Shown here: positions 1 through 40,714 of the stretch, in pieces
Layout: every line of letters begins with the position of its first letter
Position numbering within the stretch: position 1 is the first letter of the stretch
Origin: a virus
Virus genome (UHGV): UHGV-2188828
DNA: 40,714 nucleotides
Direction: 5' to 3' (one strand)
The notes under the pieces: generated by a model
Seen by the model: only the letters and a program-made list of their open reading frames with translations
The model's database searches: none
What the model was told of the DNA's origin: nothing
Made by a program: the position numbers and the translations under genes

Positions 1-241
1 AGCTGGACCACAAGGTGCTACTGGTGAAGCTGGACCACAAGGACCAGCAGGACCTACAGGACCTAAAGGAGAAACAGGTGCACAAGGACCAGCTGGTCCC
101 AAAGGTGCAGATGCAGTAATCAATAAATTAAACAAAGTAGATGCTTTAGCTGCTGATTCTGCAACTACACAGCAAATAGCAACTGCATTTAATAGTTTAA
201 TTGCAGATTTAAAAGCAAAAGACTTAATGAATAGTCAATAG
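1..241 (+). CDS. collagen-like (Gly-X-Y repeat) structural protein, C-terminal part; 5' end lies at the other end of the window
   Basis: Frame 2 reads [31 protein letters not shown] followed by a non-collagenous C-terminal region and a TAG stop at 239..241. Bases 1..94 are near-identical to 40625..40714. Confidence 0.6.
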
Positions 242-283
242 AGAATGGGAGTAAAATCTCATTCTCTTTTTATGAGGTGAATT

Positions 284-562
284 ATGGAATTAGAAGAATT
301 AAAGTTGTTTCTTAGAATTGATGGGGAAGAGGAAGATACATTAATTAAAGGATTGCAGATTGGTGCTGAAGAGTATCTAACTAATGCTGGAATTGCTAAA
401 GATTATGAAAAAGAATTGTATAAACTTGCTATAAGAATATTAGTATCTCATTGGTATGAGAACAGATCAGTTGAAACAGTAGGCAAAAATGTAAGTAAAA
501 TAGCTTTTGGATTAGATACTATAATAACTCAATTAAAATATACTCAAGGTGATCTTATATGA
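284..562 (+). CDS. head-tail connector protein (gp6-like / Phage_connect_1-like)
   Basis: 92 aa starting MELEELKLFLRIDGEEEDTLIKGL, a typical gp6-like connector N-terminal motif. RBS GAGGTG is upstream and the gene sits first in the connector-to-tail gene order. Confidence 0.65.
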   Translation: MELEELKLFLRIDGEEEDTLIKGLQIGAEEYLTNAGIAKDYEKELYKLAIRILVSHWYENRSVETVGKNVSKIAFGLDTIITQLKYTQGDLI

Positions 563-894
563 ACATAGGACAGCTAAAGCATAGAATTGAATTTCAAAGG
601 TTAGAAAGTACTTATGATAAAGAAGGATTTCCAATAGAAGAATATGTTACTTTTCAAAAAGCTTGGGCTGATGTTAATGACCTTTATGGAAAAGAATATT
701 GGAATAGTAAACAAAATATATCGGAAAATATAACAGTTTTTCATACTAGGTTTTATAAAAATATTGATACTGATTGTTTTATTCTTTTTAAAGGACAGAG
801 GTATGAAATTATTGAACCCCCAGATAATATTAAGTACCTAAATAGAGAATTAAAAATAAAAGCTAAATTGCAGGTGATTAATAATGGGCATTGA
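559..894 (+). CDS. head closure / head-tail adaptor protein (SPP1 gp16-like)
   Basis: 111 aa, start overlaps the upstream stop (ATGA). Position and size fit the head-tail joining family. Confidence 0.5.
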   Translation: MNIGQLKHRIEFQRLESTYDKEGFPIEEYVTFQKAWADVNDLYGKEYWNSKQNISENITVFHTRFYKNIDTDCFILFKGQRYEIIEPPDNIKYLNRELKIKAKLQVINNGH

Positions 895-1231
895 AATTAA
901 AGGATTTGATGATATTTTTGACATGCTTGACGATATGAATATTTCTGATAAGAAGAAAAGAAGAGCATTAAAAGAAGGTGGAGAAATAGTAAGGCAAGCT
1001 GTAGTTGATAATTCTCCAGTAAGAACTAGCAAGATGAAAAAGAGTTGGAAATTAAAAATAAAGAGGTTTGATGGAAATTTAGGGTTTGAAGTAAGAGGAA
1101 ACACTCAACAAGATATAGAAAATGAATTTGGTTCATCTACAAATAAAAAACATATTGGATTTTTTAGTAATGCTGTAGATAAAGTAGCGGATCAAGCTGT
1201 AAATATTATAGCTAAGGAGATAGTTAAATGA
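884..1231 (+). CDS. HK97 gp10-like tail-component protein
   Basis: 115 aa in the conserved position between head closure and tail completion. Overlapping starts and stops indicate translational coupling. Confidence 0.5.
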   Translation: MGIEIKGFDDIFDMLDDMNISDKKKRRALKEGGEIVRQAVVDNSPVRTSKMKKSWKLKIKRFDGNLGFEVRGNTQQDIENEFGSSTNKKHIGFFSNAVDKVADQAVNIIAKEIVK

Positions 1232-1593
1232 TTGAAGAGTTATTAAAAGAAGTATTAAATAATGAAGCCTTAATTTCATTAATAGGAGTAGATACAAATG
1301 AAAATCCTAAAATATATCTTTTAAAAGCTCCAGATAATACTGTAGCACCTTATATTGAATATGAAATACTTAATGAAAATGGTTCAATGTATGCTGAAAA
1401 TGAAGAATTAGAAACGACTTATACGATTCAAATAGATGTGTACACAAAAGGAAGTTATACAAAGATAGTTAAAATTATAAAAAAAATAATGAAAGAAAAA
1501 GGTTTCTTAAAAGAGTTTGGAGGTTCTAATTATGAAGAAAAGTCCAAGCTCTTTCATTATGTTTTAAGATTTAATTATGAAAGTGAGGAATAG
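1228..1593 (+). CDS. tail completion / tail terminator-like protein
   Basis: 121 aa, immediately upstream of the major tail gene in the canonical order. Confidence 0.45.
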   Translation: MIEELLKEVLNNEALISLIGVDTNENPKIYLLKAPDNTVAPYIEYEILNENGSMYAENEELETTYTIQIDVYTKGSYTKIVKIIKKIMKEKGFLKEFGGSNYEEKSKLFHYVLRFNYESEE

Positions 1594-1595
1594 AG

Positions 1596-2468
1596 ATGAG
1601 TAAAAAGATTACTACTGGTGTAGAAAAGGCTTATTACGCTATTTTAAAAGAAGATGGAGTTACTCCTAAATATGGTACAGTTCACTATTTACCAGGATTA
1701 AGAGAAATTTCTGTTGCTGCAAAGGAGGAACAAGCTACTATTTATGCAGAGAATAGACTGTATGATAGTGAAAATTCTTTAGGGGAAATTGAGGTTACTT
1801 TAGACTTTGCTTCTATAGATACTGCTGATTATGCAGCTTTATTTGGCAAAAAAATAGCTAAAAATGGAGGGATAATAGAAAGTTCAAGTGATCAGCCACC
1901 TTATATAGTTTTAATGGTAGAAAAAACATTAAGCGGTGGAGTTAAAGAATATTTAACCCTTTTTAAGGGTAAATTAGCTATTCCAGAGGATAAAGCTAAG
2001 ACCAAGGAAGGCAAGACAGAATATCAAACAATGTCTTTAAATGGTATTTTTATGCCTTTAGACAATGGAATATGGAGACACTCTGTAAAAACTACTGATG
2101 AAGGATTTAATGCTAAAACACATGCAGAAAGCTGGGGTAAAACTGTATTGTTACCTAGTACAGAAGCAGTTGAAAAACTTACTGTTACTGGAGATCCAGA
2201 AGATAATGCTACTGGCGTAGCTAAGAATAAAACTATTACTTTAACTTTTAACAATCCAATTACACAATACACAGTATCTTTATTAAAGAATGACTTTACT
2301 GTTGTTGATTCTAATATAAGTATTAATGAAGCTAATAAGGTTATAACAATAGATCCTAAAGCAGATTTAGCAGGTTCAACTAAGTATGCAGTAATGGTTA
2401 ATGGAGTAAAGGACATTTACGGACAAGTATTAGAAAATTCTATTATAGATTTTACAACTGCTCCCTAA
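1596..2468 (+). CDS. major tail protein with C-terminal Ig-like (Big_2-like) domain
   Basis: 290 aa. C-terminal TVTGDPEDNATGVAKNKTITLTFNNPITQYTVSLL...AVMVNGVKDIYGQVL is Ig-like. Located upstream of the G/GT chaperone and tape measure. Confidence 0.75.
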   Translation: MSKKITTGVEKAYYAILKEDGVTPKYGTVHYLPGLREISVAAKEEQATIYAENRLYDSENSLGEIEVTLDFASIDTADYAALFGKKIAKNGGIIESSSDQPPYIVLMVEKTLSGGVKEYLTLFKGKLAIPEDKAKTKEGKTEYQTMSLNGIFMPLDNGIWRHSVKTTDEGFNAKTHAESWGKTVLLPSTEAVEKLTVTGDPEDNATGVAKNKTITLTFNNPITQYTVSLLKNDFTVVDSNISINEANKVITIDPKADLAGSTKYAVMVNGVKDIYGQVLENSIIDFTTAP

Positions 2469-2535
2469 TGAATCCCTAGAAACATCTAGGGTAGGATATG
2501 CTAGAGTCGGAAAAGCAAAAGTAGGAAAGGAATAA
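2463..2535 (+). promoter_or_regulatory. candidate programmed +1 frameshift signal at the major tail gene stop: CCC_UAA shifty stop, hairpin CCCTAGA-aaca-TCTAGGG, and open +1 frame to 2535
   Basis: The +1 frame is open across the stop and reads [24 protein letters not shown] perfect 7-bp hairpin starts 5 nt after the stop. The same architecture recurs after the capsid gene (40417..40492). Confidence 0.5.
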
Positions 2536-2591
2536 AACATATTTAAATAGGTAGCTTAGTGCTGCCTATTTGTTTTAGAAAGGAGTAAAAA

Positions 2592-2951
2592 ATGTTAGTA
2601 AATGAGATAAAAACTTATAAAGTTATAATTTGTGGTCAAGAAGTAGAATTAAAGCTTGATTTTAACTCTTTAATAAAAATGCACAAGGAATACGGAAATG
2701 CTTTTTTACTTATCTATGAGTATGCTTTCCGAAGCGACTTAGAAAAGTTACCACAGATAATAAGATGTATGGCTAATAAAGAATTTACAGAGGAAGAAAT
2801 CAAAAGCAATATGCTTATAAATATTTCATCTATAGAAATTTTAAGTAATATTACTTTAGACTTACTAAACCAGGAATTAACTAATACATCAGAATTTAAA
2901 GAAGTAATAAAAAAAAATCACAATCCAGAACACAAGAAAAAGAAGAAATAA
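2592..2951 (+). CDS. tail assembly chaperone (G-like)
   Basis: 119 aa between the major tail and tape measure genes. Ends in a lysine-rich tail encoded by an A-run. Confidence 0.7.
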   Translation: MLVNEIKTYKVIICGQEVELKLDFNSLIKMHKEYGNAFLLIYEYAFRSDLEKLPQIIRCMANKEFTEEEIKSNMLINISSIEILSNITLDLLNQELTNTSEFKEVIKKNHNPEHKKKKK

Positions 2952-3187
2952 AAGAAATTAACTTTGATTATTGGTACTTTGTAGCAGTTCATAAGCTGAA
3001 AATGACAGAGGAACAATTCTTAAATTCTACATTAAGACAACTTTTATTATTAGAAGAGTTAAATAGTAATTATTTTAAAAACAATTTAAGAGAAGTTCTA
3101 GGAGAATGTATAGAAGTTTTATACGGTGAAGGTTCTCAAGATGAGGACGAAAAAATTTACGTTGAAAGTTTTTCAGACCTTTTTTAG
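2592..3187 (+). CDS. tail assembly chaperone G-T fusion made by -1 programmed frameshift at A_AAA_AAA (2909..2917)
   Basis: The -1 frame is open from the 9-A run at 2909..2917 through ORF 3002..3187. This is the canonical G/GT arrangement upstream of the tape measure gene. Confidence 0.65.
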
Positions 3188-3202
3188 AAAGGAGGGGAAA
3201 AA

Positions 3203-6200
3203 TTGAGTGAAACTATAAGAAAAGTTAGTACTATTTTTACAATAGATGATAACGAGCATAATAAAAAACTTAAAGAATTAAATGCACAGTATAAACTTAC
3301 TCAAAGTGAAATAAAACTTGCTGGAGAAAGATTAAATCAATTTGGGAAGACAACAAATGATTTAAAGTATAAGGAATCTGCTTTAACTAAGCAAACAGAA
3401 ACTTTAAGAAGTAAAATTAATGTTTATAAGGACAGTATAGAAAAAGCTAGTAAAAAAGCAGAAGAAAATAATAAGAAACTTCAAGAGTTGAAAACTACAA
3501 AGGCGAGTTTGCAAAAAGAGTATAAAGAAGCAGTAAAACTTTATGGTGCAGAATCTGAACAAGCTAAAAACTTAAAGCAATCTTTAGATGAAGTCAGTAA
3601 GGAATATATAGAACAAAAAGCTGTAGTTGATAAAAACATAAACACTGTAAACAAACATAAAACTAAGCTTAATGAAACCGAAGCACAACTAGCTAAAGTA
3701 CAGGGAGAACTTAAAAGGACAACTCTAGAATTGGAAAAACAAAACTCTAAATGGATAAAGGCTAGTGAAAGTCTTAAACAAGCTGGGGATAAAATTTCTA
3801 ATTTTGGCACAAAAGCAAGTAAAGTTGGTGGAACTTTAACCAAGACAGTAACTTTACCAGTTGTTGCAATGGGAGCAGCCGCAGTAAACGCTCAAGTCCA
3901 ATGGGAAAGTGCATTTGCTGGGGTTAAAAAGACAGTAAACGGAACTTCGGAGCAAATTGCGGCACTAGAGCAAGGAATAAAAGATATGTCTTTAACACTT
4001 CCATCAAGTGCAGAAGATATTGCTGCAGTAGCAGAATCAGCTGGGCAATTAGGTATTCAAACAGATAATATTCTAGGTTTTACAAAAACCATTATAGACC
4101 TTAGTAATGCGACTAATTTAGTAGGAGAAGAAGGAGCAAGCCAACTTGCTAAGTTTGCTAACATCACACAAATGTCTCAAAAGAACTTTGATAGATTAGG
4201 AAGTACGATAGTAGCACTGGGAAATAATAGTGCAACAACAGAAGCAGATATCGTTGCAATGGCTACGAGAATAGCAGGTGCTGGTAAACAAGTTGGAATG
4301 ACAGAAGCTAATATTATGTCATTTGCAGCTGCCTTATCTAGTGTAGGAATTGAAGCCGAAGCAGGTGGTTCGAGTTTTTCTAAAGTTATGTTGGAAATGC
4401 AAATGGCTATACAAAGTGGTTCTGAATCAGTATCAGATTTTGCAAAAGTAGCTGGAATGTCAACCAAAGATTTTGCGGAAAAATTTAAAAATGATGCTAC
4501 AGGAGCATTAATAGCATTTATAAACGGATTAGGAAAATTAGATAATAAGGCAATAGTACTAGACAAATTAGGTTTTAGTGAAATAAGAGTAAGAGATTCG
4601 TTATTAAGAGCAAGTAGTGCTGGAGATTTATTTAACAAAACTATTGAGTTAGGTTCTAAGGCTTGGGAAGAAAATACCGCTTTAACAAATGAAGCTAACC
4701 AACGATATGGAACTACAGAAAGTCAGATTAAAATAACTAAAAATGAAATTATGAATTTAGCTAGGGAAATAGGAGTTGAATTACTTCCAACAATTAAAGA
4801 CGGACTAATAATGGTTAAAGATTTAATAGAGAAGTTTAATAATTTAAGTCCAGCAACTAAAGAAAATATAATAAAATTTGCTGGATTGAGTGCAGTGCTA
4901 GGACCAGTTATAGGAGGGGTTGGAAAGCTTGCTCAAGGTTTTGGTGGAATTTTAAAATTAACAGGTAAACTTTCTAAAGGATTAGGAGCAGCTAAGGTGG
5001 CAACTGAAACTGTAGGTGCGGCAGCAAGTGTAGCTGGAGGTGCTACTGGAGTAGCTGGACTTGCTAGCTCTTTGGGTGGAGTTGCTTTAGCGGCAGCACC
5101 ATATGTGGCAGCAGGGGCAGCAATAGCTGGAGCAGGATATGCAATTTACAAGGGATTGAATAAAGAAGTTATTCCAGAAGTTGATTTGTTCGCCGATAAA
5201 GTTGAGTATACCGCTAATTCTGTTACTAACTCAAGTAATTATATGACTGCTGGGGTAACTACTACAGTAACCAAAATAAGTGAAGCTACAAAGGAAGCAG
5301 TAGGGGCATATATAGAATTAGATGATAGTGCTAGAAATGAAGTGCAAAGCCTTTATATTAACTCAACAACCATTTCAGAACAGATAAAGACTGATATGTC
5401 TACTAAGTTTAACGAAATGGCTACACAAGTTATACAAGGCTATGAGAAACAGAAAAATGAAAGTACTAACCAACTTCAAGAAATGTTTTCTATCCAAAGT
5501 AGTTTAACTGCGGAAGAACAAGCAAATGTTTTATTAAACAACGGAAACTATTACGAAAATAAGAAGCTCCAAACACAAGAATATGAAAATCAAATTAATC
5601 AAATTTTAAATAATGCTAGTCAACAAAAAAGAGCATTAACACAAGATGAAGTTACTCAAATAACTTCATTACAAAATCAAATGCGGCAAAATGCAGTAAA
5701 TGCTCTAAGCCAAAATGAAATAGAAGCACAGGTTATTTTGCAAAGGATGAAAGATTATGATAGTAGAATAACTGCAGAACAGGCTTCTGAACATATTAGG
5801 AAACTTAACGAGAGTAGAGATAATGCTATAAATATAGCCAATGATGAATATGAAAAAAGAATTGCAGCGATAATTAGGCTTAGAGATGAAGCTGGAGCAA
5901 TAACTGCGGAACAAGCTGACAAAATGATTGAAGATGCTAAAAGGCAACGTGATGGAGTTGTTGAACAAGCTGAACTTACTCGTGATGAAGCTGTTGATAA
6001 GATTTTCCGAATGAATGAAGAACTACAAAAAAATATAGACGTTTCTAGTGGAGAAATTATAAGCACTTGGCAAAGGCTTTTTGGAACTTGGGACAAATGG
6101 GAACCTAAGACTAAGTTTGCTACAGTACAATATAGCGAAAGGGTAAAAGGTGGGCTTACTCAACAAGCCTATGCTTTAGGAACAAACTATTTCCAAGGTG

Positions 6201-6481
6201 GATTAACAGCTATAAATGAAAAGGGATATGAAGTTGTTGAACTTCCAAGAGGAAGTAAAGTTAAAAACCATTTACAAAGTGAAAATATGATAAAAGATAC
6301 TGCCTTAAAAACTGCCAAAGCACTATTAGGAGAGTTAAATAATGCAGATGGGGAAGTTATAGTTAATGTTTATGTTGGTGGAAAAGAGCTTAAGTCTGAT
6401 ATTACAAAAGAGGTTATAAAAACTGTAAATAGAAGTAGTAAAAATTATAGTAAAACGAAAGGAGTAATGGCGTTTGGATAA
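3203..6481 (+). CDS. tape measure protein
   Basis: 1092 aa, TTG start after RBS AAAGGAGGGG. It has N-terminal coiled-coil repeats, a central hydrophobic Gly/Ala-rich segment, and a Q/N-rich coiled coil. Confidence 0.9.
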   Translation: MSETIRKVSTIFTIDDNEHNKKLKELNAQYKLTQSEIKLAGERLNQFGKTTNDLKYKESALTKQTETLRSKINVYKDSIEKASKKAEENNKKLQELKTTKASLQKEYKEAVKLYGAESEQAKNLKQSLDEVSKEYIEQKAVVDKNINTVNKHKTKLNETEAQLAKVQGELKRTTLELEKQNSKWIKASESLKQAGDKISNFGTKASKVGGTLTKTVTLPVVAMGAAAVNAQVQWESAFAGVKKTVNGTSEQIAALEQGIKDMSLTLPSSAEDIAAVAESAGQLGIQTDNILGFTKTIIDLSNATNLVGEEGASQLAKFANITQMSQKNFDRLGSTIVALGNNSATTEADIVAMATRIAGAGKQVGMTEANIMSFAAALSSVGIEAEAGGSSFSKVMLEMQMAIQSGSESVSDFAKVAGMSTKDFAEKFKNDATGALIAFINGLGKLDNKAIVLDKLGFSEIRVRDSLLRASSAGDLFNKTIELGSKAWEENTALTNEANQRYGTTESQIKITKNEIMNLAREIGVELLPTIKDGLIMVKDLIEKFNNLSPATKENIIKFAGLSAVLGPVIGGVGKLAQGFGGILKLTGKLSKGLGAAKVATETVGAAASVAGGATGVAGLASSLGGVALAAAPYVAAGAAIAGAGYAIYKGLNKEVIPEVDLFADKVEYTANSVTNSSNYMTAGVTTTVTKISEATKEAVGAYIELDDSARNEVQSLYINSTTISEQIKTDMSTKFNEMATQVIQGYEKQKNESTNQLQEMFSIQSSLTAEEQANVLLNNGNYYENKKLQTQEYENQINQILNNASQQKRALTQDEVTQITSLQNQMRQNAVNALSQNEIEAQVILQRMKDYDSRITAEQASEHIRKLNESRDNAINIANDEYEKRIAAIIRLRDEAGAITAEQADKMIEDAKRQRDGVVEQAELTRDEAVDKIFRMNEELQKNIDVSSGEIISTWQRLFGTWDKWEPKTKFATVQYSERVKGGLTQQAYALGTNYFQGGLTAINEKGYEVVELPRGSKVKNHLQSENMIKDTALKTAKALLGELNNADGEVIVNVYVGGKELKSDITKEVIKTVNRSSKNYSKTKGVMAFG

Positions 6482-7166
6482 TTATTATATTATTTTCAAT
6501 GAAAAAACAAATGTAGATTTTAATTTAAAAATTCCTAAAAGAGTATCTAAGCCAGCTCCCATTATGAACTTTGAAGAAAAGCCAGTTAGAGGGGGGAAGA
6601 CACTTTATGTAGAAAAAGGATATAGAGATATAGAGATATCTGTTGAGTTTAACTTTAAAACTAATACTACTTGGGATTTAGATTTTAGAAGTATAAAGAA
6701 GTGGCTAGTGAATTTCAAGGATAATAAGCTAATCTTTAGTGATGATATTGAAGTATTCTATAGGGTTAATAAAGTTGTTATATCTAGTTCGGAAAGACTT
6801 TTGAAAAGAACAGGAAAGTTTATAGTAACCTTTGTTTGTGATCCATATGTTTACTTATCTGATGGGGGATATGAAATAGAGATAGAGGATTATATTTATA
6901 ATGATTATCTAGAGAGTAGACCTATTTACAGAATTGTCGGAGAAGGATTTTTAACATTAGCAGTAAATGAAAATGCTGTAAAAATAAATGTTGGTCAAGA
7001 AGTTATAATAAATACAGAATTAGGCTTAACGTATAGGGATGGAATAATCAATAATGTATCATTAGATGGTAATTATGAAGATTTATATCTAGTAGAAGGT
7101 GACAATAATTTTAAATGGAGTGGAGACTTTAAAATATATGTAACTCCTAATTGGAGATGTTTATAA
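6474..7166 (+). CDS. distal tail protein (Dit-like)
   Basis: 230 aa immediately after the tape measure gene, overlapping its stop. Confidence 0.6.
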   Translation: MDNYYIIFNEKTNVDFNLKIPKRVSKPAPIMNFEEKPVRGGKTLYVEKGYRDIEISVEFNFKTNTTWDLDFRSIKKWLVNFKDNKLIFSDDIEVFYRVNKVVISSSERLLKRTGKFIVTFVCDPYVYLSDGGYEIEIEDYIYNDYLESRPIYRIVGEGFLTLAVNENAVKINVGQEVIINTELGLTYRDGIINNVSLDGNYEDLYLVEGDNNFKWSGDFKIYVTPNWRCL

Positions 7167-9028
7167 TGATAGAAGTTTATTTAAAAACTAATAAAAATTA
7201 TGAAATGAACGGAGAGATGACTTTAGAGCCTTCTAGTTGTATTTACAAAAATAAAGAATACCTTCTAACAATAGAGCATCCATTTGATAAGCTTGAAAGA
7301 TGGAAATACTTAGATTATGAAAATGTTATAAAAACTGAAGGGAAGCTTTACAGAATTTTTAATGTTGTAAAGTCTTTAGATTATATAACTGCTTATGCCA
7401 GACCTATTTTCTTTGATTTAATAGATACAATATTACTTGATGTAAGACCAACTAATAAAACAGGGCAACAAGCTTTAGAAGAGATTTTAAAAGGTACAGG
7501 GTTTAAGGCACATAGCAATATATCAACTCTTAATACTGCTTATTACATTAGAAAAAATATAGTTGAAGCTATTCTTGGCAACGATGATAATTCTTTTTTA
7601 AACCGCTGGGGTGGAGAGATTTACTTAGATAATTTTGATGTTTATATTAATGATAAAATTGGAGCTGATAATGGGGTAAGGATTGAGTTTGGATATAATC
7701 TTAATGAAATAGAAGAGGATATAAATATCGAAGAAGTTGCTACAAGAATAATTCCTATGGGATTTGATGGATTAATGTTAGAAGGTGATACTCCATGGAT
7801 AGATAGTCCACTGATTGAGAAGTATGTTAATCCTAAAATGCGAGTTGTTAAGTTCGATGATGTTAAGGTTAAAGAATCTGAAACAGATGAAGAGGGATTT
7901 AACACTATAGAAGAAGCTAGAGCAGAACTTATAAAGCGTTGTAATAAACTTTACGAGGAAGGGATAGATAAGCCACAAGTTAATTATAAGATAGACATGA
8001 TTAACTTGGCCAATACTACAGCGTATAAAAATTATATAGATCTTGTTAAAGTAGGTGAGGGTGATACAGTAACTTGTTACGTTAAAGCTTTGGATATAGA
8101 TGTAAAAGCTAGAGTCATCGACTTTCAAAAGGATCATGTAACAGGGGAATATATAAGCATTGAATTAGGAAGTATTCAATCTGATTTTTTCAATAAACAA
8201 GCTGATATTCAAAATAAAGTTGATTCTATTTTAAATGGTAATGGTACTATTAAAGGAGATAAGATAAGCGGTGTTATAAATGCTTTAGATACTAAATTTA
8301 AAGCCTTAAGAGATGTAGCTCAACCACAAGAAGTGAGAGCGATGATATTTGAGGATAGAGTAGAAGATAGTCCTACATTTGGATGTTTAGCAATAGGTAC
8401 AATGGGATTTGAGATAGCAAGTTCTTTCAAAGCTGGTACAAAAGAATGGGATTTTAGAACATTTGGAACCGGTAAGGGCTTTGTAGCAGATTGTATAATG
8501 ACAGGGGCTTTAAAAAGTTTAAATGGAAATACAAATATAGATTTAGACAATGGTAAAGTTAAAATTAAAAGTGGTGGCTTTATCGGAAGTGATTCATGTT
8601 TTTGGGATTTGGACAAGCAACAGATAAGTGGTAAAAATCTTTTAATGGATCTACAAAATGGATTTACAAAATGGATACATGAAACTGATGGGTACACAGA
8701 AGTTAATGGGGAAGGATTTTTTAGAAATGGTAGACCATATCATAATTTAATTACAGCTGGCACTGGTGTTAGTGGTGGATTAGCTCCTAAAAAGGTACGA
8801 GTACAGTTACCAAATGAATTTAAGAATAAGGATTTTAAAGTTGTGTGTCAAATGGTAGATACTCAGGGAGGAGAAGTTGAAGAGTACCTTAAAAGAGTGC
8901 ATTTAAGTTGGGGGAATATAAATAAGGCTAATGCTACTTTTGAAGTAACTGGATATTGGACTGCTAAACTTAACCAATTTGAAAACGAAAAGGAACTACA
9001 GTGGGGGTATATAGCTATAGGAGGTTAA
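7166..9028 (+). CDS. tail-associated endopeptidase / Tal-like tail tip protein
   Basis: The N-terminus MIEVYLKTNKNYEMNGEMTLEPSS...EHPFDKLERW is typical of the phage endopeptidase-tail family. ATG 7166 lies 9 nt after RBS GGAG, and the six-frame track starts earlier at TTG 7151. Confidence 0.7.
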   Translation: MIEVYLKTNKNYEMNGEMTLEPSSCIYKNKEYLLTIEHPFDKLERWKYLDYENVIKTEGKLYRIFNVVKSLDYITAYARPIFFDLIDTILLDVRPTNKTGQQALEEILKGTGFKAHSNISTLNTAYYIRKNIVEAILGNDDNSFLNRWGGEIYLDNFDVYINDKIGADNGVRIEFGYNLNEIEEDINIEEVATRIIPMGFDGLMLEGDTPWIDSPLIEKYVNPKMRVVKFDDVKVKESETDEEGFNTIEEARAELIKRCNKLYEEGIDKPQVNYKIDMINLANTTAYKNYIDLVKVGEGDTVTCYVKALDIDVKARVIDFQKDHVTGEYISIELGSIQSDFFNKQADIQNKVDSILNGNGTIKGDKISGVINALDTKFKALRDVAQPQEVRAMIFEDRVEDSPTFGCLAIGTMGFEIASSFKAGTKEWDFRTFGTGKGFVADCIMTGALKSLNGNTNIDLDNGKVKIKSGGFIGSDSCFWDLDKQQISGKNLLMDLQNGFTKWIHETDGYTEVNGEGFFRNGRPYHNLITAGTGVSGGLAPKKVRVQLPNEFKNKDFKVVCQMVDTQGGEVEEYLKRVHLSWGNINKANATFEVTGYWTAKLNQFENEKELQWGYIAIGG

Positions 9029-9029
9029 T

Positions 9030-9245
9030 ATGGAGGAAAAGCTAACAGTATTCTATTTAAAAAGAACTGGAAAAGTAAGATGTTTTTGTACTGGAGAACA
9101 ATCTATGGATTATTTTGCAGATGAAAAAGAGGATATGGAGTTAATTATAGATTTTATTATTGTAGATTATGATGAGTTTATTGTAAAAAACTATAATTAT
9201 TATAAGGTTGTAGAAGGAAAACTGATTTTTGATAAAACTTTATAG
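9030..9245 (+). CDS. hypothetical small structural-module protein
   Basis: 71 aa between the tail-tip and tail-fibre genes. Confidence 0.35.
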   Translation: MEEKLTVFYLKRTGKVRCFCTGEQSMDYFADEKEDMELIIDFIIVDYDEFIVKNYNYYKVVEGKLIFDKTL

Positions 9246-9262
9246 AAAGGAAGTGAATCGGG

Positions 9263-11761
9263 GTGAAATATCTTAGAGAAGTGAAGGCTGACTTGAGTAA
9301 AAGCCTACATAATAATATACAAGTTAAACAGAGTGATAATGCAAGGTACTTATTATTTAGAATACTAGATAATGGAGTACCTTTTTCATTGGAAAATAAA
9401 ACTGTAAGGTGTTTTGGTAAAAAAACAGATGGCAAAGAGATATATAATGATATGTCTATAACTAATGCTATAAAAGGTGAATGTGAATTAAGACTTACAA
9501 GTGGTGCTTTATCTGCTCCAGGTATATTACAATTAGAGATCGAAATAAAAGAAAACGAGGATATTTTATCAACTTTTTTACTTGATGTAGATGTTAAAAG
9601 GTCTTTACGTTCTAATAGTAGTATAGAAAGTTCCAACGAGTTTACTGCCTTAGAAAATGGAATTATTAAATTAGATGAATGGGACAAATATTTCAAAGAA
9701 ACTAGTGGTGCAATAGAAGAAAAATATACCGAAAGATTAAATGGAATTAATTCGTCCTTGGAAAAAATTGAACAAGAAACTAATATTTTAGAAACTAATA
9801 AGGTTGACTTTGATTATCTAAACACTAAATTAGGTCAAATAGTAAGTGGAGAACCTAAGGGTGTCTATGGAAGTTTAGAATCATTGCAGGCAGATAAACC
9901 AACAGGTGGAACAGGAATATATATAACAGTAGATAATGGAAATTGGAATTATTGGAATGGTACATCTTGGGTTAGTGGAGGAGTTTATCAAGGACAAGTT
10001 ATACCACAAAAATCTATCGAACCTTATCAAACTACATTTTTTAAAACTGGTAAAAACTTATTTGATAAAAAGAAAGCTTTAATTGATTTTAGAGTTAGTA
10101 GTTTAAATGGACAACTAGAAAGTGATATGTTATTTTATGCAAGCGATTATATATTTGTAGAGCCTAATACTCAATACGTTAAATCAACATCACATACATT
10201 AGCATTTTATACTAAAGATTACGTGTATATAAGTGGTGTTAGTGGTGAATTAACATTTACTACACCTTCAAATTGTATGTTTGTTAGGCTATCAGTTCAA
10301 AAAACATTATATAATACTTTTCAACTTGAAAGAGGAAGTGTGCCAACATCATTTGAAGATTATTATGAAATAATACCAAGTGACAAAATAGAACAGTCAC
10401 CAATACCAATGGAAAAAATTCCAGAAATACCAATAGACAAGTTAGATTTTGCTGAAGCATTAAATAATATATTTAACAAAAATGATACAAGTATAATTTT
10501 AGATAAATATATGGATACCATAGGAAAATCACATGATAATACTCAATATTGTATAAGTCATTTTATAAAGGTTTACCCTAATACACAGTATTGTAGCTTT
10601 AATTATAGGTTTATAACATATTATGATGTAAATAAAAACCCAATTGGTGAAGGTGTAGATAATCCACCCGGACTTGGTTTGCCTTTTACAACTAGTTCAA
10701 ACACTTATTATATTAAAGTATCATTTTTAAAAGCTAATATAAATGAATTTCATATAAATGCTGGTGAAAAATTACTACCTTATGAACCTTTTAAAATTGT
10801 TATTCCGTCTGAATACCTAGATTTGTCAAAAACTGAAAGTGAAAAAGTCTATATTCATATTTGTGATATTTATGGAGTTCCTAACAAAGAAATATTAATA
10901 TATTTTAATAACATAATTTCTAATTATGAAAAAGGATTTTATGATATAAAAATTGTGTGTTCAAAAGGGATGCAATACAAAGATTCTTGGAGGTATACTT
11001 CATCACAAGCTGAACAATTCCCTTTAACCATAAAAGTATACAAAAATGGAACTATTTTAAATCAAAAAAACATAAATATTAAGATTGCTACTCCATTAGA
11101 GTTATCATCTAAAAAAATAATATTCATAGGTGATAGTACAACTAACCAACTATTATATCCTCAACATTTTAAGACAAATACAAATGCAATTTTATTAGGA
11201 ACTAGAGGAACAACTCCTAACTTTCATGAAGGAAGAAGTGGGTGGACAGCTAAGCAATATTGTACCGTTCCTAGTGCCTCAGATAGCCAAGGGGAGACCA
11301 TTGTTAATGCTTTTTGGAATGCAACAAAAAATGAGTTTGATTTTAGTTACTATATGCAACAACAAAGTTACGCAAATGTTGATTATGTAACTATTCATTT
11401 AGGTATAAATGATATTTATCAAAACTTAAATGTTATCGAGACTGTTGGGTATTTTAATAGAATGATAAACAGTATCAAAACATTTAATTCTAGCATTAAA
11501 GTATTTTTAGTTATTACAATACCACCTACTAGTAATGCAGATACTTTTGGAGTTAGATATGGTTGTGCAAAAGCTAGATGGGAATATATTAATGATTATT
11601 TCATTATGTTGGAAGAGTTAAGAAAAATACAAAATGTCACTTTAGTATCATCTAATGCAATAATAAATTGTGATACTAACTTTGTAGACGCTGTACATCC
11701 AAATAGCGATGGGTATAAACAAATGGCAGAACAACTAGAATATGCAATATATTGTAATTAA
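9263..11761 (+). CDS. tail fibre / receptor-binding protein with C-terminal SGNH/GDSL hydrolase (esterase) domain
   Basis: 832 aa with a GTG start after RBS GAAAGGAAGTG. The C-terminal domain carries the GDSL block KIIFIGDSTTN and the catalytic block DAVHPNSDGY, with GINDIY between them. Confidence 0.7.
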   Translation: MKYLREVKADLSKSLHNNIQVKQSDNARYLLFRILDNGVPFSLENKTVRCFGKKTDGKEIYNDMSITNAIKGECELRLTSGALSAPGILQLEIEIKENEDILSTFLLDVDVKRSLRSNSSIESSNEFTALENGIIKLDEWDKYFKETSGAIEEKYTERLNGINSSLEKIEQETNILETNKVDFDYLNTKLGQIVSGEPKGVYGSLESLQADKPTGGTGIYITVDNGNWNYWNGTSWVSGGVYQGQVIPQKSIEPYQTTFFKTGKNLFDKKKALIDFRVSSLNGQLESDMLFYASDYIFVEPNTQYVKSTSHTLAFYTKDYVYISGVSGELTFTTPSNCMFVRLSVQKTLYNTFQLERGSVPTSFEDYYEIIPSDKIEQSPIPMEKIPEIPIDKLDFAEALNNIFNKNDTSIILDKYMDTIGKSHDNTQYCISHFIKVYPNTQYCSFNYRFITYYDVNKNPIGEGVDNPPGLGLPFTTSSNTYYIKVSFLKANINEFHINAGEKLLPYEPFKIVIPSEYLDLSKTESEKVYIHICDIYGVPNKEILIYFNNIISNYEKGFYDIKIVCSKGMQYKDSWRYTSSQAEQFPLTIKVYKNGTILNQKNINIKIATPLELSSKKIIFIGDSTTNQLLYPQHFKTNTNAILLGTRGTTPNFHEGRSGWTAKQYCTVPSASDSQGETIVNAFWNATKNEFDFSYYMQQQSYANVDYVTIHLGINDIYQNLNVIETVGYFNRMINSIKTFNSSIKVFLVITIPPTSNADTFGVRYGCAKARWEYINDYFIMLEELRKIQNVTLVSSNAIINCDTNFVDAVHPNSDGYKQMAEQLEYAIYCN

Positions 11762-11804
11762 TATAATAATCGACTTAAAGGACGACATAACTAAATAAAG
11801 ATTT

Positions 11805-11840
11805 AAGAGAGATTTAGAGTAATTCTAAGTCTCTTTTTTA
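11805..11840 (+). terminator. rho-independent terminator after the tail fibre gene
   Basis: GAGATTTAGA-gtaat-TCTAAGTCTC hairpin followed by TTTTTT. Confidence 0.55.
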
Positions 11841-11870
11841 TACAAAAAATAAGGAAGGTGGTACAAATGT

Positions 11871-12074
11871 ATGGAGGGGGAAGTAATTAAATATTTTATA
11901 ACACAAGGGGCATTTGCAGTGCTTTTTATGTGGCTATTGATAGATACCAGAAAGGATAGTAAGCAAAGGGAAGAAAAGTACCAACAGACAATAGATAAAT
12001 TAGCGGACAAAATCAACATAGTTGAGGATATCAAGGAAGATGTTGAGGAAATAAAAAATAAATTAAATAAATAA
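11871..12074 (+). CDS. BhlA/UviB-family holin-like protein
   Basis: 67 aa. ITQGAFAVLFMWLLIDTRKDSKQREEKYQQTIDKL matches the BhlA family pattern of one N-terminal TM helix and a charged coiled-coil C-terminus. Confidence 0.6.
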   Translation: MEGEVIKYFITQGAFAVLFMWLLIDTRKDSKQREEKYQQTIDKLADKINIVEDIKEDVEEIKNKLNK

Positions 12075-12089
12075 GGGAGAGTGTTATTA

Positions 12090-12269
12090 ATGAAAGAAAG
12101 AATCGCAAAGAAGTTAACAAGTGCTAGATTTTTAATGGCTATAATATTCACACTAGTTATAAGCTACATGGCTATAACTGGAACTATAAGCGGAGAGCAG
12201 TTCGTGCCACTTGCAACAATGGTAGTTGCTTTCTACTTTAGTAGAGATAACCAAGTTGCAGAAAAATAA
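12090..12269 (+). CDS. holin (small single/dual-TM phage holin)
   Basis: MKERIAKKLTSARFLMAIIFTLVISYMAITG... is hydrophobic with a charged C-terminus, RBS AAGGGAGAG is upstream, and it sits directly before the endolysin gene. Confidence 0.6.
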   Translation: MKERIAKKLTSARFLMAIIFTLVISYMAITGTISGEQFVPLATMVVAFYFSRDNQVAEK

Positions 12270-12311
12270 AGAGGGGTTTATCCCCTCTATTCTATTTTAA
12301 GGAGGGATTTT

Positions 12312-13208
12312 ATGGACGGAATTGATATATCAAAACATAATGGAAACATAGATTTTGACAAAGTTAAATCTAGTGGCATAAATGTTATTGTAATGAAGGC
12401 CACAGAGGGTGGAAGTTATATAGACCCAATGTTAGAAAAAAATTATAAACAAGCTTTAGGCAAGGGATTTAATATTGGATTTTATCATTTTCTATATGAG
12501 TTATCTGACCCCAAAAGACAGGCTAACTGGTTCTGGCAGAACATCAAAGATAAAGAATTTAATGTAATTCCGGTTTTAGATGCAGAAAGAAATAACAATA
12601 ATAAGTTTAATAAAGAAACTTACACTAAGTTTTGTTTAGACTTCCTAGAAGAATTTAAACGACTAAGTGGAATTGATTGCATCTTATATACTTATACCCA
12701 TTTTGCTAATAGCTTAATGGATAGTAGATTAAAGCCTTACAAGTTATGGGAAGCCAACTATTATACTAATAATGGTCAAAGGCACAATAGAAAAGGGTTA
12801 ACTAACATATGGGGCAAAGACATCGTGGGACACCAGTACGCTAGCACCGGTAGAGTTAATGGAATAAATACAAATTGTGATCTAAACGACTTTGAAGAAG
12901 GCATTTTATTAAATAAGATAGAAAAGCCAAGTAAACCAGTAAATAATCCAGTTAAGGAGGAATCAAAATTGTTAGAACAATGTAAGAAACACGTATTAAA
13001 TTTTGGAGAGAAAGGAACTTATGTATACTTAGCACAAAGTGCTATGAAAGCCTTAGGTTTGTATTCCGGTGTAATAGATGGTTCATATGGTCCAGCTAAG
13101 GGAAACGGAAGTTTTTATCAAGCTGTTATCGCTTTAAATAAAATGCTAGGATTTAAAAACGATAGTCAATTAGGCCCAGCATGTTGGACTTATATTTTAA
13201 CTAAATAA
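12312..13208 (+). CDS. endolysin: GH25 muramidase with C-terminal peptidoglycan-binding domain
   Basis: The N-terminus MDGIDISKHNGNIDFDKVKSSGINVIVMKATEG...FYHF is a GH25 signature. The C-terminus has a PG_binding_1-like LAQSAMKALGLYSGVIDGSYGPAKG. Confidence 0.85.
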   Translation: MDGIDISKHNGNIDFDKVKSSGINVIVMKATEGGSYIDPMLEKNYKQALGKGFNIGFYHFLYELSDPKRQANWFWQNIKDKEFNVIPVLDAERNNNNKFNKETYTKFCLDFLEEFKRLSGIDCILYTYTHFANSLMDSRLKPYKLWEANYYTNNGQRHNRKGLTNIWGKDIVGHQYASTGRVNGINTNCDLNDFEEGILLNKIEKPSKPVNNPVKEESKLLEQCKKHVLNFGEKGTYVYLAQSAMKALGLYSGVIDGSYGPAKGNGSFYQAVIALNKMLGFKNDSQLGPACWTYILTK

Positions 13209-13245
13209 TAAGTTATAATAAAAAAGCTATACTTACAAAATAAAA

Positions 13246-13290
13246 AGAGCGATTAATCACAATAGGGGAGGATTAATCGCTCTTTTTGTT
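13246..13290 (+). terminator. rho-independent terminator after the lysis module
   Basis: 13-bp stem AGAGCGATTAATC...GATTAATCGCTCT followed by TTTTTGTTT. Confidence 0.7.
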
Positions 13291-13481
13291 TATATATGGG
13301 TTCAGGAGTATTAATTTAATTAAAACTAATACTGGTTTATTATATCAATTACAAAATAGCATAAAAATGGAAGGTAGTCAATAAATTCACTCTAATTATG
13401 TCGTAAATAGGGTTGATTTATAAATGTTATATTTATCTAAGTATTTGGTTATACTTATAAATAGCATTGTACTATACTTAT

Positions 13482-13527
13482 AAAAAGGCAGTAGGTAGGG
13501 AGTAATCCTTATCTGCTGCCTTTTTTG
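13482..13527. terminator. second, bidirectional terminator-like hairpin (AAAAAGGCAG...CTGCCTTTTTT)
   Basis: GC stem flanked by an A-run and a T-run. No ORF lies between the two terminators. Confidence 0.5.
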
Positions 13528-13646
13528 TTTGGTGGACAAATTTACCATATATATTGTAAAATAAAATTGTTCAAATATATTATTAAGATTTAAGAAAAGA
13601 TATATTCATAGTCATTAAAGAATATGCTAAATCATAGGAGGGTAAC

Positions 13647-14579
13647 ATGAGAAAAAATATCGTATCATTTTTAAATATGAAGGGTGGAGTGTGTAAAACA
13701 ACGTTATGTAAAGAAATGGCATTATATTTATCAGAAGAAGAAAATAAAAAAGTTTTAGTAATTGATATAGATCCACAAGCTAATTGTACACATTCATTTT
13801 TTGAAAAATTTAAAATAAAAGATAGATATAAAAAAAATAGTAAGTATAACGAACAATACGTTCAAGAAAAAGAAATAGTTACTTTAGATGATAACTTAGG
13901 AATACCATCAATACAAAAGATATTTACTTCTAATAGAACAATTTTTAAGAGTTTAAAGAAAGAGGACGTTATATGTGAATTAAATGATAATCTACATATT
14001 ATACCAGGTGATTTAAATACTGTTTTTATGGAAAGGAATGCAGGTGGACAAGCAGAGCAAGCATTAGTTAATTTTATAAGAAATTTAAAATTGAAAGAAT
14101 TTTATGATTATATCTTAATTGATTGTCCTCCGACATATTCATTTTATACTGTTTCAGCTATATTAGCATCAGATTTCTATTTAGTACCGTTAGTGCCGGA
14201 TATGTATTCGATATTAGGGTTAGATTTATTAGAGAAGGTAGTTAAAGATATGAGAGAAATACATGCCACACATTTTGAATATAGAAATATAGAGAATTTG
14301 GGTGTGGTATTTACTAAAATACCTGTCTCAGAGAAAGGTAGTGAAGGTGTATTAATTAGGAATATGGAAATTGTAAAAAAAGCAAAAACTTTTGAAGGAT
14401 TATATTTTTTTGAAAATAGTTTTAAGAGGGCAGTAAAAATGGAGGTTTTGAAATTAGAAACTTTCATTTTAGATAGAGAAGACACTGACTTGAGAGAAAG
14501 TCTAAGAGGGATTTGTGAAGAATTCATTAGTAGGGTAGGTGTATATAATGATAAATATGATGGAGAAACAAGCAATTAA
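13647..14579 (+). CDS. ParA/MinD-family (deviant Walker A) ATPase
   Basis: NMKGGVCKTT is a KGGxxK[ST] deviant Walker A. VLVIDIDPQAN and ILIDCPPT are ParA/Soj-like motifs. 310 aa with an extended C-terminus, and very low GC. Confidence 0.8.
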   Translation: MRKNIVSFLNMKGGVCKTTLCKEMALYLSEEENKKVLVIDIDPQANCTHSFFEKFKIKDRYKKNSKYNEQYVQEKEIVTLDDNLGIPSIQKIFTSNRTIFKSLKKEDVICELNDNLHIIPGDLNTVFMERNAGGQAEQALVNFIRNLKLKEFYDYILIDCPPTYSFYTVSAILASDFYLVPLVPDMYSILGLDLLEKVVKDMREIHATHFEYRNIENLGVVFTKIPVSEKGSEGVLIRNMEIVKKAKTFEGLYFFENSFKRAVKMEVLKLETFILDREDTDLRESLRGICEEFISRVGVYNDKYDGETSN

Positions 14580-14943
14580 CAAAATTAAGAAAATACATAA
14601 TTTAAAAGATGTGGAGTATATTAAAGGTGAACTGTATTCTATATTTTCAATTCTTATTTTTTCTAAAAAATGTTTTTCGAAAAATATTGATATAAAAGTA
14701 TTCTTAGAAAAATTTAATATGAGATTTAAAGACTATGTATATGTTTCTAGACCTAATATTTTATCAAGAGTTTTAAGAGAAATCCAAAAAGCAGATGAAA
14801 CAAGTATACGAAATATAGTAAAAATGCTACTTGATGAAATACATTATGAAAAAGAAGAGTTAAAAGAAATAAATAAAAAAAGTGAAAGTGAAAATTATTT
14901 ATTAGGAATTTTAAATAGGTATACGAGAAATGACAAAAAGTAA
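14548..14943 (+). CDS. hypothetical protein; middle gene of the ParA-like cassette
   Basis: ATG 14548 lies 7 nt after AGGTG and overlaps the ParA-like stop; the six-frame track starts at GTG 14539. Very low GC, and I recognise no motif. Confidence 0.5.
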   Translation: MINMMEKQAINKIKKIHNLKDVEYIKGELYSIFSILIFSKKCFSKNIDIKVFLEKFNMRFKDYVYVSRPNILSRVLREIQKADETSIRNIVKMLLDEIHYEKEELKEINKKSESENYLLGILNRYTRNDKK

Positions 14944-15613
14944 TAGTGATGAATATAAAGATTTTTTGAAAATGTATATACCAAAGTCATATTTTATTAA
15001 CAGTATGACTAAAAACATTTATTCAAGAATTACTGAAAATTTAGTAGTAACTGAAATATTTAAAAGTTATATTAATGAATGTGAATTAGAGTGTTATATA
15101 GAGTTTTTAGAGAACTACAAAAATAAATATAATAAGCTATTGTTATATTTGGGAATTAATGATTATGAATCTGTAACTTATTGTATAAGGAGCTTAATTG
15201 AAAATTTGTTAAAATTTATATATTCAATTTATATAATTGAGTTAAAAGAAAATATAGAAATGTTTAGCTATAGAAATATAAAAGATGAATTAATAGAGTT
15301 CAGTAAAAACGGTTTGGAAATTAATATGGAATTGATTTCTAAGTTGTTTAGTATTTACGGGGAGTATTCTAAGGTTATTCATGGGAAGGAAAATACTAAA
15401 GTATCAATAGAATACATAGTAGATATAATTGAAAATAAAAATGATAAATTAAATAATATAGATCAAATTTTATTGAAAATAATTAATATTTATGAAGATA
15501 TAATGATTGATATACTAAAAATTGAATATTTAAGTACAAGTGATTTGATAAATTTAAAAAAAATGTTAAGCAAAAAAAGGTTTGATAGATTCCAAAATAT
15601 TATAAAAGCGTAA
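14930..15613 (+). CDS. hypothetical protein; distal gene of the ParA-like cassette
   Basis: 227 aa overlapping the upstream gene by 14 nt. Extremely AT-rich, and followed by tandem terminators. Confidence 0.55.
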   Translation: MTKSNSDEYKDFLKMYIPKSYFINSMTKNIYSRITENLVVTEIFKSYINECELECYIEFLENYKNKYNKLLLYLGINDYESVTYCIRSLIENLLKFIYSIYIIELKENIEMFSYRNIKDELIEFSKNGLEINMELISKLFSIYGEYSKVIHGKENTKVSIEYIVDIIENKNDKLNNIDQILLKIINIYEDIMIDILKIEYLSTSDLINLKKMLSKKRFDRFQNIIKA

Positions 15614-15639
15614 AAATAATTCTTATAATAAAAAATTCT

Positions 15640-15681
15640 AAGCTAGTAGGTAAGAGAAATCTTATTTACTAGCTTTTTTAT
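15640..15681 (+). terminator. rho-independent terminator after the cassette
   Basis: AGCTAGTA...TACTAGCT stem followed by TTTTTT. Confidence 0.65.
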
Positions 15682-15744
15682 GTATAAAATTTAAATAGCA
15701 GATAATACTATAAATGTGTTCAGTTATTAATATCTAAATAAAGA

Positions 15745-15781
15745 GGACTAGATTAATTATAAAGTTAATCTAGTCCTTTTT
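15745..15781 (+). terminator. second tandem terminator
   Basis: GGACTAGATTAA-ttataaag-TTAATCTAGTCC followed by TTTT. Confidence 0.6.
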
Positions 15782-15994
15782 GATGTACAAAAAAATAATG
15801 TAATTTATATCTAGAGCCCTCATTAATATTATAGCATGAATAAAGAGTTTGTTGAATATAAAAATACTAGGATATTAGCCATACCCTAGTCTTAAAATTT
15901 GCAATTAATATAACAAAACAATGATTAGATTTAATATTATTTGATAATAATAAAAAATATTGAAATAATAAATAGTATCAAAATTAATAATTAA

Positions 15995-16030
15995 ATAAAA
16001 AAGCACCCAGGGCAATCTAGGTGTTTTTTG
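15995..16030. terminator. bidirectional terminator at the 3' end of the minus-strand small-gene operon
   Basis: CACCCAG-ggcaat-CTAGGTG stem with an A-run upstream and T6 downstream. Confidence 0.5.
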
Positions 16031-16036
16031 CAGAAA

Positions 16037-16186
16037 TTAAATTTTAACTACATATTCATCTCTACCAATAGCTTTAACTTCTACATTATTAGATTTTAAT
16101 AAGTCAATAAACTTATCAATACTTTCTAAAGAAGAAGAATCCACATTTAAGATTAATTCATCTTTAGTGATTCTATCTATACTCAC
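16037..16186 (-). CDS. small hypothetical protein (about 49 aa, probable GTG start)
   Basis: (V)SIDRITKDELILNVDSSSLESIDKFIDLLKSNNVEVKAIGRDEYVVKI, preceded by AGGGGGG. Below the track length cutoff, and the start is uncertain. Confidence 0.35.
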   Translation of the reverse strand: MSIDRITKDELILNVDSSSLESIDKFIDLLKSNNVEVKAIGRDEYVVKI

Positions 16187-16273
16187 AATATGATCCCCCC
16201 TAGAAGTAAATTAAAGTATAACATTATAATGTATTATATCATAACAATTTTTGAATAAAAAAGATACGCAAAG

Positions 16274-16423
16274 CTAACTACTCATCTTCTCTTTTAAATA
16301 CCATTCCTCTAATAACTTATTAACTAAAGTAGAAAGGCTTACCTGACCTTCATTCTCTATTAATTTAATTTGTACTTTCTTTTTTAAATCTTCTTCGATA
16401 TAAATAGTCGTCTTTTCTCTCAT
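16274..16423 (-). CDS. ribbon-helix-helix (CopG/Arc-like) small DNA-binding protein
   Basis: 49 aa MREKTTIYIEEDLKKKVQIKLIENEGQVSLSTLVNKLLEEWYLKEKMSS. It has an N-terminal beta-strand then two helices, typical of RHH antitoxins and repressors. RBS AGGTG is 6 nt upstream. Confidence 0.5.
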   Translation of the reverse strand: MREKTTIYIEEDLKKKVQIKLIENEGQVSLSTLVNKLLEEWYLKEKMSS

Positions 16424-16512
16424 ATATAACACCTCATAATAATTTTAGTAAGATATCATGATAATTTTATAAGATATCATTATGATGTTATACCGTTATG
16501 ACGTCATAAAAG

Positions 16513-16740
16513 TTAATAAGTATCATAAAAAAATAAAAAAACATCTACAGGATCCAGTTTTAGCTCTTTAGAAATTTTTCTAACAAATTCCATATTAACG
16601 TTGCTAAACTTACGATTTTCTATTCTGGAAAGATAACTTCTATCTACATTTAACTTTTTAGATAACTCTAATTGAGAGATGCCTAACTTTTTTCTCCTAT
16701 GTTTCAGCAAAGTGTACCACCAATATATAATTATAGACAA
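16513..16740 (-). CDS. XRE-family helix-turn-helix protein
   Basis: LKHRRKKLGISQLELSKKLNVDRSYLSRIENRKF is a classic HTH_3. The real start may be TTG at 16710 (MLKHRR...) after GGTGG. Confidence 0.55.
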   Translation of the reverse strand: MSIIIYWWYTLLKHRRKKLGISQLELSKKLNVDRSYLSRIENRKFSNVNMEFVRKISKELKLDPVDVFLFFYDTY

Positions 16741-16946
16741 TATTCAACAAGAAAAACAGGGAAAAATCTAACAATACACGAACGCTGTCGAAATGTTCAT
16801 GGTATGCACACTTTTTCGTGGTAAAATAAAGAGGAAGAGGGTTTTGTAGCTATAAAATATCTAATTCATATATAAAAAACGATTTGAATACCGAACGTTT
16901 GTTTGGTATAATTTATTTAAGAGTTTTGCAAGAGGGGAGAGTTAAT

Positions 16947-17066
16947 ATGAGCAGTAAATACATCAGGGGGACTAGCAAAAAAGAATTAAACACAGAAAAA
17001 TTGCTAAGATTAGAAAAAGATTTTTATAGGATATTAACTGAATTAAAAGATGGTATTTATGAATAA
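16947..17066 (+). CDS. small hypothetical ORF (39 aa)
   Basis: MSSKYIRGTSKKELNTEKLLRLEKDFYRILTELKDGIYE after RBS AGAGGGGAGAG. Its 3' end overlaps the left arm of the 48-bp palindrome. Confidence 0.3.
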   Translation: MSSKYIRGTSKKELNTEKLLRLEKDFYRILTELKDGIYE

Positions 17067-17096
17067 GAGATAATACTCTGATTCATAAATACCATC
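17049..17096. promoter_or_regulatory. 48-bp quasi-palindrome immediately downstream of the serine integrase gene: candidate attP core and/or bidirectional terminator
   Basis: GATGGTATTTATGAAT-aagagataatactctg-ATTCATAAATACCATC has perfect 16-bp arms and a 16-bp partly palindromic spacer. It lies between the convergent small ORF and the integrase gene. Confidence 0.45.
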
Positions 17097-17102
17097 ATAA
17101 AT

Positions 17103-18557
17103 TTAAAAAATTATCTTTATTTTTCCGCCTTTTCTGGAGTTGGGTTTAGGAAACCAAAGAATTTTATCAAGCATCAATTTTAACACTCTTTGCTTTTCAT
17201 TAACAGAGGTACATCTATTGAATTTTTCCCATAGGGATTTTACAGTTAGGATATTATTCATTTTAAAGCTATCATTAATTTTAATATCCATATCCGTTAA
17301 TTCGTTTTTTAAAGTTTCAATTTCTGTGTTGACGGAATTTATTTTATCAATAATAAGTCCTGAAACATTAGTAGGAACGAGAGCTAATTTTTCTATTAAC
17401 CCATTTAAAATAGCAGTTTGTTTTTTTATTTTATTAGAAATAGTTTTTTTCTGATCTATCAATCCAGAATTATCAACGGTTCCTATTTCTATCTCCCCAT
17501 CCACAACAGATCTAAGATAATCAATAACTAACTCTTCTAATTTATCTACAGGAATATTTCTTCCGCACTTACATTGCTTTCTGACTATATTTTTGCCGTG
17601 GGTCACATCTATTCTGTAGCTGGAGTTACAGTAACCACAATACACGCTTTGAGCAAGAAACGTCTTACTAGATATTCTTGGTTTTGGATCTATAGAGTTT
17701 TCCTTGATTAAAATTTGTGATTTAATAAAATCTTCTGCCGAGATTAATGGTGTATGTTTTGAAGTCGCTATTATTGTTTCATCTTTAAAGGAGTTTCTCA
17801 TAAGACTTGGGCCTTTTACATTATTGAATATTTGTAAACCTAATGATGAGAAATATTCAATAGTTTGTTCATTATATTCTGTATATACAGGATTAGTTAA
17901 TAATTTTTTTACGTTAACCCTGCTTAACTTGTAATTTAAATCATCTGATAACTTTTTGCTTATTTTTTCTAGGGAATAACCCTCCAATAACCATTTAAAA
18001 GCATATAAAGGAATGTGCTTTTTTGATTCATCAATTTGCAGATAAGGAACCTTTTTCCCGGCTACCTCCTCTTTTATAGATTTATATCCTACTGGTGAAT
18101 TACCTCCAGACCATTGCCCTAATTTTGCTAATTCTTTCTTGTTATCTATTACTCTGCTCCTTAGATTCTCTCTTTCTATTTCAGCAAAGTTTGCTATTAT
18201 ATACATCATCATTCTACCTAAAGGTGTGCTAGTATCGAATTGCTCGGTTACAGATAAAAATTTAACTTCATTTTTTTCAAACTTTTCATAGATCTTTATG
18301 AAGTCTATTACATTCCTGGCAATTCTATCTAACTTATATACTGCTACAATATCAAATTTTTTCATTCCAACCATCTTCATCATTCTGCTAAAAGATGGTC
18401 GGTTTGTATTTTTTCCACTAAATCCTTCATCTTCAAAAATTTCGAATTTGACACTCTTGCCACTAAAGTAGGATTTTATTATTTTAATTTGATTCTCTAT
18501 ACTCTCGCCCTTATCGGTTAAAACTGATTTTCTAGAATAAATTGCTACTCGTATCAT
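17103..18557 (-). CDS. large serine recombinase (phage integrase)
   Basis: 484 aa. MIRVAIYSRKSVLTDKGESIENQ is a resolvase-type catalytic N-terminus with the nucleophilic Ser. A recombinase domain, a Cys-rich zinc ribbon (CGYCNSSY...CKCGR) and a coiled coil follow. Confidence 0.9.
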   Translation of the reverse strand: MIRVAIYSRKSVLTDKGESIENQIKIIKSYFSGKSVKFEIFEDEGFSGKNTNRPSFSRMMKMVGMKKFDIVAVYKLDRIARNVIDFIKIYEKFEKNEVKFLSVTEQFDTSTPLGRMMMYIIANFAEIERENLRSRVIDNKKELAKLGQWSGGNSPVGYKSIKEEVAGKKVPYLQIDESKKHIPLYAFKWLLEGYSLEKISKKLSDDLNYKLSRVNVKKLLTNPVYTEYNEQTIEYFSSLGLQIFNNVKGPSLMRNSFKDETIIATSKHTPLISAEDFIKSQILIKENSIDPKPRISSKTFLAQSVYCGYCNSSYRIDVTHGKNIVRKQCKCGRNIPVDKLEELVIDYLRSVVDGEIEIGTVDNSGLIDQKKTISNKIKKQTAILNGLIEKLALVPTNVSGLIIDKINSVNTEIETLKNELTDMDIKINDSFKMNNILTVKSLWEKFNRCTSVNEKQRVLKLMLDKILWFPKPNSRKGGKIKIIF

Positions 18558-18958
18558 TTTTTTCCCTTCTTCTTATTTATTAAATGTTCTAGATCAGCTT
18601 TTATAGCTGAAACTATCAATTCCTCTATACTTCCCTCTGGAGCTTCAATTCTTAATTTATTGACATCATCAATAATATTTAATTCCAATATTTGTTCAAA
18701 AGCCCTTTGAATACACTTATATTCAATTCTGCTATTAACATAATCTTTTTCTTCCACACCGTAAAGCCAATACTCTTCTGGCAAACCACTAATAGAAACC
18801 AGTGAGTTTATAAAGTTTCTAGAAGGGCTTTTCTTATTATTTTCAATTTGTGAGTAATAACTTTTTTTAACACCTATTTTCTCCCCTAATTCTGTTTGGT
18901 TCAATCCTTTTTCGTTTCTAAATTTTTTTAATCTATCTGTAAAGTTCAAGATAATCAC
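18554..18958 (-). CDS. CI-like repressor (XRE HTH N-terminus)
   Basis: 134 aa. LKKFRNEKGLNQTELGEKIGVKKSYYSQIENNKKSPS is HTH_3. Divergent from a Cro-like gene, and overlaps the integrase start. Confidence 0.8.
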   Translation of the reverse strand: MIILNFTDRLKKFRNEKGLNQTELGEKIGVKKSYYSQIENNKKSPSRNFINSLVSISGLPEEYWLYGVEEKDYVNSRIEYKCIQRAFEQILELNIIDDVNKLRIEAPEGSIEELIVSAIKADLEHLINKKKGKK

Positions 18959-18977
18959 CTCATATATATTATAACAT

Positions 18978-19131
18978 AGTTTACAAAAATGTAAACTGTT
19001 TTTATTGGTGAAATTCTTTTTTGAAAATTCTTAGTAAAGTGTAGCAAATAGGAGCATTATGAATATAATTTCAATATACGACAAAATTCAATTAAAAAAC
19101 AAAGTTTACTAATTGGCAAACAAGGTTTACT
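18978..19131. promoter_or_regulatory. cI/cro divergent control region with repeated GTTTAC(A/T) half-sites
   Basis: Palindrome AGTTTACAaaaaTGTAAACT at 18978..18997. Direct repeats AGTTTACT (19103..19110) and GGTTTACT (19124..19131) lie upstream of cro. Confidence 0.45.
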
Positions 19132-19154
19132 ATTAAGGCAAGGAGGGACAAGCG

Positions 19155-19334
19155 ATGAACTTAAAAGAAATTCGACAAAACAAAGGGCTTAAGCAGTCTT
19201 TTGTAGCAGCAGAACTAGGAATTACAAGACAATGGTTTGCTAAATTAGAGCAAGGTAAAAAGCCGTTAAGTAAACTCCAAAAAGAAAAATTAGCTCAGAT
19301 TTTCAACATTTCATTAGAAAACTTTGATGAATAG
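19155..19334 (+). CDS. Cro-like HTH regulator (59 aa)
   Basis: MNLKEIRQNKGLKQSFVAAELGITRQWFAKLEQGKK... is an XRE HTH, preceded by RBS AGGAGGGA and divergent from cI. Below the track length cutoff. Confidence 0.65.
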   Translation: MNLKEIRQNKGLKQSFVAAELGITRQWFAKLEQGKKPLSKLQKEKLAQIFNISLENFDE

Positions 19335-19704
19335 GGGGAAGGTATATGCCAAACACTGAAAAAGATTTTTTTGATAAATTAAGGTTGTTTATAGAAAAAG
19401 AAAAAAATGAAAGGTGAAATTACAAATGAAGAAAAGGAAAGGATTTATAAAAAATTACTGAAAGATTATAACTTAGATGATTCTGATGAAATTGTTGTTG
19501 TTGGAGATAATAGCGAGAAGTTAGAGGAAAGATTAAGGTATATTGCAGAAAATGATATTTTATAAACTCTTGTTAAAAGGGCTGAATTGCCCATCAGAAA
19601 ACTAAACATATTTAATAAATGGTCAAGCTCTAGGAAATACGTAAAACCCACTAGAGACTAAGAGGGAGTATTGGAAAGTTAATTAAGTTTAAGGAGGACA
19701 AGTA

Positions 19705-20475
19705 ATGAATAATCAAATTATAAAAATCAATAACACTCATTTATCAGTAAAAGAATTTAAAGGACAAAGAGTTGTAACATTTAAAGATATTGATATGTTA
19801 CATGAAAGAGTAGAAGGAACTGCAAGAAAGAATTTCGGGAACAACAAAAAGCATTTTATATTAGGTGAAGATTATATAGTAATAAAACCTTCGGATGTGA
19901 ATAATTTTCCTATCCCAATTAATAATGCAGGATTAACTCTTATTACAGAAAGTGGTTACTTAATGTTAGTAAAGTCGCTTCAAGATGATTTAGCATGGAA
20001 AGTTCAAAGGGAATTAGTTAATAACTATTTTAGAGTTAAAGAAAATGTACAAGCTAAACCAACATGTATAGAAGATGTTCTTATTCAATCTTTGCATGAA
20101 ATGAAAGAAGTAAAGCAAACCGCATTAGAAGCTAAAGAAGAAGCACAAGATGTAAGAAATGATTTTGAAGATTTTAAAAAAGACTTGCCTTTAATAGGAG
20201 ATGAACCTGAAGAATTACAAGCAGTAGTAAGAAGAGTTGGAACAAAAGCTTTAGGTGGATATAATAGTCCAGCATATTGTGATAAATCACTTTCAAAGAA
20301 AGTATACCGAAATGTGTGGGACTATGTAAAAGGTCAATTTAATGTGAAGAAGTATAAAGCTATAAAAAGGAAATATTTAAGTAAAGCTATAGAATTGGCT
20401 GAATCATACAAAGCACCATTTCATTTACAAGAAGAAATAGACTTAATTAATAATCAAAGCAAGTTAGATATTTAA
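19705..20475 (+). CDS. phage antirepressor-like protein (ORF6N + ORF6C domains)
   Basis: N-terminus FKGQRVVTFKDIDMLHERVEGTARKNFGNNKKHFILGEDY is ORF6N-like. C-terminus KSLSKKVYRNVWDYVKGQFNVKKYKAIKRKYLSKAIELA is ORF6C-like. Confidence 0.6.
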   Translation: MNNQIIKINNTHLSVKEFKGQRVVTFKDIDMLHERVEGTARKNFGNNKKHFILGEDYIVIKPSDVNNFPIPINNAGLTLITESGYLMLVKSLQDDLAWKVQRELVNNYFRVKENVQAKPTCIEDVLIQSLHEMKEVKQTALEAKEEAQDVRNDFEDFKKDLPLIGDEPEELQAVVRRVGTKALGGYNSPAYCDKSLSKKVYRNVWDYVKGQFNVKKYKAIKRKYLSKAIELAESYKAPFHLQEEIDLINNQSKLDI

Positions 20476-20565
20476 TTTAACAGAATAATTATCAACAAAA
20501 ATGTGGATAAGCTGTTAGTAAGTTGTTGGTAATAATGTTGATAACAAATAAGGAGGTAATTTAAT

Positions 20566-21147
20566 ATGAGTGAAGCAATAAAAACAATAGAGACAGATGA
20601 AATGATTAATAGATTAGATGAAATAGCTCTTGAAAAGGTAGAGTTAGAAGAAGCGATATTGGCAATAGAATTAAAACTTGAAGAAACTAAGATAAACCAA
20701 ATGACTCTTGGTATTATGCCAGATACTTCATGGTTATATAGAGCTAAGCATGCTTTAGGGATTAAAAAGATACAGTTAAAGAAATTAAATATAGAATATT
20801 CAAAATTAAATAGAGTTCTTAAGAAAGAGAGAACAATTCTTTTCAATGAGAGAGTTAAGGACTTCAGAAATAATTTTATAAAGGCTGCTAAAGAAATATT
20901 GTCAGACGAAGAGTATGAGAGGATAAAAATTTTGGCAAATGAAATTACAGATAATAAAAATGATGTTGATACTTCAAAAGAAGTTGAATCTAATGTTGTA
21001 AGAAAAGGTGCTCCATGGTCAAAGGAAGATGAAGAATATTTAAAAGCAAATTATAAAAATTCAACTATAGAAGAACTAAGTTTAACTCTTGGTAGAAGTG
21101 AAAATGCAATAAGAAGTAAGATTCAAGTAATAAAAAAGCGTTTATAG
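20566..21147 (+). CDS. hypothetical early protein
   Basis: 193 aa after RBS AAGGAGG, coiled-coil rich. Confidence 0.45.
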   Translation: MSEAIKTIETDEMINRLDEIALEKVELEEAILAIELKLEETKINQMTLGIMPDTSWLYRAKHALGIKKIQLKKLNIEYSKLNRVLKKERTILFNERVKDFRNNFIKAAKEILSDEEYERIKILANEITDNKNDVDTSKEVESNVVRKGAPWSKEDEEYLKANYKNSTIEELSLTLGRSENAIRSKIQVIKKRL

Positions 21148-21160
21148 GAGGGAATCAAAA

Positions 21161-21469
21161 ATGAATAGATGTCTAAAATGTGAAAATGAGAATTTAAAAG
21201 AAGAATACAATTATTGTCCAGTATGTGGAAGAGTTATAAATCAAAGTGCTAAAGAAGCAGCAATAGAAATGTTAAAAACTATGAGAGATTTTCACATAGA
21301 GCAAGAATGTGATGATTCAGAAGATGAAGAGTTTAAATTAGCATGCGTAGGAGCTTTGGAAGTTGCAATCAGAGAACTAGAAAGAACTGCTCCAGAAGTA
21401 CCAGTTCAAGAGCAGTCAAACAAGTTGATTATTACTATCGGAGATGAAGTGATTTTAGAAAAGCTTTAA
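21161..21469 (+). CDS. hypothetical protein with N-terminal zinc ribbon
   Basis: CLKCENEN...CPVCGR Cys pairs; 102 aa. Confidence 0.45.
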   Translation: MNRCLKCENENLKEEYNYCPVCGRVINQSAKEAAIEMLKTMRDFHIEQECDDSEDEEFKLACVGALEVAIRELERTAPEVPVQEQSNKLIITIGDEVILEKL

Positions 21470-21654
21470 ACAAAAACTTCATTTAATTTATTTAAAGTTT
21501 CTTTGTATAACTTTAAATAAACACTTACTGCATCTCTAGTAACATTACCATCTTCGTCAATTTCATCTTCAGATGGAGTGGCAAGCATAGCAGTAGGCAA
21601 CATAGAAATAGCTAAATCATGAGCTCTTTGTTCGTTAGTTAACATAAATTTCAC
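21466..21654 (-). CDS. hypothetical protein on the opposite strand within the early region
   Basis: 62 aa, convergent with 21161..21469 and divergent from small membrane ORF 21717..21890. Confidence 0.3.
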   Translation of the reverse strand: MKFMLTNEQRAHDLAISMLPTAMLATPSEDEIDEDGNVTRDAVSVYLKLYKETLNKLNEVFV

Positions 21655-21716
21655 CCCCTTTCAACATAATTTTACCATATGTTAAGGGAAAAGAACAAAA
21701 TAAAGGAGGGTTAGAT

Positions 21717-21890
21717 ATGACAGAAACAGGATATCTAATTTCAAGAGGAGTAACGGTAATCTTTTTAATTATTGTCTTTCTAGTAGGAGTATTTTCTTAT
21801 CAAGATAGTACAAGAAGGATAGACAAGCTTAGATTTGGATTTTTAACAGTAGGTAGTATGTTAAGTCTACTATTTGCTTTAAATGTTTAG
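21717..21890 (+). CDS. small membrane protein (57 aa)
   Basis: MTETGYLISRGVTVIFLIIVFLVGVFSYQD... after RBS AAGGAGGG. Below the track cutoff. Confidence 0.35.
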   Translation: MTETGYLISRGVTVIFLIIVFLVGVFSYQDSTRRIDKLRFGFLTVGSMLSLLFALNV

Positions 21891-22111
21891 GAGGGAATAT
21901 ATGAGTTTAAAAGATATGTTAGAGAGTGCAATAGAGCATTTCGGAACAGGGGATATAATAACAGTCATGCTAAGTCAAAGATTGGATAAAGAAATAGTTG
22001 AAGAACAAATAAAAATTAATGCTAGAGAGGATAAATAATGAATTTAGAAACAGTACAAGGTTTATTACTTAACAGCAATGCTATTAAGTGGAGTAAAAAG
22101 AGGAGGTAAGC

Positions 22112-22324
22112 ATGAGTAATATTGATTTAGTTCATGCAGCATATGTACAAAGAAAAGTAGAAGAAGATGCTAAAAAATATTGGTTGCCTGTTATTAATGA
22201 AGAAGTAGAAAAAATAAAAGGTTGTAACCCTACCGACCAAAGTAAGGGAAACAACCACAACAAAAACAATCAACAACAGTATACCACTAGAGAAAGATTT
22301 AGACAAACTATTAAGAGTTTATAG
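22112..22324 (+). CDS. hypothetical protein
   Basis: 70 aa after RBS AGAGGAGG. Confidence 0.45.
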   Translation: MSNIDLVHAAYVQRKVEEDAKKYWLPVINEEVEKIKGCNPTDQSKGNNHNKNNQQQYTTRERFRQTIKSL

Positions 22325-22336
22325 GAGGATTTAGAG

Positions 22337-22864
22337 ATGAATAAAAGAGATTTATTAGATTTTATAGAAAGAGTTCAGCATAAAGCTGTAAGAAGTGTAG
22401 AGGATAGATTTGAGAAAGAGATAGAGAAAAAGAAAAGTGAAGTGCTATCTAAGTATGAAGATAATATTAACCTTCTTCAAAATACATTTAATAGATTTTC
22501 AACTAATTTAACTAACCTTCTTACAGATATGAAAGAAGATAAAGAAGTAGCTTATAGTGGAAATTGGCGCATTAGTGATTCATTAAAGTATTTAAATGAT
22601 ATGAAAACTAGAATTTCTTCAAGTTGTTTTTTTGAAGGACAAGTACAAAAACTTAAGGATCAGAGAGATAAAGAAATTGAAGCTGTTAAAGCTAATTATC
22701 ATAAAGTTTATGTAGTTTCAAAGAGCATGTCGAGTGCGAAGAAAATTGCTGAATATTTAGAGGGACTAGGATTTGATTTATCTTCATTAAAAGAAGATGA
22801 AATGAAAGCTTTAGTAGCAGATATAGACAAGTCAAAGTTATTTGTATGTGGAGAAAATCATTAG
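22337..22864 (+). CDS. hypothetical protein
   Basis: 175 aa after RBS TAGGAGG. Confidence 0.45.
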   Translation: MNKRDLLDFIERVQHKAVRSVEDRFEKEIEKKKSEVLSKYEDNINLLQNTFNRFSTNLTNLLTDMKEDKEVAYSGNWRISDSLKYLNDMKTRISSSCFFEGQVQKLKDQRDKEIEAVKANYHKVYVVSKSMSSAKKIAEYLEGLGFDLSSLKEDEMKALVADIDKSKLFVCGENH

Positions 22865-22876
22865 GAGGATATATAA

Positions 22877-23398
22877 ATGGAAAATACATTATTAAATACT
22901 TATTTACAAGAAGAAGTTAGAGAGGGCTTTAAAATAGAAAGCTTAGAAGAAGCAACATGGGCGTTTAGAAAGTTAAGAGCAATAGAGAATAAGGAAGCTG
23001 ATATTAAAGCTACAGCAGAAAAAGAAATAGCTGGAATAGAATCTTGGAAAGATAAAGAGTTAAAACAATATGAATCGGATAAACAGTATTTTAGCTTTTT
23101 ATTAGAAGAGTATTACAAGAACGAGAAGGCAAAAGATAAAAAGTTTAAGCTATCTACACCATATGGAAAAGTTACAGCGAGAAAGAGCAGCAAGTGGAAT
23201 TATGAAAATGAGGAAGCTTTAGTTAAGTATCTTAAAGATAATAAGCCAGAGTTAGTTAGAGTTAAGGAAGAAGTTAATAAGACAGAACTTAAGAAAGTGT
23301 TTAAAGATGGAGTGGATAAGGAAACTGGAGAAGTACTTCCATTTGTAACTATAGAAGAAACCGAAACTATAACAGTTAAAGCAGAGCAGGGGGTATAA
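22877..23398 (+). CDS. Mu Gam-like / Gp157-like host-nuclease inhibitor family protein
   Basis: 173 aa. Its pattern resembles the Gam-like family, and it is directly upstream of the annealing protein. Confidence 0.45.
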   Translation: MENTLLNTYLQEEVREGFKIESLEEATWAFRKLRAIENKEADIKATAEKEIAGIESWKDKELKQYESDKQYFSFLLEEYYKNEKAKDKKFKLSTPYGKVTARKSSKWNYENEEALVKYLKDNKPELVRVKEEVNKTELKKVFKDGVDKETGEVLPFVTIEETETITVKAEQGV

Positions 23399-23400
23399 AC

Positions 23401-23937
23401 ATGAATTTAAAGTTTAGACCATTAAAGGCTAGTGAAATTGATGTAAGGATTCAATCAGCTACAGAGAAAGGGTGTATATTATTACTTTATAAAGATGCTA
23501 GATGTGATATGAACATATTAGATGAAACCGTAGGGCCTATGGGGTGGAAAAGAGAACATACTAGAGAAAATGCAAACTGCATTGTTAGTATATGGGATAT
23601 TGATAAAGAACAATGGGTATCCAAAGAAGATACAGGAACGGAAAGTAATACTGAAAAAGAGAAAGGACAAGCTAGTGATAGTTTTAAGAGAGCTTGTTTT
23701 AACTGGGGAATAGGAAGAGAGCTTTATACTTCTCCCTTCATCTGGGTTAATGCGAAGGATTGTAATTTGTATTCTGTAAAAGCGAATGGAAAAGAGATCT
23801 GGAAGTGTAACGATAAGTTTGAAGTTGCAAAGATTATCATAGATGAAAATAAGACCATAACAGCTTTATACATTATTAACTCAAAGACTAAAAAAGGAGT
23901 ATTTACTTTAATGCCACCGAAGGAAGGTGTTAAGTAA
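23401..23937 (+). CDS. Rad52-like single-strand annealing protein (Sak-type)
   Basis: SDSFKRACFNWGIGRELY resembles the conserved Rad52/22 motif (TDAxKRAxxxFGIGRxLY). Confidence 0.55.
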   Translation: MNLKFRPLKASEIDVRIQSATEKGCILLLYKDARCDMNILDETVGPMGWKREHTRENANCIVSIWDIDKEQWVSKEDTGTESNTEKEKGQASDSFKRACFNWGIGRELYTSPFIWVNAKDCNLYSVKANGKEIWKCNDKFEVAKIIIDENKTITALYIINSKTKKGVFTLMPPKEGVK

Positions 23938-24245
23938 TGAAGTCAAATATAACCATTGAAATAGAAGAAGATGTACCAGTAGAAGCTAGTCTTAAGAATG
24001 GCAAGATAGTTATTAATTTAGATGATTACTTTAATCCAGTAGCTTTAATAGTTAGCAGAGAAGTTGCTGAAAAGTTAAGAGAGCAACTTCAAGAAGCTAA
24101 TGAGGAAAAGACAAATGAAATGTATGAGGAAGAATCACTTTATAAAGATACAAGGATAGAGGAGTTGGAGGATACTATATCGCAGTACGAGGAGAACTTA
24201 GATGCATATAAGGAAAAGTTGATTATGAGTACTGGACCATTTTAG
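23937..24245 (+). CDS. hypothetical protein
   Basis: 102 aa, acidic and coiled-coil rich. Confidence 0.4.
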   Translation: MKSNITIEIEEDVPVEASLKNGKIVINLDDYFNPVALIVSREVAEKLREQLQEANEEKTNEMYEEESLYKDTRIEELEDTISQYEENLDAYKEKLIMSTGPF

Positions 24246-24258
24246 AGGGGGGAAGAGC

Positions 24259-25032
24259 ATGGCACAAAAAAGAATGTTTGCAAAAACAATTATAGATAGT
24301 GATGCGTTTCTAGATATGTCATTATCCACACAAGCACTTTACTTTCATTTAAATATGAGAGCTGATGATGATGGGTTTGTAAATAATCCTAAGAAAATAC
24401 AAAGAATGATAGGTGCTGGTGATGATGAGTTAAAAATGCTTATCGCTAAGAAGTTTATCATACCATTTGAGAGTGGAGTTTGTGTTATAAAACATTGGAG
24501 AATCCATAATTATATACAAAATGATAGATATAAAGAAACTATGTATTTGGAAGAGAAGTCACATCTGATTTTAAAGGAAAATAAGGCTTATAAATATCTG
24601 GATACAAACTGTATACAAAATGTATCCAGTTTGGAGACTCAGATAAGAATAGATAAGAATAGATTAGATAAGGATAGTCTAGATAAGAATAATAATAAAT
24701 CGTCATTGTTGTTGTTTGAAGAATTAGGATTTGGTTCTATTAGTCCAATTATTCTAGAAGATATTAAGCTACTAGAAAAAGAGTATACAGAAACATGGGT
24801 AATAGAAGCTCTTAAAGAAGCTAATGCAGCAGGAGTTAGAAATTTAAAATATGTAATTGGTATTCTTAAAAATTGGAAATCAAAAGGTTTTAAGGCAGAG
24901 AAACCACAGCAATTTAAGAATAATAAGCCTAATGGATTCAATAATTTTGATGGTAGAGATTACGGTTCAGGATATGGTGGAGAAACATATAACAGTTTAG
25001 AAGATAAGTTAACTAGTTTTTATCAAGAGTAA
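24259..25032 (+). CDS. replication initiation / replisome organizer protein (phage_rep_org_N + DnaD-like C-terminal domain)
   Basis: N-terminus MAQKRMFAKTIIDSDAFLDMSLSTQALYFHLNMRADDDGFV. C-terminus LLLFEELGFGSISPIILEDIKLLEKEY...VIGILKNWKSKG is DnaD-like. Confidence 0.7.
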   Translation: MAQKRMFAKTIIDSDAFLDMSLSTQALYFHLNMRADDDGFVNNPKKIQRMIGAGDDELKMLIAKKFIIPFESGVCVIKHWRIHNYIQNDRYKETMYLEEKSHLILKENKAYKYLDTNCIQNVSSLETQIRIDKNRLDKDSLDKNNNKSSLLLFEELGFGSISPIILEDIKLLEKEYTETWVIEALKEANAAGVRNLKYVIGILKNWKSKGFKAEKPQQFKNNKPNGFNNFDGRDYGSGYGGETYNSLEDKLTSFYQE

Positions 25033-25046
25033 AGGAGAGGAAAAAC

Positions 25047-25598
25047 ATGAAAGTTAGATGTATAAATGCAGAGGGATTAACATCCTTATTAGTTGAGGGA
25101 AAAATATATGAGGGAGACCTTCTTTATGATGATGTACGTAAAGAGAAACTATGGCATATAAAAAGCTTAGAGGGTTGGGTGTTTGAGGATTTTATATTTG
25201 AAAAAGTAAAGGAATTAACATTTGAAGAAGTTATAGCAAATATCAAAGATGGTGAAGTGTGGGAATGTACTAGAAAAACTGCAAGAGTTAAAGAGATAAA
25301 AAAGAATGGGGAAGTGAAAAATAGTTTAATTGTATTTAATTTTGGGTGTTTAACAGAAGATACAAGAGCATCTATACAAGGAACTGATACTTTTAAACTT
25401 AAAAGAAAAGAATACACCTTTGAAGAAGCATTTAAAGCATTAGAAGAAGGTAAGGAAATAGAAAGTTTAGAAACCTATGAGAGATTAAAGCTGAAAGATG
25501 GTAGGCTTGTATATTTTGATAGTTATGATGGTCAATTTAATCACGCTGATGGAATTGAATACAACGAAATAAAAGGCAAGTGGTATATAAATGACTAA
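25047..25598 (+). CDS. hypothetical protein
   Basis: 183 aa after RBS AAGGAGAGG. Confidence 0.45.
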   Translation: MKVRCINAEGLTSLLVEGKIYEGDLLYDDVRKEKLWHIKSLEGWVFEDFIFEKVKELTFEEVIANIKDGEVWECTRKTARVKEIKKNGEVKNSLIVFNFGCLTEDTRASIQGTDTFKLKRKEYTFEEAFKALEEGKEIESLETYERLKLKDGRLVYFDSYDGQFNHADGIEYNEIKGKWYIND

Positions 25599-26001
25599 GT
25601 TTTGTAAAGAATGTGGAAATCCCTATACGGAATCACATCATGTAGTGTTTAGAAGTGAGGTTAAGCCTTTAGAGGATTGTAAATTAAATTTAGTAGATTT
25701 ATGTATAGAGCATCATAAAGGTACTTATGGAGTACATGGAAGTAAAGGAGCAAAGCTTAATAGAAAACTTAAGTTGGAGTTCCAGAATAAATTAGAGATT
25801 TTATTTGATAAAGAGTTATTAACTAGAGAAGAGATTAACGAAGTATTAGATATATCGGACAAGCCTTTAAATCGTCTTTTAAAACCTTTAGTTTTACAGA
25901 AGGGTAAATATGTTAGGGAAGATGTTATAAGGGCGTGTATGGGCGGTAAATTGATTGTAGAGGGGGAAGAAAAATGCCAAACTGGTGTACTGGAGATTTA
26001 A
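25591..26001 (+). CDS. HNH-like nuclease family protein (tentative)
   Basis: CKECG...HHVVFRSE...NLVDLCIEHH has an H-N-H-like spacing after a Cys pair. Confidence 0.35.
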   Translation: MTKFCKECGNPYTESHHVVFRSEVKPLEDCKLNLVDLCIEHHKGTYGVHGSKGAKLNRKLKLEFQNKLEILFDKELLTREEINEVLDISDKPLNRLLKPLVLQKGKYVREDVIRACMGGKLIVEGEEKCQTGVLEI

Positions 26002-26456
26002 AAGTAAGAGGTAGGTATAAAGATATAAAAGAATTTTTATCAAAAGAAATGATGATTTTGGGAGGAAGTATATTTAATAGAACTTATGAAGAACCCATTA
26101 TAGATGAAGAATGTGGAATATCAATTAACGTTGGTAAACAAGGTATGTGGTTTAGAAATGCGTATAGAAGTTATTTTGAAAATGATATAGATATATGGAT
26201 AGACGAGGAAGAAAAAGAAGCTGGAAATATATTAACTATGAACTTAGGAGAATTAAGTACTGCTTGGGGTACAGATACAAAATCATTAACTGAATTGTCT
26301 AAGCAATATAACTTAGATTTTAAAATATACGCTTATGAAAAGGGTATGGAGTTCAATATAGATTTTGAAGTTCATAAGGGTGAAGTTATTAAAAATAATG
26401 AGATAAAGTTTGATGACTATACTTGGGAATGTACTAATCCAGAGATAGGTGGTTAA
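25974..26456 (+). CDS. hypothetical protein
   Basis: 160 aa. Confidence 0.4.
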   Translation: MPNWCTGDLKVRGRYKDIKEFLSKEMMILGGSIFNRTYEEPIIDEECGISINVGKQGMWFRNAYRSYFENDIDIWIDEEEKEAGNILTMNLGELSTAWGTDTKSLTELSKQYNLDFKIYAYEKGMEFNIDFEVHKGEVIKNNEIKFDDYTWECTNPEIGG

Positions 26457-26601
26457 TATGACACCAAGAGAGAAAGCGAAATTAACTATTAAAGCTCTAG
26501 AAAAGCGTAAGAAGAATAAAGAAAGAGATTTAAATAATTATGAATCACATAAGACAGGAGTGCTAAAAGCTATCAAGTTTAGAACTGGAGTGTATAGATA
26601 G

Positions 26602-26919
26602 ATGAATCCACAACAGATTATAGAAAGAATAGAAATGTGTCAGCAGGCACTAATTAGAGGTAATACACAGCAAAAGACATTAGGACTTAGAAAGGCAGAA
26701 ACAGAAAAGAATTATAGAGTTAGAAAAGCACAAGAGATATTAAAGCTAAGAACAGAAGGTTATCCAGTAACAATAATACAGGATCTAGTTAAAGGAAATA
26801 TAGAGGTAGCAGAATTAAGGCTTAAAAGAGATATAGCAGAAAGTGATTATTATACATGTATAAGTGCTACAGAGAATTTAAGGCTAGAGATAGAAGTATT
26901 AAGAAGCAAGCTAACCTGA
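26602..26919 (+). CDS. hypothetical protein
   Basis: 105 aa. Confidence 0.4.
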   Translation: MNPQQIIERIEMCQQALIRGNTQQKTLGLRKAETEKNYRVRKAQEILKLRTEGYPVTIIQDLVKGNIEVAELRLKRDIAESDYYTCISATENLRLEIEVLRSKLT

Positions 26920-26980
26920 TTAAGGGTAGAGTTTAAAAATAGTTAGCTTGTAGAAATTATGACTTAAACGGAGGTTTTTT

Positions 26981-27196
26981 ATGAAAGTACCACAGTATAT
27001 TAAAGATAGTATTTCTAAAAGTGCCTTACACAGTTCTATTGCAAAAGAAGAAAATGAGAAGGTAAGGAATTGGTTAGATAAACAGGGGTTAGGTGAAAAT
27101 GATTATATACTAGATAATCTTATAGATAGTATAGAGTTAGGTTATGATCCTAATGGGTTTATAAAATTTTTAGAAGAAGATAAGTTCAAGTATTAA
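26981..27196 (+). CDS. hypothetical protein
   Basis: 71 aa after RBS ACGGAGG. Confidence 0.4.
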   Translation: MKVPQYIKDSISKSALHSSIAKEENEKVRNWLDKQGLGENDYILDNLIDSIELGYDPNGFIKFLEEDKFKY

Positions 27197-27303
27197 TACG
27201 TAATTCTAAGAAATTGAAAACTAAATAAGGGAGAGTAGGAGTAAATAAAGTTATAGTTATAAACTCCTATTCTCAAATAATAATCAAGTGAGAAGGTAAT
27301 TGA

Positions 27304-27564
27304 ATGAAGGAAGTTATAAAAATAATTCCAGAAGATAAAAGATGTGATTTTTGCAAAAAGAGAGAAGCAGTAAAATTGTGTGACTTCCCAGTTTATTATG
27401 GCAAAAGGCTTTGTTTTAAAGGAATGACAGAAGAAGAAATAAGAAACTGGAGTAACCATGGCACTTGTGACAAGAAAATATGTGAAAAGTGTTCAACTAA
27501 GATTGATACAGAAATAGATTTTTGTCCAGATTGTATAGAGAAGTTAAAGAAGGTGATTAAGTGA
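27304..27564 (+). CDS. Cys-rich (zinc-finger-like) small protein
   Basis: CDFCKKRE...CDKKICEKC...CPDC gives four Cys pairs. Confidence 0.45.
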   Translation: MKEVIKIIPEDKRCDFCKKREAVKLCDFPVYYGKRLCFKGMTEEEIRNWSNHGTCDKKICEKCSTKIDTEIDFCPDCIEKLKKVIK

Positions 27565-28067
27565 TATTAGCAATAGATCCAGGGAATATAGAAAGTGGAA
27601 TTGTTTTAATAGATGAAGAAACGTTAAGACCAGCAATTGCAGAAAAGATAAACAATGAAGAATTGTTAGAGAATATCTACTCTGATTTCTATAAAAAATA
27701 TTACAACGTAGCAATAGAAAAGATAGCAAGCTATGGAATGCCTGTTGGAGAAACAACATTTGATACTTGTATATGGATAGGAAGATTCTATGAAGCTATA
27801 AGCAATAAGTATCCAGGAGTAGATATTGAATTTATCTATAGAAAAGATGAAAAGATAAATCTATGCCATAGCATGAAAGCTAAGGATAGCAATATAGTAC
27901 AGGCTTTGATAGATAGGTTTGCACCTAATACACCTAATAAGGGGAAAGGCACTAAGAAAGAGCCTGGATGGTTTTATGGATTTAAAAAGGATATATGGCA
28001 AGCTTATGCAGTAGGAGTTACTTACTATGATTTGTATTTGAAAGGAGATAGAGATAATGAAAGGTAG
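27561..28067 (+). CDS. RuvC-like Holliday junction resolvase (tentative)
   Basis: MILAIDPGNIESGIVLID is a RuvC/RNaseH-fold N-terminal motif. The context is a recombination module. Confidence 0.45.
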   Translation: MILAIDPGNIESGIVLIDEETLRPAIAEKINNEELLENIYSDFYKKYYNVAIEKIASYGMPVGETTFDTCIWIGRFYEAISNKYPGVDIEFIYRKDEKINLCHSMKAKDSNIVQALIDRFAPNTPNKGKGTKKEPGWFYGFKKDIWQAYAVGVTYYDLYLKGDRDNER

Positions 28068-28245
28068 CAAATATATAACTGTTAATGATGGAATTGGAGT
28101 ATCAGAGCAAAGAGAGCTATTAGACTTAACAAGAGGGCTCGTTGGAGCTATAAATAGAGAAGAGTTTCTACAAATTGTTGGAGTATACAACAAGGCAATT
28201 AATAGATTAAGAGAGCAAGCAAAGAAAGAAGGGATTGAGATATGA
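28057..28245 (+). CDS. hypothetical protein
   Basis: 62 aa. Confidence 0.35.
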   Translation: MKGSKYITVNDGIGVSEQRELLDLTRGLVGAINREEFLQIVGVYNKAINRLREQAKKEGIEI

Positions 28246-28658
28246 ATAAGGTAGTACTTATTGGAAGAATGGTTGCAGATCCAGAATTAAGATTTGCTGC
28301 AGGAAGTGGAATGGCTATAAGTAGATTTAGAGTAGCAGTAAATAGAAGAAAAAAAGAAGATGGAGCAGACTTTATAAACTGTGTTTCATTTGGTAAAACG
28401 GCTGAAACAATATCTCAATATCTTACAAAGGGTAGACAGATAGCTGTTATTGGAAGTATTAGAACAGGCAGCTATGATGCACAAGATGGAACTAAGAGAT
28501 ATACAACAGATGTTGCAGTAGAGAGCTTTGAGTTTGTAGGAAGTAATGGACAAGCTAGTAACCAAGGAAATACGCAAGAGAGCACACCTTTTGATGGTGG
28601 TTGGGACATGGGAGAAGATGTTACTCCAGCAGATGATATGGGAGATTGTCCTTTCTAG
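28242..28658 (+). CDS. ssb: single-stranded DNA-binding protein (SSB)
   Basis: MNKVVLIGRMVADPELRF...SFGKTAETISQYLTKGRQIAVIGSIRTGSYD is an OB fold, and the acidic C-terminus ends DDMGDCPF. Confidence 0.85.
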   Translation: MNKVVLIGRMVADPELRFAAGSGMAISRFRVAVNRRKKEDGADFINCVSFGKTAETISQYLTKGRQIAVIGSIRTGSYDAQDGTKRYTTDVAVESFEFVGSNGQASNQGNTQESTPFDGGWDMGEDVTPADDMGDCPF

Positions 28659-28819
28659 TATGGAGCAGATAGGATTTAACTTTATTAGATTAAAGGAAGA
28701 TTGTACAGAGTTGCATAGTAGTTTTTTATGTGGCTCTGTATGGAGCTTCATATTTGAACAGGAAAATAACTACATTATACAACTGGATGGAGTTTATTAC
28801 GGACCATTAAAAATAAATT

Positions 28820-29011
28820 GTGAGAGGATATGAGGAAATGAACGTAAATGATAAAGCTATTAAAGAAAAGATAAGAATTTATAGAGAACAAAGAGTATTA
28901 AAAGCTACAGCACTAAGAAAGCTAAAAAAAGAATTTGGAGTTAGCGACAAGGTGCTAGATGAATTTTGGATAGAAGTTAAAGAGGAAAAGAAATTACCTA
29001 AGAAAGTGTAA
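28820..29011 (+). CDS. hypothetical protein
   Basis: 63 aa. Confidence 0.35.
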   Translation: MRGYEEMNVNDKAIKEKIRIYREQRVLKATALRKLKKEFGVSDKVLDEFWIEVKEEKKLPKKV

Positions 29012-29102
29012 TAAAAGAGGCAAAAGAAAGGTTAATGTACAAGCATTAACTAGATAAGAGTTAAGATTTGAAAATTAACCTTAGAAGAAAGGAGTATTAA
29101 GA

Positions 29103-29309
29103 ATGCATTTTATAGAGGTTTTATTAGGGATAGTAGTGTTTTTAGCCATGGTAAACATTATACCATTAATACTTATAAAAAATAGCAAGGTTAAGAATTT
29201 AATAGTCGGTATAGAAGTAATATCTATAGTTTTAATACTTATATGTTTATTTTTATATATTTGTAATGCTCTTATGACTTGCATAACCATATGGTTTGGT
29301 AATTGGTAA
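29103..29309 (+). CDS. small membrane protein
   Basis: 68 aa with two hydrophobic helices, after RBS AAGGAG. Confidence 0.4.
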   Translation: MHFIEVLLGIVVFLAMVNIIPLILIKNSKVKNLIVGIEVISIVLILICLFLYICNALMTCITIWFGNW

Positions 29310-29339
29310 GTCGTAATTGCAAGAAAGGAAGATGTAAAA

Positions 29340-29645
29340 ATGAAGTTTTATGAATTTAATAAACATGAATATTATGCATTGATATTAACTATAGATGAAG
29401 AATTGGCTAAAAGAGCTTATGAGAATATCATAGCTCATTTAGAAGATGAGGAAAAAGATATTAGTCCTGATATTATAACCGAAGAACAAGCATTAGAGAG
29501 ATATAAGAAGGGTGACATAGATGGATGTGACACTGTAGAAGAAAAAATAAATGATTTTAATATATTAGTTAGAAGCTTTAAAGAATATGTAACTGAAGGC
29601 AAAGAACCATATGTGGCTTTACTTATTGACGGAGCATTATATTAA
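29340..29645 (+). CDS. hypothetical protein
   Basis: 101 aa, preceded by the conserved GCAAGAAAGGAAGATGTAAAAATG motif. Confidence 0.45.
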   Translation: MKFYEFNKHEYYALILTIDEELAKRAYENIIAHLEDEEKDISPDIITEEQALERYKKGDIDGCDTVEEKINDFNILVRSFKEYVTEGKEPYVALLIDGALY

Positions 29646-29673
29646 GTTACATTTTGTAGAAAGGGTGAGGTAA

Positions 29674-29820
29674 GTGAGTTGTAAATCAGCTAGTTTTGAC
29701 GAAGATGAAGGAAGATATTATTGTGAAGTATCAGGAAGTCAATGTATGTTTTTAATACCTAATAGTAAAAGATGTGCAGAGGAGTTTGGAGAAGGTCCAG
29801 ACGCAGATTGTAAAGAGTAA
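29674..29820 (+). CDS. small Cys-rich hypothetical protein (48 aa, GTG start)
   Basis: Preceded by TGTAGAAAGGGTGAGG. Below the track cutoff. Confidence 0.3.
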   Translation: MSCKSASFDEDEGRYYCEVSGSQCMFLIPNSKRCAEEFGEGPDADCKE

Positions 29821-29864
29821 TAATGCTAAGAAAGTACAAGCTATGTAGAAAGGAAGATACAACT

Positions 29865-30236
29865 ATGAGAAAATCACAAGTTGAAAGAATGAATAAAATA
29901 AATGAATTAATTGAAGTTATAGCCAATACAGATAGAAAGTTTTTTAGTCATAAAAACAAAGAAATTGATAAGTTTATAGAGGGGAAAACAACAGTATTTT
30001 TTTACGATTCCTATTTAGATAAAAAACTAAGTTTAACTTATAGAAATAGAAATAATTTTAGTCATGGTGGTACTCTTTGGGGATTAGTTAATGATTTTAA
30101 AGAGTGGATAATAACTGGGAAACCTTCTAATGGAGTGAATGGGTATGGTGGAGTTTATTGTCCACATTGGGGATATAGTGAAGAAGGTCAATTAAAAGTT
30201 ATAGAAAAAGCAAAAGAAATTGGATTTATAAAATAG
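29865..30236 (+). CDS. hypothetical protein
   Basis: MRKSQVERM... preceded by TGTAGAAAGGAAGATACAACT; the six-frame track ORF starts earlier at 29823. Confidence 0.45.
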   Translation: MRKSQVERMNKINELIEVIANTDRKFFSHKNKEIDKFIEGKTTVFFYDSYLDKKLSLTYRNRNNFSHGGTLWGLVNDFKEWIITGKPSNGVNGYGGVYCPHWGYSEEGQLKVIEKAKEIGFIK

Positions 30237-30277
30237 TTCTCAATACTAAGATAATGTGTAGAAAGGATGATGTAAAA

Positions 30278-30826
30278 ATGAAGAATAATTTTAAAATATA
30301 TTTAATTGGTGGAATTGGAGCAATTTTAATAATGCTTTTAGGAGTATTTATTATACAAGGGGCTAGTAATAAGGCTATAGCATTAGAAGAGCAAGTTAGT
30401 ACAGGTGAATCAGATATTAAGGTTCAAGAAAAAAGAAGAATTGATTTAATCTACAATTTAGTTGATTGTGTAAAGCAATATGACAAGCATGAGGCACAAA
30501 CTTTAAAGGATATAGTTGAAGCAAGAAATAATGGTAAAGGTGAAATTGGTGATGTAACTACAATGATTAACGCAGCAGCAGAAGCTTATCCGGAATTAAA
30601 GTCTAGTGAAAATTACAAGCAATTAATGAATGAATTATCCACTACAGAAAATCTAATAGCACAATTTAGAAGTAATTATAATAAGCAGATCAAGGAATAT
30701 AATAGATATGTTCGTAAATTTCCTATAAGACAATTTTTGTCTCTTACCGGATATGAAGTGCAAGAATATCTTTATTTAGATTACAATACTTCACAAGATG
30801 CACCTCAAGGGCTATTTGGAGAGTAG
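30278..30826 (+). CDS. LemA-family membrane protein
   Basis: An N-terminal TM (IYLIGGIGAILIMLLGVFII) then ALEEQV...EKRRIDLIYNLVDCVKQYDKHE...YPELKSSENYKQLMNELSTTENLIAQFRSNYN is a LemA-like pattern. Confidence 0.7.
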   Translation: MKNNFKIYLIGGIGAILIMLLGVFIIQGASNKAIALEEQVSTGESDIKVQEKRRIDLIYNLVDCVKQYDKHEAQTLKDIVEARNNGKGEIGDVTTMINAAAEAYPELKSSENYKQLMNELSTTENLIAQFRSNYNKQIKEYNRYVRKFPIRQFLSLTGYEVQEYLYLDYNTSQDAPQGLFGE

Positions 30827-30829
30827 GCC

Positions 30830-31570
30830 ATGTATAGGCGTTATTATAAAAGTTGGAATAGCTTTGAGATTACTAAGCGTGAAATAATCGCTAGTATCTC
30901 AATTATTGCAACAATGCTAATCATAGGAGTATTAATATCTAATGTAATATCAAATTACATCATGGATAAAAATGAGAAGTACAATAAAGCTATTCATGTT
31001 ACAGATACAGAACTGTTTCAATATGGAATAGATACTAATGTTGGAAATGCCTTTGTTTATGGGGATTTAAAAGCTATAGACACGGTTTCTCATAATGATG
31101 TTAAAGGAGAGTATCTATATTTAGAAAGAGTTAAAGAGATATATACAATGCATACCAGAACTAAGAAGGTAGGTAAATCATATGTAACAGAAACATATTG
31201 GACTTGGGATTGGGCTGGAAATGAAGAACTTAAAGCTAAGAAAGTTAATTTTTTAGGAATAGAATTTGATTTTAATAAGTTTAATCCGCCTAGCACAACG
31301 TATATAGATACAGTGAAAGAAAGTAGTCATGTTAGATATAAATATTATGGATATCCTACTGAAAGTAAAGGAACTATATTTGCAAATTTAAATAAAGAGA
31401 ATCTATTAGGCGATAGCAAGGTTGATTTCACTCAAAATAAAACTATAGAAGAGACATTAAGTGATTATGAGAATAGCTGGTTATTAATAATATTTTGGTG
31501 TATATGGATTTTTATAATAGGAATAGTTGTATACGGGTTTTATTATTTAGATAACAACTGGTTGAATTAA
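30830..31570 (+). CDS. two-TM membrane protein partner of LemA (unknown function)
   Basis: Has an N-terminal TM (IIASISIIATMLIIGVLISNVI) and a C-terminal TM (WLLIIFWCIWIFIIGIVVYGFY) around a domain of about 170 aa. It begins 4 nt after the LemA stop. Confidence 0.5.
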   Translation: MYRRYYKSWNSFEITKREIIASISIIATMLIIGVLISNVISNYIMDKNEKYNKAIHVTDTELFQYGIDTNVGNAFVYGDLKAIDTVSHNDVKGEYLYLERVKEIYTMHTRTKKVGKSYVTETYWTWDWAGNEELKAKKVNFLGIEFDFNKFNPPSTTYIDTVKESSHVRYKYYGYPTESKGTIFANLNKENLLGDSKVDFTQNKTIEETLSDYENSWLLIIFWCIWIFIIGIVVYGFYYLDNNWLN

Positions 31571-31692
31571 AAAATAATAATTCTAAGAAAAGCAGACGAG
31601 TGAAGTGGCGTCGCAAATAAAAACTTCAAAGTTTAGTAGGGGCTACTCGATAGCTCCTACATATAAGATAATAAGCAAAATTAGGAGGAAGT

Positions 31693-31875
31693 ATGAAGTT
31701 AAAAGATTTATTAGAATATATAAAAACATACAATCATATAAAACTGTCAAATTATGATGGTGAAGAATTTAGTCCTACCTATGCTGATGTGGATAGGTAT
31801 AAAGAATATTTTGTAACTGAAATTAATGCATATGATAAAAATGTGTTATTGATATCAATTAAGCCTACAGAGTAG
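31693..31875 (+). CDS. hypothetical protein
   Basis: 60 aa after RBS TAGGAGGAAG. Confidence 0.4.
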   Translation: MKLKDLLEYIKTYNHIKLSNYDGEEFSPTYADVDRYKEYFVTEINAYDKNVLLISIKPTE

Positions 31876-31903
31876 GTCACAATTCTAAGAAAGGGTGAGA
31901 TAA

Positions 31904-32113
31904 ATGAAAAATAAGAAATGGAAACGTAAAGCAAAAAGACTTATAGGGAAATGTATTAAAAATAAATTGTATGGCAGTTATGAATGTCATGTTTGTGAGT
32001 GTATAGATGAGTGTGTTTTATATTGTGATGCATGTATACCCGTTGGGTTAGGTATAAGAGAAGTAGAGAAAAGATTCAAAGAAGGGTTTAATTGGCAAGA
32101 AACGCTTGAATAG
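31904..32113 (+). CDS. Cys-rich small protein
   Basis: CHVCECIDECVLYCDACIP. Confidence 0.4.
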   Translation: MKNKKWKRKAKRLIGKCIKNKLYGSYECHVCECIDECVLYCDACIPVGLGIREVEKRFKEGFNWQETLE

Positions 32114-32128
32114 TTAGGAGGGTATAGA

Positions 32129-32569
32129 ATGGAATTTATAACAGTAGAACAATTTCAAGAACAGCCTTTAGAAGTACAGAAAGTATTTATAGATTGGTGG
32201 AATTGTGAACCTCACGATATATATGCTTGGGCTATGGATTCAAAATGTAATAAGTGGTGCATGGAAAGTTGTAGTAATCAGATTCAGGCTGATACGATAA
32301 ACAAAGGTAAAGCAGTAGATTTTTGTATCCCACTATTTACAGAAGGACAAATTAGAAGGTTTATAGAGGATAAAGCAGAGTGTATATTAGACATTACAGT
32401 TGCAGATTTAATTAGCAATTGTAGGGTTTACACTGTAATAGGATGGAGAATTAAAGAATCAGAAAACGGAGCAGAATTTGAAGAAATATTGATTGAAGAA
32501 TATGCAATAGAAAATGATTTGCTTCAATTATATTGGAAAATAGCTTGCAGGGTAGCAAAGGAGGGATAG
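32129..32569 (+). CDS. hypothetical protein
   Basis: 146 aa after RBS TAGGAGGG. Confidence 0.45.
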   Translation: MEFITVEQFQEQPLEVQKVFIDWWNCEPHDIYAWAMDSKCNKWCMESCSNQIQADTINKGKAVDFCIPLFTEGQIRRFIEDKAECILDITVADLISNCRVYTVIGWRIKESENGAEFEEILIEEYAIENDLLQLYWKIACRVAKEG

Positions 32570-32570
32570 T

Positions 32571-33041
32571 ATGGATAAAGATCTATTCAGAAGAACAGAA
32601 GGACTTTTATATGATTATAATAATTTAGTTACACAAATAGAGTTGTTAAAGCTGGATATAGAGGATATGAAAAGAGAATATGCAGGATGTGGGGCAATAG
32701 AGTATAAAGAGAAAACAGGAGGAACGAATAAATTTAATAGTAGTGTTGAAAATGAAGTTCTAGAAAAAGAAAGAATATTAAAGGCTTACAGCAGTGATTT
32801 AAGTAGAAAAATTAGGTTAAAAAGAAGAATAGATGCAGCAATAGAGAACTTAAAGCATGAAGAGAGAAAGTTGATAGAGTTAAGATATACAAATAAGAGA
32901 AAGTTAAGTTGGGAGCAAACAGCGTATATATTAAACTTTAATGAGGATTACTGTAGAAAAGAGTTAAGACCAGAGATAATAAAAAAGATGGCAGATATGA
33001 TATTTTATAATCCATATAAACAAGAAAGATTTAATGTATAA
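32571..33041 (+). CDS. ArpU-family late transcription activator (sigma-70 region-4-like)
   Basis: 156 aa MDKDLFRRTEGLLYDYNNLVTQIELLKLDIED...LIELRY fits the ArpU family pattern, and it sits directly upstream of the packaging module. Confidence 0.65.
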   Translation: MDKDLFRRTEGLLYDYNNLVTQIELLKLDIEDMKREYAGCGAIEYKEKTGGTNKFNSSVENEVLEKERILKAYSSDLSRKIRLKRRIDAAIENLKHEERKLIELRYTNKRKLSWEQTAYILNFNEDYCRKELRPEIIKKMADMIFYNPYKQERFNV

Positions 33042-33193
33042 AATTTTACCCCCGTTTTTCCCCCGAAATACCCCCGTTTCTCCCCCCTATTATTTGTGAT
33101 AATATAGTAATCGTAGAAAGCATGGACAGTTTTCATATGTCATGTGGCCTCCTTGGATTTTTAGACACCTAGTGTAAAAGCTAGGTGTAATAT

Positions 33194-33286
33194 GGAGATA
33201 TAACCCTAATTGGTAAGGGAGCAACTTGCTAAGTTGTCAGTAATCGAGTAATCGGTGTATAGGTTCAAGTCCTATTATCTCCGCCA
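33194..33286 (+). tRNA. tRNA-Ser (anticodon GCT), long variable arm, encoded CCA
   Basis: I folded it by hand. The acceptor stem is GGAGATA/TATCTCC, the D-arm CCCT-aattggta-AGGG, and the anticodon stem GCAAC/GTTGT with loop TTGCTAA. A 21-nt variable arm precedes a T-arm ATAGG-TTCAAGT-CCTAT, then G and CCA. Length 93 nt. Confidence 0.7.
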
Positions 33287-34002
33287 TAAGCCAACTATGA
33301 CCCTTATATGTTTAGTAGGTAGTATAAGGCGAGTGAAGCAATAAAAACTCTATCGACAGGCGGTAAGACCTTACCTACAGGCACGAAGCCGGATAGAATA
33401 AATCTCATAAATTCTCAATACCCTTTTATGCCAAAGGCACTTATAGGAATATAGGTGTCTTTACTTTTTATACGAAAGGATGATATATATGTTTAAATTC
33501 AATGAAATGATATCTAGTATAACTATTAATGCAACAGATAAGAAGAATCATAGAGTGCAAGGATGGTTCTTAAATTCTTTCGCTAAAGCAAATGAAAGGA
33601 GCAGAAAAAGAGATGAAGAAAATAACTAGAAAAGAATACATAGAAAGACAAAAGAAAGGTAAGGCAGTAAAGAGAACTAAAAATACTTACTGGGCAATAG
33701 AAGTTTAGCCTATAGGAGCCAGTAGAAACAAATAAGAAAGGAAGGTGTACCCCTTACACTAATTACCTTTTAATACTACTGGCTTTAAATATATAAAGAA
33801 AGGATTCTAGTAAGATAAGGTTCTTTTTTTATTGTTTTTAAGGAGGTAAAGACAGAAGTGATAGTCAAATGTATAAGTTGGCAGGAAATAGTATAGTTGT
33901 TGAAGTGATAGAAAAAATATTAAAAAAATTATTATATCAATAGTAATATTAAGAGCTCTATAAATAGGGCTCTTTTTCATTGCTTAGATTAGGGAGGTAA
34001 AA

Positions 34003-34371
34003 ATGAAGATATTTAGGTTAAAGGTTAATGCATCATCAGATGATTATAGAAAGATTAAAGAGAAGTTAGAAGAAGAATGTAATGAAAAAGTATTACTATT
34101 ATCTAAAGATATGGAATTAATAAATGATGTCTGCGGTATTAAAGAAGAGGATATAAGAATAACTGATGTACAACTTGAGGCAAATTCAATAAGTTATGAT
34201 GTTGGAATAGTAGAACATATTTTAGCAGGAACAAAAGTTAGCTTTGAATATAAAGATATAAGTGCCAATCTATTTATAAAGGGTAATAGACTATTAACCA
34301 TTAAGGAAATGAAAAGAGAAATAATTAATAGATTCTCGATACAGGAAATCAATGTTAAAGAAGATATGTAG
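34003..34371 (+). CDS. hypothetical protein
   Basis: 122 aa after RBS GGGAGG. Confidence 0.45.
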   Translation: MKIFRLKVNASSDDYRKIKEKLEEECNEKVLLLSKDMELINDVCGIKEEDIRITDVQLEANSISYDVGIVEHILAGTKVSFEYKDISANLFIKGNRLLTIKEMKREIINRFSIQEINVKEDM

Positions 34372-34723
34372 GTGTGGAAAAGTAATACCTTATAGCATGA
34401 AGAGGTGCCCTGAATGTGAAGCTAAGGCAGAAAAGGAACGCAAAGAAAATATAAGATATTATAAGCAAACCACCTATGATAGAGATAGCAAGTACAATAA
34501 GTTTTATAAAAGTAAGGAATGGATTAAAGGAAGACAACTAGCAATAGTAAGAGATCATGCACTATGTAGAGATTGTTTAGATAAAGATGTAATAACTCCA
34601 TATAACACAGTACACCACATAGTACCAATCAAAGAAGATTGGAGTAAAAGGTTAGATATAGATAACCTTATTTGTTTATGTGAGAGTTGCCACCAAAAGA
34701 GGCATAAAAGCATGAAGAGGTAG
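34352..34723 (+). CDS. HNH endonuclease (packaging-associated)
   Basis: CRCGKVIPYSMKRCPEC...HHIVPIKEDW...NLICLCESCHQKRH is an HNH with zinc-binding Cys pairs, directly upstream of terS. Confidence 0.8.
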   Translation: MLKKICRCGKVIPYSMKRCPECEAKAEKERKENIRYYKQTTYDRDSKYNKFYKSKEWIKGRQLAIVRDHALCRDCLDKDVITPYNTVHHIVPIKEDWSKRLDIDNLICLCESCHQKRHKSMKR

Positions 34724-34830
34724 GGGGGATACGAAAAGTATTGAACTTTCAGACGAAGAGTGCGAGTGGTCTGTTTTCTCGCAAAAACTCCCTTTATAAT
34801 ATTTTTTTAGGTTTGGAAGGAGGTAAGGTC

Positions 34831-35400
34831 ATGGGTAGAAATGCTCAACCAGTAGATTTATTAGTGGCTAAAGGCAAGAAACACTTGACTAAGGCCGAAA
34901 TAGAATCTAGAAAAGAAAATGAAATTAAGTTAGGAAATAAAAAAATAATCTGTCCTGGATTTGTAAAAAATGATACAGAAGCATATAAAAAGTGGAAAGA
35001 AATATTGAAAATTTATAAAGATTTTGATTTTGTTTCATCAGGTGATGTTGGATTACTAGCAAGGTATTGTAAAACATTTAGTGAGTATCAAGAATTATTA
35101 AAAGCATATCAGAGAGTGAAAGAAATTCATTATGATTCTTTAGAGCTTGAGGACTACTTAGAAGAATTTGATGAAGAAGGAAAAGCAAGGTTTGGCTATA
35201 AAATAAAAAAACAGCTAAGAGATATAATTTCTGTTAGTGGAATACTCTCCATAGAAACTGCTATTAATAAGAAAATGGATATGCTTATTAAGATGGAAGA
35301 TAGACTATTCTTAAATCCTTTAGCAAAAATAAAGAATGTTCCTAAGTCAACAAAAGATGATGATCCACCAAAAAGTAAGTGGTCTAATTTTGGAGGCTAA
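34831..35400 (+). CDS. terminase small subunit, P27 family
   Basis: MGRNAQPVDLLVAKGKKHLTKAEIESRKENE is a typical P27-family N-terminus. RBS GGAAGGAGG is 7 nt upstream, and the track ORF starts earlier at 34741. Confidence 0.75.
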   Translation: MGRNAQPVDLLVAKGKKHLTKAEIESRKENEIKLGNKKIICPGFVKNDTEAYKKWKEILKIYKDFDFVSSGDVGLLARYCKTFSEYQELLKAYQRVKEIHYDSLELEDYLEEFDEEGKARFGYKIKKQLRDIISVSGILSIETAINKKMDMLIKMEDRLFLNPLAKIKNVPKSTKDDDPPKSKWSNFGG

Positions 35401-35402
35401 GA

Positions 35403-37124
35403 ATGGACAGGGCCACCTTATTTGCTAAGAGCGTAGTAGAAGGAACTATAAACAGAGCAACAGGGGAACTTGAAATATTAGCTTGTAAAAGACATTTGAG
35501 AGATTTAGAAAGACAGGGAACAGAAGAATTTCCGTATATATGGAGTGAAGAGAAAGCTAATAACTTAATGAATTTTTCGGAAAATCTTACATTAGCTGAA
35601 GGTGATGAGCCAGCATTAATGAAACTATGGGACTTTCAATGTTTTGTATTTGGTTCTTGGAATGGATGGATACATAAGGATACTGGATATAGAAGATTCA
35701 GAACATCATATGAGCAAGTTGGAAGACAAAATGGAAAATCGGTTGGGAATGCAGTTCCGTCACTTTATTATGGTAATTTTGATGGTTACAATTATCCCCA
35801 AGTATATGCAACAGCAACAAAAGAAGCTCAAGCTAGAATAGTAGTTAAAGAGTGTTATAAGTTTATAAATGCAGATAAAGAGTTGAGTGGGACTAAAACA
35901 AGAAAAGGATTATTTACTATAAAAGATTATAAATCAGAAATAGAATGTAATTTAACAAATGGAACCATAAAGGCATTAGGTCGCGATACTGATAGTATTG
36001 ATGGATTTAGGCCTTATTTTGGTTCAGTTGATGAATATCATAAACATAAAACAAATCAAATGTACAAATTATTGACAGATGGAACAAAGAAACTTAAGCA
36101 ATGTTTAGTAAGTGTTATAACAACTGCAGGTTTTGATATAAATTCACCATGTAAAGAATTATACGATTATTGTGTTAAGGTTCTGAAAGGTGTGCATCAA
36201 GATGAAACACAGTTTATTTATATATGCCAGTTAGATAAAAATGATGATATATGGGATGAAAATAATTGGCCTAAGGCTAATCCACTATGGACAGAGGAAA
36301 CTTTAAATAGTTTAAGAGCAGATGCAATCAAAGCAAAGGAAATGCAAGGAGAAGAACTTAGAAACTTTATGACTAAAAGTCTTAATATGTGGGTTCAAAT
36401 GTCAGATGACGATTATATAGATATAGAAAAGTGGAAAGAATGTGCTAGTGATTTAACTCTTGAAGATATGAGAGGGAAAGAGTGTGGAGTAGGACTTGAT
36501 TTATCAAGTGGTGGAGATTTAACATCAGCAGCTCTAGAATTTGAGTTGGGAAATGATGAGTATTTTATTGAGAGTCATAGCTTTATTCCTAAAAATAGAC
36601 TACTAGAGCATATACAAACAGATAAAGCGCCATACGATATGTGGGTAAAAAAAGAACTAATAACGGTAACAGAAACTCTTGGAGGAGTAAAAACAGATTA
36701 TAAATATATAATAAATTATTTAAAACAGTTGCAGAAAGAATATGATTTGAAATATCGATTCATAGCATATGATCCACATAATGCAGATGCATTTTTGAAC
36801 GATTTAGAATCTTTTGGTTGTGATTGCATAGAAATTATTCAAAGTGCTAGAAACTTAAATAGTGCTACAGTAGATTTTCAATTATCTGTAGATGGAAAAG
36901 CGATAAAGTATAATAGAAAAAATGCTTTATTAACTTGGAGTATAGCTAATGCTAAATTAACTCATAATTCATTTGGAGAATGTAAGATAGATAAAAATTA
37001 CAGAACTAAGAGGATAGATCCTGTTGATGCGATAATAGATGTTCATAAAGTGATGATAGAAAATAAATCAACAATAGATATAAACGAAGTTACAGAAGAT
37101 TACTTAAGTATGATGGGATGGTAA
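35403..37124 (+). CDS. terminase large subunit
   Basis: 573 aa with an N-terminal ATPase and C-terminal nuclease, in the canonical position after terS. Confidence 0.85.
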   Translation: MDRATLFAKSVVEGTINRATGELEILACKRHLRDLERQGTEEFPYIWSEEKANNLMNFSENLTLAEGDEPALMKLWDFQCFVFGSWNGWIHKDTGYRRFRTSYEQVGRQNGKSVGNAVPSLYYGNFDGYNYPQVYATATKEAQARIVVKECYKFINADKELSGTKTRKGLFTIKDYKSEIECNLTNGTIKALGRDTDSIDGFRPYFGSVDEYHKHKTNQMYKLLTDGTKKLKQCLVSVITTAGFDINSPCKELYDYCVKVLKGVHQDETQFIYICQLDKNDDIWDENNWPKANPLWTEETLNSLRADAIKAKEMQGEELRNFMTKSLNMWVQMSDDDYIDIEKWKECASDLTLEDMRGKECGVGLDLSSGGDLTSAALEFELGNDEYFIESHSFIPKNRLLEHIQTDKAPYDMWVKKELITVTETLGGVKTDYKYIINYLKQLQKEYDLKYRFIAYDPHNADAFLNDLESFGCDCIEIIQSARNLNSATVDFQLSVDGKAIKYNRKNALLTWSIANAKLTHNSFGECKIDKNYRTKRIDPVDAIIDVHKVMIENKSTIDINEVTEDYLSMMGW

Positions 37125-37137
37125 AGGGGGTGATAGA

Positions 37138-38409
37138 GTGAATGTATTTAGTAGAATTGCAAAAGGAATAAAAAATGCCATTACTCCAGCTAAATCTGTA
37201 GATATGCAAAGTCAAGAGTTATTAGAATGGCTTGGAATAAGTTCAACTCCAAAGAAATTAGTGAGTGAGGTTACATATTTTACTTGCTTAAAGATGTTAT
37301 CAGAAACATTAGGAAAAATGCCTTTGAAATTTCGTCAAGATACAGAGAAGGGAGTTCAAAGGGTTAAGTCTAATAAAGTTCACAAGCTTTTAAGGACAAG
37401 GCCAAATGCACTTATGACACCATCTATCTTTTGGGCAACAATAGAGCAGAATAGAAATCATTACGGAAATGCTTATGTTTGGATAAGGAAAAAGTTTAAA
37501 AGAAATAAGTATGGTGGAAGTTATGAAATTCAAGATTTTTGGATTATGCCATCTAATGATGTTCGAGTTTTAATAGATGATGAAGGTGTTTTTGGGGCCA
37601 AAGGACGATTGTGGTATTTATACACTGATAAATATTCAGCTAAACAATATGTATTTAATAGTTCTGAGGTTCTGCACTTTAAAACATCATACAGTTTTGA
37701 TGGTATTTTAGGAGTTCCAGTAAGAGAAGTCCTTAAAAGTACATTAGAGGGTGGCTTAGAAAGTCAAAATTTCATGAATAATTTATATAAAAGTGGCCTT
37801 ACTGCAAAAGCTGTACTTGAATATACAGGAGATTTGAATGAAGAAGCAAAAACAAGGCTTATAAAAGGGTTTGAAGAGTTTGCTAACGGTTCAAAAAACT
37901 CAGGTAAAATTATTCCTGTTCCTTTAGGTATGAAACTAGTACCATTAGATATTAAGCTTACAGATAGTCAATTCTTTGAATTGAAAAAATTTAATGCCCT
38001 TCAAATAGCAGGAGCATTTGGAATAAAGCCTAATCAATTAAATGATTATGAAAAGAGTTCTTATTCTAATTCAGAAATGCAGCAACTTAGCTTTTATGTA
38101 GATACAGTATTGTTTATATTAAAACAGTATGAAGAAGAGCTCAATTATAAATTGCTAGATAAAGAGGAACTGGAAGAAGGCTATCATTTTAAATTTAATG
38201 AGAAGGTACTATTAAGAACAGATAGTAAAACTCAAATGGAGATTCTTGCTAAAGGAGTTAATAATGGCTTAATAATGCCTGATGAAGGAAGAGAAGAACT
38301 AGGATATCCATCAGCAGAAGGAGGAGATAAGCTATTTATGAATGGTAACTATATCCCTATAACTAAAGTAGGCAAACAATATGGGAAAGGGGGTGAAAAC
38401 AATGAGTAA
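37138..38409 (+). CDS. portal protein
   Basis: 423 aa between TerL and the prohead protease. Confidence 0.8.
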   Translation: MNVFSRIAKGIKNAITPAKSVDMQSQELLEWLGISSTPKKLVSEVTYFTCLKMLSETLGKMPLKFRQDTEKGVQRVKSNKVHKLLRTRPNALMTPSIFWATIEQNRNHYGNAYVWIRKKFKRNKYGGSYEIQDFWIMPSNDVRVLIDDEGVFGAKGRLWYLYTDKYSAKQYVFNSSEVLHFKTSYSFDGILGVPVREVLKSTLEGGLESQNFMNNLYKSGLTAKAVLEYTGDLNEEAKTRLIKGFEEFANGSKNSGKIIPVPLGMKLVPLDIKLTDSQFFELKKFNALQIAGAFGIKPNQLNDYEKSSYSNSEMQQLSFYVDTVLFILKQYEEELNYKLLDKEELEEGYHFKFNEKVLLRTDSKTQMEILAKGVNNGLIMPDEGREELGYPSAEGGDKLFMNGNYIPITKVGKQYGKGGENNE

Positions 38410-39166
38410 AACACTAGAATTTCTTTCAAGAAATAAGGAAGGGAAGCTTAACAAGGTTGGCCACATGGACTTTAAGAATGAAGTCAATAGCCAAGAGCTA
38501 TATTTTTATGGTGACATAGTTAGTGATAGCTGGGGAAAGTGGTGTGATGAAGATAAGTGTCCACAAGATGTTTTAGAAGTTTTAAATTCTATTGATGAAG
38601 GTAAGGATTTAAATATTTATATAAACAGCGGTGGAGGTTCTGTCTATGCAGGTCTTGCTATTTACAACCAACTTAAAAGAAAGAAGTGTAATAAAATAGT
38701 CCATGTTGATGGGTTAGCTGCAAGTATTGCTTCTGTAATAATGTTGGCTGGAGATACTGTTATTATTCCTAAAACCGCTCAAACAATGATACATGATCCT
38801 TGGATGGGGATATGGGGAGGATATAATGCTAAGGAATTTAGAAAAATGGCTGATGACTTAGATGCTTGCGGAGAAACAATTCTCAATGTTTATGCTGAAA
38901 ACCTAAAAGATGGAGTTAGCATAGATGAGATTAAGACAATGATGCAAGAAGAGACGTGGATGACAGGAGATAAGGCAGCACAATACTTTAATATTGAGGT
39001 TGAAGATTCAGCTATGGCTGTAGCGTGTGTATCTAGCTATTTTAATAGATATAAAAATACTCCTGAAGATTTAAAGAAAAAGGATAAACCACATAGTAAA
39101 GTACAAGATAACTTAGAAAATGAAAAAGAAAGTATATTAGAAGATTTATATTTGTATGGAATGTAA
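38402..39166 (+). CDS. ClpP-family prohead protease
   Basis: IYINSGGGSVYAGLAIYNQL...HVDGLAASIASVIMLAGD is a ClpP Ser-protease pattern. The start overlaps the portal stop; the track ORF starts at 38381. Confidence 0.8.
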   Translation: MSKTLEFLSRNKEGKLNKVGHMDFKNEVNSQELYFYGDIVSDSWGKWCDEDKCPQDVLEVLNSIDEGKDLNIYINSGGGSVYAGLAIYNQLKRKKCNKIVHVDGLAASIASVIMLAGDTVIIPKTAQTMIHDPWMGIWGGYNAKEFRKMADDLDACGETILNVYAENLKDGVSIDEIKTMMQEETWMTGDKAAQYFNIEVEDSAMAVACVSSYFNRYKNTPEDLKKKDKPHSKVQDNLENEKESILEDLYLYGM

Positions 39167-39219
39167 GTCTTTTTTTATTGAAATTTTTAAATTAAAAAAT
39201 GAAAGTGAGGAAATAAATA

Positions 39220-40422
39220 ATGCCACAAGAATTAATAGAATTATTAAACAAGATTAATGCTAAAAAGGAAGAAGTCAAAAATTTAGCAAAGGAAAATAAG
39301 ATTGAAGAGGCAAAGGCTGCAAAGAAAGAATTAATAGACCTTCAAGCAAAATTTGATGTTTTATATGATCTAGAAGATGAAGCAGAAGAGAAAATAAAAG
39401 ATGATATTGAAAATGAAAATGTAACAGTTATATCTGGAGCAGTTAATAAGGGAAAAGAAGTTGTTAATGCTTTTGTTAATGCTATTAAGGCAGGATTATC
39501 AAAGAAACCAGTAGCAGAAAAAGATATGAAAATATTAAAAAACTCTATGAAAGAGGGAACAGAAGCAGATGGAGGGTTGACAGTGCCTCAAGATATCCAA
39601 ACTTCAATAAAGGAGCTAAGAAGAAGTCAGGATGCATTAGAAAATTTAGTTAATGTTGAAACTGTATCTACAGAAACAGGGACAAGAGTTATAGAGAAAG
39701 CAGCAGATCAAACTCCTTTTGACAATGTTGATGAGGAAGCAGAATTCCAAGAAGAATCAACTCCACAATTTGAAAAAATATCTTATAAGGTTAAGAAAAA
39801 AGGTGGAATTTTAAAAGTAACTAGAGAGTTATTACAAGATACTGCTGAAAATATAATGGGTTATTTAAGAAGATGGATAGCAAAGAAGAGTAAAGCAACT
39901 AGAAATGCATTAATAGTAAAAAAGATTGATGAAATAACTACTAGTAAAGAGGTTTCTATTAAAGATTTAGATGGATTAAAGGATATTTTTAATGAAAAGT
40001 TAGATCCTGCTATTGCTGTTTCTTCTGGTGTTGTAACTAATCAAAGTGGTTTTAATTGGTTAGATAAATTAAAAGATTCTGATGGAAAGTATGTATTACA
40101 AGCAGATCCAACTAATGCAACTAAGAAATTACTATTTGGTGAATATCCAGTTACTGTTGTATCTAATAAAGTTCTAAAGTCTAAGGGAGTAGGTTCTTCA
40201 GGACGAGAAACAGCTTGGAAGCATCCGATAATATGTGGAGATTTAAAAGAAGCTATAACTATATTTGATAGAGAGAACATGACAATAGAAATATCAACAG
40301 AAGCTGGAGACCTATGGGGAAAAGACCAAACAGGTATAAAAGTAAGAGAAAGATTAGATATTCAAGCAGTTGATTCAGAGGCTATAGTAAAAGCAGAAGT
40401 TGAAGTAGCTGTGACTCCCTAG
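39220..40422 (+). CDS. major capsid protein (HK97 fold)
   Basis: 400 aa with an N-terminal coiled-coil delta-like region, after the protease. Typical capsid family. Confidence 0.85.
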   Translation: MPQELIELLNKINAKKEEVKNLAKENKIEEAKAAKKELIDLQAKFDVLYDLEDEAEEKIKDDIENENVTVISGAVNKGKEVVNAFVNAIKAGLSKKPVAEKDMKILKNSMKEGTEADGGLTVPQDIQTSIKELRRSQDALENLVNVETVSTETGTRVIEKAADQTPFDNVDEEAEFQEESTPQFEKISYKVKKKGGILKVTRELLQDTAENIMGYLRRWIAKKSKATRNALIVKKIDEITTSKEVSIKDLDGLKDIFNEKLDPAIAVSSGVVTNQSGFNWLDKLKDSDGKYVLQADPTNATKKLLFGEYPVTVVSNKVLKSKGVGSSGRETAWKHPIICGDLKEAITIFDRENMTIEISTEAGDLWGKDQTGIKVRERLDIQAVDSEAIVKAEVEVAVTP

Positions 40423-40492
40423 TATTCCCCTAGATAATGCTAGGGTTGGAAAAGCCAAAGTTGGTAAAGCAAAAGTAGGAAAGGGTGAATAG
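40417..40492 (+). promoter_or_regulatory. candidate programmed +1 frameshift signal at the capsid gene stop: CCC_UAG shifty stop, hairpin CCCTAG-ataatg-CTAGGG, and open +1 frame
   Basis: The +1 frame reads [24 protein letters not shown] and ends 1 nt before the next gene's ATG. It parallels the element after the major tail gene. Confidence 0.5.
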
Positions 40493-40493
40493 T

Positions 40494-40714
40494 ATGGCGT
40501 ATAAAAAGCAAACTTGGAACGATAACGATGTAATAACAAAGGCTAAATTAGATCATATAGAAGAAGGTATTGCAAGTATAGAACTTACTCCAGGACCTAA
40601 AGGAGAAACAGGTGCACAAGGACCAGCAGGACCACAAGGTGCTACTGGTGAAGCTGGACCACAAGGACCAGCAGGACCTACAGGACCTAAAGGAGAAACA
40701 GGTGCACAAGGACC
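40494..40714 (+). CDS. collagen-like (Gly-X-Y) structural protein, N-terminal part (continues past the window end, wrapping to 1..241)
   Basis: [62 protein letters not shown]... Confidence 0.65.

Follow-up and report, generated by a model that had tools for sequence, protein, structure and literature searches.

To our knowledge, the established tasks of ParA/Soj-type (SIMIBI) ATPases are the positioning of DNA and of protein cargo. The known bacterial immune systems rely on ABC/OLD, AAA+, STAND, SMC or HerA ATPases. Type Ib partition systems (ParF/ParG of TP228, delta/omega of pSM19035) reside on low-copy plasmids and combine a short ParA without the N-terminal HTH with a small, translationally coupled downstream partner gene. 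In some temperate mycobacteriophages, a parABS cassette replaces the integrase, and ParB and the parS sites are kept. A further arrangement was described by Anantharaman et al. (2013), who predicted pairs of ParA/Soj and HEPN (MAE_18760 family) genes to be toxin-antitoxin systems (PMC3710099); no experimental test of this pair was found in the literature searched. HEPN proteins for abortive infection are encoded by prophages: HepS of Gifsy-1 (PMC13043305), Tha of S. aureus prophages (PMC11087260) and AbiF of C. difficile phages (PMC12373285). These three are expressed in the lysogen and carry the canonical Rx4-6H motif, which is absent from the protein described below. HepS acts as a single protein, and none of the three uses a ParA-type ATPase.

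The locus analyzed here is a cassette of three genes, g1, g2 and g3 (the triad), in the virus genome UHGV-2188828 (40,714 nt, hereafter the window). Like the ParA/Soj-HEPN pair, it is mobile DNA in which a ParA/Soj gene is coupled to the gene of a helical protein that may be HEPN-like, and a shared logic, in which the ATPase controls an effector, is proposed. Unlike that pair, the triad has an extra gene for a putative adaptor, and g3 has neither the Rx4-6H motif nor a HEPN Pfam match. Adjacency to a ParA gene is given, and g3 is not recognizable as MAE_18760 as judged by Pfam and the motif. With HepS, Tha and AbiF, the triad shares its place as accessory-slot prophage cargo and, if the role inferred for g3 is correct, a helical effector with an Arg/His-type site; expression in the lysogen is proposed for the triad as well. 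The short ParA without an N-terminal HTH, the coupled downstream gene and the sequence resemblance of g1 to delta, ParF and Soj are reminiscent of type Ib partition. Unlike those systems, the triad has no RHH/HTH partner and no centromere repeats, includes a third gene, and is found on integrated prophages and islands. As in the mycobacteriophages, a ParA gene is found in the region where a presumably temperate phage has its integrase, but the phage of the triad has an integrase and lacks ParB and parS.

Genes and signals of the cassette

The three genes overlap on one strand (Table 1), and their coordinates agree with those of a sequence-only reading that preceded this analysis. The g1 stop codon (14577-14579) is inside g2, and g2 and g3 share 14 nt, in accordance with that reading. 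The overlap between g1 and g2 is 32 nt if g2 begins at the ATG at 14548 and 41 nt if it begins at the GTG at 14539; the ATG has the better ribosome-binding site (GGGTAGGTG). The dN/dS ratios (0.08-0.14 for g1, 0.38-0.53 for g2 and 0.22-0.40 for g3) indicate purifying selection on all three, which are real genes. The cassette is in the slot between lysin and integrase, as originally described: a GH25 lysin gene (12312-13208) is the upstream neighbor, and the large serine recombinase of the window phage is encoded downstream (17103-18557).

Table 1. Genes and predicted signals of the cassette, with positions in the window.
Feature	Coordinates	Strand	Description
Hairpin with T-run	13238..13291	+	Inverted repeat with 21-nt arms, 95% complementary; closes the lysis operon
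Intrinsic terminator-like hairpin	13482..13525	+	20 pairs plus T-run; directly upstream of the cassette promoter
Sigma-70-type promoter	13533..13562	+	TGGACA, 18-nt spacer, TAAAAT; predicted
Conserved 5'-leader box	13591..13607	+	TAAGAAAAGATATATTC; from the upstream alignment
g1	13647..14579	+	ParA/Soj-family ATPase, deviant Walker A, 310 aa
g2	14548..14943	+	131-aa orphan, helical
g3	14930..15613	+	227-aa orphan, all-alpha
Intrinsic terminator of the cassette	15640..15675	+	16 pairs plus T-run
Second hairpin	15744..15777	.	Flanked on either side by T-runs, resembling a bidirectional terminator; within the 96%-conserved module, whose end is at 15973

The sequence of g1 contains all the ParA motifs reported earlier (the Walker A KGGVCKTT, IDIDPQ and IDCPP), and the catalytic residues K12, K17, T18, D40, D42 and D159 are invariant among nine triad ParAs. 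The signature lysine, the Walker A' DxD and the Walker B aspartate place g1 among the ParA/Soj/MinD (SIMIBI) ATPases. It matches AAA_31 in Pfam (1.6e-34, above the cut-off), CbiA, and the 'ParA-like' family phrog_164 (8.7e-45). Relatives in the PDB are Soj, delta, PF-32, ParA and McdA, and the nearest characterized relatives are Soj, delta (pSM19035), PrgP, RepA, ParF and PF-32. By these motifs and matches, g1 is evidently a bona fide ParA/Soj-family ATPase. A long C-terminal extension had been proposed and has to be withdrawn: phrog_164 aligns up to residue 303 of 310 and the C-terminus is conserved across the family. The extra length of g1 is a variable insert at about residues 50-105. A BY-kinase was ruled out, as the C-terminal tyrosines are not conserved. 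In the Pfam search of the cassette, weak matches to Cnd1/condensin and TNP-like families are noise below the cut-off.

Residues 1-108 of the g2 protein form a helical domain; a Lys-rich disordered linker follows, and the C-terminus bears a short conserved motif of aromatic and basic residues. N46, F52, Y63, S67, R68 and R74 are invariant. It matches phrog_6264, a family of unknown function (8.8e-11), and hhalign aligns it with the E. coli homologue (96%, E 2.4e-9). There was no match in Pfam, NCBIfam, PADLOC or PDB, and profile searches against PDB sequences gave nothing significant. It may be an adaptor or a partner of the ATPase.

The g3 family comprises 82 cluster representatives among 1.84 billion proteins. 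No match for g3 was found in Pfam, NCBIfam, PADLOC or PDB families, no consistent Pfam or NCBIfam match appeared when 70 members were scanned, and profile searches against PDB sequences gave nothing significant. The HEPN models of Pfam matched one of 70 members (HEPN_STY4199, E 0.01) and no other HEPN family was hit; the HEPN models of NCBIfam matched none of the family. No phage match was found with tblastn, and the g3 proteins of phages Javan1 and LF1 are singletons among 50,697 phage records. The AlphaFold model (pLDDT 84) has an all-alpha, weakly HEPN-like fold, for which Foldseek against PDB was uninformative. The putative active site consists of R87, E91, Y143, S/C147 and H151. R87, S147 and H151 are invariant in the family and E91 is nearly so; in the copies from E. 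coli, Fusobacterium and Streptococcus, R87 and H151 are kept and S147 is replaced by Cys. The canonical Rx4-6H is missing because the invariant R87 precedes E91 and N92 instead of His, and H151 is 64 residues from R87, past a different helix. These active-site-like polar invariants and the fast divergence of g3 are typical of conflict effectors.

The compositional claim holds in part. In GC content, g3 (19.6%, z = -3.6) and g2 (21.0%, z = -3.2) rank at the bottom of the 48 genes, but g1, also described as GC-poor, has 26.9% (z = -1.1), which is ordinary for a phage of 30.2% GC. Codon usage is not different: the GC3 of g1, g2 and g3 is 0.15-0.19, inside the genome range. The GC deficit sits at codon positions 1 and 2 and reflects proteins rich in K, I, N and Y (42-46% vs about 30%). 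The low GC of g2 and g3 is thus due to amino-acid composition and not to codon usage.

A scan found five terminator-like sites, where 0.4 were expected from shuffles, and the four hairpins in Table 1 bracket the cassette as had been claimed. The first of them is the upstream insulator, outside the mobile module. The second falls within the module that is 96% conserved in another locus (13469-15973). The predicted promoter matches the consensus at 10 of 12 positions, and its hexamers are kept upstream of the triad at the loci L003, L026, L019 and L017, which represent different phage and host backgrounds. The promoter appears to be the cassette's own and to travel with the module. The leader box is common to the window and a group of loci with 77% identity, and the DNA around it is not conserved; the box is a candidate operator or leader element. 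Scanning 13000-17200 against Rfam yielded chance hairpin matches only.

Distribution and neighborhoods of the triad

Homologous triads, detected with BLAST and hhalign, keep their gene order, sizes and overlaps across many backgrounds. The carriers include prophage contigs of Clostridia, Dethiothermospora, four published Gram-positive phages (LF1, PLg-TB25, Javan1 and TMW 1.1447 P1) in which the genes are partly mis-annotated, Fusobacterium, and lambdoid prophages of E. coli. Homology to the 77%-identity group begins exactly at the ATG of the ParA gene and ends at the stop of g3 (13647 to 15606). The 96%-identical copy (L021) has another neighbor: where the window has the serine recombinase, it has a tyrosine integrase, accompanied by ImmA and XRE. 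The proposal of a laterally acquired moron is borne out by these boundaries and by this change of neighbor, and the cassette appears to be a discrete, laterally mobile, insulated moron operon. A decayed copy sits among IS elements.

Prophages that carry the triad are integrated into host chromosomes at four or more different sites. One prophage shows the order lysin-triad followed by efp and spoIIIA, another lysin-triad followed by cotJ, and another triad-integrase followed by lepA and dnaJ. In LF1 and Javan1 the order is repressor-triad-integrase, co-oriented. In these relatives, the triad lies at the prophage edge at several integration sites. The Fusobacterium copy is solitary, with an ispA-like gene on one side, uppS/cdsA on the other and no phage surrounding it, suggesting that the triad is self-sufficient. 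Of the 68 matches in E. coli, 67 are chromosomal. In E. coli strain 164, the triad adjoins a prophage integrase, with a full-length type IV restriction enzyme (PADLOC mREase_IV) 0.9 kb downstream and a type II methyltransferase on the opposite side; such defence-gene neighbors were looked for case by case in a handful of loci.

Megablast searches with the region and with 23.6 kb of phage sequence revealed no close relative in 50,697 phage records, and the sole match was a 474-nt terminase stretch of C. tetani phage phiCT453B. Pattern scans of IMG/VR with the g2 and g3 alignments found nothing, and those of genome contigs found no locus with g2 and one with g3; alignments of distant members are too diverse for such scans.

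Candidate roles of the triad

In one explanation, the ParA protein would act with g2, as a novel centromere-binding adaptor, and with g3 in non-canonical partition of an episomal phage genome, for example after excision or during establishment. The family of g1 and its nearest characterized relatives are as expected for such a system. The conserved 'SR...R' helix of g2 loosely resembles an HTH recognition helix, and its flexible tail is of the kind that ParA partners have. Mycobacteriophages can carry parABS in the integrase slot, and the locus L019 has no integrase between the triad and the early genes. Against these points stand the integrated prophages at several sites, the solitary copy between housekeeping genes, and the integrases that co-occur with the triad. 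Neither g2 nor g3 has a ParB, HTH or RHH signature (for g2 by sequence and by fold), confirming that the cassette is not a canonical parAB module. Flanking centromere-like repeats, iterated or inverted, are also absent: repeats in 13200-16300 were chance two-copy AT-rich matches, and the upstream alignment of triads showed conservation of promoter and leader only. The only nearby iterons (16434-16492) belong to an unrelated Arc-like gene. This RHH gene with its 21-bp iterons (16274-16492) was considered as a ParG-like partner and rejected, being on the other strand, 0.7 kb away and without a homologue in any other triad locus. When g1 and g2 were compared by tblastn with 72,556 plasmid records, no genuine plasmid copy came up; the match from E. 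coli proved to be a circular lambdoid phage record of 44.6 kb and that from Fusobacterium a replicon of 2.1 Mb. Finally, the locus L007 already carries an actin-like ALP segregation ATPase beside the triad. As neither ParB, ParG nor iterons accompany the triad, partition and plasmid persistence, put forward in the sequence-only reading, are disfavored and we consider them unlikely.

The triad is in a slot for host-protection genes and is probably not a plasmid partition system, and is thus a good candidate for a new ATPase-controlled conflict or defence module. There is about an even chance that it is such an ATPase-gated module, whether for defence, abortive infection or a toxin-antitoxin-like function. 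Of the earlier hypotheses, ParA-based defence or abortive infection fits the genomic context and the sequence features best. The constant order, sizes and overlaps in many backgrounds, the discrete mobile unit with its promoter in the accessory slot, the restriction genes in E. coli strain 164, the solitary Fusobacterium copy, and the invariant polar residues and fast divergence of g3 are all consistent with this explanation, and pairs of ParA/Soj and HEPN were independently predicted as toxin-antitoxin systems (PMC3710099). On the other hand, the closest characterized ParA relatives are all segregation or positioning ATPases, and g3 could be a cargo or a regulator and not a toxin. The search for a known system in PADLOC-DB v2.0.0 gave no full-length component match: the Walker A loop of g1 alone matches PDC-M28B (residues 5-42, E 2e-4), neither g2 nor g3 has a match, and the result was the same for the copies from E. 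coli and Fusobacterium. No characterized ParA-based anti-phage system was found in the literature searched, nor any mention of the accessions of the E. coli triad proteins. The narrower proposal, an unrecognized class of prophage or island immunity or abortive infection with a ParA/Soj sensor or switch, an adaptor and a new effector family, is tentative, with a chance of about one in three. The class so envisaged would span Clostridia, lactic acid bacteria, Fusobacterium and E. coli.

The model that we infer, in which the triad serves defence and g3 is an effector gated by g1 and g2, is as follows. The cassette would be autonomous, horizontally mobile cargo of prophages and islands, expressed in the lysogen from its own promoter. 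The g1 protein, probably a catalytically competent ATPase, would serve as an ATP-dependent dimerization switch and possibly also as a nucleoid- or DNA-bound sensor. The disordered tail and C-terminal motif of g2 would contact the ATPase or the effector. The g3 effector would be restrained in the resting state, and a disturbance of the ATPase cycle, by an infecting phage or some other trigger, would release it. Its Arg/Glu/Tyr/(Ser or Cys)/His cluster, presented on a helical scaffold that may be HEPN-like, would then act on a target in the cell, which could be RNA, with abortive infection, defence or a toxin-antitoxin-like effect as the result.

Two further explanations retain the ATPase and assign the module another purpose. 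An addiction or stabilization module, toxin-antitoxin-like, would guard the prophage or island against loss and have no anti-phage role, with ParA as the ATP-dependent antitoxin of g3, as proposed for the ParA/Soj-HEPN pairs. A small autonomous module at the edges of mobile elements, with a solitary chromosomal copy and the decayed copy mentioned above, would suit this explanation, and the 2013 prediction covers the arrangement. However, the triad has three genes and not two, and no autoregulatory DNA-binding antitoxin. In the present data, addiction overlaps with defence, and many toxin-antitoxin systems also defend; addiction without defence is possible but unlikely. A toxin-free positioning or regulatory device, positioning being also among the earlier hypotheses, is about as unlikely. 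It would localize or regulate some host or phage process during lysogeny, for instance by exclusion where DNA enters the cell, by interfering with division or the nucleoid, or by controlling the lysogeny switch. Positioning is a general job of ParA/MinD ATPases, and g1 has McdA-type matches; in LF1 and Javan1 the triad points the same way as the repressor and integrase genes, and the fold of g3 is only weakly enzyme-like. Yet the invariant residue pattern of g3 looks catalytic and not structural, and the occurrence of the module from Clostridia to E. coli and outside phages argues against a host- or phage-specific cargo.

Significance for prophages and bacterial immunity

The 'partition protein' labels on these genes, which could wrongly suggest a plasmid life of triad-bearing phages, are corrected by this analysis. 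The triad, 2 kb with its own promoter, is directly testable, and culturable lysogens carry it: those of Lactobacillus phage LF1 and Lactococcus garvieae PLg-TB25, Latilactobacillus curvatus TMW 1.1447, and E. coli O103:H2, whose triad proteins are WP_000211299, WP_001039225 and WP_000941575. If it proves to be a toxin-antitoxin system instead of a defence system, the triad would give the first look at the arrangement of ParA/Soj plus a helical toxin that was predicted in 2013. If it acts in defence or abortive infection, a ParA-type ATPase would join the machinery of bacterial immunity, together with two new protein families, one of them probably with a new effector chemistry.

Organization and composition of the cassette

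The window phage is predicted to be an integrative temperate siphovirus with a Clostridium-like host. Its terminase shares 58% identity with the terminase from C. tetani phage phiCT453B, and its genes are ordered as BhlA holin, GH25 lysin, cassette, Arc-like/XRE region, serine recombinase, CI-like repressor, early genes, and terminase/portal/capsid. The cassette (13647-15613) is composed of three plus-strand ORFs, g1 to g3 (the triad). The sequence-only reading had described overlapping genes flanked by terminator hairpins, and both features were confirmed: the g1 stop codon falls within g2, g2 and g3 overlap by 14 nt, and four hairpins with T-runs bracket the cassette. A scan against shuffled sequences found five terminator-like sites versus 0.4 expected.

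Features of the cassette and its surroundings in the window
Feature	Position	Strand	Details
GH25 lysin	12312-13208		upstream of cassette
Hairpin with T-run	13238-13291
Inter-terminator stretch	13291-13481		190 nt between two plus-strand terminators
Hairpin with T-run	13482-13525
Promoter-like site	13533-13562		TGGACA, 18-nt spacer, TAAAAT
g1	ATG 13647	+	ParA-type ATPase, 310 aa; good RBS (AGGAGGG) upstream
g2	ATG 14548	+	131 aa; RBS GGGTAGGTG; alternative start GTG 14539
g3		+	227 aa
Hairpin with T-run	15640-15675
Hairpin with T-run	15744-15777
Small Arc-like/XRE region		-	between cassette and large serine recombinase
Terminator	16023-16004	-	part of Arc-like module (16037-16492)
49-aa ORF	16037-16186	-	downstream of Arc-like ORF
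Arc-like RHH ORF	16274-16432	-	phrog_582, E 0.013
21-bp tandem repeat	16434-16492		2.8 copies, directly upstream of Arc-like ORF
Large serine recombinase	17103-18557		downstream of cassette, before CI-like repressor
tRNA-Ser	33194-33286		anticodon GCT

The inter-terminator stretch contains no convincing ORF and has no match in Rfam; it might give rise to a small transcript or be left over from earlier cargo. The phage also encodes a tRNA-Ser. Defences based on anticodon nucleases can be offset by phage-borne tRNAs.

Low GC had been claimed for all three genes. Against 30.2% for the window, g3 (19.6%, z = -3.6) and g2 (21.0%, z = -3.2) are the two lowest among 48 genes, but g1 is unremarkable (26.9%, z = -1.1). 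All three genes have a GC3 (0.15-0.19) in keeping with this phage, and the deficit sits at codon positions 1 and 2 because the proteins are rich in K, I, N, and Y (42-46%). Therefore, the argument from different codon usage fails. Lateral acquisition itself is upheld by the comparative data, which support it far better than composition does.

The three proteins

By its family matches (Pfam AAA_31, 1.6e-34; phrog_164, 8.7e-45), g1 is a standard ParA/Soj/MinD ATPase. It falls under the cut-off of every specific NCBIfam partition equivalog. Its relatives with solved structures are Soj, delta of pSM19035, PF-32, archaeal ParA, McdA, and ParF. Nine triad ParAs from widely differing hosts all keep the catalytic residues unchanged. 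The extension described as unusually long is not one; a variable Lys-rich insert at about residues 50-105 accounts for the length. The original observation is thus real, with two of its supporting arguments, codon usage and the long extension, being wrong.

The sole match of g2, the putative adaptor, is phrog_6264, a function-unassigned family. Residues 1-108 are modelled as a helical domain, followed by a Lys-rich disordered linker. The short conserved C-terminal motif has the form RYTRNDKK in Clostridia, and ERFKR, GWLK, GWR, SWY, or GWIK outside Clostridia.

No family membership was found for g3, the putative effector; a set of 1.84 billion proteins contains 82 cluster representatives of it. 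Pfam and NCBIfam scans of 70 members gave no consistent match, and the PDB sequence search gave no relative. In these 70 members, R87, S147, and H151 are invariant and E91, N77, and P18 are nearly invariant. In a 12-sequence alignment including E. coli, Fusobacterium, and Streptococcus, R87 and H151 are invariant, E91 and Y143 are nearly invariant, and position 147 is Ser or Cys. The canonical HEPN motif Rx4-6H is not in g3, whose HEPN affinity is putative.

Purifying selection acts on all three genes. The dN/dS values (0.08-0.14 for g1, 0.38-0.53 for g2, and 0.22-0.40 for g3) are only qualitative because the more divergent pairs have reached dS saturation.

Distribution and mobility of the triad

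The gene order, sizes, and overlaps of the triad recur widely, in Clostridia, published phages, Fusobacterium, and E. coli. In the Clostridia metagenome contigs L003, L004, L007, L019, and L026, the triad comes right after the holin and lysin genes, and it is present in a Dethiothermospora halolimnae prophage. The g1/g2/g3 lengths are 318/141/233 aa in Lactobacillus phage LF1, 276/135/251 aa in Lactococcus garvieae phage PLg-TB25, 282/118/229 aa in Fusobacterium vincentii, and 283/137/221 aa in E. coli lambdoid prophages. An identical E. coli triad is seen in 16 of 5,426 complete genomes, and a diverged one in ~50 more.

Streptococcus phage Javan1 (L002, MK448665) shows the order repressor, ParA, g2, g3, and integrase. 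Its unannotated 113-aa ORF after "ParA" (4917-5258) is a g2 homologue with the motif YVMRSRTMIVARLTREI, and therefore the whole triad is present. In Latilactobacillus phage TMW 1.1447 P1 (L010, OQ240259; 3228-5124), the g3 annotation is truncated to 141 aa, and the full ORF is 228 aa (4438-5124). The interrupted gene in place of ParA begins with a SAP domain, contains an "X", and is ParA-like in its C-terminal part only; either the ParA was disrupted or the assembly has a gap here.

These relationships are supported by BLAST and hhalign. The hhalign comparison is strong for g2 between the window family and E. coli (probability 96%, E 2.4e-9) and for g3 with PLg-TB25 (95%, E 3.4e-8). For g3 it is weak with LF1 (about 51%, E 1.6e-4), Javan1 (about 18%, E 1.4e-3), and E. 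coli (about 7%, E 5.1e-3), but the Arg-x3-Glu and His motifs align nonetheless.

DNA similarity between the window and a group of 77% identity starts exactly at the g1 ATG (13647) and stops at 15606. A 96%-identical copy in relatives L020-L022 matches the window over 13469-15973; past that point, the relatives carry another kind of lysogeny module, which comprises a tyrosine integrase, ImmA, and XRE. Promoter hexamers and the leader box TAAGAAAAGATATATTC are kept upstream of the triad across otherwise unrelated backgrounds. From these sequence comparisons, the triad is a conserved mobile module. It is autonomous, with its own promoter, and moves among prophage accessory slots and integrative islands.

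Locus L009 (7273-8583) carries a decayed triad in which g2 is intact and ParA and g3 survive as fragments (65 aa for g3); it lies amid a PemK toxin and transposase genes of IS200/IS605. In locus L015, a tRNA-like 3' fragment, GGTTCGATTCC (about 1040-1090), is found ~60 nt upstream of the ParA gene, with no complete tRNA. It may be an att-site remnant.

Possible functions of the module

Non-canonical partition, proposed earlier for this ParA-carrying cassette, is quite unlikely, and the triad lacks the hallmarks of a partition system. It is found at the edges of prophages integrated in the chromosome, where the next genes belong to the host (for example, type IV pilus genes along with efp and spoIIIA; cotJCBA and gltS; murT and gatD) or are an integrase and then lepA and dnaJ. 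Of the 68 E. coli matches, 67 lie on the chromosome. The Fusobacterium triad is solitary: ispA-like and uppS/cdsA genes flank it, and neither a phage nor an integrase lies close by. No iterated repeats adjoining the cassette were found, and no partner of ParB, ParG, or omega type lies beside g1; the sequence-only reading had likewise seen no obvious ParB, HTH, or RHH signature in g2 and g3. In a plasmid collection searched by tblastn, no true plasmid copy came up: of the two relevant "plasmid" matches, one is a circular lambdoid phage record of 44.6 kb and the other a Fusobacterium replicon of 2.1 Mb. In the metagenomic locus L007 (4641-6720), the genes after the triad encode an HTH_3 protein, an actin-like ALP_N segregation ATPase, and a NikA-like protein, a plasmid-like or phage-plasmid context that has its own type II partition system. 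The Arc-like gene and 21-bp iterons of the window (16274-16492) have no counterpart in other triad loci; their module is perhaps a toxin-antitoxin pair, or else a switch that regulates itself.

An ATPase-gated conflict module, with about an even chance of being correct, is favoured by the mobility, slot, restriction-gene neighbours, divergence pattern, and a 2013 prediction. Here, g1 would be an ATP switch or sensor, g2 an adaptor, and g3 an effector; we infer the defence role, g3 toxicity, and gating. In LF1 and Javan1, the triad is placed between repressor and integrase, an interval where phages of lactic acid bacteria carry superinfection-exclusion genes. In E. coli strain 164, it adjoins a prophage integrase, with a full-length DUF262/GmrSD-like type IV restriction enzyme 0.9 kb downstream and a type II methyltransferase and an ORC/CDC6 ATPase on the other flank. 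The integrase-proximal cargo region that contains the triad, which looks like a prophage defence hotspot, also includes an HsdM-like methyltransferase and an ORC/CDC6 AAA ATPase in E. coli chromosomal loci L029 (1-10722) and L031 (2687-9902). A well-conserved ParA, fast-diverging g2 and g3, and few invariant polar residues in g3 resemble enzymatic-effector conflict systems.

ParA/Soj-HEPN gene pairs were predicted to be toxin-antitoxin systems (Anantharaman et al. 2013, PMC3710099), and the ATPase-plus-effector arrangement of the triad is related to them in logic. A pure addiction or toxin-antitoxin module is unlikely, and a positioning or regulatory device is quite unlikely. The literature searched held no experimental follow-up of that prediction and no ParA-based defence system, and the triad matches no system in PADLOC v2 (PADLOC-DB v2.0.0). 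That the conflict module represents a truly new class of defence system is less likely than not, with the chance still considerable.

The triad is not a one-off but a widespread, unnamed, and partly mis-annotated three-gene module, whose products now go under names such as "chromosome partitioning ATPase" and "carboxypeptidase D-like protein". It is readily open to testing, including in E. coli.

Follow-up and report, generated by a model that had tools for sequence, protein, structure and literature searches.

The stretch of viral DNA analysed here (UHGV virus genome UHGV-2188828; 40,714 nucleotides in full, hereafter the window) contains a 48-bp near-perfect palindrome that abuts the gene of a serine integrase, which raises the question of whether this palindrome is the site on which the integrase acts, a transcription terminator between two converging genes, or both. 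Comparison with related sequences from metagenomes suggests that it is very probably the attP of a temperate, uncultured gut Clostridium phage, and that the adjacent serine integrase would use it to insert the phage into a patatin-like phospholipase gene of the host (Table 1).

Table 1. Features of the integration locus (window coordinates) and the alignments that define the two host-phage junctions.
Feature or aligned segment	Position	Strand	Identity	Basis
Conserved 39-aa ORF converging on int	16947..17066	+		ATG start at 16947
Predicted attP, two 24-bp half-sites, inverted	17049..17096			Sequence, chance statistics, split in lysogens
Integrase-distal half-site P, TATCTCTTATTCATAAATACCATC read outward	17049..17072	-		L009 junction, half-site table
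Common core GATAATAC of attP and host attB	17069..17076			L009/L001 breakpoints, alignment
Inferred crossover dinucleotide AA (TT on integrase strand)	17072..17073			Geometry and L007/L017 base
Integrase-proximal half-site P', ATACTCTGATTCATAAATACCATC	17073..17096	+		Half-site table; junctions L001, L010, L011, L017, L007
Large serine integrase, 484 aa	17103..18557	-		Pfam domains and invariant residues
HTH_3 repressor-like gene (cI type)	18554..18958	-		Pfam, PHROGs
L009 1-730, phage side	window 16347-17076		99.9%	blastn
L009 723-4071, host side	L005 3562-6909		96.5%	blastn
L001 2932-5566, phage side	window 19705-17069		91.6%	blastn
L001 5553-9125, host side	L005 3575-1		97.5%	blastn

The original prediction described perfect 16-bp arms around a partly self-complementary 16-bp centre, and this was confirmed from the sequence. 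The left arm GATGGTATTTATGAAT (17049-17064) and the right arm ATTCATAAATACCATC (17081-17096) are perfectly complementary, and the centre AAGAGATAATACTCTG (17065-17080) contains an inner 4-bp stem (AGAG/CTCT) with a 6-nt loop and one A/G mismatch. Divided instead into two halves of 24 bp, the arms match at positions 5-7 and 9-24, counted outward, around a central AA. The predicted distance of 7 bp from the integrase stop codon is correct as a difference between coordinates, 6 nt (17097-17102) lying between the two. Perfect arms of at least 16 bp within 20 nt were absent from all 200 sequences simulated from the window with a first-order Markov model (largest 14, mean 9.1), and the palindrome is thus not a product of chance. 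The window holds one other palindrome of this size, at 13242-13287 just 3' of the GH25 endolysin gene, with 17-bp perfect arms and flanks of A5 and T5; it has the appearance of a terminator acting in both directions. Another hairpin, of 20 pairs followed by a T-run, is found at 13482-13525.

Relatives were found by a protein search with the integrase, after which the contigs that encode them were fetched; the small ORF was also looked up by exact sequence. The integrases recovered in this way are 65–99% identical to that of the window, and all are in metagenome assemblies. Contig L008 equals the window across this region and is unintegrated, as are L003, with an integrase 99% identical, and L014-L016, with integrases 86% identical. 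The remaining integrases compared are those of L001/L002 (89%), L010 (85%), L011/L012 (66%) and L017 (65%), and that of L007, which is 483 aa in length. A megablast comparison of window positions 15500-19500 with deposited phages returned nothing near-identical, and single-sequence integrase scans of genome_contigs and viral_contigs found no relatives. When species-representative genomes were scanned with a 10-sequence profile, the integrases found were at most 39% identical (31–36% for the best full-length matches), too distant to inform on this site, and no named isolate lysogen with both ends on one contig was obtained. None of the contigs retrieved holds both prophage ends. The evidence as a whole is comparative and drawn from metagenome contigs; the integrase-side junctions come from relatives at most 89% identical in integrase, phages other than that of the window itself.

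The integrase matches the Pfam families Resolvase (PF00239, 5e-35) and Recombinase (PF07508, 5.5e-8), and its match to Zn_ribbon_recom (PF13408, 5e-4) scores 20.7 bits, under the 25.3 cutoff. Residues R9, S11, C307, C310, C329 and C331 are invariant across 10 relatives, S11 being the catalytic serine and the four cysteines those of the zinc ribbon. The HTH_3 gene overlaps the start of int by 4 nt, an arrangement that is the same at all related loci, suggesting that the two genes are probably co-transcribed; early genes on the plus strand diverge from this repressor-like gene. On the far side of the palindrome from int there is a variable region, followed by the GH25 endolysin and tail genes, and this is the usual place of the attachment site in temperate siphovirus-like genomes. 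The G+C content of the window is about 30%.

The small ORF that converges on int reaches into the palindrome, with its last five sense codons inside the distal (left) arm and its stop codon (17064-17066) formed by the last base of that arm and the first two bases of the centre. L008 and L009 carry an identical copy and L003 and L014 a conserved one, and no Pfam or PHROGs match was found. The ORF has a promoter-like sequence of its own (TTGAAT-17-TATAAT, 16884-16912), the spacer of which contains an inverted repeat (16888-16909). Between the endolysin gene and attP, the window also contains a gene for a ParA-like ATPase (13647-14579; Pfam AAA_31/CbiA, phrog_164), beside which are two genes without known function (14539-14943 and 14930-15613). 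This partition-like cassette (13647-15613) is thus found in an integrating phage, and the same cassette occurs in L008. In L003 the variable region (5612-7646) holds, instead of this cassette, genes for a tyrosine recombinase of 335 aa and for an Ltp-like lipoprotein, so that this phage has two different recombinases, the tyrosine recombinase and its serine integrase.

If the palindrome is attP, half of it should be joined to host DNA at each end of an integrated copy, and this is what we observed. At the small-ORF side, contig L009 follows the phage sequence through 17076 and continues into host DNA; at the integrase side, L001 follows the phage down to 17069 and then continues into host DNA, as part of a set of integrase-side junctions (L001/L002, L010, L011/L012, L017 and L007) in which the int-proximal arm is followed by a truncated patatin-like phospholipase gene. 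Half-site P' thus remains beside int in the prophage, and half-site P remains with the small ORF at the far prophage end. An intact palindrome in integrated copies would have spoken against the original prediction, but it was whole, between int and the small ORF, only in the window and in L008, L003 and L014-L016, all of them unintegrated. The breakpoints at 17069-17076 likewise answer the concern that the junctions might lie elsewhere, for example in 13290-13640. That region was considered as a junction and rejected: none of the junctions falls within it, and the hairpins that it contains, past the endolysin gene, resemble terminators.

The host genes past the truncated patatin gene differ among the contigs, and comprise DHHW, MBOAT, amino-acid permease and PolC genes in L001, L20, L35 and IF3 in L011, P5CR and S21 in L010, and YaaD and GH1 in L017 and L007. 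Thus L010, L011/L012, L017 and L007 represent three host gene contexts other than that of L001, and all break at the same Asp-Gly-Gly codons of patatin; five related integrase lineages share this target. In L009, the host genes that come after the small ORF encode an HTH_5/Nitro_FeMo-Co protein, a MerR-methyltransferase and a CHAP protein. A query with the N-terminal part of patatin found the intact gene, of 302 aa (P0121, 98% identical), on contigs L005/L006, where it lies in the same MBOAT-DHHW context as in L001. Because their upstream genes are those of L001 and their downstream genes those of L009, L005/L006 represent the empty site, at which attB in L005 reads TATATTGATGGTGGTATTGCTGATAATACACCTATACAGCCCGTTTATGG. 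Placed end to end, the host portions of L001 and L009 give the L005 sequence with no bases gained or lost, as predicted for conservative site-specific recombination. The identification of the palindrome as attP is thus supported both by junctions at its centre and by an empty patatin site.

These junctions also bear on whether the recombinase could instead be a multimer-resolution or partition-associated resolvase of a phage-plasmid, with the palindrome as its res-like site. The ParA-like ATPase gene would suit such an element, and an 86-nt overlap of the window ends fits a circular molecule, but the prophages are joined to chromosomal genes (PolC, MBOAT, ribosomal proteins, IF3), the 484-aa protein has the architecture of a large serine integrase, unlike a small resolvase, and there is a single site rather than a multi-subsite res. 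Since chromosomal junctions exist, we rejected this explanation, which we consider scarcely credible. In this overlap, positions 40629-40714 at the end of the window repeat positions 5-90 within a collagen-like Gly-X-Y coding repeat, and the window thus probably represents a circular assembly of the unintegrated genome, cut inside a collagen-like gene.

The position of the exchange can be narrowed further for the attP reading. The stretch GATAATAC is the only one common to the attP of the window and the host attB, and L009 positions 723-730 fall in both the phage and the host alignments; on the sequences compared, strand exchange must have been confined to this core, whose length is 8 bp in the window phage and 14 bp in the phage of L001. 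Midway along the 8-bp core lies the symmetry centre of the palindrome, which falls between 17072 and 17073. A serine integrase needs a non-palindromic central dinucleotide for polarity, and AA qualifies. In L007 and L017, two lysogens of the group with 65% identical integrases, the junction reads GATAAA, whereas Asn stands at this codon in each of the intact patatin homologues read (GATAAT in the three sequenced empty sites), indicating that the base after AA is of phage origin and that the exchange took place at AA or to the left of it. L009, for its part, sets the exchange to the right of the base preceding GAT. Together with the symmetry, these limits point to AA as the most likely crossover dinucleotide, and the data therefore fit the central crossover dinucleotide of the original prediction.

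L010, L011, L017 and L007 have Val or Ser at the codon that precedes GATAA, where all eight intact homologues of patatin that were retrieved have Ala. Either the hosts differ there, or the exchange point is a few bases further left in those phages. A phage origin of the odd codon was rejected for the window-type phage, as L009 is phage sequence up to the core and L001 retains the host GCT; it may formally hold for the group with 65% identical integrases, for whose hosts no empty sites were found, the closest sequences retrieved being L043 and L044. Two short contigs, L004 and L013, end at the att core, as would be expected of a fork in the assembly graph if integrated and free forms coexisted in the sample.

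We propose the following sequence of events for integration. A dimer of the large serine integrase would bind the two 24-bp half-sites of attP, and a second dimer would bind the host site in the patatin-like phospholipase gene that spans the catalytic Asp-Gly-Gly codons. The synapsed tetramer would then cut attP and attB with a 2-nt stagger, by analogy with the family probably at the central AA within GATAATAC, rotate, and religate the ends. The expected product is a prophage between two hybrid sites, one joining the int-proximal arm to the 5' part of patatin and the other joining the small-ORF arm to the 3' part. The comparison of contigs directly revealed both junction positions, the empty site, and a conservative exchange within the 8-bp core. 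Excision would presumably need a separate directionality factor (none was identified); the 39-aa ORF, by its position beside attP, might be a candidate. The int/attP/attB arrangement is of the standard large-serine-integrase type, with an adjacent integrase gene, a 48-bp structure of two half-sites, central breakpoints in lysogens, and an empty attB that shares a short core.

The half-sites, with positions numbered outward from the centre of the palindrome, offer a further view of how the integrase may recognize its targets. In the Listeria LI integrase, the zinc-ribbon domain reads attP positions 16-24, a copy of this motif is found 5 bp inward in attB, and the recombinase domain contacts the same inner positions of attP and attB (Rutherford et al., PMC3783163). 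In the phages compared here, CCATC occupies positions 20-24 in all but one of the 11 distinct attP arms, the exception being the left arm of L003, with CCATA. In the attB left arms, of which six distinct ones were read, CCATC always lies 5 bp nearer the centre, at positions 15-19. The inner motif A9-T10-n-C12 is present in every half-site read, left and right, in both attP and attB. Position 18 of attP varies jointly on both arms, being T in the window and C in L003 and L014, and the free-phage relatives (L003, L014-L016) show paired arm changes such as AAATACC to AAACACC. The attB left arm matches the window attP motif at 7 of 9 positions and the AACACCATC variant of the relatives at 8 of 9, whereas for the attB right arm the agreement with the shifted zinc-ribbon motif is limited to 3 of 9 positions, essentially C15-C16. 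The half-sites thus appear to agree in part with the published recognition model, the left attB arm fitting it and the right arm fitting poorly; the assignment of these motifs to integrase domains is carried over from the integrase family. In the attB left arm, CCATC is complementary to GAT-GG, which encodes the Asp-Gly of the catalytic Asp-Gly-Gly of patatin, suggesting that this phage group anchors its integration on codons that the host presumably cannot change.

The Listeria A118/LI system resembles this one in several respects. Its integrase has the same catalytic N-terminal domain, recombinase domain, and zinc ribbon with coiled coil; its attP likewise measures about 50 bp, with two inverted half-sites and a central dinucleotide; the distal motif at attP positions 16-24 recurs 5 bp inward in attB (PMC3783163), as seems to hold for the attB left arm here; and integration is within a protein-coding gene. 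The two differ in that the motif here is AAyACCATC and the target patatin, rather than comK as in Listeria, and in that only one attB arm here shows the shifted motif clearly. Integrases of Listeria phages in the phage collection are about 28% identical to that of the window. The nearest deposited phage integrases are those of the Clostridium phages vB_CpeS-CP51, phiCp-A and HM T and of the Terrisporobacter phage TPELB_ph1, which have related hosts and the same length and domain order; in a tblastn search of deposited phages the best integrase matches were 30–33% identical, a comparison of the integrases alone.

Both junctions lie at the centre of the palindrome, and this limits what a role in termination could explain. 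The original prediction had offered as its alternative a convergent-transcription terminator for int and the small ORF, which in its strict form would make the palindrome primarily a bidirectional intrinsic terminator and place the attachment site elsewhere. The RNA of the palindrome does fold into a strong hairpin on either strand (-26 kcal/mol; z = -5.9 and -7.4), CUUUUAAUUC follows it on the integrase strand, and the hairpins of relatives (-20 to -24 kcal/mol) show paired changes in the inner stem. However, a symmetric protein dimer predicts paired arm changes equally, the plus-strand tail AUAAAUUUAAAAAA is not a U-tract, the palindrome is absent from the list produced by a consensus terminator scan, and the stem, although stable, is A+T-rich, in contrast to the G+C-rich stems of rho-independent terminators. 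The structure is also not retained in the prophage, where the integrase-side hybrid site folds at just -10.6 kcal/mol (z = -1.15). Because integration destroys the hairpin, a terminator role cannot explain conservation of the site in the prophage, and given the weak fold of the hybrid, such a role is possible in the unintegrated genome only. Termination as the sole function is refuted by the junctions, and we regard this strict form as very unlikely; the predicted alternative thus fails for the prophage and may at most apply to the free phage.

It is conceivable, if somewhat doubtful, that the palindrome has two functions, serving as attP and also, in the circular unintegrated genome, as a hairpin that ends the int transcript and perhaps that of the small ORF. 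Integration would remove this terminator, and the repressor-int transcript could then enter the 5' fragment of patatin in antisense, while that of the small ORF could enter the 3' fragment. All of the evidence for attP applies equally to this possibility, and the hairpin energies, together with a short U-run on the int strand, are consistent with it, as is the finding of no other terminator-like hairpin between int and the small ORF. The arms of the window are also more perfect than those of its relatives (16/16 against 13–14/16), and a perfection of 16 bp seems to exceed what integrase binding alone would need. On the other hand, the U-tracts are weak in the window and in the relatives (3–4 U), and recognition of half-sites alone accounts fully for the symmetry.

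Returning to the palindrome as attP, its integration would leave the host with an altered enzyme. The patatin gene is cut after ...YIDGGIA, just past the catalytic Asp, and reading continues in frame into the phage arm as DNT(L/P/T)I..., which resembles the DNTPI of the host. The predicted patatin of lysogens is 199–213 aa in length, compared to 300–306 aa in intact homologues; it keeps the GxSxG serine and the DGG aspartate, and loses about 100 C-terminal residues. Prophage-like elements that interrupt genes and are excised by serine recombinases include SPbeta in spsM and skin in sigK. They share with the phages described here the location of a serine-recombinase element within a host coding sequence, from which precise excision would restore the gene. 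They differ in that nothing here suggests developmentally timed excision, and that the phospholipase has no known link to sporulation or competence. The insertion could nonetheless act as a reversible switch of the patatin-like phospholipase (active lysogeny), with an attP hairpin that terminates transcription only in the unintegrated genome, but we consider this improbable. If it were so, lysogens would make a shortened enzyme with both catalytic residues and excision would restore the full-length protein, and read-through of int and the small ORF would be tied to the state of integration.

The use of one conserved site by divergent integrases is consistent with previous work. Durrant et al. 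(2022, PMC10083194) describe diverse large serine recombinases that share one conserved site in a coding sequence, as in a prolyl isomerase and a Mg-chelatase-like gene. The phages compared here follow the same pattern: across several host species, integrases with as little as 65% identity insert at the same handful of codons in a single gene family. They differ in that their integrases come from metagenome assemblies only. Patatin has no occurrences in the main text of that study (PMC10083194), and our search of the literature available to us found no patatin-targeting serine integrase.

The accepted view of how serine integrases act is unchanged by these findings. They do provide a candidate recombination system, derived from sequence alone, that comprises an integrase, a 48-bp attP, an attB of about 40–50 bp, an 8-bp core and a probable AA crossover. 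The three attP variants and several attB variants, together with integrases of 65–99% identity, form a natural specificity series that could serve for working out the rules by which the zinc ribbon and the recombinase domain recognize DNA. For the biology of these phages and their hosts, the patatin-like phospholipase genes of gut Clostridium join the known targets of prophages.

Follow-up and report, generated by a model that had tools for sequence, protein, structure and literature searches.

Layout of the locus

We analysed the whole 40,714-nt stretch of the UHGV virus genome UHGV-2188828 (hereafter the window). On its plus strand, the early/replication block ends with ltr (32571..33041), a gene for a 156-aa RinA-family late transcriptional regulator assigned through TIGR01636, DUF722 and PHROG 36, whose stop codon lies at 33039-33041. 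The first-pass annotation had drawn attention to four phased tracts of C5-6 about 8 nt past this stop, and the sequence confirms both the tracts and their position: the first C is the 8th base after 33041, leaving 7 nt between. Positions 33049-33087 of the plus strand read CCCCCgtttttCCCCCgaaataCCCCCgtttctCCCCCC, with runs of C5, C5, C5 and C6 whose starts are exactly 11 nt apart. Written as a pattern, the array is CCCCCG-N5-CCCCCG-N5-CCCCCG-N5-CCCCCC, and we number its units site 1 (CCCCCG, 33049-33054), site 2 (CCCCCG, 33060-33065), site 3 (CCCCCG, 33071-33076) and site 4 (CCCCCC, 33082-33087).

The window has a GC content of 30.2%, and C makes up only 10.8% of its plus strand. Runs of C5 or longer occur seven times in the 40.7 kb, four of them inside the array, against ∼0.5 expected for independent bases. 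All three copies of the hexamer CCCCCG in the window fall within the array, and the pattern C5-N6-C5-N6-C5 appeared in none of 100 dinucleotide-preserving shuffles. The C-tract array is real and far beyond chance, as had been estimated for a genome of ∼30% GC. A search of the whole window for further arrays of the form CYMCCR (the subfamily consensus derived below), for example before the lysis genes, found none.

The array is followed by a predicted late promoter. Its extended -10 element, TGaTAATAT (33097..33105, plus strand), was recognized by conservation and begins 9 nt past the last C of the array; transcription is predicted to start near 33112. With this start, the proximal site of the array would occupy about -31 to -26, nearer to the -10 than a normal -35. 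No -35 is present, as the position at a 17-nt spacer reads TTTCTC. T33095, T33097, G33098, T33100, A33101 and T33105 are invariant across 11 aligned relatives, and the core TGnTAnnAT plus AGTATCATAGAAA also trails repeat arrays in distant loci. A generic sigma-70 promoter scan did not call the late promoter because it lacks a -35, a result that says nothing against activator dependence.

From the alignment, we predict a late leader of ∼80 nt (33106..33193, plus strand) that contains TGGACAG (33123-33129) and a hairpin, ACACCTAG-TGTAAAAG-CTAGGTGT (33165-33188). The leader is 92% identical to that of locus L050 and 78% identical to that of L131. TGGACAG is the window copy of a motif, GTGGACAGG, that the CYMCCR subfamily conserves ∼10-20 nt past the -10 (alignment of the window with L050, L131, L132, L130, L005, L006, L008, L060 and phiCp-A), and more distant clades keep AGTATCATAGAAA at this place. 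The conservation of motifs past the -10 suggests that sequence constraint acts on the initially transcribed region.

The first gene downstream of the predicted promoter is a tRNA-Ser(GCT) (33194-33286, plus strand; ARAGORN, and Rfam tRNA at 52.5 bits), which accounts for the tRNA noted earlier in the region past the late regulator. Late-timed expression of the tRNA would follow from this position. A tRNA also comes first behind the late leader in L001 (3523-3614), L002 (3603-3676) and L131 (about 1336-1410). It is Ser-GCT in the window and phiCp-A, and Asn in phiSM101 (as annotated) and L131 (GTT anticodon read). L132 has the same tRNA 5' sequence as L131 before its contig ends, and L050, whose regulator is 99% identical, has the same hairpin followed by a T-run where the window has its tRNA. 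Upstream of the tRNA-Asn of phiSM101 lies an unannotated tRNA-like fragment, ggaaggcctcc...ggttcgaatccaatgccttcc (L002 3480-3520), with the look of an acceptor and T-arm.

The non-coding DNA after the tRNA (33287-33480) is 75% identical to L131 1411-1586, and L005, L006 and L060 contain short parts of it as well. The conserved stretch 33287-33475 was not significantly structured relative to shuffles (z -1.27). Over 32400-34500, Rfam at E <= 1 returned only the tRNA and a sub-threshold Phe-leader on the plain terminator at 33916-33980. Two overlapping lysine-rich ORFs of 49 and 38 aa follow (33480-33629 and 33592-33708), ahead of the first late ORF of sizeable length, and neither of them matched a PHROG family.

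Two terminator-like hairpins lie between the predicted promoter and the structural genes. One, at 33433..33462 on the plus strand (GGCACTTATAGG...TAGGTGTCTTT with a T-run), has the same consensus as hairpins found after the late -10 in other loci, and the second is at 33951-33974. Among loci gathered by a search for TGnTAnnAT plus a lag-11 signal, a terminator-like hairpin with the 3' arm (A/G)GGTGTCTTTT lies within 130 nt past the late -10 in 12 of 29 non-redundant loci, compared with 4 of 145 random windows. These loci include L066, L088, L040, L129, L019 and L121, and the hairpin often sits directly before the RBS of the first late gene. The window carries two copies, one at 33165-33188 that has no T-run and abuts the tRNA, and one at 33433-33462 in which the T-run is kept. 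Given their position past the late -10, late transcripts would need to read through such hairpins. They may represent a terminator of the early operon, a 5' stabilizer or a sign of Q-like antitermination by Ltr.

The packaging module (34352..37124, plus strand; identified from ORFs, Pfam and homology) is presumably driven by the late promoter. It starts with an HNH endonuclease (34352-34723; Pfam HNH), followed by TerS (34741-35400) and TerL (35403-37124; Pfam Terminase_4 in the module, and TerL by homology with annotated relatives). The three genes lie 1.3-2.3 kb downstream of the array on the same strand, with the hairpins at 33433-33462 and 33951-33974 in between.

The regulator Ltr

The protein encoded upstream of the array had been taken for an ArpU-family activator. 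Its matches are instead to RinA (TIGR01636; 30.6 bits, narrowly below the NCBIfam trusted cut-off of 31.9), Pfam DUF722 and PHROG 36 ('transcriptional regulator', E 7e-29), and not to ArpU. RinA and ArpU both belong to the Ltr superfamily. The phiSM101 homologue, 45% identical to Ltr, is annotated via TIGR01636. Pairwise similarity to RinA of 80alpha is marginal (E 0.054).

In an AF2 model of Ltr (pLDDT 84.6), residues 16-41 and 54-92 form a long helical hairpin, and residues 96-145 make up a C-terminal domain of three helices. This domain can be superposed on sigma region 4, with a TMt of ∼0.7 for region 4 of SigA and 0.62-0.64, at 26-27% identity, for region 4 of sigmaE on -35 DNA (2h27). 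These good TM-scores hold at the domain level only, the whole-chain Foldseek E for the sigma-4 match being at least 0.2 and thus not significant. A profile search of the PDB with the Ltr family gave no meaningful match, so that the sigma-4 likeness appears only by fold comparison.

This likeness raises the question of whether Ltr is a true alternative sigma subunit, as the annotation of phiCp-A would have it, with the C-tracts serving as -35-type elements. Homologues are variously called 'RinA family protein' (for example, P0030), 'sigma factor' or 'RNA polymerase sigma' in their source records, residues 74-133 of Ltr give a weak sigma70-ECF match, and the place of a -35, which this promoter lacks, is taken up by the array. 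However, a sigma-2-like domain is absent from the model, in which the N-terminal part is the long two-helix hairpin, and whole-chain comparison with ECF sigma factors is poor (TM 0.31-0.37, rmsd 13-28 Å). The extended -10 is of the housekeeping type and stays invariant across clades while the repeats change, and sigma factors do not read a -35 as four phased copies. Published work treats Ltr proteins as DNA-binding activators (PMC3753634). Because of the missing sigma-2-like domain, the invariant housekeeping-type -10 and the four phased sites, we consider a sigma subunit unlikely.

Repeat arrays in related Clostridium loci

Among deposited phages, the C. perfringens phages phiCp-A and phiSM101 are nearest. 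Downstream of the 'sigma factor' gene of phiCp-A come four copies of ATACCC with an 11-nt period and then TGtTATTAT; downstream of the RinA-family gene of phiSM101 come AACTTTGT repeats, again with an 11-nt period, and then a -10. We inspected the DNA past the stop codon in more than 125 loci that encode a homologue, all from Clostridium or related prophages and viral contigs. Most have three or four direct repeats past the stop, with a unit that differs by clade, and then TGnTAnnAT-AGTATCATAGAAA. The clade units include ACGTAAAA, TTGTACCG, TTTTCGATCA, ACAGTTTT, CACCAAT and ACTTTT.

Ordered by the identity of the regulator protein to Ltr of this phage, the closer relatives form a graded series. 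Whereas the window has CCCCCG, CCCCCG, CCCCCG and CCCCCC, L050 (99%) has CCCCCCG, CCCCCG, CCCCCG and CCCCCt, and L132 (87%) has CCCCCG three times and then tTCTCC. The sites are CCCCCG, TCCCCG, CCCCCA and CTACCG in L131 (71%), and CTACCG, TCCCCG, CTACCA and CTACCA in L130 (69%). Nine loci at 58-63% have CTACCG, CTACCA, CTACCA and GTACCG, the phiCp-A group (55-57%) has ATACCC four times, and L060 (49%) has CCCCCA, taCCCA, CCCCCA and taCCCA. From the window to the phiCp-A group, each array ends 8-9 nt before an invariant TGnTAnnnT. Across the alignment of the series (11 relatives), invariance is limited to the CC in each of the four sites and to T.TG.TA...T in the -10. This gives CYMCCR as the subfamily site, of which the window carries an all-C version.

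In the relatives at 58-63% identity (including L005, L006, L008, L009, L010, L011, L051 and L052), one or more ORFs separate the ltr stop from the array, by 114-1570 nt. Despite these insertions, array and -10 core remain joined, which links the array to the promoter. By their placement between the regulator and its predicted operator, the insertions resemble morons.

Comparison of the window (33049-33096) with L050 (2975-3023) revealed turnover of the array units. One array has the 'gaaata' spacer behind unit 2 and the other behind unit 3, and the C6 tract closes one array and opens the other. The distance from the array to the -10 differs by 1 nt, with four copies in both. The pattern points to slippage within the array or to unequal exchange there, under what would be selection for four phased sites; we read unit turnover at a constant four copies as selection on copy number and phase.

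To look at periodicity across the family, we took 90 non-redundant loci and scored self-match at lags 3-26 between stop-25 and stop+70, with shuffles for comparison. This analysis needs no anchor, whereas fuzzy matching to a 22-nt consensus of the -10/start proved so strict that neither the window nor its closest relatives were recovered. Self-match at lag 11 was 0.42 versus 0.333 in shuffled sequences, with z>3 in 19 of the 90 loci, and at lag 22 it was 0.404 (15 loci). No other lag between 3 and 26 showed an excess in these loci, lags 10 and 12 being flat, and four control offsets in the same 90 loci gave no lag signal. In most of these non-redundant relatives the array lies directly after the regulator stop. 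The phased array thus belongs to the downstream region of the gene family and not to this phage alone.

These comparisons bear on the first-pass view of the tracts as a textbook G-quadruplex (G4) motif with an i-motif on the plus strand. The pattern itself stands: the minus strand reads G6-N6-G5-N6-G5-N6-G5, which matches the canonical regular expression (four G3+ runs with N1-7 loops). For the isolated G-rich strand, ViennaRNA with G4 energies gave a G4 at -38.8 kcal/mol as against -3.9 kcal/mol without the G4 terms, values that are indicative only because they use RNA parameters. The pattern and the predicted fold make folding in vitro plausible, although it is probably incidental. A more demanding reading is that the array was selected for a template-strand G4 or plus-strand i-motif that pauses or blocks transcription or replication at the early/late boundary. 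The G5-6 tracts with 6-nt loops, the favoured G4 fold and the great rarity of C5 runs in this genome would all agree with it.

That reading did not survive the check for the motif at the same position in related phages that had been proposed along with it. The G4 pattern occurs only in the window and its 99% relative L050 and is absent at 87%, 71%, 69% and 58-63% identity, in relatives that keep the array. L132 and L131 have three C-runs each and L130 has one; the relatives at 69% and 71% have CTACC in place of C-runs, and those at 58-63% have no run of C3 or longer. The canonical pattern was found in 1 of 90 non-redundant homologous regions and a relaxed one in 4 of 90, and other clades have the AT-rich repeats ACGTAAAA or AACTTTGT at the same place. 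The features that are conserved instead are the 11-nt period, the unit number and the position abutting the -10. Furthermore, RNA across the tract is C-rich, which makes an RNA G4 impossible, and the only duplex opening indicated is promoter melting further downstream. A literature search on G-quadruplexes at phage late promoters returned nothing relevant. Because conservation fails and the conserved features fit a protein array on one face of the DNA, we regard selection for a G4 or i-motif as highly unlikely, and the folding potential as a side effect of the all-C site of this clade. As a caution, a protein site in an AT-rich genome can yield a textbook G4 motif as a by-product.

A related proposal is that the homopolymeric operator adds structural control, either through a G4 or i-motif that forms on unwinding and modulates Ltr binding or promoter firing, or through C-run slippage that alters the spacing from operator to -10. 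We give this very little credence. If true, C-run slippage would shift the timing or level of late expression. A redistribution of C5 and C6 tracts and a 1-nt spacing difference can already be seen between the window and its 99% relative.

The tract could also act in RNA, by loading Rho (rut-like) or as another kind of 3'-UTR element, so that the early transcript would end past ltr. C-rich RNA favours Rho loading, the C-rich, G-poor tract lies directly past the last early gene, and a scan of 33042-33100 found no intrinsic terminator, including between the stop and the array. Yet homologous arrays elsewhere are AT-rich or contain G, an array can sit more than 1 kb from the ltr stop while still attached to its promoter, and no Rfam family matches the region. 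A role in RNA is therefore very hard to reconcile with the family as a whole, and we hold it to be extremely improbable. The tract itself was rejected as an intrinsic terminator, as it consists of direct repeats and has no inverted repeat.

Equally remote is a packaging signal, that is, TerS-binding repeats or a part of a cos/pac region, as had been suggested with terminase/pac recognition. TerS proteins often recognize phased repeats, and the array lies 1.3 kb before the HNH gene and 1.7 kb before terS. However, the array lies at a fixed 8-9 nt from the -10 core and, in most loci, in a fixed relation to the ltr stop, whereas the interval to terS varies widely: in the window it contains a tRNA and small ORFs, in L130 it contains ORFs without a tRNA, and in L131 other genes. 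The repeat sequence also co-varies with a helix of Ltr, as described below. We found no support for terminase or pac recognition, and the varying distance to terS speaks strongly against a cos/pac site. Nothing was found in support of a recombination hotspot, which had also been raised. Replication iterons were rejected on account of the fixed link to the -10 and the co-variation with the regulator helix.

We tabulated the segment aligned to the last two helices of Ltr (the predicted recognition helix) against the repeat in ∼76 distinct loci. Helix segments and repeat units fall into matching groups, a relation that is correlative only. The segment NEDYCRKELRPE goes with CCCCC, SQEYCRKDLR with CTACC, NKDYCRKELRPK with ATACCC and DGDYCG(R/K)I with a TACG-type repeat. 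Likewise, DKDYCTKL is paired with ACAGTTTT, DKDNCCK with CACCA and NKDYACEL with AACTT. The common DYCRK segment accompanies the invariant CC.

A candidate operator for late transcription

The first-pass annotation had listed a protein-binding array for the late regulator among several possible roles, and this is the one that the data favour. RinA, LtrC and ArpU act through direct-repeat operators, as shown by experiment in staphylococcal and enterococcal phages (Quiles-Puchalt 2013, PMC3753634). The known systems are RinA of S. aureus 80alpha, phi11 and phi29, LtrC of phi55 and ArpU of E. faecalis phiFL2A (PMC3152322; PMC3753634). Mutagenesis, chimeras and EMSA showed two to four repeats of 7 nt to be necessary and sufficient for specificity (PMC3753634). 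The validated RinA repeats of 80alpha read TTGGCAGTaaaGTGGCAGT directly past the rinA stop and, like the array here, have an 11-nt period. As at our locus, a small regulator is the last gene of the early block in these systems; two to four short direct repeats come right after its stop, upstream of terS and the late operon, at our locus the presumed one; and the repeat is regulator-specific and co-varies with the protein's C-terminal part.

There are also differences. The host genus here is Clostridium, the repeat has a 6-bp core rather than 7 nt, and the homopolymeric-C site CCCCCG is not reported for staphylococcal or enterococcal sites. Four copies directly abut an extended -10, and a tRNA and terminator-like hairpins intervene between the promoter and the packaging genes. 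Unlike that of RinA of 80alpha, to which Ltr has only marginal similarity, the operator here is predicted from sequence. A literature search on RinA in C. perfringens phages returned nothing relevant.

Four imperfect direct repeats upstream of a late start have also been described for Ltr of S. aureus phi13 and Alt of TP901-1, where they are needed for activation and span -107 to -42 at P23 of phi13 and -76 to -32 at Plate of TP901-1 (summarized in PMC13123087). The repeat unit of phi13 is 18 bp, and the array in the window reaches nearer to the -10, to about -26. The cited papers describe Alt and Ltr of phi13 as distinct families, and the comparison with Ltr of the window concerns architecture.

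Because position, copy number, period, neighbouring gene and co-variation all fit the experimentally validated class, we conclude that the C-tract array is very probably the cognate operator of the RinA-family Ltr encoded just upstream, at a late promoter without a -35. Sequence, shuffles, relatives, lag-11 self-match and helix co-variation together define 33049..33087 (plus strand) as a predicted Ltr operator array of four direct 6-bp sites with an 11-bp period. We infer Ltr binding, the start site, the stoichiometry and the contact with RNA polymerase in the following model. The four direct 6-bp sites, with the subfamily consensus CYMCCR, are spaced 11 bp apart, approximately one helical turn, so that they lie on one face of the DNA, and would span roughly -64 to -26 of a promoter with a good extended -10 and no -35. 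Ltr would be produced at the end of early transcription and would bind these sites via a helix-turn-helix domain at its C terminus that resembles sigma region 4. It would probably do so as an oligomer, joined through the long N-terminal helical hairpin. Bound Ltr would then recruit or stabilize host sigma-A RNA polymerase at the -10 and so turn on late transcription, with a transcript that would extend through leader and tRNA-Ser to the HNH, terminase, head, tail and lysis genes.

Overall, these data propose a concrete function for a striking sequence, which would mark the early-to-late switch of this Clostridium phage, laid out as regulator, four sites, a -10-only promoter, a tRNA and the packaging genes. 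Beyond the papers we searched, they point to an 11-bp period of the Ltr operator across ∼90 Clostridium phage lineages, to a common -10/start core of TGnTAnnAT followed by AGTATCATAGAAA and to site sequences that diverge along with the predicted recognition helix. Such activator/operator pairs would offer orthogonal tools for Clostridium genetics, and the conserved layout would allow late promoters in such prophages to be annotated by a simple rule.
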